A stretch of DNA of 64,000 nt from positions 1,120,001-1,184,000 of the forward strand of contig JBLWTJ010000001.1 in assembly GCA_048270185.1 (NCBI GenBank), given 5' to 3'. Of the stretch, positions 1 through 64,000 are shown piece by piece. Below the pieces are notes generated by a model. That model did no database searches and was not told the DNA's origin. It worked only from the letters and a program-made list of their open reading frames with translations. A program made the translations under genes and the position numbers. Each line of letters opens with the position of its first letter. Position 1 is the first letter of the stretch. Source of the DNA: Bacteriovoracaceae bacterium. GTDB taxonomy: Bacteria; Bdellovibrionota; Bacteriovoracia; Bacteriovoracales; Bacteriovoracaceae.

Positions 1-3000
1 GAACTATCTAGGCCCTGGCCAGCGTAATCAAATGAAGAGTTAAGCGCTGATACCCCTGCTTCACCACCATCGACACTGAACTTAAAAGTAGAAATTGATT
101 CAGCTCCAACAACATTATCTTGTATTTTAAATACTGGTGAATTTGCTTGCAGGGTCATATTTCCAGTATCATCAAATGAGATACCCTCATTACTATTTCC
201 TGTTTTATTAAGACTATTTAGTCCCAATTGAATATCAGTCGATGCAATGTGATCCCCCATTCCATCGCCGATATCACCCGCAATATCAGTTGGACTAACA
301 GGTGTCCATTGATTGGTATCAAGATCCCATACCATAATATATCCATCATCCAATGTGACATCAGCAATGGCCACGCCATGAATTGAAGTTGCGTCACTTC
401 CACCTCCGGCTCCAGAAACCGAAGTCGGCTGCCACTTAGAAGTAGCAGAATCCCAAGCAAGAACTTGCCCATCACTTGGTGCAGTTGAAGCGACATCTCG
501 ACTTTGAATAGTTGTCGCATCTGCGCTTCCCCCGCCTCCTCCAGAGACAGTTGCAGGCTCCCATTCTGAACTTGTTGAATTCCAAGATAGCACTTGCCCA
601 TCACTAGGGGCCGTTGTCGCAACAGCACGAGACTGAAGTGTTGTCGCATCTCCACTTCCTCCTCCACCAGAGATTCCAGTAAGAAGGGAGCCATCAAGGG
701 CCGGAAGACGTCCAGAACTATCGAGACGAAGAAGTTGATTTGCTCCATTAGAAGTAGCAATACTTATTTGAACATCATTTGTATTAGAAGTGAGTGTTAC
801 ATCACTTGAGCTCGTTAGTCCCTTAAAGACTAGGTCCACACCTGACTTAGATTGGAAGAGAGATGTCCCTCCTGCACTTGAGGCGGTATTAGTTTCACCA
901 CCGGCTCCACCACTTGATACTGTTCCAGGGGCCCATGTGGAAGTTGTGGCATTCCATAAAAGAGCCTGCCCATCAGTCGGTGCCGTTGAAGCGACGGCCC
1001 TTGATTGTAGAGTTGTTGCATCTCCTGATCCGCCAGAAATTCCTGTTAACTGGGAACCATCTAGTGCAGGAAGCTTACCGCTGCCATCAAGCCTTAGAAG
1101 TTGATTTGCTCCATTAGAAGTTGCAATACTAAGTCCGATATCATTCGCGTTAGAAGTCAAAGTAATATCACTAGAACTTGTTAATCCTTTAAAGATTAGG
1201 TCCACGCCTGACTTAGATTGGAAGAGAGATGTCCCTCCTGCACTTGAGGCGGTATTAGTTTCACCACCGGCTCCACCACTTGATACTGTTCCAGGGGCCC
1301 ATGTGGAAGTTGTGGCATTCCATAAAAGAGCCTGCCCATCAGTCGGTGCCGTTGAAGCGACGGCCCTTGATTGTAGAGTTGTTGCATCTCCTGATCCGCC
1401 AGAAATTCCTGTTAACTGGGAACCATCTAGTGCAGGAAGCTTACCGCTGCCATCAAGCCTTAGAAGTTGATTTGCTCCATTAGAAGTTGCAATACTAAGT
1501 CCGATATCATTCGCGTTAGAAGTCAAAGTAATATCACTAGAACTTGTTAATCCTTTAAAGATTAGGTCCACACCTGACTTAGATTGGAAGAGAGATGTCC
1601 CTCCTGCACTTGAGGCGGTATTAGTTTCACCACTGGCTCCACCACTCGTTACTGTTCCGGGTGCCCAAGTGGAAGTTGTGGCATTCCATAAAAGTGCTTG
1701 CCCATCTGTTGGAGCAGTCGATGATACTGCACGAGACTGAAGAGTTGTGGCATCACTTGAGATCCCCGTAAGTAGTGAACCATCAAGGGCCGGAATTCTT
1801 CCAGCAGAATCAAGCCTTAGAATTTCGTTTGCACCATTTGCCGTTGAAAGACTAAGGCCAATATCATTTATATTTGAAGTTAAAGTAATATCACTTGAGC
1901 TTGTTAATCCTTTAAATACTAAGTCATCACCAGATTTGGACTTAAAGATCGAAAGTCCACCGGCACTTGAAGCAGTGTTATCCACACCACTTGAAAGACC
2001 AGTTAACAGAGAACCATCAATGGCCGGAAGTCGTCCTGAAGAATCGAGACGAAGAAGTTGGTTGGCACCATTTGAAGTGGATACACTAATTTCAATATCA
2101 TTAACATTTGGAGTAAGAGCTATATCACTTGAGTTTGTTAAACCCTTAAAGACAAGATCATTTCCTGATTTAGCTTTAAAGATTGATGTTCCACCGGCAC
2201 TAGAAGCAGTGTTATCCACACCACTTGAAAGTCCAGTTAGCAGAGAACCATCAAGGGCCGGAAGACGTCCAAGGCCATCCAATCTTAATAATTCCCCTGC
2301 ACCATTTGAAGTTGTTACGCCAATTGTGACATCATTTGTATTTGATGTAATGGCAATGTCACTTGTATTCGATAAACCTTTAAAGACTAAGTTACTTCCC
2401 ACTTTATTTTGGTAAAGCGAAACACCTCCTGCACTTGAAGCAGTATTTGTTTCACCACCAGCACCACCAGAAGTAATAGTGGATGGCTCCCAACGTGAGC
2501 TAGTGCCATTCCAAAGCAGTGCCTGTCCATCACTAGGCGCTGTCGTTGCGACATCAAAAGACTGAAGAGTAACTGCATTGCTTGAACCACCTGTGACAAG
2601 AGATGTCGGCTCCCATGTTGAAGTTGTTCCATTCCACTGAAGTACTTCCCCATCATTTGGAGCAGCACTTGATAGTGAGCGAGACTGTAAAGTTGTCGCA
2701 TTACTTGATCCTCCTGCCGAAATTCCCGTTAGTTGAGAACCGTCAATTGCAGGAAGTCGTCCAAGCGAATCAAGTCTTAATAATTGATTTGCATTATTTG
2801 ATGTCGTTACACCTATCTCAACACTATTTGCACCAGGAGTAAGAGTAATATCACTTGTATTTCCTAGCCCTTTGAAAACTAAATCGTAACCTGACTTTGC
2901 TTGAAAGAGAGAAACCCCTCCTGCACTTGAAGCAGTGTTAATCTCACCGGCACCACCGCCTCCGCCACCTCCAGCAACTGTTCCAGGCTCCCATAATGAG

Positions 3001-3929
3001 GTTGCTCCATTCCAGACTAATGCCTGGCCATCAGCAGGAGCAGCAGTTGAAATATTACGTGATTGCATTTGAGTTGCATTGGCAGAACTTGCAACGATAC
3101 CTGTTAGTTGAGATCCATCAACAGCAGGAAGTCTTAAAGAAGAATCTAGTCTTACTAATTGATTAGCACCATTACTTGTATTAACACCAATTCCAACAGT
3201 GTTTAAGTTTGAAGAGATCGTAATATCTGAAGAACCAAGTAAACCTTTTAATTGTAATTGTGATCCCACTTTCTGTTTATATAGCGAAGTACCGCCAGTA
3301 GATAAAATAGTATTGGCTTCACCTGATGATGAAACTCCTCCATCATCAACTCCTACACTCCACTGATAACCATTGTACTTTAAAACTGAGCCAGCAACAG
3401 CACCACTTGTATCAACACCAAGTAGGTCATCGATACTAAAGCTTACGGCGCCACTCATTCCGTTGATTTGAGTTACTCCTGAAGTTGTTAAATTCGCAGG
3501 CCCCCACCTTCCAGTAAAAGAGTTGTACTGTAATACTTGACCATTTGTTGCCCCCATATCGGGAAGATCAACATTGATTTCAAAAGTACTCGCTCCATTG
3601 GCCGTCTCTAATGTTAGAGATAGGATCTGATTAAGTGGTAATAATGTATTTCCAAGAGCATCAGCAATAATCTCATTACTCGATTGAGACTCAACCTGAA
3701 ATTCAGACTTAACACCGTTGTCATCTGTCAGGCTTACGCTTTCGACTTCATCAAGATTTGATCCATTGATTTTAAGAGAAGGGCCCACCACCGCAATATT
3801 AGTCACCTGAACGCTATTAGATGAACCTGTATCTTCAGATTGGCGCTGGTTTCCCTGAGGAGTACAAGATGAAATTATCATGACAACAAGGAATGCAAGA
3901 ATGTGATTAAAGAATAAACTCTCTCTCAT
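1..3929 (-). CDS. Large repeat-rich phage-tail-fibre-like adhesin lipoprotein (partial; 3' end beyond left edge, >=1309 aa)
   Basis: Manual translation from ATG at 3929 (MRESLFFNHILAFLVVMIISSC, lipobox-like). The frame was read as open at both ends and through the repeats. Repeats: NTASSAGGxSLFxxKxGxDLxFKGL...LLRLDxxGRLPAxDGSxLTG and ATxLQSRxVxxTAPxDGQxLxWN...WEP. Missing from the ORF track because no stop lies in the window. Confidence 0.85.
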   Translation of the reverse strand, partial: MRESLFFNHILAFLVVMIISSCTPQGNQRQSEDTGSSNSVQVTNIAVVGPSLKINGSNLDEVESVSLTDDNGVKSEFQVESQSSNEIIADALGNTLLPLNQILSLTLETANGASTFEINVDLPDMGATNGQVLQYNSFTGRWGPANLTTSGVTQINGMSGAVSFSIDDLLGVDTSGAVAGSVLKYNGYQWSVGVDDGGVSSSGEANTILSTGGTSLYKQKVGSQLQLKGLLGSSDITISSNLNTVGIGVNTSNGANQLVRLDSSLRLPAVDGSQLTGIVASSANATQMQSRNISTAAPADGQALVWNGATSLWEPGTVAGGGGGGGAGEINTASSAGGVSLFQAKSGYDLVFKGLGNTSDITLTPGANSVEIGVTTSNNANQLLRLDSLGRLPAIDGSQLTGISAGGSSNATTLQSRSLSSAAPNDGEVLQWNGTTSTWEPTSLVTGGSSNAVTLQSFDVATTAPSDGQALLWNGTSSRWEPSTITSGGAGGETNTASSAGGVSLYQNKVGSNLVFKGLSNTSDIAITSNTNDVTIGVTTSNGAGELLRLDGLGRLPALDGSLLTGLSSGVDNTASSAGGTSIFKAKSGNDLVFKGLTNSSDIALTPNVNDIEISVSTSNGANQLLRLDSSGRLPAIDGSLLTGLSSGVDNTASSAGGLSIFKSKSGDDLVFKGLTSSSDITLTSNINDIGLSLSTANGANEILRLDSAGRIPALDGSLLTGISSDATTLQSRAVSSTAPTDGQALLWNATTSTWAPGTVTSGGASGETNTASSAGGTSLFQSKSGVDLIFKGLTSSSDITLTSNANDIGLSIATSNGANQLLRLDGSGKLPALDGSQLTGISGGSGDATTLQSRAVASTAPTDGQALLWNATTSTWAPGTVSSGGAGGETNTASSAGGTSLFQSKSGVDLIFKGLTSSSDITLTSNANDIGLSIATSNGANQLLRLDGSGKLPALDGSQLTGISGGSGDATTLQSRAVASTAPTDGQALLWNATTSTWAPGTVSSGGAGGETNTASSAGGTSLFQSKSGVDLVFKGLTSSSDVTLTSNTNDVQISIATSNGANQLLRLDSSGRLPALDGSLLTGISGGGGSGDATTLQSRAVATTAPSDGQVLSWNSTSSEWEPATVSGGGGGSADATTIQSRDVASTAPSDGQVLAWDSATSKWQPTSVSGAGGGSDATSIHGVAIADVTLDDGYIMVWDLDTNQWTPVSPTDIAGDIGDGMGDHIASTDIQLGLNSLNKTGNSNEGISFDDTGNMTLQANSPVFKIQDNVVGAESISTFKFSVDGGEAGVSALNSSFDYAGQGLDS
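831..1633. repeat. Near-perfect 366-bp tandem repeat (about 2.2 units; 122-aa unit) inside the fibre gene
   Basis: 831-1267 matches 1197-1633. The only variant seen is a/g/a at 840/1206/1572. Near-identical shadow ORFs are offset by 366 bp. Confidence 0.95.
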
Positions 3930-4101
3930 TACAATTCCTAATTCGGACTTGCTCTTCTTTATAGTTATTTAATATTAACGGATTTTTATAAATGGAAATT
4001 ATTACCCTCAAAATACTTTATAAGTACCTAAGAACAGGGGTAATTAATTGTAATTTAGATAAGATATGGACACATAAATGACCAGAATACTAGGCATGAA
4101 A

Positions 4102-4126
4102 TTAAGGGAGCTTAGCGCTCCCTTAA
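4102..4126 (-). terminator. Hairpin/intrinsic terminator downstream of 4129-4911
   Basis: ttaagggagc-ttagc-gctcccttaa inverted repeat just after the stop codon. Confidence 0.65.
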
Positions 4127-4128
4127 GG

Positions 4129-4911
4129 TTATTTACAGAATGATTTGATAACTCGTTTAACTTTCTTAAGTTCAGCGAAACGACCTGAGTATGGTGCGAA
4201 CTCACCGTAGTAGCGATTAAATATCAGAGTATTATCGCCATATTCATAATCCACATGCTTAAGCTCTCCTGGATAATTACTGTCGACAACAAAGATACGG
4301 TAACCGTTTTTCTTCTTAACCATATGAACAACTAACCAAGCGTGAGCATCAATCCCTTTAATTTGAAGTTTTTGGTAAGTAACATCACCTTGACCCACAA
4401 CTCTTTCATAAAGCTTATCGGCCATTCTCTGCATTCCGCCATCACTTCTCTTAGTCGTTCCAAGAAGACCAATTACCCATTGTTGGTTGATGAATCCATC
4501 AGTTCTTTGCCATCTTTCAAGTTCTGCTTGAATTAGATAATCATTATCAGATGAGAATTGTCTAAGGTTGCGGTAACCTGGGATCTCAACAACATTCTTC
4601 CCTTTTCTGATATCTTTGATAATTTCTTTGATCTTATCTTCAGATGGCTTTGCTAGATCAGGTCTAAATAGTCCAAGATAGAGTGCCTTACGGTGAAAGC
4701 GTGAGTGCCACCAACAAACACCGCCATTCATAAGACCTCCACCATTTCTAAAGGCCATGTGAGCACCGATATTTGTCATCATTTGGTTACGTACGAAATC
4801 CTTATCTTGTCTTTGTTGACAGAACTTTTGTTTAACTGTCGCAGCGTGGGTTGCTTGAGATGCAGCCAACGCTCCTAATGTAAGTAGGATTGATAAGTAG
4901 ATTGATTTCAT
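4129..4911 (-). CDS. Secreted protein, putative papain-like Cys-His-Asp fold enzyme
   Basis: GGAG RBS before ATG 4911; signal peptide MKSIYLSILLTLGALAASQATHA; motifs GGVCWWHS, AHAWLV, VVDSNYPG. Confidence 0.6.
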   Translation of the reverse strand: MKSIYLSILLTLGALAASQATHAATVKQKFCQQRQDKDFVRNQMMTNIGAHMAFRNGGGLMNGGVCWWHSRFHRKALYLGLFRPDLAKPSEDKIKEIIKDIRKGKNVVEIPGYRNLRQFSSDNDYLIQAELERWQRTDGFINQQWVIGLLGTTKRSDGGMQRMADKLYERVVGQGDVTYQKLQIKGIDAHAWLVVHMVKKKNGYRIFVVDSNYPGELKHVDYEYGDNTLIFNRYYGEFAPYSGRFAELKKVKRVIKSFCK

Positions 4912-5021
4912 AAGTCGCTCTCCGTTGTCTTTCTTTTGTGAACTTGTACAACGCATAGCGACAGCAATCAAGGCATCTAGTAAAATCTTCTGAAACCAAG
5001 GTTCTTACAATGTAATATCAA

Positions 5022-5963
5022 CTACTTAGTACAGAGTCTCTCTTCAACAATTAAGTGAGAGATATCGTACTTCTCAAGAATCTTCTCACGGTAGTAGTCT
5101 CCGCCACGTAGCTCACAATTGTAAATCATGACTTCACAAGCGTGGGCATTCGGTGCAATTCTCCAAATATGCAGGTCAGCAATTTCGATATTCTCATCAT
5201 CAGAAAAGAGCTTTCTGATTTCTTTCTCATCAAATAGTTTTGAATTACCATCCAATAATTCCCAAACAGTATCTTTGGCAAGTCCCCATGCCCATTTTAG
5301 AATTACAATGGCCCCTAGAATACCAATAATTGGATCGGCCCAATTCCATCCGAAGTACTTTCCAGCAAAGAGTGCAGCAATGGCCATCACCGAAGTTAGA
5401 GCATCGGCAATAACATGCATAAGTGCTGAGCGATGATTATGGTCATGAACATGGCCGTGGCCATGGTGGTCATGATCGTGTCCATGACTATGCCCATGGT
5501 GATGATCGTGAGAATCCCACAAAAGAAGTGCACTCAAGACATTAACAATAAGACCAATAATAGCAACAACAATGGCCGTTTCAAATTTAATCTCCATGGG
5601 ATTTAAGAAGCGTCCAATAGACTCGACTCCCATCACAACGGCAACGATTCCAAGCATCAGTGCACTTGTATATCCACCAAGAGGGATCATCTTCCCTGCA
5701 CCAAAACTAAGTTTTGAATTAAGTTTTTCATTTCGAGCTAAGCGGTAAACAATTACAGTAATACCAAGTGCACCAACGTGAGAGCCCATATGCCAACCGT
5801 CGGCAAGTAAGGCCATTGAACCCGTGAAGTATCCATATCCAATTTCGGCCACCATCGTAACAAAGGTTAAAATGATAACAAGGATTGTCTTTTTCTCATT
5901 TGATCCAAGACGATCATCTTCTAATACGTAATTATGTGTTTCTAAGTGTTCTTCGTGCTTCAT
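5022..5963 (-). CDS. dmeF: CDF-family Co/Ni efflux transporter (DmeF-like)
   Basis: GSMALLADGWHM, His-rich loop, HVIADALTS, 6 TM segments; start moved to MKHEEH, just after the repressor stop. Confidence 0.85.
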   Translation of the reverse strand: MKHEEHLETHNYVLEDDRLGSNEKKTILVIILTFVTMVAEIGYGYFTGSMALLADGWHMGSHVGALGITVIVYRLARNEKLNSKLSFGAGKMIPLGGYTSALMLGIVAVVMGVESIGRFLNPMEIKFETAIVVAIIGLIVNVLSALLLWDSHDHHHGHSHGHDHDHHGHGHVHDHNHRSALMHVIADALTSVMAIAALFAGKYFGWNWADPIIGILGAIVILKWAWGLAKDTVWELLDGNSKLFDEKEIRKLFSDDENIEIADLHIWRIAPNAHACEVMIYNCELRGGDYYREKILEKYDISHLIVEERLCTK

Positions 5964-5964
5964 A

Positions 5965-6243
5965 TTACTTCCAATAAGTTTTAATAAGATTAACCAATTC
6001 AATTGCAGCTTCATCTTGAGGCGTTCTTGGATCAAGTGGTGAAACCATGACGTGGTTTTTTACATGCTCTTCGATCAGCTCTCCAGTTAATCCGTTGAGC
6101 CCCCCGCGACAGGCCGCAAGAGTTTGTAGAATGCTATAGCAATCCTTATCTTCTTCTAAGGCCCTCTCAACAGCTTCAAGTTGGCCTTTGATTCTTCTAA
6201 GACGAGTGATAATTTTCTTTTTATTTTGTTGAATATGGGCCAA
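5965..6243 (-). CDS. CsoR/RcnR/FrmR-family metal-sensing repressor
   Basis: RLRRIKGQLEAVERAL..C..ILQ..AACRG.....EEH signature; GGAGG RBS before TTG. Confidence 0.9.
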   Translation of the reverse strand: MAHIQQNKKKIITRLRRIKGQLEAVERALEEDKDCYSILQTLAACRGGLNGLTGELIEEHVKNHVMVSPLDPRTPQDEAAIELVNLIKTYWK

Positions 6244-6260
6244 TTGCCACCTCCATTAAC

Positions 6261-6279
6261 TATACTATACCCCAGTATA
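6261..6279. promoter_or_regulatory. RcnR/FrmR-type operator
   Basis: TATACT-ATACCCC-AGTATA: TACT/AGTA inverted repeat flanking a G/C tract, directly upstream of the repressor gene. Confidence 0.75.
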
Positions 6280-6329
6280 ATATCTAATAAAAGGCTAAAA
6301 TTATTCCTTTAAATTCAATAACTTAAAAA

Positions 6330-6887
6330 TTATAAATCAAATGACTGACGAAAGTATGAGCGAGGAAATTTTAAAAGCTCAAGCTTTGGAATTTCAAAAT
6401 CCCCTATTTTCGTATCACTTAAAGTGACGGCGTAGAATTCATTCTTGCCTTCTTTTCCGATAACGAAAACATTGATTTCTTGGCCATCCATAAAGAGTTT
6501 ATGCTCACCAAATTTACGATACTCTCCAAATTGAGTTTTCTGATCTTCAAGGGGAAGAGTTTCAGGGCCAAGGGGCAGACGAAAGCGGTAACTACTGACA
6601 AGATTTCCCGCAACAATCATGGCATTTCCACGATTAAGCTTTGTCGTCGCCTTATTTAAAAAGTAATCCATGATATAGGCGATAAGATCAACGTCTTTTA
6701 GATTTAAATCGTAGATCTTTTGCTCATTGCCTTCTAATCGCGATTGGCGATTTAAGATAACTTGAGAAATAAAAACATTTCCTGAAGGATGGAGAATGCG
6801 AACAGTATTACCCTGATCCTTTGAAATATCCCAGGCCCATTCAGTTGTTGGAAATAAAGGTGTTAGTGTTACAGTTTTCTGATTCAT
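6330..6887 (-). CDS. Hypothetical protein
   Basis: 185-aa ORF directly downstream of lysA; no recognised motif. Confidence 0.6.
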   Translation of the reverse strand: MNQKTVTLTPLFPTTEWAWDISKDQGNTVRILHPSGNVFISQVILNRQSRLEGNEQKIYDLNLKDVDLIAYIMDYFLNKATTKLNRGNAMIVAGNLVSSYRFRLPLGPETLPLEDQKTQFGEYRKFGEHKLFMDGQEINVFVIGKEGKNEFYAVTLSDTKIGDFEIPKLELLKFPRSYFRQSFDL

Positions 6888-6896
6888 ATGGCGATC

Positions 6897-8144
6897 CTAA
6901 TCACATTGCTCAAGATAGTAAAGATCTTCGTAGGTTTCGCGCTTTCTAATTAAACGAGGATTATTTCCATCAACTAGAATCTCACAAACTCGAGGCCTTG
7001 AGTTATAATTACTCGACATGGTAAAGCCGTAGGCTCCGCATGAACGAATGGCCACAAGCTCCCCTTCACATAATTCGATTTCGCGATCTTTTGCAAGATA
7101 GTCCCCTGTTTCACAAACAGGCCCAACAAAATCGTAATTCTCTTTTTGACCTTTAATTCCTTGATCAACTTTTACCACTTCTTGCCATGCTTGATAGAGA
7201 GCGGGTCTCATCAGATCATTCATGGCCGCATCGACGATAGCAAAGTGTTTACCTTCATTTTCTTTTAAGTACTCTAGCTTTGTCACAAGAATTCCAGCGT
7301 TAGCAGCAATAGCTCGTCCTGGTTCAAAGATAAGTTCTAATTCGGGATAATCTTCTAGGCTTTCAATAACCTTAGCAAGATACTCACTTGGATGCGGAGG
7401 TAATTCGTCCTTATATTTCACACCAAGTCCACCTCCAAGATCCAGATGTTTTAACGGTGTCCCCTTTTCTCTAAGTTTATCAACTAATTGTTTTAATCTT
7501 TCCAATGCTTCCAAGAAAGGTTCGACTTGAGTTAGTTGCGAGCCAATATGACAATCAATTCCTTCCACACTTATATTTGTTAGTGAGTAAGCAAGTTGAT
7601 AAACTTCTTCTGCCTTTTGAAAAGATATACCAAATTTATTCTCTTTCAATCCTGTTGCAATATAGGGATGTGTTTTTGCATCAACATCAGGATTAACTCG
7701 AATTGAAACCGGAGCCTTCATATTAAGCTTCTTGGCCACTTCATCAATCCTTTTTAGCTCTGATACTGATTCGACATTGAGACACTTGATTCCTTTTAAA
7801 AGAGCAAACTCAATTTCATCAAATGACTTTCCAACACCAGAGAAGACGGTCTGCGAAGCAAGACCTCCGGCCGCAAGAACTCTTTCAAGCTCACCACGAG
7901 AAACAATATCGAAACCACTGCCTAGAGCAGCAAGCTCTCTTAGAATATTAATATTTGAATTAGCTTTGACTGCATAGCAAACCAAGTGCTTGTGATCTTT
8001 AAGGGGCTCGCTAAAAGCATTAAAATGTCTCTTGAAAGTTTTCAGTGAATAAATATAAAGAGGTGTTCCAAATTTTTCGACTATATCTGAAACCAATATA
8101 TCTTCGGCATAAAGTTTACCATCGTGGTAATTAAAAAAGTCCAT
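6897..8144 (-). CDS. lysA: Diaminopimelate decarboxylase
   Basis: YAVKAN (PLP Lys), HIGSQ, DLGGG, EPGR, GPVCETGD, GAYG motifs. Confidence 0.97.
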   Translation of the reverse strand: MDFFNYHDGKLYAEDILVSDIVEKFGTPLYIYSLKTFKRHFNAFSEPLKDHKHLVCYAVKANSNINILRELAALGSGFDIVSRGELERVLAAGGLASQTVFSGVGKSFDEIEFALLKGIKCLNVESVSELKRIDEVAKKLNMKAPVSIRVNPDVDAKTHPYIATGLKENKFGISFQKAEEVYQLAYSLTNISVEGIDCHIGSQLTQVEPFLEALERLKQLVDKLREKGTPLKHLDLGGGLGVKYKDELPPHPSEYLAKVIESLEDYPELELIFEPGRAIAANAGILVTKLEYLKENEGKHFAIVDAAMNDLMRPALYQAWQEVVKVDQGIKGQKENYDFVGPVCETGDYLAKDREIELCEGELVAIRSCGAYGFTMSSNYNSRPRVCEILVDGNNPRLIRKRETYEDLYYLEQCD

Positions 8145-8152
8145 TATAAATC

Positions 8153-8749
8153 CTAGCGAGTCTTACCACTAAGGTCACACTCAAAGAGCATTCCTGCATT
8201 ATTATTAAATTTAACTTTTAAAAATCCTGGTCCTTTTTTAAGAAGCTTAAAGCCAAAGCTCTTATGAAGTTTAATTGAAGTTGAGTTTTCTTCGTTAACA
8301 ACATAATAGGCTTTTGTGGCAACTTGACCAATATGATCAAGGCGTTTTTTTGTTAAAATCTTGCCAACACTCATTCCACGATACTTTGGTGAAACTGTAA
8401 CTCCCATTAAGTACCATCCAACAGGAGACGGATATCGATAGTTTTTTACAATCTGCTGCGTGTATAAAATTGAGCGGCCATAACCCACTACTTCACCATT
8501 GTAGATGGCCACAATAATATGAAAGCCTCTTACATTGCCTCCACGGTAGAGCTCCCTCTTAGTTCTTTCTAAGAAGAATGCGTAGTCGAGATCCGGATCG
8601 ATATTATTGTCCGTTGCAAGGCGAGCAATGGCCGCAGCGTCATCAAGATTTGCATAGCGAGTTGTCACCTCTTGAGGAAGAGGTTGTGAATTATGTCCTT
8701 CTTTAAACGGACAATATGAATTGTATTCTCGCTGTGCCTTCTTAAACAT
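8153..8749 (-). CDS. GNAT-family N-acetyltransferase
   Basis: V.P.YRG..VG acetyl-CoA motif; N..SIKLH..FGF. Confidence 0.85.
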   Translation of the reverse strand: MFKKAQREYNSYCPFKEGHNSQPLPQEVTTRYANLDDAAAIARLATDNNIDPDLDYAFFLERTKRELYRGGNVRGFHIIVAIYNGEVVGYGRSILYTQQIVKNYRYPSPVGWYLMGVTVSPKYRGMSVGKILTKKRLDHIGQVATKAYYVVNEENSTSIKLHKSFGFKLLKKGPGFLKVKFNNNAGMLFECDLSGKTR

Positions 8750-8879
8750 AGATAACTTATATTATAGCTCAAGAATAAATTCCTTTCAGGTGAAACTCCA
8801 TATTTAGCAAAATTTTATTTTTTAAGTCTTGTTAGTATGGTTTAATTGAGCAAAATATTAACTATTTACGCCAGTGGTC

Positions 8880-9992
8880 ATGATCAAGAAAATAATCCTA
8901 ATATTTCTATTACTTATCATCCTAATTTCAACGGTTCTCTTCTACAACCTTGATTGGGTTGTACAAAAAGGAATTCAATATGCAGGTGTTCAAGTTGATA
9001 AAGTTGAAAAGATAAGTATTGGTCACTGGAAGCTGTCAGGACTCAGCTACCAAGTTGATGAAAAGAATAAACTGACAATTAAAGAAACAAAAATCGACTT
9101 TCTGGATATTGATGTTGAAGCAAGTCAGCTTCACCGAAATATTCAGGCACTCTCTTCACGCATCCATATTGAAAATAAAAACCTTCAATATGGAAATTAT
9201 AAAATCAAAGAAGTTAGCTATGATGTCCAAAAGACCAAAGGTCCCAAACTTAATATTGAAAATATTTATATCTCAGACTTTGGAAAGAAAAACCTAGGTG
9301 TCGTTTACTTGGACTTCAATGACCTCAATACGATCTCTGTTGAATACAAAGATATTAATCTCAATAATTTAATTCACTACTTTGATTCAACACTAAATCT
9401 TTGGGGCCATATCGATGTCAAGGCCATGATAAAAAAAGACGATATCCAGGCCTTAGTCACAGGACGTAATCTAACACTAAAAGGCTTTAAGGTTGATGAA
9501 GTTATAAATAATTTCCTTGATAGTCGCAGCCTAGGAATTATTGATGTAGCAGGATTTGTGGCCTTAGGCCCAATAGGTCTTCTCTACACAAGTGCCGCAA
9601 GCCTTGGGCAAACATTAAATGGCTTTCGTGGTGGTGAAACAAAGTTTACTCAAATTAATATCAATATCGGTTTAAAGAAAGATATTTTAACTTTAGATGA
9701 TGTTGCCTTTGCCACAGTTGAGAATATGGTGACAGTCGCCGGTCAGGTAAATATCAAAGAAGAAACTTTTGAAGATGTTCTTATTTCCATCCTCGATGAA
9801 GAGTACTGTCCAAAACTGCAACAAAAACTCAAAGGTACTTTTAAAGATCCTGATTACTCAAAGACCAGTGCCTTTGTTAATACGGCTACGGCACCTTTAA
9901 CTAATCTAACTTCTTCCACATTAAATCTTGTTGGGGTGACAAAGTGTCGGCCAGTGTATCAAGGCGTGGTTAAATTCCCAGTTTCTCAATAG
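8880..9992 (+). CDS. AsmA-like (AsmA C-terminal domain) membrane-anchored protein
   Basis: N-terminal TM anchor, beta-rich body, GGETKF...G.VN...L.GT..DP C-terminal pattern. Confidence 0.6.
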   Translation: MIKKIILIFLLLIILISTVLFYNLDWVVQKGIQYAGVQVDKVEKISIGHWKLSGLSYQVDEKNKLTIKETKIDFLDIDVEASQLHRNIQALSSRIHIENKNLQYGNYKIKEVSYDVQKTKGPKLNIENIYISDFGKKNLGVVYLDFNDLNTISVEYKDINLNNLIHYFDSTLNLWGHIDVKAMIKKDDIQALVTGRNLTLKGFKVDEVINNFLDSRSLGIIDVAGFVALGPIGLLYTSAASLGQTLNGFRGGETKFTQININIGLKKDILTLDDVAFATVENMVTVAGQVNIKEETFEDVLISILDEEYCPKLQQKLKGTFKDPDYSKTSAFVNTATAPLTNLTSSTLNLVGVTKCRPVYQGVVKFPVSQ

Positions 9993-10112
9993 CGTTCATA
10001 ATCGAGTTCAAAACCATGTAACACGATGCGCACTATGCGAAAAATCATGGAGGAAAGCCCTCGCTTGAGGTATATTTAACCGTATCTATTAACTTTAAAC
10101 AGGATTATTCCC

Positions 10113-11081
10113 ATTAATATATTAGCCGTTGTAATCTTTATTTTTCTCTTTGGAATCGCTTCGATGGGCTACGTGTACGCAATTCGTGGAAGTGAGCGCT
10201 ATGATAGTTTAAACTTCTATCTGAGAAAGGGCTGGCCAATCTTTGCACCTCTTAACTGTCTTCTATACATGTTCACAAAGAAGAAGGCCGCAAAGCCGAT
10301 CATGAATATTGCCGATTTCCCTGAACTGAAAGCTGTTCAAGATAATTGGGAAATAATTCGCGACGAGGCCGTCTCTCTTAGAGAAAATGGATATTTTGAT
10401 AAAGTAAAAGATCCAAATTCAAGTGCCTACTATGATATTGGTTTTAGAACTTTCTATAAGTACGGGTGGTCAAAATTCTATCTAACTTGGTATGGAACAA
10501 CCCTTAAGTCTGCAAAAGAGCTTTGTCCTAAAACTGTTGATATTGTTTCAAAGGTACCAGGCGTAAACGGTGCCATGTATTCAATTCTTCCAGTTGGATC
10601 AAAATTAACAAAGCACCTTGACCCTGTAGCAACTTCTCTTCGCTATCATCTTGGACTTAAAACTCCAAATGATGATCGTTGTTACATCAACATTGACGGA
10701 ACTGATTACTCTTGGCGAGATGGAGATGCTCTTTTATTTGATGAAACTTACCTACACTTCGCATTTAATAACTCTGAAGAAGAAAGAATTATTTTAATGC
10801 TTGAGGTAGATCGTCCAACGAATATTCTAGGAAAGATCATCAACTTTTTTTATAAGCAAATTATGAGAATTACTCTTGTACCAAATATTCCAGGGGATCA
10901 AAGAGGTCTTGTTAATGCGATTTTTGGAGCAGTAACTCCTGCTCTTCTGAAAGTTAGAACTCTAAAAGAGACAAATCTCTTTCTTTATAAAGTCATAAAG
11001 CACACAGTTAACTTAACTCTATTAGTAATTGTCTTTGGACTACTTTATTTAGCTCTAAGCTTTATCCAATCATTATTTTGA
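10113..11081 (+). CDS. Aspartyl/asparaginyl beta-hydroxylase family, LpxO-like lipid A 2-hydroxylase
   Basis: GWSKFYLTWY, HLDP...SLRYHLGL, WRDG..LLFDETYLH.A.N motifs; start possibly ATT 10113 rather than ATG 10164 (see findings). Confidence 0.85.
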   Translation: MNILAVVIFIFLFGIASMGYVYAIRGSERYDSLNFYLRKGWPIFAPLNCLLYMFTKKKAAKPIMNIADFPELKAVQDNWEIIRDEAVSLRENGYFDKVKDPNSSAYYDIGFRTFYKYGWSKFYLTWYGTTLKSAKELCPKTVDIVSKVPGVNGAMYSILPVGSKLTKHLDPVATSLRYHLGLKTPNDDRCYINIDGTDYSWRDGDALLFDETYLHFAFNNSEEERIILMLEVDRPTNILGKIINFFYKQIMRITLVPNIPGDQRGLVNAIFGAVTPALLKVRTLKETNLFLYKVIKHTVNLTLLVIVFGLLYLALSFIQSLF

Positions 11082-12662
11082 GAAACTAGAAGCAACATAT
11101 GCGGCGACGTAATCTTCAAAACCTACGTCGTCGAATTTTTCAAATTCCACTTGTCTTTGTACTGACGCCAACTTTTCCTTTTCCAATTCATCTTGAAAGA
11201 CATTATCAATATCTTGGTCAGAAAGTTCTTTGCGGTGCTTTTTTGCAAGATCAAGCATTGTTCGGATATGGCCTTCACGAGAGACAAGATCAAAGACTTG
11301 TTGAGAAAGAATATTCTTTGAATCAATTAACTGACGTTGAGATGAAATCGCGCTTAAAAGCTCATTCTTTCTATCAGAATCTGAAAAACTTCCAATCACT
11401 TCAAACATAAGACTAAAGAACTTCTCAAGGTATTCAGAGTAGACGACTTCCACACCATTGTCTTTTACTCTCACACCTTCCTTGCGCCCATGCTTGATAA
11501 TAATTTGATTATTCGAAATAATCTCATCATAGATATCTTTTGTGCATTTTTCCGCAGGAACAAGAAGACAAGTCATTAAGAATGCATCTAAGAAGTTTGT
11601 CTGCTCAATTGTAATTCCATTCTTTGCAAATGGATTAATATCAAGAAGTCTAACTTCAATATATTCAATCCCCTTACTTCTTAGACTTGCCAGCGCACTC
11701 TTTCCTGTTGGCGCGACTCTCTTTGGTCGGATGATTGAGTAGAATTCATTCTCAATCTGTAGAATATTTGTGCTAATCTGCTGGAGATTCCCATTGGCAT
11801 CTCTTAAACCAATTTTATCAAAAGGTGCGTAATTTCTTTGAAGGGCACTCTCTAAACTATCGCAGTATGAATCAAGCCCGTTGTAACAAATTCTAATATC
11901 GTCCTGAGAAGCTCCGGTGTAACCAAGGCCTCCCATTCTTAAGCACGTCCCTTCCAATGTCCCATAAGTTTTTCCAAATTCTGGATCATCATGAAGAAGC
12001 TCTAAGTGATGTTTCTTATTTGCTAAGAATGATTCGTGGACCGCCACAGAGTTTCCAAATAAGTAGAGTAAGATATTTGAGTACTTTCTAAAGTTGCGAC
12101 AAAGATTTAAATATTCACGATTAATAAATAATTGAAGAGGCTCTTGTCCACCTTTTAGCTCATGCCAATTTCTCCAAAAATCATCATGCATTGAGAAGTT
12201 ATAGTGAAGACCAGCAATAGACTGCATTGATCGGCCATAACGAAGACCTAGACCCGAACGATAGAGAGTTTTTAAACGGCCAGAATTACTTTCACCATAG
12301 TAGGCCAATTTTATTTTACTATCATCAGGAAGAATTGATGGCATCGAAGAAGGCCATATAACTTCAGTATCATCTTGTTTAAGAACATAATTTTGAACAT
12401 TACTTAAAGTTTTTAAAACTTCAGAGTTCTGACGAGAAACAGGAGTAATGAATTCTAATAGACTTTCAGCAAAATCAGTTGTGATCCACTTATGCATAAG
12501 CTTAGAGCCAAATTTTGGGTCGTGATCGGTCTGGGCCAATTCCCCTGTTTTTGAGTCTGCTCTTAGGCCTTCTTTTTCAATACCTTTATTATTTTTTAGT
12601 ATTGATTCACATCCATATTTTTCTTCGTATTCTTCAATTAACTTTTTATCAAAATTACTCAT
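11073..12662 (-). CDS. gshA: Glutamate--cysteine ligase
   Basis: GIEKEGLR, ITTDFAESLLEFITP, GLHYNFS, LQIENEFYS.IRPK, GIEYIEVR.LD.NPF. Confidence 0.95.
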   Translation of the reverse strand: MSNFDKKLIEEYEEKYGCESILKNNKGIEKEGLRADSKTGELAQTDHDPKFGSKLMHKWITTDFAESLLEFITPVSRQNSEVLKTLSNVQNYVLKQDDTEVIWPSSMPSILPDDSKIKLAYYGESNSGRLKTLYRSGLGLRYGRSMQSIAGLHYNFSMHDDFWRNWHELKGGQEPLQLFINREYLNLCRNFRKYSNILLYLFGNSVAVHESFLANKKHHLELLHDDPEFGKTYGTLEGTCLRMGGLGYTGASQDDIRICYNGLDSYCDSLESALQRNYAPFDKIGLRDANGNLQQISTNILQIENEFYSIIRPKRVAPTGKSALASLRSKGIEYIEVRLLDINPFAKNGITIEQTNFLDAFLMTCLLVPAEKCTKDIYDEIISNNQIIIKHGRKEGVRVKDNGVEVVYSEYLEKFFSLMFEVIGSFSDSDRKNELLSAISSQRQLIDSKNILSQQVFDLVSREGHIRTMLDLAKKHRKELSDQDIDNVFQDELEKEKLASVQRQVEFEKFDDVGFEDYVAAYVASSFSK

Positions 12663-12719
12663 AATCATCCTTAAATTCCCTCTATAGTACGATTATAAGA
12701 ATCTGCGATCAAGTAATAG

Positions 12720-13742
12720 TTAATAATCTAGAAGTCCAATACTTATAGGTAGTTCGTAATTTATACCAAATGCAAAGTCATCATTCTTCGTTTGCCCAAG
12801 CATCAAGGCCAGATTCTGACTCATCTCGCCATAGTATCTAAATAGTGCAGGATAGAGGTTTAATCTGACTCTAAAGTCTTCTGAGCCATTTAAAAGTAGT
12901 GATGCTGATTGACGCCCCATAGTTTCAAGATAGTAACCGTAAACAAAACGCCCTTTTCTCTCAAGAGGATCTGTGAGTGCAAGACCTGCAACAATTGAGT
13001 GAGATAAGTCACCACTGTCAAAGGTTAATCCTCCCATATTCATCATTCCTAAATAAAGAAGAGGTCTAATATTGCTAAACTGAAGCATCTCTGGACGAAA
13101 AACATAGTTTAGGCCCACGTTGAAGAAATCTTCATGCTCAATCTCATAAACTGGCATGAAATGCCAAGTTGTCATACCCATGTCATAGACCATGAAGTCC
13201 ATGAAAGTATCATTCATCCCAAGGATTAAACCTGCTACATCAAAGAAGTATAGATCTGCGATATGGTCAAATGACTTAACTTCTTCTTGTCTTGTCTCAT
13301 TGGCCTCATTACCAAAATGCATCGCATAAATCGTTGCAAAGGTCCAAAATTTGGCCCACTTAATATCGTAGTAATCCGCATACTCCATTAACTTATTGAC
13401 TTCATAGGCACTACCAAAAGTATGAAGAAAGATATTTGGAAGAACGCGGTCGCTTAGAAACTCTTCCTTAAAAAATTCTCCCCATCCTCCATCGTTTTTA
13501 ATGGATTTAAATGGGTTTTTAACCTCATCCCAAACTTCCTTATGCTTTTTCCAATAATCTTTTTGGTCAAACCAGTACGGGTTCTGAATGACGTCAAAAG
13601 AGCCATTGACATAGAGTTGTACAGGGAACCAAGCACCATCGTGGATTGGATCAAATAAGCGATAATCACTCTTTTTAAGCTCTTCTTGAGCGATAGAAGA
13701 AAATGAAAAGATAATTAAAAAAAACACATTTATTAAGCGCAT
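12720..13742 (-). CDS. Secreted/membrane protein, DUF3943-like N-domain plus beta-rich C-terminus
   Basis: Signal peptide; N.xxH.xGS, E.xE and DLY motifs resembling the divergent neighbour. Confidence 0.5.
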   Translation of the reverse strand: MRLINVFFLIIFSFSSIAQEELKKSDYRLFDPIHDGAWFPVQLYVNGSFDVIQNPYWFDQKDYWKKHKEVWDEVKNPFKSIKNDGGWGEFFKEEFLSDRVLPNIFLHTFGSAYEVNKLMEYADYYDIKWAKFWTFATIYAMHFGNEANETRQEEVKSFDHIADLYFFDVAGLILGMNDTFMDFMVYDMGMTTWHFMPVYEIEHEDFFNVGLNYVFRPEMLQFSNIRPLLYLGMMNMGGLTFDSGDLSHSIVAGLALTDPLERKGRFVYGYYLETMGRQSASLLLNGSEDFRVRLNLYPALFRYYGEMSQNLALMLGQTKNDDFAFGINYELPISIGLLDY

Positions 13743-13789
13743 TAACTATTCACCTTATTATTGGCCAGAATGAGAGAATCTTTATATAT

Positions 13790-14440
13790 ATGACGCAAGT
13801 GAAGACATTTATTAAGTATTTAACATTTATCTATCTTGGCGCAACACTCTTGTTTCAAGCTAATTCTTTAGCACAAGAAAGTTACTTCTACAAAGATAGA
13901 GAACATACGAAAGATGAAATATATAACGATATTAAATTTGTCTTTGGTATTTCCATTATCGCCTATCCTCTAACTCAATGGGATACCGTTAGAAATGATG
14001 GTTCATGGGACGTTTATCGTAAGAACTTTGGTCGCATTGTATTTGATCGCGATGAACCATTTTGGAATTATATGGTTCACCCATACACTGGTTCACAAAT
14101 GTTTCTTTACTACCGCGCTAGGAGTTATAGTTACGCCGACTCACTGGCCCTAACTTTTGTCTCAAGCACGATATTTGAATTCTTCATTGAGGTTTATACA
14201 GAACCGGCTTCTGTTCAAGACCTTTATCAAACGCCTGTTCTTGGTGCCGTTATGGGCTATGGACTTGAGCAGCTTTCAATGAATTTACTTAATAGTAATA
14301 GTAAAGTGAGTCGCTTCTTCGGACATATAATAAACCCGATGACAATGTTCCCTTCTATTTTTGAAGGACGAACACATGCTGCCATCATTCCAAACTTTGA
14401 CAATAAATCAATAGGATATTTTATTCATGCGCAGTTCTAG
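13790..14440 (+). CDS. DUF3943-domain protein
   Basis: D.D...WNY..HPY.GS...RA...S..FEF.IE...EP.S.QDL..TP..G pattern. Confidence 0.75.
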   Translation: MTQVKTFIKYLTFIYLGATLLFQANSLAQESYFYKDREHTKDEIYNDIKFVFGISIIAYPLTQWDTVRNDGSWDVYRKNFGRIVFDRDEPFWNYMVHPYTGSQMFLYYRARSYSYADSLALTFVSSTIFEFFIEVYTEPASVQDLYQTPVLGAVMGYGLEQLSMNLLNSNSKVSRFFGHIINPMTMFPSIFEGRTHAAIIPNFDNKSIGYFIHAQF

Positions 14441-15152
14441 ATTAATTGTGACATTTATTCTCCTCTTATTAAGTACTGTCGTATCAGCTAAACCATATGA
14501 ATTTTACCTCCGCGCTGGTCTAGCTCTCCAAAATACAATTTTCAATGAACTAAGCGATGATCAATTTGAAAACCGCTACAATATCGAGGACCGAGAAGAG
14601 TCTGTCGGTTTTGGTATGTATACACAATTCTCTTATCGATTTGAGAGAGTTGAGATTGGACTAGAGTCTCACACAACATTTGGAAAGGCCCAAAACCTTC
14701 AATTTGCTTATCAAAATAACGTGCTTTCTGGTTCAGGAAATTTCAGTGCATTTGATATCAGCTCGACTCTACGTTTTAATACGAGAGAATTTGAAATCAA
14801 AGAGCTTAAATTTATCGGATTTAAAAGATTCAAAGCATATGTAAAGTTTGGTCCGAGTTGGTTATTAAATTCAATACGTCTCGATGACTTTAATATCGAT
14901 CCACAAGGAAAGAAATTAAAACTCAACTATGACTCTTTCGGAGGAGTCCTTGCTGTTGGAATAGAGCAAGTAAAAGAGATTGGACGCTTCCCATTCTTTG
15001 CAGAAGTATCAGTCGCTGCATATCGATCTTATAAAGCAACTCTAGTTGATCGAAGTGATCCGACAAAAGTTATTATTTTAAAAGAAGATAGTGCTCGTGA
15101 AGATATTAATTCATTTTCTATTTTCTATAAAATTGGAGCAACTCTATTTTGA
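14427..15152 (+). CDS. Putative outer-membrane beta-barrel protein
   Basis: Signal peptide, amphipathic beta strands, C-terminal YKIGATLF. Confidence 0.65.
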   Translation: MRSSRLIVTFILLLLSTVVSAKPYEFYLRAGLALQNTIFNELSDDQFENRYNIEDREESVGFGMYTQFSYRFERVEIGLESHTTFGKAQNLQFAYQNNVLSGSGNFSAFDISSTLRFNTREFEIKELKFIGFKRFKAYVKFGPSWLLNSIRLDDFNIDPQGKKLKLNYDSFGGVLAVGIEQVKEIGRFPFFAEVSVAAYRSYKATLVDRSDPTKVIILKEDSAREDINSFSIFYKIGATLF

Positions 15153-15643
15153 GCAAAGAAGTCACATTACAAGATATTGAAGTTATTGAAGCTTTTCTTA
15201 AAAGACCAGCACGTGGAATCCTAGAAGTTTCAGCAAGAACAGACAAAGGACTTCCCGCGAGCATCAAAGTAACTCCTGTCGTAGACGAAGTTCCATTTCC
15301 TACTATTTACTGGCTAGTTGATCCAATTGTTTACAAGTCCATTAGTCAAATTGAAGGTGCCGGCTTCACAAAAGAGCTTCAAGAAAAGATTAATGCAAGT
15401 GACGAATTAAAAGCACAAGTTAAAGAAATTCACGAGTCTTATCGAGATGAAAGAATAAAATTATTTAAAGACTTAAATTTAAGTCTTCCTGAAAATATGA
15501 TGCCAATGATTACTGAGACCGGTATCGGAGGCTTAAGAGACTTTCATCACCTTAGATGCCTACACATGTTCTATGCTTTCCACTTAGTCAAACCACATAT
15601 TATTGGTCAGATGGTAGATGAGAAATTAAAGTCACAAGATTAA
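15149..15643 (+). CDS. DUF501-family protein
   Basis: PFPTIYWL, GIGG, RCLH..YA motifs. Confidence 0.85.
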   Translation: MSKEVTLQDIEVIEAFLKRPARGILEVSARTDKGLPASIKVTPVVDEVPFPTIYWLVDPIVYKSISQIEGAGFTKELQEKINASDELKAQVKEIHESYRDERIKLFKDLNLSLPENMMPMITETGIGGLRDFHHLRCLHMFYAFHLVKPHIIGQMVDEKLKSQD

Positions 15644-16068
15644 ATTCGTCGTTGTCGATTGGCCATCATATGATGGTAGGTAAACCCTAAAGTCCAAAGA
15701 ACAGATACTCCAATATGTAGATAAGCGGAAGCCTCTCGAAGCCAATTAACATCACTTATTTGGATGGCGTAGCCACTTAAACTCATGATAAGAAGCAAGC
15801 CTAAAAGAAAAATACCTGATGTTCTCGAATTAGGGTAACCAATTCTAATTCTCTTCCAAATGTGATTTGTAAAAATCACTCCCACAAAGAATAAAAGAAA
15901 AGGAACTGAGAGAATATGTATTTTTTGAAAGATAATACTTAGAGGATGAGTCTCACTTCCCCACTCTCCTTCAATTGACATAAAATACTTTGCAATAAAG
16001 TAGATAATACTTGTGAAAGCAACAAAGTAATTTGTGAAGAATATATTATTTCTTTCAACTGTCGTCAT
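15640..16068 (-). CDS. Four-helix membrane protein with conserved His (cytochrome-b/DUF4405-like)
   Basis: 4 TM segments with His in KIHIL, NHIW, LHIG, YHH; last gene of the porin-FMN operon. Confidence 0.55.
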   Translation of the reverse strand: MTTVERNNIFFTNYFVAFTSIIYFIAKYFMSIEGEWGSETHPLSIIFQKIHILSVPFLLFFVGVIFTNHIWKRIRIGYPNSRTSGIFLLGLLLIMSLSGYAIQISDVNWLREASAYLHIGVSVLWTLGFTYHHMMANRQRRI

Positions 16069-16072
16069 GGGA

Positions 16073-16585
16073 TTATTTTAGCATAGATTTTTCTAAATAT
16101 AGAGAAAGCCACACTAGAAATCTCGTACTTGATGCAGATAGAGTTGCACCTGAAATTGAGTCGATTTCATCGACCATCGTTGTCGTAAACTTTTCTAACC
16201 AGGTCCTTTTGACTTTATACTCAGCAGGTTCTTCAAATCGTACGATACTAATATCGGATACTTTATGATTAACCACGTGAACATGGAGAACTTGCTTCTT
16301 TGTTCTAACAATATCAGAGAAGACAAAGTCGTAACTCACCTTCTTAGAGCAATTTCTCTCATAGAAAGAATAAAATTGTTGAACTTTTTTTTCTGGAAAT
16401 TTTTTAGAAATCTTATTGAACTCTGTATCTGTGAAAAATTTAGACTTCTCTGTAAAAATACAATTAGGGTATTTCTTTTCAAGAGTTTCTTTAATTCCAG
16501 CAGAAACTGAAAAGGAAAAAAAGAAAGCGAGGAAAATAAATTTCCTCGCTAAAGAATATAAATTTAAACGGCTTAGTATTCCCAT
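16073..16585 (-). CDS. Extracytoplasmic FMN-binding (flavinylation substrate) protein
   Basis: Signal/TM segment; IDSISGATLS flavinylation motif; F.EP.EY motif. Confidence 0.8.
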   Translation of the reverse strand: MGILSRLNLYSLARKFIFLAFFFSFSVSAGIKETLEKKYPNCIFTEKSKFFTDTEFNKISKKFPEKKVQQFYSFYERNCSKKVSYDFVFSDIVRTKKQVLHVHVVNHKVSDISIVRFEEPAEYKVKRTWLEKFTTTMVDEIDSISGATLSASSTRFLVWLSLYLEKSMLK

Positions 16586-17691
16586 CCGATACCAAAGTTA
16601 ACTTCTTCAGATTCACCAGTTTTAGCAGCATTTGTACGCTTAGTGAAATCTGCTTTGAAAGCAACCTTATCAAGTGGCTTATACATAAGACCAGCAGTTA
16701 AGTTTTCTTTGTCGTTAGCTTTATCAGCTGTTCCAACAGCAGCATCAACTTCATCTTGAGTGTTGAAAGATTCATATCTTACATATGGCATGATTGCATA
16801 ACTCTTACCGTGAGTTACGTTATATGAAAGATCAACATAGTAACCTTGCATAACATCAGCAACAACACCACCTGAAACATCAGAGAATGCTTTACCATCA
16901 AGAGTTGAGTAAACATAAAGAACTTTAGCAGTTAGACCTTTAAAGTTATATGTTGCATGCACATCGTAAATATTGTGTTCTGCTTGAGCATCACCATTTG
17001 TAGTTCCCATATAAAGAGAAGCACCAAGATCTAGACCAAAGTCAAAACCGTAATCAACACGTGCAACGTGTGACCAGTGACCAGCAACGGCCTTTGCACC
17101 TTTTTGACGGCCATCACGAACACCTGTCGCGCTAAAACCTTTTCCGTCAGCAGTGCTCCATCCCTCAAGAGAGTTCATGAAGTAGTACTTGTAATCAAGG
17201 TTCTTCCAAGTACCATAGATTCCAATACCGTTTTCACGCATAGTCGTTGGGATAATCTTTGACTCTAGCTCTGGACGCTTAACACCAATAAAACGAGTTG
17301 GCTCGTGCTCAAGGTTAACAATCCCAAGTGGTGATAGAAGTAGACCAGCTTTGAAGTTTAACATTTCGTTATGAGAGTAACGAATCTCTGCAAACTCAGT
17401 GTAGATTTCATTGGCGTGCTCAATTTCGATTTCAGTCATGAATGACCACTTATCGCTAAATTGATAACCAACATATAGTACGTTTCTTAGAGTATCCCAT
17501 TGAGCACTACTTTCAGAATTGTCAGTAAAGATAACTTCACCATAACCACCAAGGCTTACTTTAGATGAAAGTCCCTTTGATTGAATATTTTGTACTTCTT
17601 TCGTTAGAATATTAATTCTTCTTTCTAACTCTTGTGTTGTTGCAGCACTTACAGTGGCCGTAGCAAGCAACATAATAAACAACTTCTTCAT
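16573..17691 (-). CDS. Outer-membrane porin
   Basis: Signal peptide, short coiled coil, LGGYGE, EIEIEH, HEP..F..V.RP, beta strands, C-terminal FGIGWEY. Confidence 0.8.
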   Translation of the reverse strand: MKKLFIMLLATATVSAATTQELERRINILTKEVQNIQSKGLSSKVSLGGYGEVIFTDNSESSAQWDTLRNVLYVGYQFSDKWSFMTEIEIEHANEIYTEFAEIRYSHNEMLNFKAGLLLSPLGIVNLEHEPTRFIGVKRPELESKIIPTTMRENGIGIYGTWKNLDYKYYFMNSLEGWSTADGKGFSATGVRDGRQKGAKAVAGHWSHVARVDYGFDFGLDLGASLYMGTTNGDAQAEHNIYDVHATYNFKGLTAKVLYVYSTLDGKAFSDVSGGVVADVMQGYYVDLSYNVTHGKSYAIMPYVRYESFNTQDEVDAAVGTADKANDKENLTAGLMYKPLDKVAFKADFTKRTNAAKTGESEEVNFGIGWEY

Positions 17692-17711
17692 TTGTTCTCC
17701 TATTACTAGTA

Positions 17712-17731
17712 TTGTTTGAAATATCGAACAA
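17712..17731. promoter_or_regulatory. Palindromic operator upstream of the porin operon
   Basis: TTGTTTGAAATATCGAACAA imperfect 20-bp palindrome about 20 bp upstream of the porin start. Confidence 0.5.
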
Positions 17732-17769
17732 ATGGTAAAGGTATCTAACTAAAAGGTCAAGAATGTTAT

Positions 17770-18687
17770 CTATTTTCTCGAGGCACCACGCTCAAGAATG
17801 AAGACGAAGAAGAAGCCAATTACTATTAGAGCAACGGCAATCATATCGTCAGTTCCAAGCGAGCTTGGAAAATAAAGTGCTTCGGAAAGAATTTTTGTTT
17901 TGCCGCGAACCACAATCGAGTCAGTAACTTGTCTCCATGGCCAAACTTTTGAAAGTGTTCCAAGAAGAATTCCTAAAAGAAAACTCATGGTACGATTTTT
18001 AAAGTGAGACATGCAGTAGTTTAAAACCTTTGAGAAGCTTAGAAGCCCCGTTAAAGCTCCACAAGCAAAGACAGCAATTATGACTAAGGCACCTTCTTGA
18101 AAAGGATTTTTGATTGCTCCAGTAATGAACTCATACTTACCTAAAATAAGCATTAAGAATGATCCCGAAATTCCAGGAAGAATCATGGCCGTAATACCGA
18201 TAAGCCCACAAATAAAAATAAACCATGGTGCTTCTGGCGTATCAACAGGAACAAGTTGTGTCACAAGATACCCAAGAACAGTACCAGCAACTACCATCAA
18301 AAGGTTCATTGGATTTTTTCGATCATCAAGATCACTTGCAATAACAATGATCGATGATGAAATTAAGCCAAGAAATAATCCCCAAGTTGGCACCGGATGA
18401 TAATTAATTAAATAATGCATAAGACGAGCTAGAGAAAAGATTGCTCCGAGAATCCCTACAGCTAAAGGAATGAGAAATTTTAAATCAATTAGCTCACTAA
18501 CTCTTTTGAAATTAAGTTTAAGTGCAGCAAAGACTAATTCTTTATTAATAGCTGCTACAGTTGCAAGAAGTTTATCATATATCCCGGTTATGAAAGCGAT
18601 TGTACCACCAGATACACCAGGGATTAAATCGGCCATCCCCATTAAAAAACCCTTAAGGAAGATGACCACGATTGATTTATTTATCAT
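17770..18687 (-). CDS. DUF368-family membrane protein
   Basis: KG..MG.AD.IPGVSGGTIA.ITGIY and AMILPGISGS motifs. Confidence 0.9.
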   Translation of the reverse strand: MINKSIVVIFLKGFLMGMADLIPGVSGGTIAFITGIYDKLLATVAAINKELVFAALKLNFKRVSELIDLKFLIPLAVGILGAIFSLARLMHYLINYHPVPTWGLFLGLISSSIIVIASDLDDRKNPMNLLMVVAGTVLGYLVTQLVPVDTPEAPWFIFICGLIGITAMILPGISGSFLMLILGKYEFITGAIKNPFQEGALVIIAVFACGALTGLLSFSKVLNYCMSHFKNRTMSFLLGILLGTLSKVWPWRQVTDSIVVRGKTKILSEALYFPSSLGTDDMIAVALIVIGFFFVFILERGASRK

Positions 18688-18702
18688 TACTATAACTCTT
18701 TA

Positions 18703-21249
18703 TTAGTTTTCTTGATTTTCTTGTGCTTCTTCTTTTGCAAATGGAGTATCTTCCCAGTCAACAGAGTGTTTACACTCAGGACATTGAAGTTGTTTTCCCC
18801 ATCTCTTCGTTTCTTTCACACCCATGACTCCAAAACCACAAGCAGGACAGTCCATAACTTTTGGCTCGTTCCACAGTGCTGTTTCACATTCTGGATAATT
18901 CGTACAACCGTAGAAGATTTTACCGTAACGAGATTTTTTCTCAGCGAATTTACCAACCTTACACTTTGGACAAGTCACATCAATTGTATATGGAAGCGTT
19001 GTTTCACATTTTGGATATTCTTCACAACGAACGAAGCGTCCGAATTTTCCCTTCTTAACTTCAAGACGCTTGCCACAAGTTGGACATGGATCTCTAAACC
19101 AATCTTTTGGTAGAATTTCAATATGTCCATCAAGATGCTTTTTAAAGTCATGAGTTGAAGTACAATCAGGATAGTTTCGACAAGCAAGGAATTGACCGTT
19201 ACGTCCCCATTTAATAAGGTACTCACCGTCTTCACATTTTTCACAGTGAATCCCCGTTGGGATCTCTTGCTTTTTAAGGTTCTTCATTTCTTCTTTGGCT
19301 TTTTCAAGTGTCTTTTCAAACCCTTGCCAAAATTCTTTTAGAACCTTCTTCCACTTTATATCGCCTTCTTCGATTTTATCGAGAAGCTTTTCAACGTTTG
19401 CCGTAAAGGCTACGTCCATCACATCTGGAAAAGATTCAATAAGCATTTTACAAACAACTGTTCCAAGTTCAGTTGACATAAAACGATTTTCAACCTTTTC
19501 AACATATCCGCGATCTTGAATATTTGAAATAATCGAAGCATATGTCGATGGTCGCCCAATACCCTTTTCTTCAAGAGTCTTAACAAGAGAAGCTTCATTA
19601 TATCTTGGCGGAGGTGCAGTCCAGTGCTCGACCTCAGTAGGTCCAGATTTGGCCATCATTGCTTCACCAACATCAATTAATGGTAGCTCGCCTGTTGCCT
19701 TCGCTGTATCGTTATCATCATCGTCATCATTTCCGCCTCGACGAGATGCTTTCTCTGCAGCTGCTTCCATGTAAACAGTTCTGAAACCTGGGAATTTAAT
19801 AATTGACCCATTGGCCTTAAAGAAATGACCTTCACACTCAAAAGTTACAGCTGTTTGATCAATAACAGCTTGGCTCATTTGAGATGAAATAAATTTATTC
19901 CAAATAAGCTCATATAATTTTTGCTCATCTGGCTCTAGATCTCCCCTAAGTTGATTAGGAGTATATTCTAACGAAGTTGGTCTAATGGCCTCGTGGGCAT
20001 CTTGAACCTTACTACTTCCTTTCTTCTTATATTCAATTGGCTCAGGAGATAGGTACTGTTCACCATATTGATCTTTTACATATTCACGTAGAGCATTTAA
20101 TGATTCAGGCTCAGTTCTAACAGAGTCTGTTCTCATATATGTAATTAAACCGACAGTTCCAAAGTCAGTTGTTGCAATCCCCTCATAGAGTCTTTGCGCA
20201 ACCATCATTGTTCTCTTGGCCGTAAATCCTAATTTATTAGCAGCTTCCTGTTGAAGCTTTGAAGTTGTAAATGGTGGCGTCGGGTTTTGTTTTCTTTCAC
20301 GTTTTTTAACGTCAATTACTTCAAATTCTTTACCATTAACATCTTTTACGATCTGCTTTGTAAAAGCTTCATCTGTAAGTTCTGTTTTCTTTTTGGCATC
20401 TTCACCGTAGTATTTAATTTCAAAAAGTTTTCCATCTTTTTCCATATCACCGTGGATTGAGAACCACTGTTCAGGAACGAAGGCCTTAATTTCATCTTCT
20501 CTTTCAACGATAATTCTTAGAGCAACTGATTGAACACGACCAGCTGAAATCCCACGCTGAACTTTGTCCCATAGGATTGGAGAAATCTTATATCCCACGA
20601 GACGATCGAGTACACGGCGAGTCTTTTGAGCATCATACATATTTACATTTAGCTCAACAGGATTTTCGACGGCCTTTGTAACAGCTGTCTTTGTAACGGC
20701 ATTAAAAATAACTCGTCTAATTTTCTTACGCTTACCAATTTCTTCAGCAAGGTGAAATGCGATGGCCTCCCCTTCACGGTCCAAGTCGGGTGCGAGGAAG
20801 ATTTCGTTGGCATCTTTTGCGAGTTCTTGAATTCTTTCGATCTTTGCTTGCTTTCCTGCAATAGGAACAAGGTCAATTTCAAAATTCTCTTTGATATCGA
20901 CACCTAGTTTTGACTTAGGTAGGTCTTTGATATGCCCGTTAGAGGCTACAACTTGAAAACCTCGTCCTAGGTACTTTTTAATAGTTTTAGCTTTTGAAGG
21001 TGACTCCACGATGACTAGCTTGTAGTCTTTGTCTTTAACGGATTTGGCAGAGGCTTTCTTTGTCGTCTTCTTTGCAGTTTTCTTAGCAGTTTTTTTGGAC
21101 GCTTTCTTTGTAACCTTTTTCTTTGCCGTTTTTTTCTTAGTGGTTTTCTTTTTGCTTGTTGCTTTCTTTGCTGCTTTTTTCGAGGCCTTCTTAGAGGCAG
21201 CTTTTGTTGCAGCTTCACTCACAACTTCTGTCTGTGCCATGATGCTCAC
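18703..21249 (-). CDS. topA: DNA topoisomerase I with Lys/Ala-rich N-terminal extension and C-terminal Zn ribbons
   Basis: LVIVESPSKAKTI, D.DREGEAIA, SAGRVQS, ITYMRTDS, AHEAIRP, GIGRPSTY; start GTG 21249 or ATG 21240. Confidence 0.97.
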   Translation of the reverse strand: MSIMAQTEVVSEAATKAASKKASKKAAKKATSKKKTTKKKTAKKKVTKKASKKTAKKTAKKTTKKASAKSVKDKDYKLVIVESPSKAKTIKKYLGRGFQVVASNGHIKDLPKSKLGVDIKENFEIDLVPIAGKQAKIERIQELAKDANEIFLAPDLDREGEAIAFHLAEEIGKRKKIRRVIFNAVTKTAVTKAVENPVELNVNMYDAQKTRRVLDRLVGYKISPILWDKVQRGISAGRVQSVALRIIVEREDEIKAFVPEQWFSIHGDMEKDGKLFEIKYYGEDAKKKTELTDEAFTKQIVKDVNGKEFEVIDVKKRERKQNPTPPFTTSKLQQEAANKLGFTAKRTMMVAQRLYEGIATTDFGTVGLITYMRTDSVRTEPESLNALREYVKDQYGEQYLSPEPIEYKKKGSSKVQDAHEAIRPTSLEYTPNQLRGDLEPDEQKLYELIWNKFISSQMSQAVIDQTAVTFECEGHFFKANGSIIKFPGFRTVYMEAAAEKASRRGGNDDDDDNDTAKATGELPLIDVGEAMMAKSGPTEVEHWTAPPPRYNEASLVKTLEEKGIGRPSTYASIISNIQDRGYVEKVENRFMSTELGTVVCKMLIESFPDVMDVAFTANVEKLLDKIEEGDIKWKKVLKEFWQGFEKTLEKAKEEMKNLKKQEIPTGIHCEKCEDGEYLIKWGRNGQFLACRNYPDCTSTHDFKKHLDGHIEILPKDWFRDPCPTCGKRLEVKKGKFGRFVRCEEYPKCETTLPYTIDVTCPKCKVGKFAEKKSRYGKIFYGCTNYPECETALWNEPKVMDCPACGFGVMGVKETKRWGKQLQCPECKHSVDWEDTPFAKEEAQENQEN

Positions 21250-21260
21250 TTACTCCTAGT

Positions 21261-21287
21261 AAAAAACAAGGCGCGTTAGAACGCGCC
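21261..21287 (-). terminator. Intrinsic terminator between the LysM gene and topA
   Basis: ggcgcgt/acgcgcc stem followed by a T-rich run on the minus strand. Confidence 0.65.
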
Positions 21288-21321
21288 CTTCATATCTTAA
21301 CATATTTTTTGCTAGCATAGA

Positions 21322-23529
21322 TTAATTTGAGTCACTATTCAATAGTTCTTCAATTTCTTCGATGTCATAAGGTGTCAATCCGTACGGGTTCTCTTTACTG
21401 TTGAGATCCTCATCAATGTACTTAAGCCCTTCTTTCGCTTCAATTTCATTCATTGAAGGAAGTGCATCTGGATTCTTCGACTTAACGCCCTTCTCTAGTA
21501 GGTTCAAGTCTTGACGCTCTAAGTAAGTATCTTCGTCGATCTTCTGTTCATTAAGCTTCGTTTCAGCTTCGATCAGTTCTTGTTCAAGTTTTTCAAGCTC
21601 TTTTAAGTCTCGGGCCTGTTCTTTAATGATCGATTTCTCTCTTTCTTGTCTCTCTAACTCTTCAAGCTCATCTTCTTCAATGCGGATCTCATCAACTTGT
21701 TTCAGAAGATCTTCACCAAGATTATCAAGATTAAGCTCCACATCAAGTTCTTCAAGGGCAAGGTTCTCTTGTTTGCCAAGATTTTTTGCACGAGAGTTAT
21801 TACGTAATTGTTCGGCCATCTTTGCACTGGCTTCCGATTTCGTTAGAGCAATATTTCCAAGCTCCATACTGTCATTACTATATGAGATAACGGCCGTCGC
21901 AAAATTATCAGTTACAGTAACAACTGTTGCCTCACCTTTTACATAAGTAGGCTGCGAACTAATTCTCTTTCCTGTTCCTTGGTCCATAAAAGAATAGATT
22001 TCAAAAACATTCCCAAGTTCAACACCGTCAACACGTCCTCGATCAAGATAGACAACATCACCAAGAGATAGTCCTCTTGTTTGAGCTTTGTATGAGCCGA
22101 TTAAGGCAGCTTCAATTCGACGTGTATTATATGTTTTAAAAATCTTAGCAATTTTTGGGGTATAGACAGTGATTCTCTCACCTCTTTCGATAACACCAGT
22201 AATTTCAGTGATATCAACTTCCCACTTATTATCTTCCATCTCACGAGTAGTTTTAACCTGACCCAAGATTGTATAACGTAAACCTTCACGATCTGAAATA
22301 TCGTGGGAAACCTTTCCTTCTGGTTTATAGATAGAGAATTGATCCCCCGGTCTTACCTGTACCGACTTATCAAATTTAATATAGGCTTTTTGTTTTGCAT
22401 TAACAAAAACGGCCTCATCTCTCTTATCAGAAATAAACCCAAGGTCTTGGATATGATTTGTCGAAAGGAAAGTATTTAAGAAGAAGCCTTGAGAAACAGT
22501 TACTTCTTTCTTCTCGATTGAAGAAACTCCATTTTCATCATATTCATCACTTGGCTCTTCAATAATAATTGAAGTCATCGGCGGAGCATATTTCTTATAA
22601 TCGGTATTAAGCTCAACTTGAGTCATCGAAAGAACATCATCATATGTTGATTCTGTTAGAGATTGAAAGAAGGCACCCTTACTAACAAGATTTCTTCTCT
22701 CTTTTAACCAGTCTGATTTAATATCTTCACCGTAACTAGAAAATGCCCCTGAAGAAGCTACATTAATTGACTTCTGAACAGATGGATCTTGCTCGGATTC
22801 AAAACTTCCAAGTACAACATTTGGTAGAGATGACTCATTACCAGTAGAGAAGACAAGAACTTGTCCTGGCTCAATCTCATGTGGATTTGTAATCTGTGGG
22901 TTCATCGACCAAATTTTTGAATAATAGAAACCTGATCCAAAAAGATTTTGTGAAATCTTCCATAACCAGTCCCCTTCTTGGACAACATACTTATCAACTT
23001 TTGCTGCTGTTGCAAGTTCATTCCATTCTTCATCGGGAATCTTCTTTTCAACAAATTTAGCTAATTCAAGAAGCTCTTTTTCTTCACGTCCAACATTGAA
23101 TAAATTCTTATCAACCTGAACTTTCTGATCACTAACATTTTGATTTTGCCCTTTTGATGGCTCAACGATCTCAACATCGTTCTCCTTAGGCTGCTCTTGC
23201 ATTTCTTTAGCGAGAATATCAATTTCTTCAATATCAGTAGCATTCTCTAAATTATTTTCTTCAATCTTCTTTTGATTTTCTTGCGTCAAAGACTCTTCAC
23301 CAGGAAGAGTTTTCTTTTGGTCACTCTTAATTGAGTTTAATTCATCTGTTAAAACTTCTTCACTAACATCTGTTTGTTGAGGTTGATCTGTCTCTTCCTC
23401 TAATAACATAAGAAGGTCTTTATCATCTAAAAGCTCTAAGTCTTTTAAATCATCTTGCGCGTGAATAAAGTTAATATTCATTAATAGCGAGATAATACAG
23501 AATAGAAGTTTCAGATTTTTTCTTTTCAA
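21322..23529 (-). CDS. LysM peptidoglycan-binding protein, TsaP-like, with acidic coiled-coil extensions
   Basis: Signal peptide; YVVQEGDWLWKIS...IW..NPQITNPHEIEPGQVL; VVYLDRG..DG.E.GNVF. Confidence 0.75.
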   Translation of the reverse strand: MKRKNLKLLFCIISLLMNINFIHAQDDLKDLELLDDKDLLMLLEEETDQPQQTDVSEEVLTDELNSIKSDQKKTLPGEESLTQENQKKIEENNLENATDIEEIDILAKEMQEQPKENDVEIVEPSKGQNQNVSDQKVQVDKNLFNVGREEKELLELAKFVEKKIPDEEWNELATAAKVDKYVVQEGDWLWKISQNLFGSGFYYSKIWSMNPQITNPHEIEPGQVLVFSTGNESSLPNVVLGSFESEQDPSVQKSINVASSGAFSSYGEDIKSDWLKERRNLVSKGAFFQSLTESTYDDVLSMTQVELNTDYKKYAPPMTSIIIEEPSDEYDENGVSSIEKKEVTVSQGFFLNTFLSTNHIQDLGFISDKRDEAVFVNAKQKAYIKFDKSVQVRPGDQFSIYKPEGKVSHDISDREGLRYTILGQVKTTREMEDNKWEVDITEITGVIERGERITVYTPKIAKIFKTYNTRRIEAALIGSYKAQTRGLSLGDVVYLDRGRVDGVELGNVFEIYSFMDQGTGKRISSQPTYVKGEATVVTVTDNFATAVISYSNDSMELGNIALTKSEASAKMAEQLRNNSRAKNLGKQENLALEELDVELNLDNLGEDLLKQVDEIRIEEDELEELERQEREKSIIKEQARDLKELEKLEQELIEAETKLNEQKIDEDTYLERQDLNLLEKGVKSKNPDALPSMNEIEAKEGLKYIDEDLNSKENPYGLTPYDIEEIEELLNSDSN

Positions 23530-23537
23530 GACGGCCC

Positions 23538-24275
23538 TTACGCTTCCCCAAAGAAGTCATGTAGTATTGAGTAATACTGTTCTTTCTTCTTTGTTAATTT
23601 AAGTTTATCTGTACAAACAATAAGACGACCTAGACTTTTTATAACAAGTCCAGAGAATGCATGTTGTCTTAGAATCTCTTCATAAAGTTGCATTGAAAGA
23701 TCGTATTCTTTTTGACCAAATAGCATTTCAGCAAGATAGAACTTCGCTCTTACTTTAATTTGGCTATGTTTTGAGTTTTCTAGATCTTTTAAAATTGTTA
23801 ATGATTGATCCAAACGATTTTGAGCAAGTAGCCCTTCAACCTGTTTTAAAAGATTTAACTCTTTTTGTAGTTGAAGATCATTTGTTTGTTCTTCTTTTCT
23901 TTGAGCAACAACTTCATTGGCAAAAACATCAACTGTTTCTGCAACATTGTTTCCTCTTGCATCCTGGAGTTCATCCATCATAGCAAGTTGCACCTGCTCA
24001 TCACTTGCACCACTTGTATTCTTTGTTGATTTATACTGATCAACAAGGCTTGGAGCACTTGTGCCCTTTAATAATTTTTCATACTTATCAAGAAGCTGAT
24101 CGTACTGCGCCTTTGGTACCATTTGTGATTTGGCATCGATTGCAACCTTCTCTTCTGAAGAGCCGCCCTCTTCATCAAATAGAGCTTTTCTCTCTCCTAG
24201 CATCGAACAAGAAGATGTTAATAGAGTAAGAAATAATATTGAACTGAGTGGAAATCTCATCCTGAAATCTTTCAC
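23538..24275 (-). CDS. TPR-containing lipoprotein (CpoB/YbgF-like)
   Basis: Lipobox LTSSC; C-terminal TPR (AKFYLAEMLFGQKEYDLSMQLYEEIL); GGAGG RBS. Confidence 0.65.
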   Translation of the reverse strand: MKDFRMRFPLSSILFLTLLTSSCSMLGERKALFDEEGGSSEEKVAIDAKSQMVPKAQYDQLLDKYEKLLKGTSAPSLVDQYKSTKNTSGASDEQVQLAMMDELQDARGNNVAETVDVFANEVVAQRKEEQTNDLQLQKELNLLKQVEGLLAQNRLDQSLTILKDLENSKHSQIKVRAKFYLAEMLFGQKEYDLSMQLYEEILRQHAFSGLVIKSLGRLIVCTDKLKLTKKKEQYYSILHDFFGEA

Positions 24276-24417
24276 TTATAGTCCTCCATGACATTTATAA
24301 AAGAGTGGCCTTTAATAATATTTTAAGATACAAAGCATTTAAGTCAATGAAATTTCGTGCATAGGCAAAGTCTTCCAAGGATTTTTGCCCAATAAAAACA
24401 TATTAGTAGAGTATTTT

Positions 24418-24645
24418 ATGAGTGATGTATTTAAAACAATTGTTCGTGTCCCTAAGAAAGAATCGGCCTATTTTTATTTCCAACTCGAGGCCAATGAAGG
24501 TCTATGTTTCTACTCAACTATCGAAGGCGACAAGCACGAAGGCCACCGCGACATTATCGTTCAATGCCACCCAAGTCTCGAACCAGAAGTTAAACAACTT
24601 TTAGCTAAACTTGGACAAGAAATCGAGCTTCAGTTTATCGACTAA
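24418..24645 (+). CDS. Small protein, DUF4911-like
   Basis: V.K.E.AY.YF.LEA.EG..FYST pattern. Confidence 0.55.
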   Translation: MSDVFKTIVRVPKKESAYFYFQLEANEGLCFYSTIEGDKHEGHRDIIVQCHPSLEPEVKQLLAKLGQEIELQFID

Positions 24646-24743
24646 TATTTTGACAGGGGTAGGAATTCTTCCAACTTTGCCCCTCCCATAAGCAATAAAT
24701 GTTACTAATCTCCTCAAATTTATAATAAATGAGGAGAGATATT

Positions 24744-26093
24744 ATGAGCAGTGCTCTAAAAAGAATGGCCACCACTACCCTATGTGTTGTCGCCTGCCTT
24801 CAAATGGCTTCATGTAAAGTCGTCACAAATAAAGGCATCAATAATCACTTCAATGATTTAAAACAATCAATCACTGATTCTCATAAACTTGAAATGGCAA
24901 ATGAGCTACAAGTTAAGGCCGAAAAGATAGCCAAGCTTATCAACCGTGCTCCAAAGCTTGAAACTTGGACAGACTCAAAACAAAGATATGGATCAAAAGA
25001 TCGTACTCGCCGAGTGCGCACAGTTGAAAAGTATAACGAGAGTAAGGCCAAGATTAGAGCTTGGATGGGTGAAGTTAAGCAATTAACCATGGATATCCAT
25101 GCCATCACTTATGAAGCTGGAAAGAATTCATACCTTAAAGACGAAACAAATCGACTTGTGAATACTCCAGAACAAATGTCACAGAACGAAGTTCTTGCTC
25201 TCTACTCTCTTACATACCTGAGAAACCTGAGTGATGGTTATACTAAGAGATCAATTGGTTATATCGAACAACTTTCAAAAAAGAATATGCAGCGTTTTAC
25301 TGAAAATGATGAAGAGTTCAAGTTAGAAGTTCTCCAACAACATATGGCCTATATCGGGATGATGAAGATCATTGATAACGATGCGGCCAAAACACTGACT
25401 AAGCTTAAGGCCATGAGAGATGGAAATATTCTTGCTCCTGCCATTAGTGAGAATATCTCTAATCTTTTAAATACTGGAAAAGAAGCTAATGCACAAAAAC
25501 TAGAGCGCTTTAATGACTACAAGAAAGAAGCATTAACTCAAGAACAAAGAGAACAATTTGAAAAAGCTCGTCTTTCTTATGAGAAGACATTTGGAAAGAA
25601 GTCACTTCTCTTTGATCCGGCAAACCCAGATCACCCGCTTATGCACCTATTTGTTATTTCTTCAAACCTATCATGGGGTTTAATTAATACAATGGTTGGT
25701 GGAGCATTTGTTGCGACAAAGGTTCTACTTGTTCCAATTAGCCGCGGGGTAAACCTATTCTTAAGATTCCTAGAATCAGTTACTCCATACTACTTCTACA
25801 AGATGTATGAATTTAATCTACCAAGAATTAAAATTTCACGCTCGAAAATGCAAATCTACGCAGACGTTTGTGGACTTGGAATTGTACCAGGAAAAATGTC
25901 AGCAGGTCTTTTTGAACTAGACTTCTGCTCTGGCTATAACTTCGCCTCAGGTCACGAAGCAGGTCATGCCAAGCAATCAGCACTACTAGGCCCTCTTTAC
26001 TTCCCTGCTGCCATCCTTTCATACGCACTTGTTGGCGGACACGGTGGATTCATCGAAACATGGGCAGATATTTGGTCAGCACACTACCACTAG
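24744..26093 (+). CDS. Putative lipoprotein with C-terminal HExxH zincin-like domain
   Basis: GAGGAG RBS; QMASC lipobox-like; helical N-domain; HEAGHAKQS.LLGPLY...ETWAD. Confidence 0.6.
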   Translation: MSSALKRMATTTLCVVACLQMASCKVVTNKGINNHFNDLKQSITDSHKLEMANELQVKAEKIAKLINRAPKLETWTDSKQRYGSKDRTRRVRTVEKYNESKAKIRAWMGEVKQLTMDIHAITYEAGKNSYLKDETNRLVNTPEQMSQNEVLALYSLTYLRNLSDGYTKRSIGYIEQLSKKNMQRFTENDEEFKLEVLQQHMAYIGMMKIIDNDAAKTLTKLKAMRDGNILAPAISENISNLLNTGKEANAQKLERFNDYKKEALTQEQREQFEKARLSYEKTFGKKSLLFDPANPDHPLMHLFVISSNLSWGLINTMVGGAFVATKVLLVPISRGVNLFLRFLESVTPYYFYKMYEFNLPRIKISRSKMQIYADVCGLGIVPGKMSAGLFELDFCSGYNFASGHEAGHAKQSALLGPLYFPAAILSYALVGGHGGFIETWADIWSAHYH

Positions 26094-26104
26094 GATTTAC
26101 TTAA

Positions 26105-27097
26105 ATGATGATTCATAAGAATAAGATATTAACAAACGCTTCGGGGATCTTACTTAGATCCCTGCTGCGCCTTATGCTTATGTCATTTATAACTCACAAC
26201 ACGACGGCCTTTCCAGATATTCCCATACCAAAGAAACTTCGCTACACAATTAATAATTCAAGTTATGAGTACGATGTAAAAAGAAATGATCAATACTTTC
26301 TCTTCTTAGATCAAGACGGTGACGGAATTCCAGATAATATTGACAATGATATCGACGGTGATGGTCTTGATAATATCGCCGATGAATTCCCAACAGACCC
26401 GAATCGTGACTCATCAGATATCGACGGTGATGGTATTGCTGACTTCATTGACTTTAGCCACAGTGATAATATTGCAAAGAGTGAAAGACTTGAAGCCTCT
26501 AAGATTCAAGAAGAGATCTTTTCTAAGTACGACATTCTGATCATTCCAGCGGCCAAGACAAATCTTGAGCAACTTAGTATCGTCAAGGCCTTATTAGAAA
26601 AAGAAATTGTCCATACTTCTACTAATTTAAATTACATCATCTTAGAAGAGCATAATAAATCAAATGCCATGGTTAGAGGAAAGTATGATCCAGAGTGGAA
26701 TCAGTTAATTCTCTACAATGATCGCTTAACGGATATTAATGAATTCACGCTAACTCTAACTCACGAGTATTTTCACTTTATTCAAAATGAAAACCCAAAG
26801 CTCTATGAAGACTTTCTGACAATAGTTGGATGGTATGGGAATACTTATATGCACGATGGTGTTGCTTATGAGACCAATGAGTTTAAGCTTAGAAATAGCG
26901 ATCAGAATGAGCTTATGGCCTTTGATAACTTTCCATCAATATATGCAACCGTCTCTCCTGAAGAGATGTTTGCGGAAGCTGCGGCCGCAATTCTTCTCGG
27001 TCACAATAAGGATCTTAAAAGCTTTAAGGCCCGCTTTAATAATTATGATAACTTCACTAAGAGTAGTGCCGCGCACTTCTTCCACGATCACTTATAA
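26105..27097 (+). CDS. Secreted protein with TSP3-like Ca-binding repeats and HExxH zinc metallopeptidase domain
   Basis: DQDGDGIPD, DIDGDGLDN, DIDGDGIAD; HEYFH; YA..SPEEMFAEA; start codon uncertain. Confidence 0.7.
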   Translation: MMIHKNKILTNASGILLRSLLRLMLMSFITHNTTAFPDIPIPKKLRYTINNSSYEYDVKRNDQYFLFLDQDGDGIPDNIDNDIDGDGLDNIADEFPTDPNRDSSDIDGDGIADFIDFSHSDNIAKSERLEASKIQEEIFSKYDILIIPAAKTNLEQLSIVKALLEKEIVHTSTNLNYIILEEHNKSNAMVRGKYDPEWNQLILYNDRLTDINEFTLTLTHEYFHFIQNENPKLYEDFLTIVGWYGNTYMHDGVAYETNEFKLRNSDQNELMAFDNFPSIYATVSPEEMFAEAAAAILLGHNKDLKSFKARFNNYDNFTKSSAAHFFHDHL

Positions 27098-27223
27098 TTT
27101 TCAAGACTTTAAGACGGCCGTTCACAAAATATACACGGCCATAAATATTACCAAAGAGGCCTTTAAATCACCCCGCACATTGTATAGTGACTTATCTATT
27201 TTATTTATAGCCGAGGGATACGA

Positions 27224-28228
27224 ATGCGAAACTTACTGACGATACTGACGTTAATGCTTATGATTTCAAACACTTACGCAGAGTGCTTAGTGGAAGACTT
27301 TCTAAGAGATGGACACTGCCCAGGAATGGGAAAAGATAGTGTCAATCAACCACGCTACGCTGACGATGGAATAATCAATCGCTACGGAGAATATACTTTC
27401 CGTCCAGAATATCAAACAAAGCCACTTGGGCTGACTCAAAGTGAGCTATTAACTATTGGTGCTGCCACTGCATCTGCTGTTCTACTTTTTAATAGTGACG
27501 AAGAGATTATGGATTTCGCACAAGAGCACCGAACTGAAGCAACTGAAGAGATTGCATTCTGGGGAGAGAAAGCTGGAAGTTGGCCAATTCAATTATCAGC
27601 AGCAGGATATGTTCTTGGTGTTGTTATGAAGAATGACGAAGTTAAAAAGACATACAAGATCGCACTTAAAGCAACAATCATTTCAGGACTTGTTACTCGT
27701 GCAATGAAAATGAGTTTTAGTAGAAAGAGACCAAATAAAACTGATGATAAGAATGACTTCACAGGATTTAACTGGGATAACGAAAACGTTTCATTCCCAT
27801 CAGGTCACACGACAACTGCTTTTGCTTTTGCGACAGTTATCGCTGAAGCTTACAAAGATAAATCAACTCTAATTCCAGTTCTTGCCTACACTGCTGCGGC
27901 CGTTGGTGGTTGGTCACGTGTCCACGACAAGGCCCACTGGGCAAGTGACGTTGCGATCGGTGCCCTAGTTGGTCACTTAACTGCAAAATTCATCTCAGAT
28001 GACGAGCGTGGAATCTTTAGAAATGAAAAATACGACATGTCGATTTACCCAGTATTTGGAGAAGACTATGTTGGAATGCACTTTGAATTTAGAGGAAAGA
28101 AAAAGAAAGATAACTCTGCTAAGAGATTCTTTGAAAAGTGTCACAAGTTCTACGATGAAAACCCAACATGGGAGAACCCAGATCGTCTTTGTACATCACT
28201 ATACTTCCAATCAGTATTTAATAAATAA
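27224..28228 (+). CDS. PAP2-family phosphatase
   Basis: K(x6)RP, PSGH, SR(x5)H(x3)D motifs; signal peptide. Confidence 0.9.
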   Translation: MRNLLTILTLMLMISNTYAECLVEDFLRDGHCPGMGKDSVNQPRYADDGIINRYGEYTFRPEYQTKPLGLTQSELLTIGAATASAVLLFNSDEEIMDFAQEHRTEATEEIAFWGEKAGSWPIQLSAAGYVLGVVMKNDEVKKTYKIALKATIISGLVTRAMKMSFSRKRPNKTDDKNDFTGFNWDNENVSFPSGHTTTAFAFATVIAEAYKDKSTLIPVLAYTAAAVGGWSRVHDKAHWASDVAIGALVGHLTAKFISDDERGIFRNEKYDMSIYPVFGEDYVGMHFEFRGKKKKDNSAKRFFEKCHKFYDENPTWENPDRLCTSLYFQSVFNK

Positions 28229-28232
28229 AAAG

Positions 28233-28258
28233 AAAGGGACCAGCAAGGTCCCTTTTTT
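28233..28258. terminator. Bidirectional intrinsic terminator
   Basis: aaagggacc-agcaa-ggtcccttt between convergent genes. Confidence 0.8.
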
Positions 28259-28262
28259 ATTT

Positions 28263-29396
28263 CTAATATTTTAAATTGAAGTAAATTGGAAAGTGGTCAG
28301 AGTAACCAGCTTTTGCTTTCTTTCTCGCCTTGTGGTCATAGCGCACAGGTGGCATTTGTTTTTTCTTCATCTCTGGTTTGAAACCACGATCTCTAAGCTC
28401 TTCTAAATCATCATCCATAATTTCTGCCGCTTGTGGCTGGCGGATAAAGTCTGGTGCATAGATTCCAAATGATTCAAGCTCCACACTAATTGGGCTCTTT
28501 GTATCAAGCATTGTCTTTGGGACGAAGACACGGTCAAGGTGGTTCCAAACATTTTCACGAGCATAGAAGTAAGTCCCCGGAGGAAGTGCTTCTTTCTTCT
28601 CTTTTGAAATCGACTTTTCGGAACGGAATGTTTTTTCAACATCAACGATTGTTCCGTCTTTTAACAGAACATCTCTCATTGGGTGTTTATTCCCTTCCTT
28701 CTTAAGTTTTGGAATCGTGTTAAAGTCACCAACGGCAACAACTCCGGCCTTTGGATTCTTCTTGATGATTTCATCAATACGAGTTTTAAGAATTGTTGCG
28801 GCCGTTACTCTGGCGTGATCTGGGTTACCTAAACTTGGCCAGTGATTAGCAAATAAGTATAAGTCCTTTCCACCTAGCTTGAATTGAACTTCAAAGATAT
28901 TTCTTGTTGGTCTCTTCTTAAAGTAGTCACCTTTTACAACATGCTCTTGATTGCCTACATACTTCAGGTCTTTTGTTTCATTAAATAGAACCGCAAGATC
29001 AACTCCACGGTAATCAGGAGAATTTGAAGTATAGAATTTCTTATAACCTAGAACCTTTGCAAGTTGTCCAACAACATTGGCATTTTCAATTTCTGAAAGA
29101 ACAAGGATTCCCGGAAGAGCTTTTCTCTCTTTTGTTAGAACTTCTTTAATTTGAGCAAGCTTCATATCAACTTTCTCTTGAGTCCAGTCTGCTTCAAAAC
29201 ATTCTTGGCGTCTATACTTAGAACCAACTTTTGCACAGGCCTCTTTCTTTCCTTTGAAATCTTTTGGCAGGTAACTCCAGTCGTTCTTATCTTTTTCTTT
29301 TTCTGCATCAAAAAGGTTTTCTACGTTGTAAGACATAACTTCGATTGTTGATGCATAAGCAGAAGTTATGAATAAAAATAGAATTAAAAATTTCAT
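28263..29396 (-). CDS. Secreted endonuclease/exonuclease/phosphatase-family protein
   Basis: Signal peptide; YNVENLFD, NHWPS, GDFN, YSDHFP. Confidence 0.9.
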   Translation of the reverse strand: MKFLILFLFITSAYASTIEVMSYNVENLFDAEKEKDKNDWSYLPKDFKGKKEACAKVGSKYRRQECFEADWTQEKVDMKLAQIKEVLTKERKALPGILVLSEIENANVVGQLAKVLGYKKFYTSNSPDYRGVDLAVLFNETKDLKYVGNQEHVVKGDYFKKRPTRNIFEVQFKLGGKDLYLFANHWPSLGNPDHARVTAATILKTRIDEIIKKNPKAGVVAVGDFNTIPKLKKEGNKHPMRDVLLKDGTIVDVEKTFRSEKSISKEKKEALPPGTYFYARENVWNHLDRVFVPKTMLDTKSPISVELESFGIYAPDFIRQPQAAEIMDDDLEELRDRGFKPEMKKKQMPPVRYDHKARKKAKAGYSDHFPIYFNLKY

Positions 29397-29398
29397 AA

Positions 29399-29875
29399 TT
29401 AGTCCAGGTTTTCCTTAATCCAGTTAAGAGTGTCGTCGTGGTGTGACTTCGTTTTTACTTTATCCATTACATACTTTAGGCGTCCGTCTTTTCCAATAAT
29501 AAAAGTCGTTCTGATAACACCCATGTATTCTTTACCCATGAATTTCTTAAGTCCCCACACTCCGTACTTATCCATAATCTTGTGATCAGGATCAGACAGA
29601 AGATCAAAGTTTAGTTTTTGTTTTTCGATGAATTTAACAAGTCTTGCTGGCTCATCTGGAGATACCCCAAGAACCACAGTGTCGGCCTTGGCAAACTCTT
29701 TCTTATAGTCGCGGATTCCACAAGCTTGTACAGTACAACCTGGAGTCATGGCCTTTGGATAGAAATAAAGAACGACGTTCTTCTTTCCTTTAAAGTCTTT
29801 TAGACTTACTTTCTCTTCGTCTTGATTAAGCATTGTAAATGCTGGCGCTAAGTTACCTACTTTTGGAAAACTCAT
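29399..29875 (-). CDS. bcp: Thiol peroxidase Bcp (peroxiredoxin Q)
   Basis: YFYPKAMTPGCTVQAC. Confidence 0.95.
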   Translation of the reverse strand: MSFPKVGNLAPAFTMLNQDEEKVSLKDFKGKKNVVLYFYPKAMTPGCTVQACGIRDYKKEFAKADTVVLGVSPDEPARLVKFIEKQKLNFDLLSDPDHKIMDKYGVWGLKKFMGKEYMGVIRTTFIIGKDGRLKYVMDKVKTKSHHDDTLNWIKENLD

Positions 29876-29895
29876 TCAAACTCCTTAATGATTTT

Positions 29896-30615
29896 TTACC
29901 ACTTATCTCTTTTATGTCTTAATTCCTTAATTCTTTCTTCATCCATTGTCTTTAAAAAGAGATTCACTTTCCTCTCGATTTCAAAATTGGTTTCAAATCC
30001 AATACTTCCCTCAGAGTGGACTCTTTCAAGAAGCTCCTTGGCCTCTTTATTATCAGGATCAATACTTAGAGTAAAATTAAGATTGTGTTCAATATAGTCA
30101 TGGCCAGGCCACAGAACAACCTGATCTTCGATGCGCTTATTTAGCATCGTGATGGTTTTAACAAAGATGTCGAGATTACCACCATTCTTACAATTACCAA
30201 TTCCTGCATTGAAGATGGTATCCATGGTAATGACTTCCACTTGCTTGCCCGACTCAAAGAAGAGAAAGCAAAGATGATCCATGGTATGCCCAGGAGTTGC
30301 GATAACTTCAAACTCTCCCAGCGCGGTTGGAATCTTTTCCCCGTCTTTTAAGATGCGATCAACTTTCTCGTAACTATCTTCGTGCCCCCAAACCTGAGCA
30401 CCGTGCTGGGCCTTAAGTTCGGCCACGCCGGCCACGTGATCGTGGTGTCCATGTGAAAGAAGAATAACAGCGAGTGTACGGCCATGGGCCTTAAGCCAGT
30501 CATTGATTTGATCAGGATAGATCGGATCGACGACTGCGACCTCCGCATTACCAAGCTCAACAAGGTAATTGTAATTTCTAAGAGGCGAATTGGTATAAAT
30601 TTGGTGAACATTCAT
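29896..30615 (-). CDS. gloB: Hydroxyacylglutathione hydrolase (glyoxalase II)
   Basis: NYNYL, SHGHHDHVAG, TPGHT, PGHDY, E.KVN.FL, LR.KRDKW. Confidence 0.8.
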   Translation of the reverse strand: MNVHQIYTNSPLRNYNYLVELGNAEVAVVDPIYPDQINDWLKAHGRTLAVILLSHGHHDHVAGVAELKAQHGAQVWGHEDSYEKVDRILKDGEKIPTALGEFEVIATPGHTMDHLCFLFFESGKQVEVITMDTIFNAGIGNCKNGGNLDIFVKTITMLNKRIEDQVVLWPGHDYIEHNLNFTLSIDPDNKEAKELLERVHSEGSIGFETNFEIERKVNLFLKTMDEERIKELRHKRDKW

Positions 30616-30686
30616 AGGCAAATACCTTTTTTTTTGTCATCATATAGAAACCAAAACAAATATAGAAGTTTAAAAAAAGGAAGCAC

Positions 30687-31946
30687 ATGGTCAATCTATC
30701 GCTTGCATCAAAAATATTTATTTCTGTCCTTTGTATCAAAGGATTAGTTGAGGCCTACCTCGATAAACGCAATATTAAACATATTGGTAAGAATTTTAAT
30801 AAGGTTCCAGAAGAGTTCGCAGATAAGATCACTCTTGAGGATCACCAGAAAGCGGCTCGCTACTCAATGGAGAAGCTCAACAAGGGCCAACTCTTTAATT
30901 TCGTGGGATACGTGATTCTTGTTATCTGGACGCTTGGTGGCGGACTAGATGCGTTAAATAAATCAATCCTAACTCTAGGCTATCCTCCACTATTAACAGG
31001 GACAATCTTCATTCTAGCCTTCAGTATGATTAACTCAATCTTAGGCCTTCCTGAATCTCTTTATAAGACTTTCGTTATCGAAGAGAAGTATGGATTTAAT
31101 AAGACAACTCTTAAGACTTTCTTTGCGGATATGATTAAGGGTGGAATCTTAGGGTTAATCATAGGAACTCCACTTATTTATGGAATCCTTTGGATCATGG
31201 AATCTCTTGGCCAGTACTGGTGGGCATACGCTTGGGCATTTCTATCAGCATTCCAACTACTTCTAATGTGGGTTTATCCAACTTTCATTGCACCAATCTT
31301 TAATAAGTTCACTGAACTTGAAGAAGGTGAAGTGAAAAGCCGTATCCTTGATCTTTTAAAGCGTATTGATTTTGAAAGTAACGGGCTATTTGTCATGGAT
31401 GCCTCAAGAAGAAGCGGACACGGAAATGCTTACTTCACAGGTTTTGGAAAGAGCAAGAGAATCGTCTTCTTTGATACTCTTATCAATACTCTTTCAGCGA
31501 CAGAAGTTGAGGCCGTCCTGGCACATGAGCTTGGTCACTTTAAGAGAAAGCATATCCTTAAGATGATGGTTAAGGCCTTCGTCTTTAGCTTCATTGGCTT
31601 ATTTATTCTTGGGCAATTGATGCAGACGACTTGGTTCTTTGAAATGCACGGAGTTCACTCAAGTGAAACTTATATGGCCCTAACTCTATTTATCTTAGTT
31701 AGTGGCATCTATACTTTCTTTATTACACCTATTTCATCTTGGAGCTCAAGAAAGTATGAATTTGAAGCTGATGAGTTTGCTTCAATCCACTCTAACCCAC
31801 AAGAGCTTATTAATGCTCTTGTTAAGATGTATAAGGACAATGCGAGCACCCTAACTCCAGACCCACTATACAGCTCTTTCTACCACTCTCACCCGCCAGC
31901 ACTAACAAGAGTGAAGTTCTTAGAAACATTTATTAAATCGAATTAA
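30687..31946 (+). CDS. M48 (Ste24-like) membrane zinc metallopeptidase
   Basis: Multiple TMs; NAYFTG, AHELGH, EFEAD, SHP. Confidence 0.95.
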   Translation: MVNLSLASKIFISVLCIKGLVEAYLDKRNIKHIGKNFNKVPEEFADKITLEDHQKAARYSMEKLNKGQLFNFVGYVILVIWTLGGGLDALNKSILTLGYPPLLTGTIFILAFSMINSILGLPESLYKTFVIEEKYGFNKTTLKTFFADMIKGGILGLIIGTPLIYGILWIMESLGQYWWAYAWAFLSAFQLLLMWVYPTFIAPIFNKFTELEEGEVKSRILDLLKRIDFESNGLFVMDASRRSGHGNAYFTGFGKSKRIVFFDTLINTLSATEVEAVLAHELGHFKRKHILKMMVKAFVFSFIGLFILGQLMQTTWFFEMHGVHSSETYMALTLFILVSGIYTFFITPISSWSSRKYEFEADEFASIHSNPQELINALVKMYKDNASTLTPDPLYSSFYHSHPPALTRVKFLETFIKSN

Positions 31947-31953
31947 AATACTC

Positions 31954-31985
31954 AGGGTAAGTTTGGCACTAGTTGAACTTACCCT
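31954..31985 (+). terminator. Hairpin after the M48 gene
   Basis: agggtaagtt-N12-aacttaccct inverted repeat. Confidence 0.5.
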
Positions 31986-32116
31986 TTAAATATTCTCAGT
32001 AAGAATCACCTAACTTTCTTACATATTAAAAAAATCTCATTCCCTTAAAAATAAAAAATTGTCGAAAGTGTTACAAAAAAATATTCTAGAAATAATTTAG
32101 AGATGAGGATTGATAT

Positions 32117-32260
32117 ATGAAATGGTTTTTAGCACTAGCTATTATCTTTTGTGTGAGCGTAAGTACAACTGTACAGGCCGAGAAATTAAAGAGTATTCCT
32201 GTTGAAGATCAAGGTCCTGGAAAAGGTGGAAAGAATAGTGATAAGGGTGGAAAGAAGTAA
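32117..32260 (+). CDS. Small secreted Gly/Lys-rich peptide (47 aa)
   Basis: GAGGA RBS; MKWFLALAIIFCVSVSTTVQA|EKLKSIPVEDQGPGKGGKNSDKGGKK; not in the ORF track. Confidence 0.65.
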   Translation: MKWFLALAIIFCVSVSTTVQAEKLKSIPVEDQGPGKGGKNSDKGGKK

Positions 32261-32267
32261 GCAAGGC

Positions 32268-32732
32268 TTACTTTACTGATTTCGCTTTATCTAAGATCTT
32301 TTCAATATCTGCGAATTCTTTGATGACTTTCTTCATTTGAAGAAGATACTTCTTAGATTGTGGACTTTGCTTGTGGATGGCATGAATATACTTATTCATC
32401 TCACCTTCTAACATTCTTGCTTCAGAAACAAAGAGAGCAATTAACTTCACCTGTGCTTCAAGCACATCAACTTCTGTATTCATCTTTGCTAGATTTAAAA
32501 TTTGTGTATGAGTCGCCTCCCCAACTGTCGAGTTAGGAATTGAAGGATTGCTGATTTCATCATCACTAGATGTCTCACCTAGTTTTGAGAGATCAACATT
32601 CTTAATCTGCTTTGTAATTGAAAACTCAAGAACATTGCTGCAATTTTCAGCATCGGCAGAAGCCTGCACTTCATTAACTTGTGCAGCTGACGAATTCTCG
32701 ATGTTTTCGTTAATTTTCTTGGCAGTACTCAA
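32268..32732 (-). CDS. Hypothetical protein (low-complexity N-terminus, helical C-terminus)
   Basis: GAGGA RBS before TTG; 154 aa. Confidence 0.65.
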   Translation of the reverse strand: MSTAKKINENIENSSAAQVNEVQASADAENCSNVLEFSITKQIKNVDLSKLGETSSDDEISNPSIPNSTVGEATHTQILNLAKMNTEVDVLEAQVKLIALFVSEARMLEGEMNKYIHAIHKQSPQSKKYLLQMKKVIKEFADIEKILDKAKSVK

Positions 32733-33120
32733 AATATCCTCACATAAAGTCTTATTTAATTATCGACTTAATTCTAATAAAACTTTAACGTGATTTTAGT
32801 TAGGCTCATAATGAAATCAGGCGTTTGTCCCAACTAAATAGAGAATATTTTCTTAGTAAATTAACTACCTTTAGAAGGTATTAAAATCACATAAGGCCAT
32901 TTCGTGAACTCAATTAGTTATAAATATTGGTTAGATAATAAACTAAACAAGCCTTCTCTCAAAAATATAGTTAAAATGTAAACCGCTTTTGAAAAACCGC
33001 CTATATTCTGTGTTTTGACACTTTAGACACTGTCAAACTTAACTCTTGACCAAGATCTTTTCCTACAGCAGAAATTTTGCTAAATTCTTCTCTAATATTT
33101 ACATTCTTGTAAGGTACGCC

Positions 33121-33786
33121 ATGAAAAAACCAATAGCCGTCATCGATTGTTCTGTTGAATCCCCTTCATATAATTGTATGAATCAAATGATTCAAAGCTT
33201 TAATCGACCTATTACCTACCACTGGGTTTCAAAATTTGGATGCCAGTCTCTCGATAAAATCGAAGAGGCAGCAGGTTATATTATCTTTGGTTCAGATAGT
33301 AATGTTTATCAAAGACTTGACTGGCAAGTGGATCTAGCAAAACGTATGAAGGCCAAAATGGAAGCCGGAATTCCTGTTCTAGGTATTTGCTTTGGTCACC
33401 AATTAATTGCTGATATCTTTGGTTCAAAAGTTGATATGGTCACAAAGAATAACGACCTCTTTGAAGGAACAAGAAAGACCACGATCTTAGAAGATAAATT
33501 TGGTTTTCAAAAAGGTGAAGAATTCGAGTTATTCATCACTCATCATTATGAAGTCAAAGATCTACCAAAAGGTTTTGTCCACCTTTCAACTTCTAACGAC
33601 TGTTTTCTTGATGGATTGGCCCATGAGAGTTTGCCTTTCTTTAGCTTTCAAGGACACCCTGAAGCCTCAATGGACTTTGTGACTAATCATATTGATCGCA
33701 AACTAACAGATATTGAGCTCTCAGCAGGATCTGCTGGAGGCCAAAAAGTTATTAAGAATTTTATCGACTACGTTGACAGTATTTAA
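33121..33786 (+). CDS. Class I glutamine amidotransferase
   Basis: PVLGICFGHQL, QGHPE; start moved to MKKPIAVID. Confidence 0.9.
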   Translation: MKKPIAVIDCSVESPSYNCMNQMIQSFNRPITYHWVSKFGCQSLDKIEEAAGYIIFGSDSNVYQRLDWQVDLAKRMKAKMEAGIPVLGICFGHQLIADIFGSKVDMVTKNNDLFEGTRKTTILEDKFGFQKGEEFELFITHHYEVKDLPKGFVHLSTSNDCFLDGLAHESLPFFSFQGHPEASMDFVTNHIDRKLTDIELSAGSAGGQKVIKNFIDYVDSI

Positions 33787-33789
33787 AGA

Positions 33790-34641
33790 CTAGAAAATAA
33801 GACTCTTGATAAGTTCCCTTAAATAATCAAAGTAAGGCTTACGATACTTTTCAATCTCTTTGTAGATTTCATGACGTGAGCCTTCGATAACCTTAACAGT
33901 AAAACTTGTATCAACTTCACTCAAGTAGCGCTCAATCTCTGGAACAGAAACAAGTGTATCAGCACTTCCATAGGAGATATACTTTTCAATATCATTATTA
34001 ATTGGACGAGAGAAGACTTTCTTAGCGCAAGAGACCATTTCAAGTAGTAATTTTGTATGAAGCTTCATGTGATTTAATGGATCATTCTGATACTCTTCGA
34101 TCTCGACACTACTATGAGAGAGTGTATTTACATCAACAAGCCCGCCAATTGGTACAGACATTTTAATACTAGCTAGTTTTTTAAAGATTGCACCTTTCAC
34201 TTTATTCACGACGGCCGCTAGTGGACCACCAACTCCTACTGGTGGAGCATTAACAATCATGGCACGAGGTGCGAAGTCACTCTTTACATAATTTTGAGTA
34301 AAGCCACATGTGATGAGTCCACCCATCGAGTGGCCATAGAGAATGTAATTCTCAACCTTATAATTTTCTCTTAAGTACTTGAGACAATCTTCGAGGTCCT
34401 CCATGAATTGATCAAATGGATCAATATAGGCTTTCTCTCCTCCTGATCGGCCATGCCCTCTTAGATCGTATTGAAAGACATTGATATCAAAACCAAAGAT
34501 TTCTTGCAGGTATTTATGTCGACCTAAATGCTCACCTATTCCATGAGTTCCGATGATCCAGTACTTTGCACCATGTTCGACGACTTCAGTGTATAGCTTA
34601 ACTCCGTCACGCATTGGAATGGCACGTTTAATTGACTCCAT
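33790..34641 (-). CDS. Alpha/beta hydrolase (lysophospholipase-like)
   Basis: HGIGEH, DLRGHGRS, GHSMGG, RHE. Confidence 0.9.
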   Translation of the reverse strand: MESIKRAIPMRDGVKLYTEVVEHGAKYWIIGTHGIGEHLGRHKYLQEIFGFDINVFQYDLRGHGRSGGEKAYIDPFDQFMEDLEDCLKYLRENYKVENYILYGHSMGGLITCGFTQNYVKSDFAPRAMIVNAPPVGVGGPLAAVVNKVKGAIFKKLASIKMSVPIGGLVDVNTLSHSSVEIEEYQNDPLNHMKLHTKLLLEMVSCAKKVFSRPINNDIEKYISYGSADTLVSVPEIERYLSEVDTSFTVKVIEGSRHEIYKEIEKYRKPYFDYLRELIKSLIF

Positions 34642-34703
34642 AATTTACCCTTTAAAAATATTTATTTAGCTCTTATAATTATACTTAAAATTAAGGAAAA
34701 GTA

Positions 34704-35072
34704 ATGTTTTGTCCAAAATGCTTAAATAATAGTGTACATGTAAAAGAAAAAGGCGTCATTCAGATCTTAGTGAATGGCCGTCAAAAAGATACAGGCCGTT
34801 TTCTCTATAACCTAGAGGACAAACAAAATATCACTCAACAAATCTCTGAGAAAATTCTTGAGCACTTCAAATGGATGGCCTCTTTTCAAAACCCTAAACC
34901 AGTCGAGCATCTTAATGTCATTACTCCAGATGCTGTTTGTGACAACGGCTGCGCTCTTCCTCTGGCCCAAAAATTCTCGGTTGTTGATTACTTAATTTCA
35001 ACAAAAGACCTCAAGTCCATGGCCGTTGTTCACGCTAAGGAGTGTGAGCTTGAGCTCGACTTAGAATTCTAA
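34704..35072 (+). CDS. Hypothetical Cys-motif (putative Zn-binding) protein
   Basis: N-terminal CPKC plus CDNGC; AAGGA RBS. Confidence 0.6.
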   Translation: MFCPKCLNNSVHVKEKGVIQILVNGRQKDTGRFLYNLEDKQNITQQISEKILEHFKWMASFQNPKPVEHLNVITPDAVCDNGCALPLAQKFSVVDYLISTKDLKSMAVVHAKECELELDLEF

Positions 35073-35858
35073 GTTTAAGAAGTAGCCACCATGCTTTCTC
35101 ATATTTACAACACCTGTATCTAAGATAAGATATTGTCCTTTAATTCCCATTAGAGTTCCTTCGATAATAGGATTCTTATCAAAGCCTAATGATTTAACTT
35201 TAGTAGGATATTCAATAACTGGATATTTAATTTCTGTGATCTCTTCTTCAATATCATCAAGCCCAAAGCTATCAATTATATCTGCATAGTCATCATAGAT
35301 TTGATCACGAAGCATCTCAAGATCTTCATCTGCAACTTCATTCATAAGCATCTTTCGCCAATTCGTTTTATCTGAAAAACTCTTTGCAATTTCAACTTCG
35401 ATTTCACCAGAAGTCTTACGATCGGGAACTTCTAAAATAGGAAGAGCATAACTTGCTCCTTGATCAATCCATCGAGTTGGGACTTGAGTGTGGCGTGTAA
35501 TCCCAATTTTTACGTGACTTGATACGGCCAGATAAACAAAGTGAGGAATCATACAATTCTCTTCACCCCACTCTGGTTCACGACATGTCCCTTTATGAAA
35601 ATGACAAAGCTCAGGCTTCACTATACAAGTATCACATTGAGCAAGTGTAATCATTTCCTTATACGAATAACCCTGAGAATAAGATTTCTTAATTAACTCA
35701 CCTGAATAGACTGAGTTAATCTGACCATCAAATGAAAGCTTTATCTTCTTTTCAATTAACTCATTCATATCGACAAGAGTTTCTCCCATCGGAAGTTGGT
35801 AATGGGCAAGCCCATCAACAAGAGAAGTCTTCATCTTTTTAATATTTCCACTAATCAT
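35061..35858 (-). CDS. DUF2797-domain protein
   Basis: CIVKPELCH...GTCREP.W, KIGITR, RW.DQGA, GIKGQYL. Confidence 0.85.
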   Translation of the reverse strand: MISGNIKKMKTSLVDGLAHYQLPMGETLVDMNELIEKKIKLSFDGQINSVYSGELIKKSYSQGYSYKEMITLAQCDTCIVKPELCHFHKGTCREPEWGEENCMIPHFVYLAVSSHVKIGITRHTQVPTRWIDQGASYALPILEVPDRKTSGEIEVEIAKSFSDKTNWRKMLMNEVADEDLEMLRDQIYDDYADIIDSFGLDDIEEEITEIKYPVIEYPTKVKSLGFDKNPIIEGTLMGIKGQYLILDTGVVNMRKHGGYFLNLEF

Positions 35859-35861
35859 TTT

Positions 35862-36539
35862 CTACTTCTCCAGAAATTTTTGTAATTTTTGAATAATAGG
35901 CATTGGAATCTCATGCCCTCCTTGAAATGAATGAAATTCATACTCATCAACTTTCTCAAGATATGTTTTTAACTTCTCACATAGGAAGAATGGAAGAACA
36001 GGATCTCCTACGCCATGGGATTGAAAAATTGGAATATGGCGAATACTTTTAAAGTGATTTGCAATATAGTCTTCATCAAAGAGCGTTGATGAAAGTAAGA
36101 ATAATCTCTCGACTAGTTCCGGCTCTTCAAGGGCCATTGATAAACTCATCATCGAACCTTGGGAAAAACCTCCCAAGTAAATATTAGATGAATTCTTTTT
36201 TATTTCCTTAACTAAATGGATAAGACGAGTTGTCATATCTTCAATTCCATCTGGTTTAGAGTGAGTGAAGAAATCTTCAATACGACCTTCTAGTTGTGCC
36301 TGTTGTAATCCCATCATATCAATTGGAAACCATGCACTTCCTCTCATCCCCATACCAATATCAACTTTTAAAGGGCCATCCACGAAGTACCAATTATACT
36401 CGTCTTTAGGATCAAGATATTGATACAGAGGAGCTAAGTCTTGAAAACTTGCGCCATATCCATGAAGAACAACGACTGACTTATCAGTGCTTCCCTCTTG
36501 GAAAAGAATATCAAAATCATTTATTCGCGTAACTCTCAT
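35862..36539 (-). CDS. Phospholipase/carboxylesterase
   Basis: LHGYG, GGFSQG, HG..DPV, GGHEI. Confidence 0.9.
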   Translation of the reverse strand: MRVTRINDFDILFQEGSTDKSVVVLHGYGASFQDLAPLYQYLDPKDEYNWYFVDGPLKVDIGMGMRGSAWFPIDMMGLQQAQLEGRIEDFFTHSKPDGIEDMTTRLIHLVKEIKKNSSNIYLGGFSQGSMMSLSMALEEPELVERLFLLSSTLFDEDYIANHFKSIRHIPIFQSHGVGDPVLPFFLCEKLKTYLEKVDEYEFHSFQGGHEIPMPIIQKLQKFLEK

Positions 36540-37186
36540 TTCTTCGTCTCAACTTTTGTTTTTCGATTAGGGTAAACATGGCGACAGATTGGACACTCTA
36601 AACCAAAGCATGATCTAGCTTTACAATACTCACGGCCATAAAAAATAATTTGTAAGTGTAGCTTATTCCAAAGTTCTCTAGGAAAGAGCTTCTTGCAATC
36701 CGCTTCCGTTTGTTCAACATTCTTTCCTTTCGTCAGGCCCCATCTCTGAGCAAGACGATGAATATGAGTATCAACAGGAAATGCTGGAACATCAAAGGCC
36801 TGGGCCATAACTACTGATGCAGTCTTATGGCCTACACCAGGTAGCTCCTCTAATTCTTCAAAACTTGCTGGCACTTCGCCGCCGTGCTTATTAACTAGGA
36901 TACGGCTTAAGTCATAAATGGCCTTAGACTTTCTTGGTGATAGTCCACAAGGCTTTATGATCTCTTTTATTTCTTCTTGAGAAAGTTTCATCATATCCGC
37001 TGCATTATCAGCAAGCTTAAACAGTGCCGGCGTCACTTGGTTAACACGTTCATCTGTACACTGGGCCGATAATAAAACCGCAATTAAAAGGGTAAATTCA
37101 TTAGTATGATCAAGAGGCACAGGAGTCTCTGGATAAAGATCCTCTAAGGCCTCGACAATATAGTCAGCTCTTTCTTGTTTTAACAT
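36536..37186 (-). CDS. nth: Endonuclease III
   Basis: LLSAQCTD, LPGVG.KTA HhH, VDTH, Cys cluster. Confidence 0.95.
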   Translation of the reverse strand: MLKQERADYIVEALEDLYPETPVPLDHTNEFTLLIAVLLSAQCTDERVNQVTPALFKLADNAADMMKLSQEEIKEIIKPCGLSPRKSKAIYDLSRILVNKHGGEVPASFEELEELPGVGHKTASVVMAQAFDVPAFPVDTHIHRLAQRWGLTKGKNVEQTEADCKKLFPRELWNKLHLQIIFYGREYCKARSCFGLECPICRHVYPNRKTKVETKK

Positions 37187-37272
37187 TCTATTCCTAATTC
37201 AATATTCATTTGTATTTATTTGAACCACAAAAATTTAGCAAATTATCCATGAAAATGCTAAAATAACGCATA

Positions 37273-37500
37273 ATGAGATTTATATTCATCAAATTAATTC
37301 GCTTCTATCAACTGGCAATTTCTCCATTTCTCGGCAGTAATTGTCGCTATACGCCAACATGCTCACAATATGGCATCGAAGCATTTAAAACCTTACCGCT
37401 ACACATCGCAATATGGAAGACCATAACGAGAATCCTGCGTTGTCATCCATGGGCCAAGGGCGGATATGATCCCGTGACCAAAAAGGACTGTTGTAAATGA
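37273..37500 (+). CDS. yidD: Membrane protein insertion efficiency factor
   Basis: [27 protein letters not shown]. Confidence 0.95.
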
Positions 37501-38849
37501 GATTCATTACCCTACTTTTATTATTTGCAGGATTTAACACACTTGCCCAAACAAATATTGAAAACCTAAAAAAGAAATTCCTATCTAGTGGCGACACTCT
37601 TAGCTACTACTTAAAAGATCAACAAGGAAATATAAGAGCATATAATCCGGATGAGGCCCTCATTCCGGCTTCTGTCTTTAAGATTTACTCGGCTTACTAT
37701 ATTCTTAAGAAATTAGGAACTGACTTTCGCTTTAAAACAAGCCTTGCCTATAACGGTAGTATCAAAAATGGAAAGCTCATTGGAGACTTAGTTCTTGAGA
37801 CAAGCGGCGATCCTTATCTTTTAACGGCCCAGGCCCTCGACCTTGTGGAATCTCTCAGAGAGTTTGGGATCAAAGAAGTAACAGGCAACCTTATCATTGT
37901 TAATGACTTTGTCGATATCGTTCGTATAGGTAATGTAGGACTTGAAGATCAACCCTACAATCAATCAATTTCAGGGTTTAACTTAAATTTTAATCGCTTT
38001 AAATCTGTCGGCCGTACAAATCGAGAAATCTTTCCAATCCATGATGGACTTAAAACTCAAGAGAGCAAATCTTCACTGGGCCCAGGCCTAGTATTCAAGA
38101 ATAACCCAAATTCAACAATTGAAGATTGGACATACGCAAAGAAATCTCAAGACTATTATCTTGAAGTACCTCTAAGAAACTCTCTCGTCTTTAATGCAAA
38201 TTATTTTAGAAATTTTCTAAATGGATACGGAGTCAGTACAAGTGGAATTGTATTCAAAAATAAAGCACAAAGAACGAAGTTAATTAATTCAGTCTACTCG
38301 CCAAACTCACTTGATCTTGTAAAGCTTGCACTTGAATATTCAAATAATCTCTTTATTGAAACTCTTGTTTTAAAAGCTTCTGGACGAAAGAGCTTAAAAG
38401 AAGCTGCAGCATTTATGGCCAAGGATTTAAAGATTAAATATAGTGGAGAACTAGAAAACTCATCAGGCCTTAGTGTAGAATTAAAACTTAAAGCAAAGGA
38501 TATCGTTGAGTTTATCGAAACGCACGCATATAAGAAATTTGCTCACCACTACTTCATTAATCTTTTTTCAATAACTGGACATAGCGGGTCTTTATACAAG
38601 AAGTATTTAACAAAACAAGGTTTTGAAAAATATCGCTACAAAACGGGAAGTGTGGACTTCGTTTACAATATCTGTGGACGAAGCTTTGAGAAGAATCAAA
38701 AAACTTTCTGTGTGATGATTAATAATCCAAAAAAGAGAAAGCTTCTAATGGGTAAAAACTCTGTTAAAAATGAAAAACTAAGGCAAGATGCTAAGGCTTG
38801 GCGCCGTAGTATGGAACGTTTTAGTGAACTTCTTTTACAAGAACTCTAG
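37497..38849 (+). CDS. dacB: D-Ala-D-Ala carboxypeptidase/endopeptidase (PBP4, S13)
   Basis: Signal peptide; PASVFK (SxxK), GDP, SNN, SGLS, KTGS. Confidence 0.85.
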
Positions 38850-39569
38850 AATTGATTGAAACTTTTTATTTGCTTTTATCAAAGGAAATAACTCTTCAAC
38901 TTGTTTAATCGTTATAGGACTATTCTTACGAGAGAGAACTCTAAACTCATGCGTTTGATCTTTCTTGTCAGAGACAATTATTTCATTCTTAAGCGCTGGC
39001 CTTTCTTTTATCATCAACTTTAAAAAAGTATCATTAACAATTGTAAGATCCGCTTTGCCACGAATAACATTTTCAATATTACCTTTTTGTGACGTTGTAT
39101 AAATTAAGTTCTTATCTTTAACATCAAATGACTTTTGGTTGAGAAAACCATAATGAAATCCACTTTTTAATAGAATTGTCTTATCTTTTAAATTTTCAAA
39201 AATACTATTTTTATCGCGTCCCTTCTTTGCAATATATAAGTCATAACCGATCGCAAATACTCTCGATACAGTATAGTCAATTTTGCGATAATCCCAACCC
39301 CAAACAGGATTTTCAAAAAAGATAATGTCATAAACACCATTCTTTAAATCTCTATACCTTCTTCGTGGAGAAGTCTCAACTAGCTTAAAATAAAAGTCAC
39401 TTTGATTCGCATTTAAGAACTCCACCAGATCAACTGTGATTCCTTTTGATATGCCATTCAAATTATTATAAAAAGGCGGAATTCGATACGCTCCAACATT
39501 CACTGTAACCTTTGCCAAAGCAGGAAGAGTGGTAAGTAAAAATAACAAAAGTAATACTTTATTCATCAT
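38835..39569 (-). CDS. Periplasmic substrate-binding (PBP2-type) domain protein
   Basis: Signal peptide; PPFY, GITVDL, R..RDL..G.YD. Confidence 0.75.
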   Translation of the reverse strand: MMNKVLLLLFLLTTLPALAKVTVNVGAYRIPPFYNNLNGISKGITVDLVEFLNANQSDFYFKLVETSPRRRYRDLKNGVYDIIFFENPVWGWDYRKIDYTVSRVFAIGYDLYIAKKGRDKNSIFENLKDKTILLKSGFHYGFLNQKSFDVKDKNLIYTTSQKGNIENVIRGKADLTIVNDTFLKLMIKERPALKNEIIVSDKKDQTHEFRVLSRKNSPITIKQVEELFPLIKANKKFQSILEFL

Positions 39570-41019
39570 TACTACTTTCTCTATTATCTAATGGAAAATG
39601 AATGGAAAATTTAGTTTGCTTAGAAGATTCATCGTAAATAATCTCTCCACCATTTTTCTTTACCATTTGGTGAGTTAAACTAAGTCCCAGTCCAGTTCCC
39701 TTATTAACGTCTTTTGTCGTAAAGAATGGGTCCATCATTCTTTCTGCTACTTCCTTTGAAATTCCATTCCCACTATCGATAACATCAATGATTTGCTTAT
39801 TATCTTTATTGTAAAAATAGATTTTAATATAGCGAACCTTTAATTTTTCGACTGCATCAATTGAGTTATTAACTAGATTTACAATAATTTGATAAAGCTG
39901 TGTTCTATTAACAAAAATTGAATAACCCTCTTCATAATAAAATGACAAAGTAATGTCCTTTTCAGTAAGTCGTCCATCACAAATTGTACGAATAATACTC
40001 TCAAGCTCCTTAATATCGACAAATATTTTTTCATCAATCAAATCGGTTCTTGATAAGGCCTTCATACTACGAATAATTTCACTAATACGTAGGGTTGCAT
40101 TATCTAACTTATCAATTAAATCTATAACCTTTCCCGAAGGCTTAACCAATTCCCTTCTCAAGCGTTTTAAATTTCCTGAAATAATAAAAAGTGGATTATT
40201 AATTTCATGAGCGATTCCAGCTGCCACTTGCCCTAAACTGGCAAGTCTCTCTGAAACTAACCCCCTCTCTTTCTGTATATAAAGCTCTTTAGACTTTTGA
40301 GCGATCCTCTCTCCTAACTTGTCATTATATTGTTTAAGCTTTTCATCTCTTAATTTAACTTCATTGGTTGCATAATTAAGGGTACTGGCAAAAATTGATA
40401 ATTCCGTTAAATAGAACTGCTCATTAATAATTGTATACTTTCCTTTTGCATTTGATTTTATAACTGAAAGAAAGTGATTTAGTGGTTTAATTAAAATGTA
40501 GTAGCAAACCAGTGAGACGATAAATAAAGTAAAGAGAAGCGTTAAACTAAACCATAAACCAAGAAAAGAGAAAGTCTTATTGATGTCTTCAACGAGTGGA
40601 CTATTAGTAAATGTAACTTTAATTAATCCAATCAACCTTCCCCTATACTCAACAGGGTAACTTTCAGTCACTTCTTTTGCTCTGAATACACCTCTTTTAT
40701 CTGATGTATCACGTTTGACGAAAGAGAGTTGATGTCCTTCTTCATCTTCAATTGAAATTGCAACAATCGACTCTGCAGAGTCTGTTAAGAAAGCATTTGA
40801 TATATTCTCAATATATTGAGTCTCTAAATTCCAAATAGGAACTTTTAAGGATTCTACAATTTGCGTGGAAACTGAAATACGATGTTTTCGATAATTAACA
40901 TCATTTTGATTTACATACTTATTAAATACAATGAATGCGAGCCCAGAGAAACATAGGCATAAAACAACACCAACAATCATTGGAATGAAATATGTAGTTC
41001 GATTCAAGGACGTCTTCAT
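39559..41019 (-). CDS. Sensor histidine kinase
   Basis: 2 TMs; AHEINNPL, NLVNNSIDA, DSGNGI, PFFTTK, GTGLGL. Confidence 0.95.
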   Translation of the reverse strand: MKTSLNRTTYFIPMIVGVVLCLCFSGLAFIVFNKYVNQNDVNYRKHRISVSTQIVESLKVPIWNLETQYIENISNAFLTDSAESIVAISIEDEEGHQLSFVKRDTSDKRGVFRAKEVTESYPVEYRGRLIGLIKVTFTNSPLVEDINKTFSFLGLWFSLTLLFTLFIVSLVCYYILIKPLNHFLSVIKSNAKGKYTIINEQFYLTELSIFASTLNYATNEVKLRDEKLKQYNDKLGERIAQKSKELYIQKERGLVSERLASLGQVAAGIAHEINNPLFIISGNLKRLRRELVKPSGKVIDLIDKLDNATLRISEIIRSMKALSRTDLIDEKIFVDIKELESIIRTICDGRLTEKDITLSFYYEEGYSIFVNRTQLYQIIVNLVNNSIDAVEKLKVRYIKIYFYNKDNKQIIDVIDSGNGISKEVAERMMDPFFTTKDVNKGTGLGLSLTHQMVKKNGGEIIYDESSKQTKFSIHFPLDNRESSNDE

Positions 41020-41079
41020 TTAGAATAAATTTACTAAGTTATTCTTAAACTTACAACATCTAAAGCAAATAAAATTTAA

Positions 41080-41673
41080 TTAAAACACTGTCGAAATCAT
41101 CCATACAGCAACAGCAAATAGTAGAAAACTAAAGAAGTATTGAGCTTTCTTTCCACCTAGAACATGGGCAAGACGATTTCCCATAAAGAACCACATTAAG
41201 TGAGCACTGGCCCCACCAAGAAAGAGCACAATTGAGTATACGTAGAGAAAAAGTCTTCCTTCTTTTAAAAATGGAGAATAAATCGAAACAGTAAAGACTA
41301 GAAACTTTGGATTTAATGCCTGGAAGATTACACCTTCAAGAAAACCTGGTCCTTTTTCTCCTTCCTCATTACTTTCAACTTTAACTTTCTTTGTACTTCG
41401 AAAGCTCATATAGGCCATATAAAGAAGATATGCCCCACCAAAAATTGGAAGATAGTGCATCACTCTTTCATATTTAAAAAGAAAGTCAGTCATTCCATAA
41501 ACACAAAGAAGTAATCCGGAAATTGTAGAGAACCAAAGTCCTAATAAGAATGGAAGAGTCTGCTTGAAATTATAATTCCCCCCCAGTCCTGCAAGAGTCA
41601 CATTGGCCGGCCCTGGTGAGTAAACAAGTGGAGCGACAATTAAAAAGAAGCTCGTAAGAATTTTATGTAACAT
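41080..41673 (-). CDS. LysE/RhtB-family translocator
   Basis: SPGPAN, GGAYLLY.A, F..G...Q.LNPK. Confidence 0.9.
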   Translation of the reverse strand: MLHKILTSFFLIVAPLVYSPGPANVTLAGLGGNYNFKQTLPFLLGLWFSTISGLLLCVYGMTDFLFKYERVMHYLPIFGGAYLLYMAYMSFRSTKKVKVESNEEGEKGPGFLEGVIFQALNPKFLVFTVSIYSPFLKEGRLFLYVYSIVLFLGGASAHLMWFFMGNRLAHVLGGKKAQYFFSFLLFAVAVWMISTVF

Positions 41674-41684
41674 ATCTATTCCGA

Positions 41685-43721
41685 TTAGGTATCCATTGGA
41701 TCAACGTCAATCTTCGTTGAAAAGGTTGAATCGATCTTATTTTGAGTTCTAAAGATTTGCAAGATTCGATTGAGATCGCCCCCATTCTTACACATAATCG
41801 ACATACTCCAAGTGAACAGATTCGCACGTCTTTCAATCATGGCCGGAGTCGGTCCCCATACTTGAGCATCAATACTTAAAGTACTTGCAAGCTGTCTAAG
41901 TTTTGCAATTTCATTTGTTAGGTTGGAGATAATCTTATCTCGATTACGTCCTGAGACGTGAATATTGGCCATCTTGGTAAACGGAGGGAAAAGTCCAAAC
42001 TCTCTGGCATTCAACTCATAATCATAAAAGCCAGTGAAACTATGGGACCTAATAAAATCAAACATGGCATTATCTGGAAGCATTGTCTGAATCGCAACTT
42101 TTGCATGATTTGAATATCGTCCAGCTCGACCTAGAATCTGAACAATCATTTGATAAGCTTTTTCCATAGCTCTAAAGTCTGGAAAGTTAAGCATCGAATC
42201 TGTTCCTAAAATAAGAACAAGATTTACTTTCTTAAAGTTATGCCCTTTTGAAAGCATTTGCGTACCAACAAAGATATCAATATCGCCTTTATGAAAACGC
42301 TCAAGCTTATCTTCTAATTTATCAAGATTGGTAATTTCATCGCGATCAAATCTTTCAATTTTTTTTTGAGGGAAGAAATCTTGTAAGACTTCTTGTAGCC
42401 TCTCCGTTCCAAAGCCTTTTTGCAGTAAATTCATATTTCCACAGTCTGGACAAATCTCAGGGCGTGGGATTTGATAATCAGAGTGTGAGCTTGAAAGAAT
42501 ATTCTTATTCTTAAAATATCTAAGTGGAACCCCTGTATTTGGATCTTCAAATTTATAACCACAATTTCGACATTGAAGATAATTAGAGAACCCAAGACGG
42601 TTAACAAAGACTAGGACTTGCTCTTCACGATCAAGAGCCTCACTGATAAGATCAATGGACTTCTTTTCAAAAGGCCAAATTGATAATTCATCAATATTCT
42701 TCTTAGCTCCATGAGAGCGTGAATCGAGTAATTCAATATCAGGAAAACTTCCTGCAACCCTCTTTTCAAGTTTAAAGTAATTATCACTTTTAAGTTTTGA
42801 GAAAGTATAGAAATTCTCTAAGCTTGGAGTAGCACTACCAAGAACAACTGGTGCATTAAAAATTTGGGCCTTCTTTATGGCCACATCACGTCCGTTGTAA
42901 GGACAGCGATCACTTTGCTTAAATGAGCTATCGTGCTCTTCATCGACAATAACAAGACCTAAATTCTCCACAGGAAGAAAAACACTAGAACGGACCCCCA
43001 TTAGAAGAACAGGACGATCTGAAGTTTTTAAAAATTTCCAAATAGAATTCTTATGTGATGGTGAAACGGCCGAGTGATAAGGCAGAATAGGACAATCAAG
43101 ATACTTCTTAAATGTCTCCATAAACTGAGGAGTTAAATTAATTTCAGGTAAAAGAAAGAGAACACTCTTGCCCTTCTTTAAAACCTCTTTAATTAGATGA
43201 AGATAAATTAGTGTCTTCCCCGATCCTGTTACACCATGAATAAGAAAACGATCAAAGCCGTTATCAAGCCTTGCACTAATAGAATCAAAAACCGGTTTCT
43301 GCAAAGGGCTTAACTCATGTTCAAATTCTTGATTACTACCAAAATCTGTTTCAACAGCTCGAGGACGTTTTAATATTTTTGGGAGACAATCCCAGACAAG
43401 TTGTCCAAGGTTATAGTGATAATACTTTGCCATCCAATCAAAGAGTTCAAACTCTGATTTGGATAGTGCAAACTCCGAAGTAACAACTTCAACAATTGGT
43501 TTAAGCTTATACTTTGATAGCGTCTGCTCTAACTCTTCATTTGAAATTTCAAATGGAACAACAACGCCCTTGGCCTTTCTTCGGCCAAGAGGAACTTCCA
43601 CAAGAGAACCCACTGGGATCTCTTCACCTAGGGTCTTATACGTCAAAACACTAGGGTGTTTTGGGTAGTTAACGGCCACTTGGCAGTAATGTTGTGAATT
43701 AGATTTATTAACGTCATGCAT
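41685..43721 (-). CDS. priA: Primosomal protein N' (replication restart helicase)
   Basis: GVTGSGKT, DEEH, GSATPS, GTQMLSKG, GRAGR, IDVDP. Confidence 0.95.
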   Translation of the reverse strand: MHDVNKSNSQHYCQVAVNYPKHPSVLTYKTLGEEIPVGSLVEVPLGRRKAKGVVVPFEISNEELEQTLSKYKLKPIVEVVTSEFALSKSEFELFDWMAKYYHYNLGQLVWDCLPKILKRPRAVETDFGSNQEFEHELSPLQKPVFDSISARLDNGFDRFLIHGVTGSGKTLIYLHLIKEVLKKGKSVLFLLPEINLTPQFMETFKKYLDCPILPYHSAVSPSHKNSIWKFLKTSDRPVLLMGVRSSVFLPVENLGLVIVDEEHDSSFKQSDRCPYNGRDVAIKKAQIFNAPVVLGSATPSLENFYTFSKLKSDNYFKLEKRVAGSFPDIELLDSRSHGAKKNIDELSIWPFEKKSIDLISEALDREEQVLVFVNRLGFSNYLQCRNCGYKFEDPNTGVPLRYFKNKNILSSSHSDYQIPRPEICPDCGNMNLLQKGFGTERLQEVLQDFFPQKKIERFDRDEITNLDKLEDKLERFHKGDIDIFVGTQMLSKGHNFKKVNLVLILGTDSMLNFPDFRAMEKAYQMIVQILGRAGRYSNHAKVAIQTMLPDNAMFDFIRSHSFTGFYDYELNAREFGLFPPFTKMANIHVSGRNRDKIISNLTNEIAKLRQLASTLSIDAQVWGPTPAMIERRANLFTWSMSIMCKNGGDLNRILQIFRTQNKIDSTFSTKIDVDPMDT

Positions 43722-43777
43722 AAGATAAAGTATAAAAAGTAAGTGTAAAACCTACATTAAAAACATACAATAAGTAT

Positions 43778-44557
43778 ATGATTACATGGAATGTTGATCC
43801 AGAAATATTTAGGCTTGGGCCCATTGCGGTTCGTTACTACTCACTGATGTTTATTGTGGGCTTCTTCATTGGAGAGCGCTACTGTCGTGGCTACCTAATG
43901 CGAGAAAAAGGCTTCACTAAAGATCAAGTCGGCTCCCTCCTCAATTATATGATTGTCGGTTGCATTGCTGGTGCAAGATTAGGACATTGTCTTTTTTACG
44001 AGCCTGGTTACTACTTAAGTAATCCAATAGAAATTCTCTACGTATGGAAAGGTGGACTTGCCAGTCACGGTGGATTTCTTGGTGTTATTGCGGCCATCGC
44101 TCTTTATAAGAAAAGAGTTAAAGATGTTCCACTTCTTTGGCTTCTTGACCTTGTCGCAGCACCCTCTCTTATGACTGGAGGATTTATCCGACTTGGAAAT
44201 CTCATGAACTCAGAGATTTTTGGTCATCCAACAAACCTTCCTTGGGCATTTAAATTTGTTAGGGCCGATAATATTGCACGCCACCCGACTCAGCTCTATG
44301 AAGCACTTGGTTTCTTTGCAATCTCAGGGATTGTGTATTTTCTTTATTCGAAATTTCATAATAAATGGCAATCAGGACGCTTTCTTGGAATCATCTTCGT
44401 TGGTGGATTTGCTTGGCGTTTCTTTGTTGAATTCTTTAAGGAAAATCAAGTTGCCTTTGAACAAGGAATGACACTGAATATGGGACAACTTCTAAGTATC
44501 CCAATGATCATTGTTGGATTTATTCTAATTCTTTATAAGCCAGTATCTAAAAATTAA
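43778..44557 (+). CDS. lgt: Prolipoprotein diacylglyceryl transferase
   Basis: GARLGH, GGLASHGG, RLGN.MNSE, HPTQLYE, RF.VEF. Confidence 0.95.
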   Translation: MITWNVDPEIFRLGPIAVRYYSLMFIVGFFIGERYCRGYLMREKGFTKDQVGSLLNYMIVGCIAGARLGHCLFYEPGYYLSNPIEILYVWKGGLASHGGFLGVIAAIALYKKRVKDVPLLWLLDLVAAPSLMTGGFIRLGNLMNSEIFGHPTNLPWAFKFVRADNIARHPTQLYEALGFFAISGIVYFLYSKFHNKWQSGRFLGIIFVGGFAWRFFVEFFKENQVAFEQGMTLNMGQLLSIPMIIVGFILILYKPVSKN

Positions 44558-46667
44558 AACCAATCTCTAGCCCTGTTCCCACTTCATTATTCTCTTCAGC
44601 GTGAATATAGTGGATAAAGGGCTTTATTCTCACTTTCTCATAAAGAGTAAATAACGGATAGAATTGAGCATACGGAGCTGAGCAAGCCTTGAAGTTTGCT
44701 TGTGAAGTATCGCAATTTATTGAACCGTATTTATCCTTTGAAGAAAACATATAGCCAAGTCTTAGTCCAAAGCTAAATTGATTCTTTTCATCTGACCAAC
44801 GAAGAATTGTTCTCTCAATTCCAAAATTTGGGATAAAGACATTCTCGTCATCTTTCGATTCTTGAAAATCCATAATCGAGTTAAACATAAGACCTACAAC
44901 CCAACGCCAGCTTTTTAAGTCACGATTATCATCACCAAAACTTTTAGCATAACTAATTTCTCCCAGCGTTCCCAAATCGAGAGAAAAATAAGACTCATAA
45001 GGTATATAGAATATCGAATTCAAATAAGTTTTACTTCCGAAGTTTACAATGAGTCTCTCAGTGGTATTTAAGTTCTTTGCATAGTCGGCAATCGAATTAT
45101 GTAGCTTATTGATGATTAAGTATGGAGCATCACTTCGATCTGTCGTATCTTCCGTATGATGAAGTTCATTAAATAAGAACTTTTCTTCTTTTAATTTTCT
45201 TAAAGTATATTGCGTAATATTTTCTTCTTCGAGAAAGCCAAACTTTTCAAAGTCACCTGCATACAGCTTACTTCCCATGATTGCTTTAGATTTTTTACAA
45301 AATTCAAGATCGAGTTTTTTATTACAATTTTCAATAATCTTTGCAACAGAGATTCTAAGAATCGTTTTCAAATTGTGCTCGAGGTGATCAAGGCAGGAAT
45401 TATTAAAATCTTTCTTTTCAATAACGTTAACCACACAAGTTTCATCGTTAGTGAATTGATACTTGTACGGAAGCTTCACATTCGATTTCGCATACTTCTT
45501 CTCTATATAATTCTTAATAAAGATCTTTGAATCAGCATACCCTACTAAGAAATCAAAACGCCTAAAATCTCTTTCGAAGAAACCAAAGAAGGCATACATA
45601 GGAGAAGATGCTAAAGGAACTGAAACTGTCGAACTAAAGGAATTTGAAAAGCTTGGTGACTCATAAAACGAAAGAGTCTCACGAGATCTTGCTGTTCCAA
45701 TAAAGCTATCAAAAATATCCATTACATATTTTGATACCTCTTGCCCCTTACTTTCGAACTCAGGTGTCTCATAAAGAAGGTGCTTATCACTTGGGTCGAC
45801 AATTAATAGAAGATTATCTTTTGCCACTCTTTGGGCCGAAACTTTATTAATAATAGTTAGTGGAATATTATTAAACATCCCACCATCGATAAAGACTCTA
45901 CTTAGTAGAGATTTCTTTGGGCATGACTTTGTCTTAATATATTGATCGTAATGACAGTAATCAAGGGTCACTGGTTTAAAGGCAAGTGGGAATGCACCAG
46001 ATGCTTCAATGGCACGAAAAAGCATCGTTAGGTTTTCATTTTGATCATTTGTAAACGGTAAATAAATCTGTCTTGTGGCATTTGACTTGATTACATAGTT
46101 TTCAATGATCGGAGGAAGACCTGGCCCTCTCCCACGAATGCGAAAGATTGCTTCATTTAGCATTTGTGGAAATTTACGGCCTCCTTTATAGACTTCAATA
46201 ATCACGGGTTTTCTCTGAGTGAGAGTTAATCCAAAAATAACATCATAATCTTTTCGAAGACCTTCATTCCACAATGCTCTTGTATCTTTATACAAGGCTT
46301 GGATTGGCTCCTTTGATAAGAAGTTAATCATGGACATTTCTTTCTTATCAGCAAGACGGTCGATTCCCAATGGAACCCAAAGTCTCCAAAATAGAGATTC
46401 TTTAACTGAGAATTGATTTGATTTCACTCTCCCGGCTTCAAGTAAAGTAATAAGAGAGTTCATACTACCAGCAGAGGCTCCGGCATAAACTTGAGGTGTT
46501 CGCTTCTTTGAATAATTTAATCTTTCAACTTCAGTGAGGTAACTAAGAAAACCACCCTCATAAGATCCGAGAGAGACCCCGCCACTAACAACGACGGCAG
46601 TATTAATCTCTTTTGCAGATGTCTGAAAACAAAAAAGGAAGCCCAATAGTAGTATCAATAAATTCAT
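44547..46667 (-). CDS. Secreted patatin-like phospholipase with beta-strand-rich C-terminus
   Basis: SGGVSLG, GASAG, ASGAFP, DGG; ends GLEIGFNF. Confidence 0.85.
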   Translation of the reverse strand: MNLLILLLGFLFCFQTSAKEINTAVVVSGGVSLGSYEGGFLSYLTEVERLNYSKKRTPQVYAGASAGSMNSLITLLEAGRVKSNQFSVKESLFWRLWVPLGIDRLADKKEMSMINFLSKEPIQALYKDTRALWNEGLRKDYDVIFGLTLTQRKPVIIEVYKGGRKFPQMLNEAIFRIRGRGPGLPPIIENYVIKSNATRQIYLPFTNDQNENLTMLFRAIEASGAFPLAFKPVTLDYCHYDQYIKTKSCPKKSLLSRVFIDGGMFNNIPLTIINKVSAQRVAKDNLLLIVDPSDKHLLYETPEFESKGQEVSKYVMDIFDSFIGTARSRETLSFYESPSFSNSFSSTVSVPLASSPMYAFFGFFERDFRRFDFLVGYADSKIFIKNYIEKKYAKSNVKLPYKYQFTNDETCVVNVIEKKDFNNSCLDHLEHNLKTILRISVAKIIENCNKKLDLEFCKKSKAIMGSKLYAGDFEKFGFLEEENITQYTLRKLKEEKFLFNELHHTEDTTDRSDAPYLIINKLHNSIADYAKNLNTTERLIVNFGSKTYLNSIFYIPYESYFSLDLGTLGEISYAKSFGDDNRDLKSWRWVVGLMFNSIMDFQESKDDENVFIPNFGIERTILRWSDEKNQFSFGLRLGYMFSSKDKYGSINCDTSQANFKACSAPYAQFYPLFTLYEKVRIKPFIHYIHAEENNEVGTGLEIGFNF

Positions 46668-46714
46668 ACTAGTATTGTATTTGCTTCCTCTTACATCGCC
46701 AAGTTAATAGCGAT

Positions 46715-47218
46715 TTACTTACAATATGAAAGATCTAATTCATCTAATGTTTTGTAGATATCTGAAGTTCCAAAGAATTTTCCCCACAGATCTTGTCCGG
46801 CCATGCGGTCAAGAGCGCGATCAACAAGTTTTAGATTTCTATTATAAGAACGTGAGTTAATGATTGCACCAACTAAGGCACCATCTTGTCCTTCAATGGC
46901 GTTACCATAGCAATCCATATCATTTTTTAGATAGTCGTAGATATCAACCATTCTCTCTTTACCCATGCTTTCTGCTGAGTAATATTTAAGTTGGCCATCT
47001 TCGACAATTGTTAGCTTTTCAGTAATTCGATCGATCGTCTTTTGAGAAAGCTCATCACAAATTCTCTTCTTCTGGCTTTTCTTACCATTTGCCTTAAGAT
47101 CGACAATTGATTCATTAACGGCTTTAACAAAGCAGTCTCTGAACTCCATTGAGTTAAGTTGTGCAAAGCTTGAAGTTGAAATAACGGCAAAAACCGAAGC
47201 TGTGATAATTTTTTTCAT
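46715..47218 (-). CDS. Hypothetical secreted protein
   Basis: GGAG RBS; MKKIITASVFAVISTSSFA signal peptide; 4 Cys. Confidence 0.7.
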   Translation of the reverse strand: MKKIITASVFAVISTSSFAQLNSMEFRDCFVKAVNESIVDLKANGKKSQKKRICDELSQKTIDRITEKLTIVEDGQLKYYSAESMGKERMVDIYDYLKNDMDCYGNAIEGQDGALVGAIINSRSYNRNLKLVDRALDRMAGQDLWGKFFGTSDIYKTLDELDLSYCK

Positions 47219-47314
47219 TTTAAGATTCTCCCTTTGGCTAAAAATTAGCATAAGAGGAGTTCACCAGGATGAATTGTGAAAAAAAGATTGGGTATGTCCA
47301 AGAGATGAACACAG

Positions 47315-47335
47315 AAAAAGGGGCACTAAGCCCCT
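47315..47335 (-). terminator. Intrinsic terminator
   Basis: aggggc-actaa-gcccct with a T run on the minus strand. Confidence 0.7.
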
Positions 47336-47343
47336 AATTTTAC

Positions 47344-48105
47344 TTAATATACATAGTCTAAACTCTCATCACCAAATTGAATTTGACGACTAAACTTAGT
47401 AATCAATATGAAGATCTTATCTTCAAACTTAATGACAAGTCCGACTCGCCCATTACCAGAATACCAGTCACGCCCAAATAGAGTTCCAAGGTACTCAGCA
47501 CCTGAATGATTAATCCCATCAATAATCTCTCTAAATTCAACTTCTTGTTGATAAAGTGCTGAGTGAACTAATTTATGCTGATTTTCATTAAGAATTACTG
47601 GATACCAATCCCCCATATCCACTACTTTATAATCAAATGTGTGAACAATTTTATCGAATGAGAATCCATTAGAGTCCGTTAAATAAACTTCTTTATTATC
47701 AAGCTTTCTAATGAACTTAAGCTTCTTAGGTAGGGCAATATCTCTGATATCTCGTTGATCATAAAACGTACATTCAAGGGAGCGACTATCTCCTCCGTCG
47801 TAATAGTACGCCTCAGATAGATCATTTAATGGATAAGCTATCCCAAACCCACTCTCCTGTGAATCAAGGACCATTTCACCGTTAACCACCTTCCTATAGG
47901 CCGTATGCCCGTAGAAGCGAATGTGGTCACGAGTAGCAAGGATGTAAACCTTGTCTTCATCATTTGTTACGAATGTTACCTGATAGAAAAAGCCCGATAC
48001 ATCATCAGTACAGTAAAGTTTTGTCTCTGTTTGGTAATCAAATTCAGTGGCAAGTGTTTGATTAAGAGTTAGTAATAGTCCAAAAATTGAAATTAGAATT
48101 TTCAT
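47344..48105 (-). CDS. Hypothetical secreted protein, divergent from LysR
   Basis: AGGAG RBS; signal peptide. Confidence 0.7.
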   Translation of the reverse strand: MKILISIFGLLLTLNQTLATEFDYQTETKLYCTDDVSGFFYQVTFVTNDEDKVYILATRDHIRFYGHTAYRKVVNGEMVLDSQESGFGIAYPLNDLSEAYYYDGGDSRSLECTFYDQRDIRDIALPKKLKFIRKLDNKEVYLTDSNGFSFDKIVHTFDYKVVDMGDWYPVILNENQHKLVHSALYQQEVEFREIIDGINHSGAEYLGTLFGRDWYSGNGRVGLVIKFEDKIFILITKFSRQIQFGDESLDYVY

Positions 48106-48178
48106 CGCAAATCTCCTTGTTTAGGAGTTATTAGCAAGAAGCGACAAGATATTATAATAATATATAAATATATTTGTG

Positions 48179-48193
48179 ATATCTTTTTGATAT
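48179..48193. promoter_or_regulatory. Putative LysR T-N11-A box
   Basis: ATATC-TTTTT-GATAT palindrome in the divergent intergenic region. Confidence 0.45.
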
Positions 48194-48207
48194 GATATAG
48201 ATAGCTT

Positions 48208-49056
48208 ATGAATATTAACCTCAACTATATAGAAGTCTTTTGCCACCTTGGACAAAACCTAAGCTTTTCAGACACGGCCAAGGAACTAAATACTTCACAG
48301 CCGGCCATTTCAAGAAAGATAAAAATCTTAGAAGAGGAGCTAGGCTATGAACTCTTTGTGCGTTCAAATAAGACCACATCACTGACACCTAAAGGACAGG
48401 CCTTTCTCGACCAAGTTCTTCCCGGGTTTAAGACAATAAGTGGTGCCATATTTAAGAAAGAACAGAAATTAAATCTAAAAGTTGGAAGTATTTATGAAGC
48501 AGGTGAAAAGCTGTTACTGCCAATACTTGGGCAACTTAGTGATAATGAGAAAATTAATCGCTTTGATCTTCATTTCGATTCGGCCGTTAATCTTTTTGAA
48601 AAACTACAAAATGGAGAAGTGGATATTATTCTCACTCACCTCGTCCCAACTCAAAAGTCTTTCACATCATTTGAAGTCTGTAAGGATGGAACTGTCCTAA
48701 TTGGCCCAGCCAAGAATTCCTCTAAAGTGAAAAACTTAATTACTTATCGAACAATAGATGAGTACACGACTCAATTCCTTACAAAGAATTTCGGAAAAGA
48801 TTGGAGAAGTAAATTTGTTGAACGAGGCTCAGTTAATTCGCATAAGGCCATGCTGAGTCTATGTGAAAGAAGTGATTACTTCTGTGTCATTCCAAGTTCG
48901 AGTTTTATACCATCGAAGAATTTAAAGATATACAAGAAGTCTGAGAGTAGTCACGGCCTCTATATTTCCACTCGAGAAAATTATATCGAAAATATAGAGA
49001 CCAAGAATTTAATTAAAGAATTAATAAGTCAGCTTAAACGCGAACAGACCAAGTAA
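48208..49056 (+). CDS. LysR-family transcriptional regulator
   Basis: SFS.TA.ELNTSQPAISR.IK.LEEELG..LF.R. Confidence 0.92.
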   Translation: MNINLNYIEVFCHLGQNLSFSDTAKELNTSQPAISRKIKILEEELGYELFVRSNKTTSLTPKGQAFLDQVLPGFKTISGAIFKKEQKLNLKVGSIYEAGEKLLLPILGQLSDNEKINRFDLHFDSAVNLFEKLQNGEVDIILTHLVPTQKSFTSFEVCKDGTVLIGPAKNSSKVKNLITYRTIDEYTTQFLTKNFGKDWRSKFVERGSVNSHKAMLSLCERSDYFCVIPSSSFIPSKNLKIYKKSESSHGLYISTRENYIENIETKNLIKELISQLKREQTK

Positions 49057-50494
49057 CTTCGTCACCGCTTTCTTGGAAATCAATTCCAAGAGCATTAAGT
49101 TCATCACGAGCAGCGTCAGCTGCATCCCAGTCTTTAGCTGCACGGGCATCAGCACGTTTTGCTAGAAGTTCATTTACTTTATCAAGGGCAATCCCCTTTC
49201 TTCTTACTTGAACTTCTTTGATTTCAGATAAGAATTGCTCTGGGTCCATTGCAAATAAAGCACTCATCTTTCCATACTTTGCAATCCATTCAGAGAATGC
49301 AATTGCTGTTGGTGCAGAGTTTATATCCTTTGCTTTCTTTTCAAGATTTAAAGCATTGAATGTTTTAACTGCTTCATAGATTGCAGACATCATTTCACTT
49401 GTATTGAAGTCATCGTTACAAGCTTTTAGAATTTTAGCATCAAGACGCTTAAGATCTTCATCAAGTTTCTTATTAACTTTAGCACTATCATTTGTTTCAA
49501 AAGACGCAGCGTGCTTTGCTACTTGAAGCGCACGATAAACTCTAATTGAACCACTGAAAGCTTGGTCGATCTTCTCATCCGTTACATCAAGCATTGAACG
49601 ATAGTGAGTTGAAAGCATAATATACTTAAGAACCTCTGGGTGATACTCATCCATGAAAGCGCGAGCAGTGATGATATTGCCAAGAGACTTACTCATCTTC
49701 TCTCCACTCATATTGATGAAGTTATTATGCATCCAATAATTTACATACTTACATGAATTACATCCTACACCTTGAGCAATTTCATTTTCATGGTGTGGGA
49801 AAATTAAATCAATTCCACCACCGTGGATATCAATTGATTTACCAAGAATCGACTTAATCATCGCTGAACATTCGATATGCCAACCTGGACGGCCCTTCCC
49901 CCATGGAGAATCCCACGATGGCTCACCTGGTTTAGCAGGCTTCCAAAGTACGAAGTCCTTTGGGTCTTTCTTTCGCTCGTCAACTTCGACTCTCTCTCCA
50001 GAGTTAAGTTCGTCAAGATTGACGCCTGATAACTCTCCGTACGAATCAAGCTTTGTTGTCTCGTAGAAAACTTCCCCGTCAACAACATAGGCCATACCAT
50101 TGTCGATAATGCCTTGAACGTATTCAATAATTTGTGGAATATAATCTGTTACTTTTGGATTGTGAGTATGAGGACGAAGTCCTAGGCGTCCAAAATCTTC
50201 TTGGAAGTACTTAATATAGCGCTCAGAAATTTCAAGTGAATCAACACCTTCTTCATTTGCTTTATTAATAATCTTGTCATCAACATCTGTGTAATTGTAG
50301 ACGAAGTTTACCTCATAACCGACATGCTCCATCCAATTTCTTGCGAAGTTAAAGAAGATTGGTCCTCTAAAGTTTCCAATATGAAGCGGCCCGTAAACCG
50401 TTGGCCCACAAAGGTAGAGTTTTACTTTGCCTTCTTCTAATGGCGTAAAAGTTTCTTTCTTCTTTGTTAAAGTATTGTAAACTACTAGTGACAC
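49034..50494 (-). CDS. cysS: Cysteine--tRNA ligase
   Basis: CGPTVY, HIGN, GWHIECS, KMSKS; GTG start after GAGGAG. Confidence 0.97.
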   Translation of the reverse strand: MSLVVYNTLTKKKETFTPLEEGKVKLYLCGPTVYGPLHIGNFRGPIFFNFARNWMEHVGYEVNFVYNYTDVDDKIINKANEEGVDSLEISERYIKYFQEDFGRLGLRPHTHNPKVTDYIPQIIEYVQGIIDNGMAYVVDGEVFYETTKLDSYGELSGVNLDELNSGERVEVDERKKDPKDFVLWKPAKPGEPSWDSPWGKGRPGWHIECSAMIKSILGKSIDIHGGGIDLIFPHHENEIAQGVGCNSCKYVNYWMHNNFINMSGEKMSKSLGNIITARAFMDEYHPEVLKYIMLSTHYRSMLDVTDEKIDQAFSGSIRVYRALQVAKHAASFETNDSAKVNKKLDEDLKRLDAKILKACNDDFNTSEMMSAIYEAVKTFNALNLEKKAKDINSAPTAIAFSEWIAKYGKMSALFAMDPEQFLSEIKEVQVRRKGIALDKVNELLAKRADARAAKDWDAADAARDELNALGIDFQESGDEVTWSVRV

Positions 50495-50548
50495 TATCAA
50501 CTCCTCTATTTTTATGCAGATAGAATAACCGAAAAAGGGAAAACTGTC

Positions 50549-51883
50549 ATGAATAACAATAATTTCGACATCATCATCAAAAACGGCACTCTACACTCAT
50601 CACAAAAAAGCTGGCAAGAAGATATCGGAATAAGAGAGGGGAAGATAGTAAAATTAGCTAAATTTAGCGAAGATGATCTAAAGAATGCCTCACGAGTCAT
50701 TGACGCACAGGGACTCGATATCCTGCCAGGGCTTATCGACTCTCAAGTTCACTTTCGCGAGCCAGGGCTCACTCACAAGGAAGATATCGCCCACGGCTCA
50801 AAAGCGGCCGTTCTTGGTGGAATATGCACCTTCTTTGAGATGCCAAATACAAAACCTGCCACAACAACGGTCGAGGCAACTCAAGTCAAAGTCGATATCG
50901 CCCGCGAGACTTCATATGCCAACTTCGGCTTCTTTATTGGAGCTAGTGGGAAAAATCTCGACGAACTTGTGAAGTCACAAGACATGGTTGGCTGCTCTGG
51001 AGTTAAGATCTTCCTTGGAAGCTCAACAGGGGATCTCCTTCTTTATGATACAGACAAATTAGTTGAGATCTTTAAAACTCTTGATTGCCATATTTCAGTT
51101 CACAGCGAAAGTGAGGAAAGACTCCACGCCAATGTGGCGATTCGCGATAATGCCAACGGAGATGTTCACGCTCATTACAAGTGGCGTGATGCTCAGACAG
51201 CTTTAGAGTCAACTAAGATGATTATCGAAGTTGCAAAGAAAGCGGGTCGCAAAGTTCATATCCTTCACTTAACAACAAAAGATGAAATTGAATTTTTAAA
51301 AGATCAAAAAGAGCATTGTACAATTGAGGTGACACCTCAACACCTGACTCTCTTTGCTCCAGATATCTATGACAAGATCGGAACTCTTGCTCAAATGAAT
51401 CCACCAATACGCACCAAAGACCACACCGATGGACTTTGGGAGGGCTTAAAGAATGGTGTGATTGATGTCTTTGGCAGTGATCACGCCCCTCACACTCTTG
51501 AAGAGAAGGCACAACCCTACCCGGCTTCTCCTTCTGGAATGCCAGGAGTGCAAACAATGCTGCCAGTAATGCTAACTCACGTTGAAGCAGGTCGTATTAC
51601 TCTTGCTGATATCGTGACATATCTAGCAGAAAATCCTGCCAAGCTTTTCAAGCTTAACAAGGGCTTTATTAAAGAAGGAATGGACGGCGATCTGACAATC
51701 CTTGATATGAAGAAGCGCTTTACGATCAAAAACGAAGATCAAGCATCCAAAGTTGGTTGGAGTCCATTTGATGGAATGGAAGTTCAAGGAACACCTACTT
51801 ATACAATTGTTAGCGGACAAGTTGCCATGGAGCATGGAGAGGCCATCAAAGTTCAGGCCCAGCCGATTGTAAGGACAAAGTAA
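50549..51883 (+). CDS. pyrC: Dihydroorotase (amidohydrolase superfamily)
   Basis: PGLIDSQVHFREPG, EMPNT, EVTPQH, NPPIR, SDHAPH. Confidence 0.85.
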   Translation: MNNNNFDIIIKNGTLHSSQKSWQEDIGIREGKIVKLAKFSEDDLKNASRVIDAQGLDILPGLIDSQVHFREPGLTHKEDIAHGSKAAVLGGICTFFEMPNTKPATTTVEATQVKVDIARETSYANFGFFIGASGKNLDELVKSQDMVGCSGVKIFLGSSTGDLLLYDTDKLVEIFKTLDCHISVHSESEERLHANVAIRDNANGDVHAHYKWRDAQTALESTKMIIEVAKKAGRKVHILHLTTKDEIEFLKDQKEHCTIEVTPQHLTLFAPDIYDKIGTLAQMNPPIRTKDHTDGLWEGLKNGVIDVFGSDHAPHTLEEKAQPYPASPSGMPGVQTMLPVMLTHVEAGRITLADIVTYLAENPAKLFKLNKGFIKEGMDGDLTILDMKKRFTIKNEDQASKVGWSPFDGMEVQGTPTYTIVSGQVAMEHGEAIKVQAQPIVRTK

Positions 51884-51970
51884 GCGATAACCAAATCTTA
51901 ACAATTAAGAACTACTCAATTCATTACGAAGTTTGTCATAATAGGATATTATTTAAAGTATAGGTATGTA

Positions 51971-52387
51971 ATGAAGAAGAATATCCTCTTTCTATGCACA
52001 GGAAACTCCTGTCGCTCTCAAATGGCCGAAGGCTGGGGCAAGGCCCTAAAAGGCGACAAGTATAACTTCTACTCTGCTGGCACAAAGAAGCATGGGCTTA
52101 ATCTCAATGCCGTAAAGGTTATGCAAGAAGCTGGTGTTGATATTTCAAATCACGAATCAAATACAACAGACGAGATTGAAGCAAAGATGGATATTGTGAT
52201 CACAGTTTGTAGTGACGCCAATGAGAATTGTCCATACTTTCCAGGTGGTAAGATCATCCATATTGGCTTTGATGACCCTCCTCGCCTAACAAAAGATTTC
52301 ACAAATGAAGAAGATATCTTACAAGTCTATCGCCGTGTGAGAGATGAAATAAAAGAGATGATAATTAATTTAGAAGAGAGAATATAA
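51971..52387 (+). CDS. arsC: Arsenate reductase, thioredoxin-coupled LMW-PTP type
   Basis: CTGNSCRSQMAEG, VC...ENCP, FDDP, RVRDEI. Confidence 0.9.
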   Translation: MKKNILFLCTGNSCRSQMAEGWGKALKGDKYNFYSAGTKKHGLNLNAVKVMQEAGVDISNHESNTTDEIEAKMDIVITVCSDANENCPYFPGGKIIHIGFDDPPRLTKDFTNEEDILQVYRRVRDEIKEMIINLEERI

Positions 52388-52388
52388 G

Positions 52389-53399
52389 ATGGGATTTTTT
52401 GAACGTTATTTAAGCGTATGGGTTGCTGCATGTATTATCGCAGGAATAATCCTTGGAAAATTTTTGGGTAGCTCTATCACAGTCCTAAGTGACATGAATA
52501 TAGCAACAGTTAATATTCCTGTGGCGATTTTGGTGTGGCTTATGATCTTTCCTATGATGGTCCAAATTGATTTTAGCTCCATTGCTGACGTTGGAAAGAA
52601 TCCAAAAGGACTAAGCCTTACTATCATTATCAATTGGCTCATTAAGCCTTTTACGATGGCCTTCTTTGCTTGGCTCTTCTTCTCTAAACTCTACGCGGCC
52701 TATCTTAGTCCAGAGCTTGCCCAAGAATATATTGCAGGGGCCATTCTTCTAGGTGCTGCTCCTTGTACGGCCATGGTCTTTGTCTGGTCATATCTTACTA
52801 AGGGTGATCCAGAGTACACACTTGTTCAAGTAGCCATCAACGACTTAATCCTTCTTGTGGCCTTCATCCCTATTGTGCAATTTCTATTAGGTGTAACGAG
52901 TATCTCAATTCCTTACGATACTTTAATAAGCTCCGTTGTAATCTTTGTGGTCATCCCACTTGCAGCAGGATTCATTGCTAATAAAGTCTTGATAAAGAAA
53001 TTTGGTCTGCGTTGGTTTCAAGAAGTTTTTATGGCGCGCTTAAAGCCAATTTCTATTATCGCACTTTTAACAACTCTTGTTCTTCTCTTTGCTTTTCAAG
53101 GAGAGAAGATTCTGGCCAACCCACTCCACATTATCCTCATCGCAATTCCTCTAACAATTCAGACATACTTTATTTTCTTTGTAAGCTGGGCGGTTGGTCG
53201 CAAGATGTGCTTACCGCACAATATTCTCTCACCAGGATCAATGATTGGAGCTAGTAATTTCTTTGAGCTTGCGGTTGCTGTTGCCATCGCCCTCTTTGGC
53301 CTTAACTCAGGAGCGGCCCTAACAACTGTTGTTGGTGTTCTAATTGAAGTACCGGTGATGCTAAGTCTTGTTAAGATTGCAAATAAATGGAGATACTAA
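52389..53399 (+). CDS. acr3: Acr3-family arsenite efflux transporter
   Basis: FFERYLS.WV, NWLIKPF, APCTAMV, ASNFFELA, GVLIEVPVML. Confidence 0.95.
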   Translation: MGFFERYLSVWVAACIIAGIILGKFLGSSITVLSDMNIATVNIPVAILVWLMIFPMMVQIDFSSIADVGKNPKGLSLTIIINWLIKPFTMAFFAWLFFSKLYAAYLSPELAQEYIAGAILLGAAPCTAMVFVWSYLTKGDPEYTLVQVAINDLILLVAFIPIVQFLLGVTSISIPYDTLISSVVIFVVIPLAAGFIANKVLIKKFGLRWFQEVFMARLKPISIIALLTTLVLLFAFQGEKILANPLHIILIAIPLTIQTYFIFFVSWAVGRKMCLPHNILSPGSMIGASNFFELAVAVAIALFGLNSGAALTTVVGVLIEVPVMLSLVKIANKWRY

Positions 53400-53968
53400 A
53401 TAGAGAGAAGAGATTTTATTTCTTTTCTTACTTGATTAAGATAAAGATCTAGATCTTCAAAGTTAGAAGTATTAATAACGATACTTTCGCAATCTATCTC
53501 TAGTTTTTCTATCTTACCTTTTAAGAGAGAATCTTTAAATTCGTCTAAATTTAAATGGTCTTGATGCCCAGGATGTCTTTTTCCAGATAAGGCCCTTGTT
53601 TTAAAACGTTCAAATAAGACTGTTCCATCACATTCACAATAGATAGTTAACACTCTAGCTTTGTACTTTGAAATAATGTCACTTAATACTGGAGTATCAA
53701 ATTGGTTTGAGAAGTTACTTTCCACTATTAAGCTTTTTGATGCCTTTAGTTGTGTTTCAATAAATGAATAAAGAATTGGATAACTTGCCTTGCCAAGCTC
53801 TTTTGACCAAGCTCGATCCTTAACACCTAAACTGTCAAAGAGACTTTCTTTGATCTTATCTTTACTGATTAAAGGTAAACAAAATTCTTCGGCCAATTTC
53901 TTTGAAAGAATCGTTTTCCCAGTACACGGCAATCCAGAAATAATAATTAGAGATACAGGTTTCATCAT
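53396..53968 (-). CDS. P-loop kinase-like (AAA_33) protein
   Basis: SGLPCTGKT, SKD.IKE.L, RHPGH. Confidence 0.8.
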   Translation of the reverse strand: MMKPVSLIIISGLPCTGKTILSKKLAEEFCLPLISKDKIKESLFDSLGVKDRAWSKELGKASYPILYSFIETQLKASKSLIVESNFSNQFDTPVLSDIISKYKARVLTIYCECDGTVLFERFKTRALSGKRHPGHQDHLNLDEFKDSLLKGKIEKLEIDCESIVINTSNFEDLDLYLNQVRKEIKSLLSI

Positions 53969-54801
53969 TAATTTTCAAAAAGCTTGGTAATTCCTACTAG
54001 CTTTCCATCTTCGTAGTAATTGCAAGTCTTCATACCAAACTTTGTGACAAAGTGAATGAATGTATTATCGACGATTCGAATAACGAATGAACCATCTTCA
54101 CCATTTAAGATATTGCGGTTGCCACCAGTCCCGCGAGAGTGAGAATAGTTCTTTCCATTTTCATCATATAAGAGAATTTCAGATTGCCCATCAGTTCCCT
54201 TGCCATCATCAGCGGCAAAGTAGTCGACATTTAAAACAAGACGATGGCGCTGGCCTTTGTATTTACCTTCAAAAAAATTAATCTGTCCCGAGTAAGACCC
54301 ATTAATTTTTTGCAGCTCCTTTGCATCATTAATCACTTTTGATTTTGCTAAGAAGACCGTTGGTTCAGTTATGGCCGGAATGGGAGAAAACCTCACTCGC
54401 TCGTAAGTCTTTTCTTCTGCTTTACTCATTCCAGATTCATTACGAGGCATCCCCCATCTTGAATCACTATTTCGATCTGTATTTTCTTTTGGTGCTAGTT
54501 TTTCTTTGATTGAGTTTCTGGTAATAAAGTCACTTGGATCTTTCATGATCTCTTTCACTTCATCTTTTTCGACTTTGATCTTCTCAAGACCTAAGGCCGC
54601 AAGAAAGAGCGTAAAAGCTTGCGCAAGTGCTTCATCTCCGGCCTTATCAATGACAGGGATCTCTTTGATCACTTCGACTTTCTTTTCTTTGATGACTTCA
54701 ACTTCTTTTATTTGAATTTCGGGATTTGAAACTTGAGATTTTCCAATAAAAAAACCAACTAAAGAGCTGGTAATAACTGCGATTACAAATGAGTATTTCA
54801 A
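53968..54801 (-). CDS. Hypothetical membrane-anchored protein
   Basis: N-terminal TM, IKEVEVIKEKKVEVIKE stalk, beta-rich C-domain. Confidence 0.65.
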   Translation of the reverse strand: MKYSFVIAVITSSLVGFFIGKSQVSNPEIQIKEVEVIKEKKVEVIKEIPVIDKAGDEALAQAFTLFLAALGLEKIKVEKDEVKEIMKDPSDFITRNSIKEKLAPKENTDRNSDSRWGMPRNESGMSKAEEKTYERVRFSPIPAITEPTVFLAKSKVINDAKELQKINGSYSGQINFFEGKYKGQRHRLVLNVDYFAADDGKGTDGQSEILLYDENGKNYSHSRGTGGNRNILNGEDGSFVIRIVDNTFIHFVTKFGMKTCNYYEDGKLVGITKLFEN

Positions 54802-54817
54802 ATTATTCTTCCTTAAG

Positions 54818-55027
54818 TTAATTTAAAATATGGAGTGTTTCCTCTGTTCCATAAGTACAGTTCTCACAAGTCACCTCTTCATGGATGTAGAGGTTATCGT
54901 GGTCGGCCAAATGAGTCACAGTGAACTTAGCACCGCATTTTGGGCAACATTCAATCTGCTTCTTGACGTCGTCAATTTCGCCAAAATAACGCACGAAATT
55001 TTCAACTTTTACGGATCTTTCCTTCAT
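54818..55027 (-). CDS. Small zinc-ribbon protein
   Basis: GAGGAG RBS; CPKC...CENC. Confidence 0.7.
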   Translation of the reverse strand: MKERSVKVENFVRYFGEIDDVKKQIECCPKCGAKFTVTHLADHDNLYIHEEVTCENCTYGTEETLHILN

Positions 55028-55259
55028 ATCAAGCTCCTCGTCATCTTCTATTTTACCGTAAATAAAGACTTTTCGCTTATTAAAAAGTACTTATTTCACT
55101 AAAATCAGTAACTTATGTTCATTAAATAATCCCTAGAACCTTATAATTACTACGGAGTGCGTTTGCCAAAAGTCCTTAGACACGTTAAAACGTGCTATTA
55201 TTAATAAAACGTAAGGTTGGACCACACCTACCTCTGCATAAGGAACAAAAGGACACACT

Positions 55260-56198
55260 ATGAAAAACATCGAAGCGCTAAGAAATAGCAGCGAAGATAT
55301 CCTAAATTGCCAAATCAAAGATGAAACAGGACTAAACGATTTTCAAAAAACAGCAAATGATGTTCATATTGCTATCCCAAAAGTTGGGATTGAAAGATTC
55401 CGTATTCCTCTAAACTTCGAACACCGAGACGGAACTGTTCGCTCGACTGATGCACAAGCATCAATGTTCGTCTTCCTTGAAGCTCACAAGACAGGTGCGA
55501 ATATGTCTCGCTTCTGTAACATCCTTCAAGCAGAAGGCCTTGAGAAGAATGTTAACAACCAATTCTTCGCAACAGTACTAAGAAGATACCGTACAGATCT
55601 TCGTGACTACGATACTGAGCCACTAATCCCACAAGCTCACCTAACACTAGACTTTAACTACCCAGTTAAACAACAGTCTCTTAAGTCAGGAAACTGGGGA
55701 TGGCAGTATTACAAAGTTTCAATGGAAGGTATTGAAGGACGCGATGGTATTCCACTAATCAACTTAACACTTGAGTATGAATACTCTTCAACTTGTCCAT
55801 GTTCTCTTTCAATGTCGAAACAATATGAAGAACAATACAGAAACGGTGAGACAACAGAAGGAAGTGGTATTGCTTCTGCCCACTCTCAAAGATCTGTCGC
55901 AACGATCAAAGTTACTTACAAGGCAGAGTCTAACTTCCACCTTGAAGATCTTGTTGATCTAATGAGAATTGCTCTTCCAACTGAGACTCAATCTCTTGTT
56001 AAGAGACTAGACGAGCAAGCGTTTGCCATCCTAAACGGTGACAACCCAATGTTCGTTGAGCACTCGACAAGACGTATCTCAGAAGTTCTAAACTCAGCTA
56101 AGGAGATCCTTGACTGGGAAGCTAAGGTTGAGCACTTAGAGAGTCTTCACAGCCACAATGCTGTGGGATATATCCGTAAAGAAAGACCACAAGTTTAG
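55260..56198 (+). CDS. folE2: GTP cyclohydrolase IB
   Basis: G.NMSRF, STCPCS, HSQRS, NPMFVE, ESLHSHNA. Confidence 0.92.
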   Translation: MKNIEALRNSSEDILNCQIKDETGLNDFQKTANDVHIAIPKVGIERFRIPLNFEHRDGTVRSTDAQASMFVFLEAHKTGANMSRFCNILQAEGLEKNVNNQFFATVLRRYRTDLRDYDTEPLIPQAHLTLDFNYPVKQQSLKSGNWGWQYYKVSMEGIEGRDGIPLINLTLEYEYSSTCPCSLSMSKQYEEQYRNGETTEGSGIASAHSQRSVATIKVTYKAESNFHLEDLVDLMRIALPTETQSLVKRLDEQAFAILNGDNPMFVEHSTRRISEVLNSAKEILDWEAKVEHLESLHSHNAVGYIRKERPQV

Positions 56199-56220
56199 AC
56201 TTAACAAATAAAATACTTTT

Positions 56221-56250
56221 AAGGCCCCAGAATCTGGGGCCTTTTTTTTT
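56221..56250 (+). terminator. Intrinsic terminator of folE2
   Basis: aaggccccag-aat-ctggggcctt plus T run. Confidence 0.9.
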
Positions 56251-56270
56251 ACTTTTTTTAAATTTCTGTA

Positions 56271-56299
56271 TTGACAACTGAGGGTGAAATCCTTATTCT
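56271..56299 (+). promoter_or_regulatory. Sigma70 promoter of tRNA-Val
   Basis: TTGACA-N17-TATTCT. Confidence 0.8.
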
Positions 56300-56318
56300 A
56301 ACTCCACTTCAAATCGGA

Positions 56319-56394
<76 letters not shown>

Positions 56395-56427
56395 CTTTTT
56401 TTGTGGTACATTCAAAAGAAAAAATCG

Positions 56428-56452
56428 GAACTCAAAAGAGTTCTTTTTTTTT
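56428..56452 (+). terminator. Terminator downstream of the tRNA
   Basis: gaactc-aaaa-gagttc plus T run. Confidence 0.7.
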
Positions 56453-56729
56453 GCCTTTTTTCTTCTCTTAACATTCAATTTCATAAAACTAGCATGCCTC
56501 TTTGCATGCTTAAACGATTCTATGTTCCACTCTGCACGAAACGCTGACATAATTCCTGCCATGACAGCACAAAGTGACAAGTTTACTGCCATTGTCTGAG
56601 AAAAATAAAAAATACTTTGCGATTTTTCGACAGATTTAATCGATAAAAATATAACCTCCACATCAAAACAACTTAATAAAAAACAAGGCTTCAAACAAAC
56701 TGTGAGAGTCTAATAAACCGGAGGAATTT

Positions 56730-57230
56730 ATGAAAAAAATTATCGCACTTGCTGCCGCACTACTAAGCGTTTCATCTTTTGCACTTGATGCATCTGATTC
56801 ATGGTCAACAATCAAAGCTGAAGTAGCTGCTGATTACGATCTATCTTTTACTGGAACAACTGTATTTGTTGGACGTCCAGTTAGCGCATTTGACGTTTGT
56901 CTTGATGGTGATCAATTCGTTACAACTAGAGAATTCCCAATTTACGAAATCGTATTTGTTGGTAGAAATCACTCAGAAGCTGACGAAGATGGTTATGCTT
57001 CAGTAATCGTTGGATACGAAATCCTTTCTTTCCCAACTACTTATACTTCATACAAAGAAGTATGTAAGAACGATGACAAAAACTGTAAGAGAGTTGCTTA
57101 CACTGTTAACCAAGATCTTGTTAAGAACGTTTCTGTAAAAGAAGTTGTTAGAAGAAATGTTGGTAAGAACGATCGTACAATCGAGAGAACACTATTTAAG
57201 AAATCTTTCGAAATCCCAGCTTGTAACTAA
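56730..57230 (+). CDS. Secreted 4-Cys beta-rich protein A1 (unknown family, 4 paralogues here)
   Basis: GGAGG RBS; signal peptide; WSTI, FDVC, LSFP, CxxxxxxC, IPACN. Confidence 0.85.
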   Translation: MKKIIALAAALLSVSSFALDASDSWSTIKAEVAADYDLSFTGTTVFVGRPVSAFDVCLDGDQFVTTREFPIYEIVFVGRNHSEADEDGYASVIVGYEILSFPTTYTSYKEVCKNDDKNCKRVAYTVNQDLVKNVSVKEVVRRNVGKNDRTIERTLFKKSFEIPACN

Positions 57231-57286
57231 TAAATACAATAGCTTAAGCGTTATCCCTAAGGCGCTTAAGCTATATATTTTATAGC

Positions 57287-58114
57287 ATGACTAGATTCAC
57301 GAACCTATTCATGCTATTTCAACAGCTTATGATAAAAGAAAACTCACCAAATACGGCCCTACAAAAAATGGGACTTATCGAGCAAGTCAGCTATGACCTG
57401 GATAAGAAGTTGCGCGAGTTTAAGAATGTAAAAATTGGAGTTAGGCTAATTTCGGAAAAGTCAGGAGTTAGTGAGAGAACGATCTATCGCCTACTGGCCA
57501 AAGAAAACAAACCAACTTATCAAACTCTTTATAAACTCTATCGAATTATTTTCAATACAAGCAATGAATCACTACTTCTAACCCTTGTCCCAGATGTTAT
57601 TCGTGAAGAGATTAAAAAGTGTAATCCAAATGTCATCTCCCAACAAATTCAATACCACGAAGAAGTTGAAGCACAGATGGCCTATGATCGCACTTTTGCA
57701 GAAATTTACATTATGGCAGCATGTGCACCGATAACAACAGAGCTTATTCAGTACCGCTACGGTATGAGTGGAATGTTAACTGTTGAGAAGATGCTGGAAA
57801 TGAAGACCCTTGCCCAGACAAAATCTGGTACTTATATCCTTGGTGAAAACCAAGCTAATTTTAGTGCTAAAACACTAAAGCGATTAGGTCTTTCTCTAAC
57901 AGAGAAATACTGTAAACCACAGAACGCAGAAAGCTTTGGTGAGAATATCATCTCATTCTTTGCTGATGGATTAAGTGAAGAAGCCTATGACAAATGGCTT
58001 GAAATTGATGCAAGAGCATTTCAAGAAAAAGTTGCTATTGCTAACTTAGAAAAATCAAAAGGAACAAAGAGAGCTTTTACTTTTAATGTAACAGACTCTT
58101 TAAGTGAGAAATAA
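57287..58114 (+). CDS. XRE-HTH transcriptional regulator R1 (possibly TIGR02147/DUF4423-related)
   Basis: ISEKSGVSERTIYRLL....PTYQTL HTH; paralogue of 59588-60385; start uncertain (57287/57311/57329). Confidence 0.7.
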   Translation: MTRFTNLFMLFQQLMIKENSPNTALQKMGLIEQVSYDLDKKLREFKNVKIGVRLISEKSGVSERTIYRLLAKENKPTYQTLYKLYRIIFNTSNESLLLTLVPDVIREEIKKCNPNVISQQIQYHEEVEAQMAYDRTFAEIYIMAACAPITTELIQYRYGMSGMLTVEKMLEMKTLAQTKSGTYILGENQANFSAKTLKRLGLSLTEKYCKPQNAESFGENIISFFADGLSEEAYDKWLEIDARAFQEKVAIANLEKSKGTKRAFTFNVTDSLSEK

Positions 58115-58115
58115 G

Positions 58116-58670
58116 ATGAAATTATTACTACTACTTCTATTATCAATATCAATCTTTGCAACAGGAGGAGTTGGTGGTACTTCAGGTGGCCCAAAACCGA
58201 AGAAAGATGATTTTGAAAAAATTGGACCAAAGACACCTTGGAGTGAAATCCAAGATATCGCAAAGATTAATAAAGAAGTTAAAATCGCTCATACAGCGAT
58301 CTTCGTTAGTCGTCCACTAAATGTCTTTGATGTATGTGTTGATGGTGACGAGTTTAGATCTGTAGCAAAAGTTCCAAAATACAAGAGAATGCTTGTTGGT
58401 AAAACTCATTTCGGAACTGATGAAGATGGCTACAAAGACGTTAAAATTGGAAATGAGTTTCTACGCTTCCCTATTAACTACACTAAGTATGAAACAAAGT
58501 GTGAGAATGACAATAGAAGATGCCGTCGCGTTAAAGTTGAAGTTAACCGTGAAACGATTAAAGAACTAGAGATTAAAAAAGTTAAGACTTATAAGCCAAA
58601 TAGTGACAATCCTAGAGAAGTCGTTCTCGATAAGAAGAGAAAGGATTACGTTATCCCATACTGTAATTAA
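58116..58670 (+). CDS. Secreted 4-Cys protein B1 (paralogue of A with Gly-rich N-terminal extension)
   Basis: ATG 1 nt after the R1 stop; signal peptide, TGGVGGTSGG, FDVC, IPYCN. Confidence 0.85.
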   Translation: MKLLLLLLLSISIFATGGVGGTSGGPKPKKDDFEKIGPKTPWSEIQDIAKINKEVKIAHTAIFVSRPLNVFDVCVDGDEFRSVAKVPKYKRMLVGKTHFGTDEDGYKDVKIGNEFLRFPINYTKYETKCENDNRRCRRVKVEVNRETIKELEIKKVKTYKPNSDNPREVVLDKKRKDYVIPYCN

Positions 58671-58696
58671 GAATTAGATTTCATATAAAATACTTT

Positions 58697-58723
58697 AGGC
58701 CACTCGAAAGAGTGGCCTTTTTT
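58697..58723 (+). terminator. Intrinsic terminator ending module 1
   Basis: aggccactc-gaaa-gagtggcct plus T run. Confidence 0.9.
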
Positions 58724-58928
58724 GACTTAAACTCCATGAAATTTACTGTATTTTGTCCATTTGTCATATTTGACCGATCAAACTTGGACAATGTCTGGCA
58801 AAAAACAAGTTCATCTCCACAAAAATTGTCACATTATTTTCGAGGCCATAATTTCTCCCCATAGCAAAAACTGAATAACAAATTTGTTTTAAAAACAAAT
58901 CATATCAACAAACAATTCGGAGGAATTT

Positions 58929-59423
58929 ATGAAAAAAATTATCGCTCTTGCAGCTGCAATCCTAAGTGTATCAACTTTCGCAATCGACGCTTCTGACTCA
59001 TGGTCAACAATCAGAGAAGAAGTTAAGGCTAGCCACAACCTAGTAATGTCTTCTGGATACACAGTATTTATGGGTACTACAAGAACTACTGCTTTCAACG
59101 TATGTGTAAACGGTGAAAACTTCAATACAACTACTGAATTCCCAATCTACGAATACGTAAGAGTTGGTGGTGGTAAAGATGGTGACAACTTCAAAAAAGT
59201 TATCGTTGGTTACGAAATCCTTTCTTTCCCAATCGTACGTGAAGTTACTAAGACAATTTGTTACGGTAAGAACGACAACAGATGTAAAACTGTAACTGAA
59301 ATCGAAGAGCAATCAACTGTAAAAGATATCACAATCTCTAAAATCGTAAGACGTGGTGGAGACCGTGATGACAAGCTAGTTAAGCTTTTCACAAAATCAT
59401 ACGTAATCCCAGCTTGTAACTAA
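58929..59423 (+). CDS. Secreted 4-Cys protein A2
   Basis: Same RBS/start context as A1 (cggaggaatttatgaaaaaaattatcgc); FNVC, VIVGYEILSFP, IPACN. Confidence 0.85.
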   Translation: MKKIIALAAAILSVSTFAIDASDSWSTIREEVKASHNLVMSSGYTVFMGTTRTTAFNVCVNGENFNTTTEFPIYEYVRVGGGKDGDNFKKVIVGYEILSFPIVREVTKTICYGKNDNRCKTVTEIEEQSTVKDITISKIVRRGGDRDDKLVKLFTKSYVIPACN

Positions 59424-59587
59424 GATACTCGCTCGGATCACTTGTAAGCGTCTTATCCCTAAGAGGCGCTTACTTTACCGATATAACAATGGCCAAGGAT
59501 TCCCTACCTTGGCCTTTGTAATTTTTACTACTTACATGAATTAACCCCTTAAAAATGATAATATTGGCCAAATTGAGATGAGGCATA

Positions 59588-60385
59588 ATGAGAGAAGAGA
59601 TTTCTAATACAATCAGTGACTTAGATACTGCCAGGCCAGTTGGTCTTAAGGCACAGGTTGCTAATGATATTAGAGAGCATCTGGCTCAATTTCGAAATGA
59701 ATCAATTGGATTAAGAAAGCTCGCTGAAAAATCAGGAATCCATCAAAGAACTCTTAAGCGTCTAATCGCTCAAGAAAACCGTCCTGGTTATCAAACGTTA
59801 GTTCGTCTCTATACCTGCCTAGTCGAATCATCAAATGGTGGTTTACTTCTAAAGAATCTTCCTGAAAAAGTCGCAAACGAAATACAAAAGAAATCTCCAA
59901 TATCAACTGAAGGTAGTCTTAAGTATAGTGAAGAGGCCAATTCAGAAATGTTCTACGACAAGGTCTTTTCAGAAATCTATTGCCTAGCTTCAATGTCTCC
60001 TATTACAAGTGAATATATTCAATACCGTTATGGGATGAGTGGAGTTGAAACAGCAGATAAGATGCATGATCTTGGAGTCTTAAAACTTACAAAGAATAAA
60101 TCATATACGACGGGTGATATTCAAATTGAATTCTCTCCAAAGCTTGTCAAAAGACTAGGACTTAACCTCGTGGAGAAATATTCAAAAACTGAAGATGTCG
60201 ATTTAGCAGAAAAGAACTTAATTGCTTTCTATGCTGAAGGACTAAGCCCAGAAGGTTACAGAGAATGGCTTAAGATTGACCAACAGGCATTCTACAAAAA
60301 GATCGAAGTAACAAAAAAAGAAGGCATGTTAGGAAATATTAAAACATTTACTTTCATGGCCACAGACACAATGAAAAAAGACTAA
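59588..60385 (+). CDS. XRE-HTH transcriptional regulator R2
   Basis: LAEKSGIHQRTLKRLI..ENRPGYQTL; shares IQYRYGMSG, KRLGL.L.EKY and EGLS.E.Y..WL.ID with R1. Confidence 0.75.
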   Translation: MREEISNTISDLDTARPVGLKAQVANDIREHLAQFRNESIGLRKLAEKSGIHQRTLKRLIAQENRPGYQTLVRLYTCLVESSNGGLLLKNLPEKVANEIQKKSPISTEGSLKYSEEANSEMFYDKVFSEIYCLASMSPITSEYIQYRYGMSGVETADKMHDLGVLKLTKNKSYTTGDIQIEFSPKLVKRLGLNLVEKYSKTEDVDLAEKNLIAFYAEGLSPEGYREWLKIDQQAFYKKIEVTKKEGMLGNIKTFTFMATDTMKKD

Positions 60386-60402
60386 GAGAAAAAGGATATA
60401 AA

Positions 60403-61002
60403 ATGAAATTATTAATTAAAATTCTTATTCTTTCTCTTTCATTAAATGTCTTTGCAGGAACAGGTGGGATTAGCTCGCTATTTGGTTTCGGAGATAAAGA
60501 TGGAAAAGGAAAGAATGGAAGAGTAGATGCTGGTACAGGCGGTATCGTTGGCGGTGTCGATGAGCTAAAAGATCTTCAGCATAAAGACTGGAGTACAATT
60601 AGAGAAGCCGTTAAACAAGACTACAAGCTTGACCTTCAGGGGGATATTGCTTTTGTTGGGAAAATTGTCTCAGTTTTTGATGTTTGTATCAATAATGATA
60701 AAGTTCAAACAATCTCAAAACATCCAGTATATAAGCGAGTACGCTTAGCTGGAAACAGAGATAATGATCGTTATAAAGATGTTGTGATCGGACATAAGAG
60801 ATTGTCTTTCCCACTAACGAGAGAAGTAAAAAAACAAATTTGTTTTGGAAAGAGAGATAATAATTGTCGCGAGTACACTGAAGTTGAAAACTTTTCGCAG
60901 ACAAAGAAAATCACTCTACGTGTCGAGAAAAAGCATAGTAGAGAAAATATCGAATATAAGGATGTTTTCACAAAGCCTTATGACGTACCTTACTGCCAAT
61001 AA
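60403..61002 (+). CDS. Secreted 4-Cys protein B2
   Basis: AAGGA RBS; signal peptide; AGTGG repeats; FDVC, LSFP, VPYCQ. Confidence 0.85.
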   Translation: MKLLIKILILSLSLNVFAGTGGISSLFGFGDKDGKGKNGRVDAGTGGIVGGVDELKDLQHKDWSTIREAVKQDYKLDLQGDIAFVGKIVSVFDVCINNDKVQTISKHPVYKRVRLAGNRDNDRYKDVVIGHKRLSFPLTREVKKQICFGKRDNNCREYTEVENFSQTKKITLRVEKKHSRENIEYKDVFTKPYDVPYCQ

Positions 61003-61021
61003 TCAAAAATAAGTGAAAGAC

Positions 61022-64000
61022 CTAGGCTTCTACGCCTAGGTCTCTTTCATTACTCTTTATTTCTAATTTAATTGAATTACTTGAAATTTTGAAACGAACA
61101 CCATGTTCGAAGCGCCCCTTAACATTATCTCTTAAAAGATCCTTTGTTAGCTCTTCTTCACATCTTAGAGTTCCACTTGCAGTGATACCTATTGAACGAT
61201 TTGGATTTGTATAGATTTTAACAAAATCAATTTTAGAAAGGACAAACGGCAATGATTCGATATAAGACTTGATTCCATCAAAATGGCGGCCTTTAACAAT
61301 CGTCTCTATTGTTGAGTCATCAAGGAATAAACTGGCATCAAATTCAATTTTCGAAAGAGCTACCTCGAGAGTATCTTTCATACTTCTTAAACTTTGTTTC
61401 GCTTCGCGATTTAGTTGTAGTTCCTTTTCCTTTTTCTTTCCTTTAAGGCTTCTTGACTGCTCTCTTAATAGCTCTAGAGATTCAATAATAGTCTTTGACT
61501 TCACTGTCTCTTGGTGAATATTAAGATTTAAACTTTCACACTCTGAGCGCAAGTCACGAATTTCTAAAGAAATTCCTTCTAATAGCTTACGACTATTACG
61601 ATTGGTATCATGGGCATCCTCAAGACTAGCAATAAGCTCATCTTTCTTCAGAAGAAGCTCTCCCTTTACTTTCACCGCTTCATCAATACTTTCTTTTAAA
61701 GTTATTCTCTCTTGAGTTGATTTATCTAATTTTTCTTCGAGATCATCAACTAGAGCTGATGCCTTATTTACTTCATTACGACGGGCCTTATATTCTTTTT
61801 CAACAATGGCCTTTTCATCAAGTTCAATCTTTAAAAGTTCTAGTTTCTCACTATGTAGTTGGTTTACTTGTGCCAGCTCAGAGTTACTTCTTTCAATTTC
61901 TTTACCTAGATGAATAATTTCACCTTTAGCATTTCTCGTATCTTGTTCAAGCTTTTTAATTTCTTCACTCAATTGAACTTTTCTAACGAGATTGGACTCG
62001 AGATTATCTTCTATTTCATTAATCTCAGCCTCAAGATTCGCCATTGAAGATCTAAGTTTATAACAGCTATTTTCTATTTTTGTTAACTCTTCATTACTAA
62101 CAATATTCTTATTCTGAAGCTCCTTACTCTTAATTAGTAACTCGGCTTTCTTATTTGTAAGCTCTGTATGCTTTTGATTCTGAGTTTCGATTGTAAAGAC
62201 GATATTTTCAATACTCTTTTCTGAATCGTTTATAAGACTATTAAGTACTTCTAATTCTGTTTGTATAAGTTTGTGTTGATCTTCATTTTCAGAAACTTTT
62301 AAATTCAGGGCTACAATACGATCATCAAGATTCTTCTTAGATAGAAGTCTAGCATCATATTTCTTATTCTTATTTGATACTTCTGAACGAATCCCCTCTA
62401 ATTGGTCTTCAAGGTTTGAAGCAATTTTAGCTTTCTTAGAAATAAGCTTATCAAGTCTCTTATTATTATTTTCAAGAGATGCCAGTTCAACTTCTTTCTT
62501 TGTAATACCATCTTTTAAAGTTACGATAATATTTTCAGATTCTTCAATTACTTCTAAGTTCTTAGCATGAAGTTGTGTATTTTTATTGATCTCATTATTT
62601 AACTGATCAATTTTACTCTCATACATTGAAATCTTATCTTCAATCGTTTCTAGCTTTGCGATAGTCGAATTAAGCTTGTCGCATAATTTATCGGCAATTG
62701 AAGAAAGACGATTATTTTCAGTCGCCAACTCCTCAACGGCAATTGCTTTTGCTTCAATTCGATTATTACCTATCTCAATTCGCCCCTTCAGGCTTCCAAG
62801 AGTTAAAAGTAATTCATTATTTGTATTATTTAATTTTTGTTCATCTTCTGATAATAGGCCTTGAAGAACATCTTGAGCTTCAACCTCTTCCAGTAATGCT
62901 TCTTTTGCTCTTGTCGATTTCTCCACCTTTAAGTTTAATAGATCGATACTCTTTCTAAGTCCTGAAATCGTAGTTTCAAGAGATAGCTTTTGAGTAGTAA
63001 GACGATTCTTTTCAAGCTCTAGGTTAATGATAGACTCACGAGCTTCAACCTCACTACCCTTTAACTCATTTAAAAGATGACGATGGTCGATCATTTCATT
63101 TGTAGCATTCTTAATCTGTTCTTCAAGACTTAGAATTTTCTTTTTGCGATTTGCATTATTAAATAGAGCTTTTGATTCTTTTGCCTTCAGCTCTTTAAGA
63201 CTCAAGTTAACTCTTTCAAATTCTTTATTTAACTCAGCAACACGATTATCTAATCTTATGCTTTCCGAAAGAACAGCTTCATATTCTTTCTTTGACTTCT
63301 TATAGTCACGATCAACTTGATCAATCTCGATAAGAGAAGATCCTTCTCTCGTTCTTAGTTCATCAAGCTTCTGCTTAGTTTCAACAATTGCCTTCTGAGT
63401 TTCAACAATCTTATCTTGGTATTTTTTGGTTTCATTAGCTAGAATCTTTAGATCTTCTACTAACTCTACTCTTTTCTTCTCTTTCTTCGTTAAATCTCTT
63501 TCTAAATCTTTTAAAGTTTCAAGTTCAACCTTCTCTGTTGTTTTAGTTGAACTCATCTCTGTCTCTATTGATTTAATTTCCGAATTTAGACGAGTAATTG
63601 ATTGTTGAATCTTTTCTTGGTTCGAATTGATCTCTCTAATATTTTCAATTCTAATAACGATTTCTTTTTCAGCTTCAAGCTTTTGCTCCATCAGGTTTGC
63701 TTGCTCAAGCCTTCCCTCTTCAAGCTTTGTTAATGCCTGCTCTCTATTGACCTTGAGTTTTTCACTCTTATCAAGTAAGTGTGAAACTTCCTTATTTAGC
63801 TTGATTCTTTCACCATCGAGAATTTCAATCGATTTATCACACTTGAGAATTTCTTCATTATCAAGTTTAATTTGTGCTTCAAATTTCTTAATTCTCTTCT
63901 TCGTTTCTTCTATTTGAGATTTAAGTCCACTATGAACATCTGTATTGCTAACACGATTACCACTTAGAACGTCAGTTTTACTCTTAAGAGTACTCTCTTG
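61022..64000 (-). CDS. Very long coiled-coil protein (partial; start beyond right edge, >=992 aa)
   Basis: Frame stays open from 63691 to 64000; continuous heptad E/K/L/I pattern with a small globular C-terminus. Confidence 0.8.
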   Translation of the reverse strand, partial: QESTLKSKTDVLSGNRVSNTDVHSGLKSQIEETKKRIKKFEAQIKLDNEEILKCDKSIEILDGERIKLNKEVSHLLDKSEKLKVNREQALTKLEEGRLEQANLMEQKLEAEKEIVIRIENIREINSNQEKIQQSITRLNSEIKSIETEMSSTKTTEKVELETLKDLERDLTKKEKKRVELVEDLKILANETKKYQDKIVETQKAIVETKQKLDELRTREGSSLIEIDQVDRDYKKSKKEYEAVLSESIRLDNRVAELNKEFERVNLSLKELKAKESKALFNNANRKKKILSLEEQIKNATNEMIDHRHLLNELKGSEVEARESIINLELEKNRLTTQKLSLETTISGLRKSIDLLNLKVEKSTRAKEALLEEVEAQDVLQGLLSEDEQKLNNTNNELLLTLGSLKGRIEIGNNRIEAKAIAVEELATENNRLSSIADKLCDKLNSTIAKLETIEDKISMYESKIDQLNNEINKNTQLHAKNLEVIEESENIIVTLKDGITKKEVELASLENNNKRLDKLISKKAKIASNLEDQLEGIRSEVSNKNKKYDARLLSKKNLDDRIVALNLKVSENEDQHKLIQTELEVLNSLINDSEKSIENIVFTIETQNQKHTELTNKKAELLIKSKELQNKNIVSNEELTKIENSCYKLRSSMANLEAEINEIEDNLESNLVRKVQLSEEIKKLEQDTRNAKGEIIHLGKEIERSNSELAQVNQLHSEKLELLKIELDEKAIVEKEYKARRNEVNKASALVDDLEEKLDKSTQERITLKESIDEAVKVKGELLLKKDELIASLEDAHDTNRNSRKLLEGISLEIRDLRSECESLNLNIHQETVKSKTIIESLELLREQSRSLKGKKKEKELQLNREAKQSLRSMKDTLEVALSKIEFDASLFLDDSTIETIVKGRHFDGIKSYIESLPFVLSKIDFVKIYTNPNRSIGITASGTLRCEEELTKDLLRDNVKGRFEHGVRFKISSNSIKLEIKSNERDLGVEA

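Follow-up and report, generated by a model that had tools for sequence, protein, structure and literature searches.

The window, a 64,000-nucleotide stretch of the genome of a marine predatory bacterium, contains two tandem three-gene modules on the forward (+) strand, A1-R1-B1 followed by A2-R2-B2. In each, the gene for a secreted beta protein (A) is followed by one for a helix-turn-helix (HTH) protein (R) and then by one for B, which is likewise secreted, paralogous to A and provided with a Gly-rich leader. A tRNA-Val(TAC) gene predicted by ARAGORN (56319..56394) lies directly 5' of the cluster, as it does in 5/5 other double-module genomes. The A1 open reading frame (56730..57230) encodes 166 amino acids with a plain signal peptide, four conserved cysteines and a C-terminal PACN. 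In its AlphaFold model, loop 1 (residues 77-89, 56958..56996, VGRNHSEADEDGY) is the tip of a hairpin between strands 69-76 and 89-97, and loop 2 (residues 105-119, 57042..57086, YTSYKEVC-x6-C) is a hairpin between strands 104-113 and 117-127 that carries C112 and C119. A 14-bp stem-loop resembling a terminator or attenuator (57239..57274) separates A1 from R1 (57287..58114; cytoplasmic, 275 aa). B1 (58104..58670; 188 aa), with a signal peptide, a GGVGGTSGG leader and a C-terminal PYCN, starts within an 11-nt overlap with the end of R1, and B would be translationally coupled to R. Its loops 1 and 2 are residues 98-110 (58395..58433, VGKTHFGTDEDGY) and 126-140 (58479..58523, YTKYETKC-x6-C), and a terminator-like stem-loop with a T-run lies 3' of the gene (58697..58718). 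In module 2, A2 (58929..59423; 164 aa) has a loop 1 three residues shorter than that of module 1 (residues 79-88, 59163..59192, VGGGKDGDNF) and a loop 2 at residues 104-119 (59238..59285, REVTKTIC-x7-C). After a stem-loop (59491..59514) come R2 (59588..60385; 265 aa, 42-43% identical to R1) and B2 (60403..61002; 199 aa, with a long Gly-rich leader), whose loops are residues 115-124 (60745..60774, LAGNRDNDRY) and 140-155 (60820..60867, REVKKQIC-x7-C). A bidirectional terminator-like stem-loop follows (61018..61043). Terminator-like sites numbered 15, against 3.0 expected.

The secreted beta proteins A and B, each with four cysteines, are ancient paralogues; the score of a Bdellovibrio-like A' is 163 with A1 and 83 with B1. 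The two classes differ in leader (plain versus G-x-GG..GG) and in PAC versus PYC, characters that extend to other families, and what sets class B apart is its Gly-rich leader, together with P-Y-C and a handful of motifs. No Pfam family matched any of the four proteins at E<=0.1, NCBIfam returned chance-level matches alone (E 0.044 and 0.069, far below cut-off), and PADLOC and PHROGs each returned none. The A1 model (pLDDT 87.9) has one helix and is all-beta thereafter. Foldseek gave no clear fold match for it in the PDB (best E-value 0.69), and VIA-align against 48,161 PDB chains gave a best Z of 3.5, with no chain at Z>=5. Relatives number 74 among 1.84 billion representative proteins, found only in predatory Bdellovibrionota. 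The family has no name, Pfam model or recognisable fold, and was previously unstudied. In several lineages loop 1 reads NDGDRDGY, HDGDRDGY or EADEDGY, which we take to resemble a calcium-binding motif of the DxDxDG type.

R1 and R2 match HTH_3 of Pfam over residues ~40-85 (E 0.0034 and 0.00047; 17.8 and 20.6 bits, below the gathering cut-off of 23) and phage repressor PHROGs (E 0.0003-0.009). The R1 model (pLDDT 71) gave weak Foldseek matches to XRE and MarR-like folds (best E 0.017); likeness to the XRE-domain fold had a Foldseek probability of 0.98-1.00, and matches to the HTH domains of SinR, DdrO, lambda cI and HigA had probabilities of 0.92-1.00 at E 0.09-0.3. The remaining ~180 residues belong to no family. 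A type II antitoxin of the HigA or dnstrm_HI1420 kind was rejected for R: its 19.7 and 15.6 bits with PF21716 fall short of the cut-off (27), as does its score of 15 with TIGR02684 (cut-off 53.7), and the neighbours are signal-peptide proteins rather than cytoplasmic toxins.

The preliminary description of this locus held that the A and B sequences are two-way mosaics, with protruding loops grouping by module and other characters by class. All the motifs that it quoted are present: EFPIYE, VIVGYEILSFP and PACN are common to A1 and A2; P.YKR, YKDV.IG and PYC are common to B1 and B2; and beside the module 1 loops given above, A2 has VRVGGGKDGDNF and REVTKTICYGKNDNRC (C-x7-C) and B2 has VRLAGNRDNDRY and REVKKQICFGKRDNNC (C-x7-C). 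In the window, A and B loops are 54% identical within a module, and loops in all other pairings are 14-28% identical. With the loop extents as first described, identical residues number 15/28 for A1-B1 and 14/26 for A2-B2, against 7/29 for A1-A2, 4/29 for B1-B2 and 7-8/29 for the cross pairs. In the rest of the mature domain, grouping by class holds for A1-A2 (56/116) and hardly at all for B1-B2, whose 36/115 is no higher than the 34-42 of 114-117 found between A and B. Strict 2:2 site patterns across six double-module genomes, related and hence not independent, divide in the loops into 1 class, 35 module and 1 cross pattern, and elsewhere into 34, 27 and 3. The mosaic is real, and it is general.

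It also goes beyond chance in an out-of-sample test, in which loops fixed from the window alone were tried on six module lineages from other genomes. Loop identity was 0.605 for cognate and 0.416 for non-cognate pairs, with 3/720 permutations reaching the observed value (3/120 without G062). Across eight lineage representatives, a small and related sample, the values were 0.533 and 0.355 (2/40320 permutations), and the cognate B was the best loop match in 7/8. In lineages outside the window genome, cognate scores set against the others were 0.65 versus at most 0.51 in G034, 0.59 versus 0.49 in G005, 0.59 versus 0.51 in G025 and 0.57 versus 0.52 in G015; the loops of G115 are unmatched (cognate 0.37, others up to 0.50). 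In sliding windows over 20 modules, same-module and other-module A-B identity were 0.54-0.59 and 0.26-0.30 at loop 1 and 0.49-0.55 and 0.32-0.39 at loop 2, compared with a gap of 0.03-0.10 outside the loops. The wider loop columns used in the sliding-window, codon, loop-tree, eight-lineage and variability analyses were fixed after the alignment had been seen. Length is matched as well: A equals B in 19/20 modules for loop 1 and in 19/20 for loop 2, and G034 has a two-residue insertion in loop 2 of both proteins. Loop 1 is 13, 15, 18, 19 or 20 residues long, so that the two specificity types first proposed give way to more than two loop types. Within module 1, A1 loops are constant among species and B1 loops variable, and no fine-scale tracking of one by the other is seen.

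The explanation that we favour, and consider reasonably probable, is that there are two deep module lineages in which selection, not ongoing conversion, has kept the hairpin tips of the paralogues matched. Another, implied by the cognate A/B pairing first suggested from the sequence, is that A and B bind each other through these tips and that the loops co-evolve for the interface; we regard it as possible, though doubtful. The matching of hairpin lengths would suit a pseudo-symmetric interface, and most modules encode both A and B. However, the matched residues are as a rule identical rather than complementary, and the stem-loop after A means that A may be expressed apart from R-B. The A-R-B module occurs in 14/237 genomes and 5/69 genera of the family, as XRX, XRXXRX or XXRXXRX, and was not found outside Bdellovibrionota. 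Exceptions to this gene content also speak against such a dimer. R-B without A is present at three loci (L054, L069 and L072), at one Bdellovibrio-like locus A'-R' is retained but B is reduced to a remnant of just 40 residues, and four genomes have an extra A2-type gene with no extra B. Thus, an obligate 1:1 pair of A and B is unlikely.

Gene conversion was the other process first invoked to keep the loops matched, and in a recent or ongoing form it finds no support in the window. At identical residues, codon identity in cognate loops is at the non-cognate baseline (0.458 versus 0.463). In G005, 9/10 identical residues of D-NDGDRDGYT are encoded by different codons. By the Nei-Gojobori method, pS and pN are 0.83 and 0.29 in cognate loops and 0.69 and 0.41 in non-cognate loops, with pS in the window 0.81 (module 1) and 0.88 (module 2). 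Since pS is saturated and pN low, it is selection at the protein level, not recent conversion, that keeps cognate loops alike; because synonymous sites are saturated at such depth, old conversion would look the same as parallel selection. Even B orthologues within the genus are at a baseline level of codon identity (0.56-0.57). An A-B tract test gave p 0.263 and 0.514 for modules 1 and 2 of the window and was non-significant in 18/20 modules. In this family set, A-B conversion is detectable in just one other genome, G062, where a 179-nt tract with 140 matches covers loop 1 (p<0.001); in L055, A' and B' agree at 28 positions of a 32-nt patch (p 0.007).

Conversion is detectable between A1 and A2 instead. 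The window has a 95-nt 5' tract with 78 matches (p 0.007), and such tracts, 78-100% identical over ~96 nt, are significant in 6/6 double-module genomes (p<=0.007), reaching 92-94/96 matches or full identity elsewhere. A 35-nt patch in the window with 33 matches (p 0.012; p 0.007 for its counterpart in G002) lies, on the A1 side, at SVIVGYEILSFPT (57000..57038), directly 3' of loop 1, and related genomes show a conversion-like near-identity of A0 and A2. The class likeness of A1 and A2 is partly a product of recent conversion, which accounts for the signal peptide and VIVGYEILSFP among the class characters first listed.

There is also a neutral account, in which episodic A-B conversion of the central domain produces concerted evolution, the loops are merely its most changeable part, and no specificity is involved. 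The G062 tract, which was seen directly, and the L055 patch speak for it; the core, too, has a weaker same-module excess (0.390 versus 0.318, 53/40320 permutations; 0.355 versus 0.320, 53/5040, without G062), and copying is cheaper than twin indels as a source of five or six parallel length changes. Nevertheless, we think it unlikely. When columns of like variability are compared, the loops carry an excess of +0.19 to +0.20 in the three most variable strata, and the core one of +0.01 to +0.06 with G062 left out; the low pN at saturated pS implies that selection held cognate loops long after any copying; and in G000 and G002 the A1-A2 patch lies right against loop 1, which stays module-specific.

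Separate trees support the module grouping of the loops, whose data reject both a class topology (p-AU 0.043) and a cross one (p-AU 0.031). For the non-loop core, the class tree expected from the preliminary description survives in the six-genome subset (p 0.377) and is not clearly favoured; the best tree groups by module (96/100). The motifs common to A1 and B1 are no derived signature of module 1 and lie close to the ancestral state of the whole family. A1 loops score 0.45 against B1 loops and 0.44 against the B of G005; A1 and B1 are not grouped to the exclusion of others, since these two sets of loops do not make up a clade of their own, and the loops of module 1 are indistinguishable from retained ancestral loops. 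Within the genus, type 2 (100/100, length 1.14) is the one strong branch of the loop tree that mixes A and B. Module 2 is a deep lineage, no recent duplicate of module 1: R2 and B2 are on long branches, R2 (0.98) falls outside a clade of all other R proteins, and an R1+R2 clade, a grouping chosen after the tree was seen, is rejected (p-AU 0.004). It would fit these branches, and the lack of cognate preference in A1, that module 2 alone is special, a single functional shift having changed its three genes while the loops of A1 and B1 kept their ancestral state, with no general rule of pairing, yet we find this very improbable, given the cognate preference of G034, G005, G025 and G015, its persistence without the window genome and without G062 as well, and the twin insertion in G034.

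Within a lineage, the A and B tips of two beta-hairpins agree in length and are similar in sequence, and they differ between lineages. In the selection-based reading that we prefer, the match in the window exists at the protein level only, upheld by purifying selection that favours one loop type in A and B alike, and each type probably arose by rare A-B conversion, as in G062, or by parallel change. The likeness of A1 and A2 is a separate matter, owed in part to recent conversion between them. We infer that the tips form a recognition surface that both proteins of a module must share; the two proteins may either bind the same lineage-specific partner or pair pseudo-symmetrically, and the two tandem modules would be two functional types. 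A broader and frankly speculative proposal, improbable as it stands, is that A-R-B serves predatory Bdellovibrionota for polymorphic recognition. A new secreted fold, free in A and joined to a Gly linker in B, would display identical tips that set a specificity type (for prey surface, kin or signal, for example), R diverging along with them and two deep lineages in tandem giving the cell two specificities.

Interparalogue gene conversion and concerted evolution are general processes in bacteria. The A1-A2 5' tracts, the near-identity of A0 and A2 and the A-B tract of G062 fit that pattern, whereas the loop matching in the window has no trace at the DNA level. RRNPP cassettes place the gene of a cytoplasmic XRE-HTH receptor beside that of a secreted signal and come in specificity types. 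The modules likewise have an XRE-like HTH gene beside genes for secreted products and have diverged as wholes, and the R model has weak Foldseek matches to ComR (E 0.089, TMq 0.20; E 0.24). Assignment to this group was rejected: Pfam and Foldseek found no TPR family in R1 or R2, and A and B, which have 164-199 aa and are confidently modelled as globular and beta, are folded disulphide-type proteins, unlike short propeptides. Among the open reading frames of the cluster we saw none for processing or import. The mouse Abpa-Abpbg genes, in the accounts drawn on here, form tandemly duplicated paired-subunit modules whose products are known to dimerise (PMC4274081, PMC8525912). As described there, they share with A-R-B the repetition of modules, each with two related secreted subunits that have diverged between modules. 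The A-R-B modules differ in being bacterial, in having a regulator gene between the paralogues and in that an A:B dimer is hypothetical, and have no sequence or fold relation to the proteins so described.

On this hypothesis, selection has kept two short hairpin tips alike in ancient paralogues while the rest drifted, which makes them candidate specificity determinants. Gene conversion acts elsewhere in the same locus. The modules allow the matching of paralogues at the protein level to be told cleanly apart from conversion. If the loops set recognition types, they would open a new way of studying how these predators recognise something extracellular.

Six genes on the forward strand of the window form two tandem modules, each comprising a gene for a secreted beta protein (A), a gene for a helix-turn-helix protein (R) and a second, related secreted-protein gene (B). 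The first module contains A1 (56730-57230, 166 aa), R1 (57287-58114, 275 aa) and B1 (58104-58670, 188 aa), whose first 11 nt lie within the end of R1; the second contains A2 (58929-59423, 164 aa), R2 (59588-60385, 265 aa) and B2 (60403-61002, 199 aa). All four A and B proteins have an N-terminal signal-peptide-like leader and four invariant cysteines, and in the B proteins the leader is followed by a Gly-rich segment (G-x-GG..GG). Identities to A1 of 55% for A2, 37% for B1 and 34% for B2 mark A and B as paralogues. The R proteins, which are 43% identical to each other, show a weak XRE-type helix-turn-helix match under the Pfam cut-off. Neither A nor B matched any family in Pfam, NCBIfam, PADLOC or PHROGs, and a limited literature search (Halobacteriovorax, secreted paralogs) returned nothing on the A/B family, from which we do not claim absence from print. 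An AlphaFold model of A1, built with 43 relatives (pLDDT 87.9), consists of one helix followed by an all-beta domain. No counterpart of this model was found in the PDB (Foldseek best E 0.69; VIA-align best Z 3.5 against 48,161 chains), and an ESM Atlas search with A1 gave no usable match. The two loops considered here are hairpin tips in the model: loop 1 (residues 77-89) lies between strands 69-76 and 89-97, and loop 2 (residues 105-119), with a bridge between C112 and C119, joins strands 104-113 and 117-127.

The preliminary description held that these loops group by module while other residues group by class (A or B). Every motif it quoted is present in the four proteins, and the two-way pattern is real: with the loop extents given there, A1-B1 share 15/28 loop residues and A2-B2 share 14/26, versus 7/29 for A1-A2, 4/29 for B1-B2 and 7-8/29 for the cross pairs (A1-B2 and A2-B1). 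The class grouping stood for the A proteins, which share 56/116 residues in the rest of the mature domain, but not for B1-B2 (36/115), which are no more alike there than A-B pairs (A1-B1, 38/115; A2-B2, 42/115; cross pairs, 34-37 of 114-117). In the mature domain, class likeness is essentially A1-A2 likeness; the basis of the B class is its leader, P-Y-C and a few motifs. Among strict 2:2 site patterns in the six double-module genomes, the loops have 1 class, 35 module and 1 cross site, and the rest has 34, 27 and 3, respectively.

The same matching is seen across lineages. In a sliding identity scan of 20 modules (12-column windows), A and B of the same module have 0.54-0.59 identity in loop 1, versus 0.26-0.30 for A and B of different modules, and 0.49-0.55 versus 0.32-0.39 in loop 2; outside the loops the gap is 0.03-0.10. 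Loop lengths agree between A and B in 19 of the 20 modules, both for loop 1 (13, 15, 18, 19 or 20) and for loop 2 (15, 16 or 17). Among representatives of eight lineages, which are related to one another, loop identity is 0.533 for cognate (same-module) pairs versus 0.355, a result reached by 2/40320 permutations, and the cognate protein is the best loop partner in 7/8 lineages. The corresponding core values are 0.390 versus 0.318 (53/40320 permutations), or 0.355 versus 0.320 (53/5040) without G062, one genome of the family; a second representative set gave 3/40320 for loops and 9/40320 for core. Because the wider loop columns had been chosen post hoc, the test was redone with the originally proposed loop extents on six lineages other than the window genome. 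Cognate identity was 0.605 versus 0.416 in the loops and 0.405 versus 0.311 in the rest (3/720 permutations each); without G062 the values were 0.626 versus 0.465 and 0.360 versus 0.317 (3/120 each). We rejected an alignment artefact, as the motifs and indels can be read directly from the raw alignment of the four proteins and in all 44 sequences. That the loops seem matched merely through their variability was likewise rejected: at equal column variability, with G062 excluded, the cognate excess is +0.19 to +0.20 for loops in the three most variable strata, versus +0.01 to +0.06 for core columns. The matching is thus general, with its centre in the loops.

Separate loop and core trees, proposed earlier as a check, gave the expected result for the loops, which reject a class topology, but the core does not clearly oppose them. 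In the loop tree (44 sequences), A2, B2 and A0, an extra A2-type gene, form one clade (support 100/100, branch length 1.14), and the A1 and B1 loops, which have no exclusive clade, are placed among those of other genera. Loop data from the six double-module genomes reject both the class (p-AU 0.043) and the cross (0.031) topologies. In the core tree of the same 44 sequences, A1, A2, B1 and B2 each have a clade of their own, B orthologues from different genera group together (90/92, 95/86), and only in G062 does an A pair with its own B. A clean class signal in the core was nevertheless not upheld: core data from the six genomes reject no topology (class p 0.377, cross p 0.207), and their best tree is the module tree (96/100). 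Nor is a clade of A2, A0 and B2 rejected by core data (p 0.40). Loops and core thus do not give two neatly opposite trees: class specificity lies in the leader and C-terminus and module specificity in the loops, with the rest mixed.

Co-evolution or gene conversion had been offered as the cause of the matching; the data favor selection at the protein level over recent conversion. At identical residues of cognate A-B pairs, codon identity is 0.458 for loops and 0.474 for core, versus non-cognate baselines of 0.463 and 0.502. Nei-Gojobori estimates for cognate loops are pS 0.83 and pN 0.29, versus 0.70 and 0.41 for the rest of the cognate pairs and 0.69 and 0.41 for non-cognate loops. Different codons encode 9/10 identical loop residues in G005, and in G034 a common serine has the codon TCA in one member of the pair but AGC in its partner. 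A maximal-segment test with codon shuffling found no significant A-B tract in 18/20 modules, including those of the window (p 0.263 and 0.514). G015 has a marginal tract (p 0.03), and that of G062 covers 179 nt with 140 matches and spans loop 1 (p<0.001). Among distant loci, L055 has an A'/B' patch of 28 matches over 32 nt (p 0.007), and L073 and L071 have none. Together, the codon, pS/pN and tract data argue that the matched loops of the window are old and have been kept alike by purifying selection. A-B conversion does occur in the family, though rarely, and the loop types may have originated from it, a cheap explanation of the common indels.

Recombination tests did detect exchange between the A genes. 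A 5' A1-A2 tract is present in 6/6 double-module genomes (all p<=0.007): 92-94 of 96 nt match in three genomes, 72/78 nt in another and 78/95 nt in the window, and one genome has a tract of 220 nt. A further 35-nt patch with 33 matches, seen in the window genome (p 0.012) and in its closest relative (p 0.007), spans VIVGYEILSFP immediately 3' of loop 1; in these genomes loop 1 itself has A1-A2 DNA identity of only 33-53%. No B1-B2 tract was found in any of the six genomes. Part of the class signal is thus A1-A2 conversion. Codon identity at identical residues among genus-level orthologues is 0.78-0.81 for A and 0.56-0.57 for B (saturated baseline), suggesting that something constrains or homogenizes A genes at the DNA level, e.g., strong codon bias or interspecies exchange.

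The R genes bear on the age of the modules. R1 and the R proteins of other genera share a clade that excludes R2, whose branch is long (0.98); R1 is 42-44% identical to R2 proteins and 44-65% identical to those of single-module genomes, all at least 48% except G115 (44%). A clade of R1 and R2 is rejected (p-AU 0.004), as is one uniting every R protein of the genus (0.002), in tests that involve long branches and groups named after the tree was seen. With that proviso, a recent tandem duplication of module 1 was rejected as the origin of module 2, and the modules are two deep lineages set side by side.

A1, B1, A2 and B2 are the only A/B genes in the window genome, which also has a third, distant R-like gene (G000:C3:56517-57227, E 1.7e-7); several relatives have further R-like genes, with B-like genes after them, at other loci. 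At E<=1e-10, the module occurs in 14/237 genomes and 5/69 genera of the taxonomic family: eight genomes have a single module, two (the window genome included) have two, and four have two preceded by A0. The A0 gene (for example L035:2203-2694, with counterparts in L037, L038 and L039) lies upstream of A1, lacks its own R or B, and is identical or nearly so to A2 of the same genome, the proteins being identical in G004; this points to ongoing A0-A2 homogenization or repeated duplication. Some modules adjoin tRNA genes, two tRNA-Ser in L047 (4125-4358) and tRNA-Leu in L054 (2379-2465); the single modules of two congeners have no tRNA nearby. Searching 1.84 billion representative proteins with a profile yielded 74 relatives (E<=0.001; 17 with E<=1e-30), named "hypothetical protein" or "helix-turn-helix" at source. 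Related loci come from records of Halobacteriovorax, Bacteriovorax and Halobacteriovoraceae, and a metagenome scan added only three, all of the G005 type.

Distant modules in other genera and families, such as L073, L071, L055 (a Pseudobdellovibrionaceae record) and L060 (Bdellovibrio-like), have the same architecture and class characters, A with a plain leader and B with a leader plus G-x-GG..GG. The A' protein of the Bdellovibrio-like locus has a score of 163 with A1 and 83 with B1. For L073 the scores are 64 (A' with A1), 32 (A' with B1), 59 (B' with B1) and 29 (B' with A1), and A' and B' score 255 with each other. On these scores the A/B split is ancient, with class and module signals both at great depth. 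The L055 proteins (2485-4091) are much smaller, and both contain DCNGGETGTECR. In L060 (832-2387), A'-R' is followed by a 40-residue open frame (leader, Gly-rich stretch, stop), and no B domain occurs downstream of R' in any frame.

A tRNA-Val(TAC) gene (56319-56394 in the window, just upstream of the six genes) lies directly 5' of the double cluster in 6/6 double-module genomes, and such adjacency suggests that the modules may reside on mobile or hot-spot DNA. Downstream, a coiled-coil-like, E/K/L-rich reading frame of 992 aa or more on the reverse strand (61022-64000) converges on B2 and runs off the window end. There is a stem-loop 3' of each A gene and a terminator-like hairpin 3' of each B gene (15 sites observed in the scan versus 3.0 expected). 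With stem-loops between A1 and R1 (57239-57274) and between A2 and R2 (59491-59514), A may be transcribed separately, or transcription attenuated ahead of the overlapping R-B pair.

An external or periplasmic partner common to A and B fits the data at least as well as direct A:B pairing, the reading first drawn from the pattern. Direct pairing is somewhat unlikely: several modules are R-B only (L054, L069 and L072), L060 retains only a remnant of B, additional A0 copies have no matching additional B, and the loop residues are identical rather than complementary, all of which speak against an obligate pair. We doubt that neutral concerted evolution would produce the pattern, given the loop excess at equal variability and the pN/pS contrast. 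That module 2 alone is special is improbable in view of the out-of-sample lineages. The hairpin tips are probably a lineage-specific surface that selection has kept alike in A and B of each module; from this we infer that they may set "specificity".

Follow-up and report, generated by a model that had tools for sequence, protein, structure and literature searches.

A tandemly duplicated A-R-B cassette of Bdellovibrio-like predators encodes a predicted regulator and two paralogous, predicted exported proteins of a lineage-restricted family

Introduction

A DNA stretch of 64,000 nucleotides from a Bacteriovoracaceae bacterium (GCA_048270185.1 JBLWTJ010000001.1:1120001-1184000), hereafter named the window, contains a locus in which a putative regulator gene (R) lies between two genes for related, predicted exported proteins (A and B), and this arrangement is present twice. 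The question raised by this locus is whether A, R and B form a regulated two-subunit extracellular system, as was proposed in an earlier note on this DNA, or whether their proximity has another explanation.

Results

Gene organization of the two modules

Six ORFs, all of them on the + strand, were found at positions 56730-61002 and make up two tandem modules with the gene order A-R-B (Table 1), in agreement with the earlier note. The start codon of R1 is more likely located at 57311 (267 aa, form P0029) or 57329 than at 57287. R1 and R2 are 44% identical (BLASTP E 2e-77), and A1 and B2, the most distant pair among the exported proteins, are 34% identical (BLASTP E 2e-25); with these E values, neither the paralogy of A and B nor that of the two regulators can be attributed to chance. 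The close coupling of B to R was also verified, since the ATG of B1 lies 1 nt after the stop codon of R1 (or the genes overlap by 11 nt if the GTG start is used) and that of B2 lies 17 nt after the stop codon of R2; in several relatives R and B overlap by 4 nt. The terminator-like hairpin at the end of module 2 is shared with a convergent gene encoding a coiled-coil protein.

Table 1. Genes and candidate regulatory elements of the two modules (positions of the window).
Feature	Coordinates	Strand	Description
Candidate operator of A1	56588..56596		GCCATTGTC, 1 mismatch to GACAWTGTC, 142 nt upstream of ATG
Putative sigma-70-like promoter of A1	56626..56655	+	TTCGAC, 18 nt, TATAAC; leader ~75 nt
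A1	56730..57230	+	166 aa, signal peptide ~1-19; predicted exported 4-Cys beta-rich protein
Hairpin 3' of A1	57239..57274	+	12-bp stem, conserved loop TTATCCCTAAGG, then T-rich tract
Palindrome over possible R1 start codons	57282..57317		17-nt arms, 2-nt gap
R1	57287..58114	+	Longest ORF 275 aa; predicted cytoplasmic, XRE-type HTH and winged helix
B1	58116..58670	+	184 aa from ATG, 188 aa if GTG at 58104; predicted exported A paralogue
Intrinsic-terminator-like hairpin, module 1 end	58697..58718	+	9 bp, 6 GC, T tail
Candidate operator of A2	58787..58795		Exact GACAATGTC, 142 nt upstream of ATG
Putative sigma-70-like promoter of A2	58826..58853	+	TTGTCA, 15-16 nt, CATAAT/ATAATT
A2	58929..59423	+	164 aa; second copy of predicted abundant exported protein
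Hairpin 3' of A2	59444..59473	+	Same conserved loop (TCTTATCCCTAAGAG), different compensated stem
Terminator-like hairpin between A2 and R2	59491..59514	+	
R2	59588..60385	+	265 aa; second regulator
B2	60403..61002	+	199 aa; second B-type paralogue, longer Gly-rich extension
Terminator-like hairpin, module 2 end	61018..61043		Called on both strands

The A and B proteins

A1, A2, B1 and B2 are paralogues that can be aligned over ~145 residues with 28 invariant columns, which include W25, C57, C112, C119 and C165 (A1 numbering); the Cys motifs F[DN]VC, C-x6/7-C and P-x-C-[NQ]-end are common to A and B, and no internal repeats were found in the alignment of the four proteins. In the AlphaFold model of A, which is a confident one (pLDDT 88.6), a single helix is followed by 12 strands and, therefore, the domain is beta-rich. 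The alignment and the model thus confirm that all four proteins share one domain of ~150 aa with four invariant Cys. Members of the family without the middle Cys pair retain the first and the last Cys, and we infer that two disulfides, C57-C165 and C112-C119, would staple the domain. No catalytic motif was found in A or B, and no export signal was seen past the Sec signal peptide.

The earlier note had recognised no family for A or B, and this held true in the profile searches, where nothing exceeded the cut-off. Pfam gave no match for A1, B1 and B2 and only a chance-level match for A2 (E 0.24); NCBIfam gave no match for A1 and B1 and chance-level matches for A2 and B2 (E 0.044 and 0.069, respectively); PADLOC gave no match for A or B, and PHROGs matches were obtained only at E >= 0.014. 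Among the 150 distant relatives listed, the 46 that were scanned gave no match over the cut-off (two were sub-threshold chance matches), and no precomputed Pfam domains were present in the 28 + 31 A/B homologues listed. The structural search with Foldseek that had been suggested for A and B was performed with A, and no characterised fold was matched (best E against the PDB 0.65); re-comparison of its top matches at the structural level gave a best Z of 2.5. VIA comparison of the model with 48,161 chains gave a best Z of 3.3, with no pilin-like fold above Z 2.5, the best match in BFVD had an E of 0.11 and a PDB sequence profile search with A yielded one spurious match (E 0.043). The lack of a structural match is not proof of a new fold.

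B differs from A in a Gly-rich extension after the signal peptide, which had been noted earlier and proved to be constant, with G18, G20, G21, G24 and G25 (GxGGxxGG) conserved without exception in all 20 B-type sequences. A Gly-rich stretch past the signal peptide is also present in the Bdellovibrio-type and second-type B proteins, B2 carries two AGTGGI motifs in its extension, and the C-terminus of B is PYC in main-type modules. The end branches of B are about 5-10 times longer than those of A in the tree. A and B of the same module are sisters at two loci (L046, support 100/99, and L043, 87/97), and they have indels, loop lengths and even the sequences of their Cys loops in common. In some lineages B has evolved in concert with A. 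Shared indels can stem from gene conversion between neighbours located 1.4 kb apart, with no physical interaction needed.

The regulator R

Residues 18-100 of the R model resemble XRE regulators with the five-helix Cro/C1-type HTH fold, aligning with 3fya (Z 7.6, rmsd 3.1, 68 aa), 3f51 (Z 7.4) and 1y9q (Z 7.3), values which are in the middling range of the tool's own scale. Pfam HTH_3 scored 17.8 bits for R1 and 20.6 bits for R2, both below the gathering cut-off of 23, and it matched 22 of 29 members of the R family at E <= 1 (best E 6e-6). Residues 110-215 resemble the winged helix of 4g6q_B (Z 9.4, rmsd 3.5, 99 residues) and ArsR/MarR proteins (Z about 7; HlyU, CzrA and RosR, Z 7.4-7.6), and the best Foldseek match of the R model was the MarR-like ST1710 (E 0.038); with a pLDDT of 77.8 and a pTM of 0.41, the winged-helix assignment holds at the fold level only. 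No sensor domain was recognisable in R. As modelled, R combines an XRE-type HTH with a winged helix and is a predicted transcription factor. The XRE-HTH assigned to R earlier is thus present, although the protein is not a plain XRE regulator, owing to this second domain of the model.

R was compared with the DUF4423/TIGR02147 proteins (PF14394), whose paralogous family has expanded in Bdellovibrio. These are also uncharacterised and are equal to R in length (about 250-290 aa) and layout, in which a helical domain of ~165 aa comes after the N-terminal HTH; the Bdellovibrio R orthologue is annotated publicly as 'DUF4423 domain-containing'. Profile-profile alignment with hhalign gave a probability of only 43.5% (E 2.4e-4, 131 colinear columns). 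PF14394 exceeded the cut-off at 19 places in a Bdellovibrio-type genome and at 2 in the window's genome, none of them at the R loci of these genomes (G000 and G317), and it matched 0 of 29 R-family members at E <= 1. TIGR02147 was likewise absent from the NCBIfam matches of R at E <= 1.

Candidate regulatory elements

Of 24 A upstream regions of related genomes, 16 contain GACAWTGTC exactly and 19 contain it with <=1 mismatch, at positions -115 to -147 from the ATG of A, and just 21 exact sites occur across all 247 kb of A loci compared. Genome-wide there are 20 sites against 33 for a control pattern, most of them within ORFs, and in sister genomes no site with <=1 mismatch was found in 4 of the 5 regions upstream of module 1. 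Bdellovibrio-type A genes carry upstream GGACAA-N-TTGTCC repeats, of which there are 1-2 per genome; three of the four genomes searched have matches upstream of the A gene of an A-R pair. The GGACA/TGTCC half-sites are not spaced uniformly across lineages (0, 1 or about 9-11 nt), an odd feature for a single family of dimeric regulators. We infer that R probably binds GGACA/TGTCC inverted repeats upstream of A. No DNA-binding protein other than R is conserved within the module, and this rare inverted repeat lies upstream of A genes throughout the phylum, in line with the dedicated role proposed for the regulator.

The putative promoter of A1 was read from the sequence, was missed by a consensus scan and is kept in orthologous upstream regions; that of A2 was also read from the sequence and is kept in orthologues. 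A1 and A2 have an identical CGGAGGAATTTATG start region, in agreement with the strong RBS attributed to both genes. In the hairpin 3' of A1, 90.8% of the cells are paired, as against 29-43% in slid controls, and both sides have changed in 9 of 12 pairs (covariation). The palindrome over the possible start codons of R1 has the same arrangement in orthologous module-1 spacers. No inverted repeat with GGACA/TGTCC half-sites was seen before R2.

Expression signals

Codon bias was assessed by means of a self-consistent codon adaptation index over 2,547 ORFs of >=150 aa, whose reference set converged on ribosomal proteins, EF-Ts, trigger factor, an OmpA-family protein, a porin-like protein, AhpC and ATP synthase alpha. 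A1 and A2 ranked 5th and 6th (99.8th percentile), alongside ribosomal proteins and porins, which substantiates the high-expression codons ascribed to the A genes. The percentiles were 89.6 and 76.2 for B1 and B2, and 60.6 and 68.6 for R1 and R2. From the codon bias, the hairpins and terminators after A and the position of B right after R, A is expected to be far more abundant than B. In published data, the Bdellovibrio bacteriovorus A orthologue Bd1645 was represented by 5 unique peptides and was not conspicuously abundant (PMC12546842, supplement file 3), its protein profile over the predation cycle was flat (3.25-3.90 on the scale used in that table), with no stage induction (PMC12546842), and Bd1645 and the R orthologue Bd1644 had only a handful of RNA-seq reads (PMC3627812, supplement file 2). 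Because these signals are low, high expression of A may hold for the Halobacteriovorax copies only.

Distribution and synteny

Halobacteriovorax is the source of the nearest named homologues, and every homologue bearing an organism name belongs to a Bdellovibrio-like predator taxon. A-R-B, A-R or R-B arrangements were found repeatedly across Bdellovibrionota. The recurrence of the A-R-B order in other genomes, which the earlier note had left to be checked, was confirmed: it was complete in 13 of 20 loci fetched around A/B matches (L034-L046), 5 of these 13 having two modules, and one fetched locus of f9, another family of the phylum, is also A-R-B, with a 4-nt overlap of R and B. Each of the 21 f9 genomes in which R was matched also has an A-family match, which lies on the same strand ~100-210 bp upstream. 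An A/B-family neighbour was present at 17 of 20 named R loci. A-R without B was found at 9 of the 10 loci fetched from Bdellovibrio-type and related genomes and at 7 of 20 named loci, R-B without A at 4 of 20 named loci, and lone A-family genes elsewhere in several genomes. A-R, the arrangement of Bdellovibrio-type genomes, is the ancestral and most widespread core; B is common without being present everywhere, and duplication to two modules is limited to some genomes of a single genus.

The flanks of the module are not conserved between genera, which indicates that the A-R-B cassette is an autonomous unit. Among the 56 neighbours scanned, no usher, chaperone, CsgEFG-like, assembly or secretion genes were conserved beside it; no conserved immunity gene was found near it, and the modules showed neither an integrase or transposase gene nor a repeat boundary.

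Discussion

Comparison with known systems

Curli consist of the major and minor paralogous subunits CsgA and CsgB and have the regulator CsgD. The locus resembles them in its two predicted exported paralogues, of which one should be abundant and the other rare, and in the predicted transcription factor that it encodes, whereas A and B are predicted to be compact disulfide-stapled beta domains and not Q/N-rich amyloid repeats. With no assembly genes among the 56 neighbours scanned, no repeats in the alignment and no pilin-like fold above Z 2.5, A and B do not conform to subunits of curli-type or chaperone-usher fibres. In RRNPP systems an XRE-HTH regulator lies beside the gene for an exported signal peptide. 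Here too, the XRE-type HTH protein R adjoins a gene for an exported product, and ComR is among the HTH fold matches (Z 6.9), but A and B are folded proteins of 145 aa instead of short propeptides, and the R model consists only of HTH and winged helix, with no TPR sensor domain; R was therefore discarded as an RRNPP quorum-sensing regulator. The N-terminal domain of R has its fold in common with XRE/Cro-C1 regulators (HTH_3; C.Esp1396I, ClgR; Z 7.3-7.6), from which R differs in its additional winged-helix-like domain and the lack of a known sensor or oligomerisation domain.

Evaluation of the explanations

The possibility that the adjacency is non-regulatory, R being an antitoxin-like or mobile-element HTH protein with A and B as passengers, is disfavoured and highly improbable. 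The tandem duplication of the module, the PHROG repressor families matched by R at E 3e-4 and a weak dnstrm_HI1420 match (E 7.7e-4) would agree with it, but all these matches are below the cut-off and cover the HTH part only, none of the mobile-element hallmarks named above was seen at the modules, and the A-R pair and its cis element are conserved in two deeply separated Bdellovibrionota families. A type II antitoxin (dnstrm_HI1420/HigA-like) was rejected for R, whose scores of 19.7 and 15.6 bits fall short of the cut-off of 27; both neighbours have signal peptides and, hence, A and B cannot be cytoplasmic toxins. Quite unlikely, but less so, is a bi-component secreted effector, released against the prey envelope, in which B, fast-evolving and with a disordered Gly-rich N-terminus, would provide targeting or entry and A the bulk activity. 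The small size, predicted export and disulfide stabilisation of both proteins, the restriction of named homologues to Bdellovibrio-like predators and the evolution of B at about 5-10 times the rate of A, as an arms race would predict, are in its favour. Against it stand the lack of a catalytic motif, family or fold match and of conserved immunity or secretion genes nearby, the uninduced state of Bd1645 at every predation stage, and a codon bias at the level of ribosomal proteins and porins, which suits a structural or bulk envelope protein better.

A stronger contender, although we still consider it improbable, is an ordinary regulon. Under this reading A would be an abundant housekeeping or stress protein, periplasmic or secreted, under the control of R, and B a diverging duplicate with a separate or redundant role of its own and no association with A. 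The loci with only A-R or only R-B indicate that either protein can exist beside R without the other, and the isolated A-family genes and the flat profile of Bd1645 during predation point in the same direction. However, the hallmarks of B are kept (its Gly-rich stretch and its place directly after R phylum-wide, and the PYC end in main-type modules), which speaks for a role of B that is distinct, under selection and linked to the module, and A and B of the same module keep equal loop lengths, even identical Cys loops.

Proposed model

The explanation we prefer, to which we give an even chance of being correct, is that A, abundant and exported, and its low-level partner B are both under the control of R, in a self-contained cassette specific to Bdellovibrio-like predators. 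R, a predicted cytoplasmic transcription factor with two domains of DNA-binding type, would bind the GGACA/TGTCC repeats upstream of the A promoter. The A message would be short, very highly expressed and end at the hairpin, and R and B would be transcribed as one message at a much lower level, with translation of B coupled to that of R. The regulated two-subunit system initially proposed is supported in part, by the A-R-B synteny, the rare cis element upstream of A and the unequal abundance expected for A and B; A and B may bind each other, may build a filament or surface layer, or may act as an effector or a signal.

The family formed by A and B is new and lineage-restricted, as is the A-R-B cassette. 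Both proteins would be exported through Sec and their beta-rich fold stapled by C57-C165 and C112-C119. B would be a rare, fast-evolving partner or variant of A, whose Gly-rich N-terminal stretch may be flexible and perhaps serve as a tether or anchor, and the A/B pair would act together in the envelope of the predator or at the interface with its prey.

Organization of the two A-R-B modules

The stretch 56730-61002 comprises six ORFs on the + strand, in the order A1, R1, B1, A2, R2, B2. Both this order and the limits of the stretch had been given in the earlier note, which proved right in every testable particular. The ATG of B1 lies 1 nt past the stop codon of R1, and that of B2 17 nt past the stop codon of R2. 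Strong terminator-like hairpins are located 3' of B1 and B2, and another one between A2 and R2; the convergent coiled-coil gene has a terminator-like hairpin in common with B2. The window's genome (3.35 Mb, 30 contigs) has no A/B copies besides A1, B1, A2 and B2, and its R genes are R1, R2 and one weak third R-like gene. No assembly or secretion candidates were found among the 56 neighbours scanned, and the flanks of the cassette were not the same from genus to genus.

Features of the cassette and its surroundings (window positions)
Feature	Position	Strand	Remarks
folE2-type GTP cyclohydrolase gene			upstream of A1; Pfam GCHY-1, E 1e-64; terminator-like hairpin after it
tRNA-Val	56319-56394		upstream of A1, past the hairpin of the folE2-type gene
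Palindrome of A1	about 142 nt upstream of the ATG		GCCATTGTC, one mismatch
A1	56730-57230	+	exported protein
Hairpin 3' of A1 (this genus)	57239-57274		loop T(T/A)TCCCTAAG, 10-11 nt
R1	57287-58114	+	regulator
B1	58116-58670	+	exported protein
Palindrome of A2	about 142 nt upstream of the ATG		GACAATGTC, exact
A2	58929-59423	+	exported protein
Hairpin 3' of A2 (this genus)	59444-59473		loop T(T/A)TCCCTAAG, 10-11 nt
R2	59588-60385	+	regulator
B2	60403-61002	+	exported protein
Coiled-coil protein gene	61022-64000	-	very long, at least 992 aa; converges on B2 and extends past the window end

Recurrence of the cassette

The nearest named homologues of A, B and R were 'hypothetical proteins' of Halobacteriovorax and Bacteriovorax strains. 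In an order-level scan with a four-sequence A/B profile, 30 of 201 genomes gave a match (8 of the 9 other genomes of the same genus). Twenty fetched loci were analysed by ORF calling and profile searches, and the complete A-R-B order, whose recurrence the earlier note had proposed as a check, was indeed found in 13 of them. Five of those 13 carried two modules, and four of these five an extra lone A upstream; the remaining loci consisted of three with A and R otherwise arranged and four with a lone distant A-like gene. The sister genomes of the same genus at loci L034-L036 and L038 showed the arrangement A0-A-R-B-A-R-B, i.e. three A copies in tandem. The lone A0 is 82% identical to the module-2 A of those genomes and has its own exact GACAWTGTC site.

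An exhaustive profile search of 1.84 billion representatives retrieved 234 A/B homologues at E <= 1e-3 (58 at <= 1e-10), nearly all of 140-200 aa and matched over their full length. Scans at the level of the phylum detected R in 90 and A/B in 74 of 401 genomes. In another family of Bdellovibrionota (f9), each of the 21 R-matching genomes had a same-strand A-family match that preceded R by about 100-210 bp. The fetched Bdellovibrio-type and related loci comprised eight A-R, one A-A-R and one A-R-B arrangement, the last with a 4-nt R/B overlap, and a second, divergent module type was present in Halobacteriovorax-type genomes, in which R is followed by B with a 4-nt overlap and a divergently transcribed A may or may not accompany them. 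A scan with an R peptide pattern, using one genome per species, yielded 20 loci from Halobacteriovorax, Bacteriovorax, Bacteriovoracaceae, Halobacteriovoraceae, 'Oligoflexia' and Bdellovibrio, plus one labelled only 'bacterium'; an A/B-family gene directly adjoined R in 17 of the 20. All named homologues came from Bdellovibrio-like predator taxa, a restriction that holds for named members only, since 10 of 10 distant representatives looked up carried no taxon name.

Proteins A and B

A1, A2, B1 and B2 could be aligned across the entire mature domain, which bears out the proposed paralogy and its invariant Cys motifs. W25 and four Cys are invariant, within the motifs F[DN]VC, C-x6/7-C and P-x-C-[NQ]-end, and the most distant pair, A1 and B2, still gave a BLASTP E value of 2e-25. 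The first and last Cys are retained in members that have lost the middle pair, which suggests disulfides C57-C165 and C112-C119. The A-type C-terminus is PAC-N, with some variants, and B-type proteins of main-type modules end in PYC. The motif GxGGxxGG directly after the signal peptide was invariant in 20 of 20 B-type proteins. The A/B split is old, since in a Bdellovibrio-type genome, and in the second module type as well, the B encoded after R also has a Gly-rich stretch past its signal peptide. A charge complementarity between A (acidic or neutral) and B (basic), seen in this genus, was dropped because it fails in other genera.

The earlier note had recognised no family for A or B and had called for profile and Foldseek searches. 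These were run, and neither a family nor a solved fold was matched: none of the four proteins scored above any cut-off in Pfam, NCBIfam, PADLOC or PHROG, nor did any of 46 distant relatives scanned. The sole PDB sequence match to A, the 'Lipoprotein' 6jf1 (E 0.043), was rejected as a poor alignment that includes neither the Cys residues nor the motifs. The AlphaFold model of A1, built from a 39-sequence alignment, was confident (pLDDT 88.6, pTM 0.71) and presents one short helix (25-34) past the signal peptide, followed by 12 strands. Foldseek against the PDB gave a best E of 0.65, and viral models one of 0.11. An exhaustive structural aligner run against 48,161 chains reached a best Z of 3.3, well under the 7-8 typical of this aligner for unmatched models, whose own notes state that a missing match is no proof of a new fold; a second structural look gave a best Z of 2.5. 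Searches of a protein atlas with A1 and with the Bdellovibrio orthologue returned no usable match.

Within one module, A and B have loop lengths and indels in common. C-x6-C and a 3-residue insertion occur in both A1 and B1, and C-x7-C in both A2 and B2; in one genome the loop CRNRNRDSNC is identical in A and B. The maximum-likelihood tree required six changes of the A/B labels, and A and B of the same locus were sisters with 100/99 support at one locus and 87/97 at another. Either gene conversion preserves the likeness of the cores, or B has been re-derived from A, regaining B-type ends, and gene conversion is the simpler option.

Expected abundance of A

In a self-consistent codon adaptation index, A1 and A2 ranked 5th and 6th among 2,547 ORFs, in agreement with the high-expression codons attributed to A from the sequence. 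The reference set had converged on ribosomal proteins L9, S1, S2, S6/S18 and S4, EF-Ts and trigger factor, together with an OmpA-family protein, a porin-like protein, AhpC and ATP synthase alpha. The percentiles were 90 for B1, 76 for B2, 61 for R1 and 69 for R2. Orthologues within the genus are 83-90% identical for A versus 52-72% for B, and the end branches of B are 5-10 times longer than those of A. Such a contrast would be expected if A were an abundant protein and B its less common, faster-evolving relative. Three of the 15 other ORFs with the strongest codon bias that were scanned in the window's genome (loci L104, L108 and L112) gave no Pfam match, and in two of them the N-terminus resembles a signal peptide; they may likewise encode abundant, uncharacterised proteins.

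In Bdellovibrio bacteriovorus, the supplementary tables of PMC12546842 list the A orthologue Bd1645 (Q6MMI4) with 5 unique peptides and a level that stays flat over the predatory cycle, and in the RNA-seq data of supplement file 2 of PMC3627812 Bd1645 and the R orthologue Bd1644 have only a handful of reads. The A orthologue of this species is thus unremarkable, which goes against a high abundance of A. Strong expression of A may be peculiar to Halobacteriovorax; amplification of the gene to two or three copies in that group would be consistent with this.

The regulator R

R1 and R2 are 44% identical (E 2e-77). The R model (pLDDT 77.8, pTM 0.41) shows an XRE-type HTH at residues 18-100 (Z 7.3-7.6) and a winged-helix-like domain at residues 110-215 (4g6q, Z 9.4; ArsR/MarR/HlyU, about 7). 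As modelled, R is an XRE-type-like regulator uniting two DNA-binding-type folds. It would work like XRE-type regulators, yet R1 and R2 (17.8 and 20.6 bits) miss the Pfam HTH_3 cut-off of 23; HTH_3 was detected in 22 of 29 R relatives. A public source labels the Bdellovibrio orthologue 'DUF4423 domain-containing'. The Pfam DUF4423 model matched no R locus and 19 other places in that Bdellovibrio-type genome, and profile-profile comparison of R with DUF4423 gave a probability of 43.5%. DUF4423 is strongly expanded in that genome (G317, 19 places over the cut-off) compared with 2 copies in the window's genome, and one of the G317 copies precedes a lone A-family gene by about 1.6 kb.

A palindrome with 17-nt arms (57282-57317) spans the alternative start codons of R1 and is kept in the module-1 spacers of sister genomes. 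No Shine-Dalgarno sequence precedes any of the three candidate R1 ATGs, and the R1 message may be leaderless or have its translation controlled by a hairpin. The third R-like gene encodes 244 aa at locus L056 (G000:C3:55053-58721 in the window's genome; ORFs at 671-1444, 1444-2178 and 2242-2736 of the locus). It shares one base with the stop codon of the gene before it, which encodes a 257-aa exported protein, and converges with a gene whose product is exported, Cys-rich, 164 aa long and A-like by eye, with IPKCL at its C-terminus. The 164-aa protein was rejected as an A/B member, as the profile matched its signal peptide only (probability 15.7%).

Repeats upstream of A and a hairpin downstream

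The start regions of A1 and A2 are identical (CGGAGGAATTTATG). The motif GACAWTGTC was located at -115 to -147 in 16 of 24 related A upstream regions as an exact match, and in 19 when one mismatch was allowed, against a total of 21 exact sites over the 247 kb that those loci span. Half-sites with other spacings, GGACAA-N-TTGTCC or GGGACATGTCCC, often present twice, were found upstream of Bdellovibrio-type and second-type A. Each genome has one or two copies of the long-spacer repeat, which precede the A gene of the A-R pair in three of the four genomes searched. These repeats form a phylogenetic footprint specific to the cassette. GACAWTGTC is not over-represented genome-wide (20 sites versus 33 for the control). 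A wider regulon was rejected, as most of the 20 sites lie inside ORFs and the intergenic ones besides that of A2 have no common theme. We infer that R binds the GGACA/TGTCC repeats, because it is the sole conserved DNA-binding protein of the cassette. The position of the palindrome would suit an activator, with a putative -35 element roughly 35 nt downstream in a promoter deduced from sequence only.

The hairpin 3' of A has an invariant loop and a covarying stem in six genomes of the genus. Pairing was retained in 90.8% of cells versus 29-43% in slid controls, and both partners change in 9 of 12 pairs. Covariation scored 0.737, a value attained by none of 500 shuffles (0.299 for shuffled alignments), although the covariation largely divides the two module types, so that independent events are fewer than cells. 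The window's genome contains only two hairpins of this kind, those after A1 and A2, and in other genera an ordinary terminator follows A. Such conservation of the loop points to binding of a factor or to processing at this site more than to simple termination.

Discussion

The best reading, to which we give about even chances, is that R would act on the abundant exported A through the GGACA/TGTCC repeats, that R and B would be produced together at a low level, and that B would be a tethered or specialised partner of A outside the cytoplasm. The same regulation could operate with A and B working independently, which we consider somewhat unlikely; the complex prediction for mature A1 and mature B1, each with its own alignment, scored 0.01 and weighs neither way on binding, and gene conversion is compatible with a need for A-B fit without proving it. 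A bi-component effector aimed at prey, a reading favoured by the predator taxa of the named homologues and disfavoured by the flat profile of Bd1645, is clearly unlikely. Set beside the recurrence of the pair and the repeats upstream of A, an adjacency of R and A/B devoid of regulatory meaning is highly improbable. A filament or surface layer is possible but draws no specific support from these results; no assembly genes lie nearby, and the A1+B1 score is indecisive.

A more elaborate reading, unlikely as a whole, would have A and B as a new fold family forming an abundant extracytoplasmic assembly found only in predatory Bdellovibrionota, for instance a coat or envelope scaffold that serves predation or shields the predator from its own lytic arsenal. 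The Gly-rich N-terminus of B would anchor or nucleate the bulk subunit A, and the two-headed DNA-binding R would read the GGACA/TGTCC repeats to set the A:B ratio.

For a regulator to be encoded next to exported proteins is nothing unusual; the novelty lies in the protein family, in the conserved duality of A and B, in the repeat resembling an operator and in how high A ranks by codon bias. No paper treating these genes was found in the literature searched, nor any mention of Bd1645 or Bd1644 in its text; other journals or supplements beyond the search could mention them. 'DUF4423' or 'TIGR02147' appeared in one paper only, applied there to another paralogue, and the Tn-seq supplements contained no matching terms.

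Bdellovibrio-like predators are under study as living antibiotics, and to our knowledge a large part of the secreted proteome specific to their lineages lacks a functional assignment. A has an unrecognised fold, a codon bias level with that of ribosomal proteins and porins and up to three copies in sister genomes, and across the phylum it is accompanied by a regulator of its own and a conserved operator-like repeat. Because B. bacteriovorus has orthologues (Bd1644, Bd1645) and genetic tools, the hypothesis can be tested directly. The cassette also provides a compact example of concerted evolution in a major/minor pair of paralogues. If A is truly among the most abundant exported proteins of marine Halobacteriovorax, it would be a prime overlooked candidate for a major envelope or predation factor.
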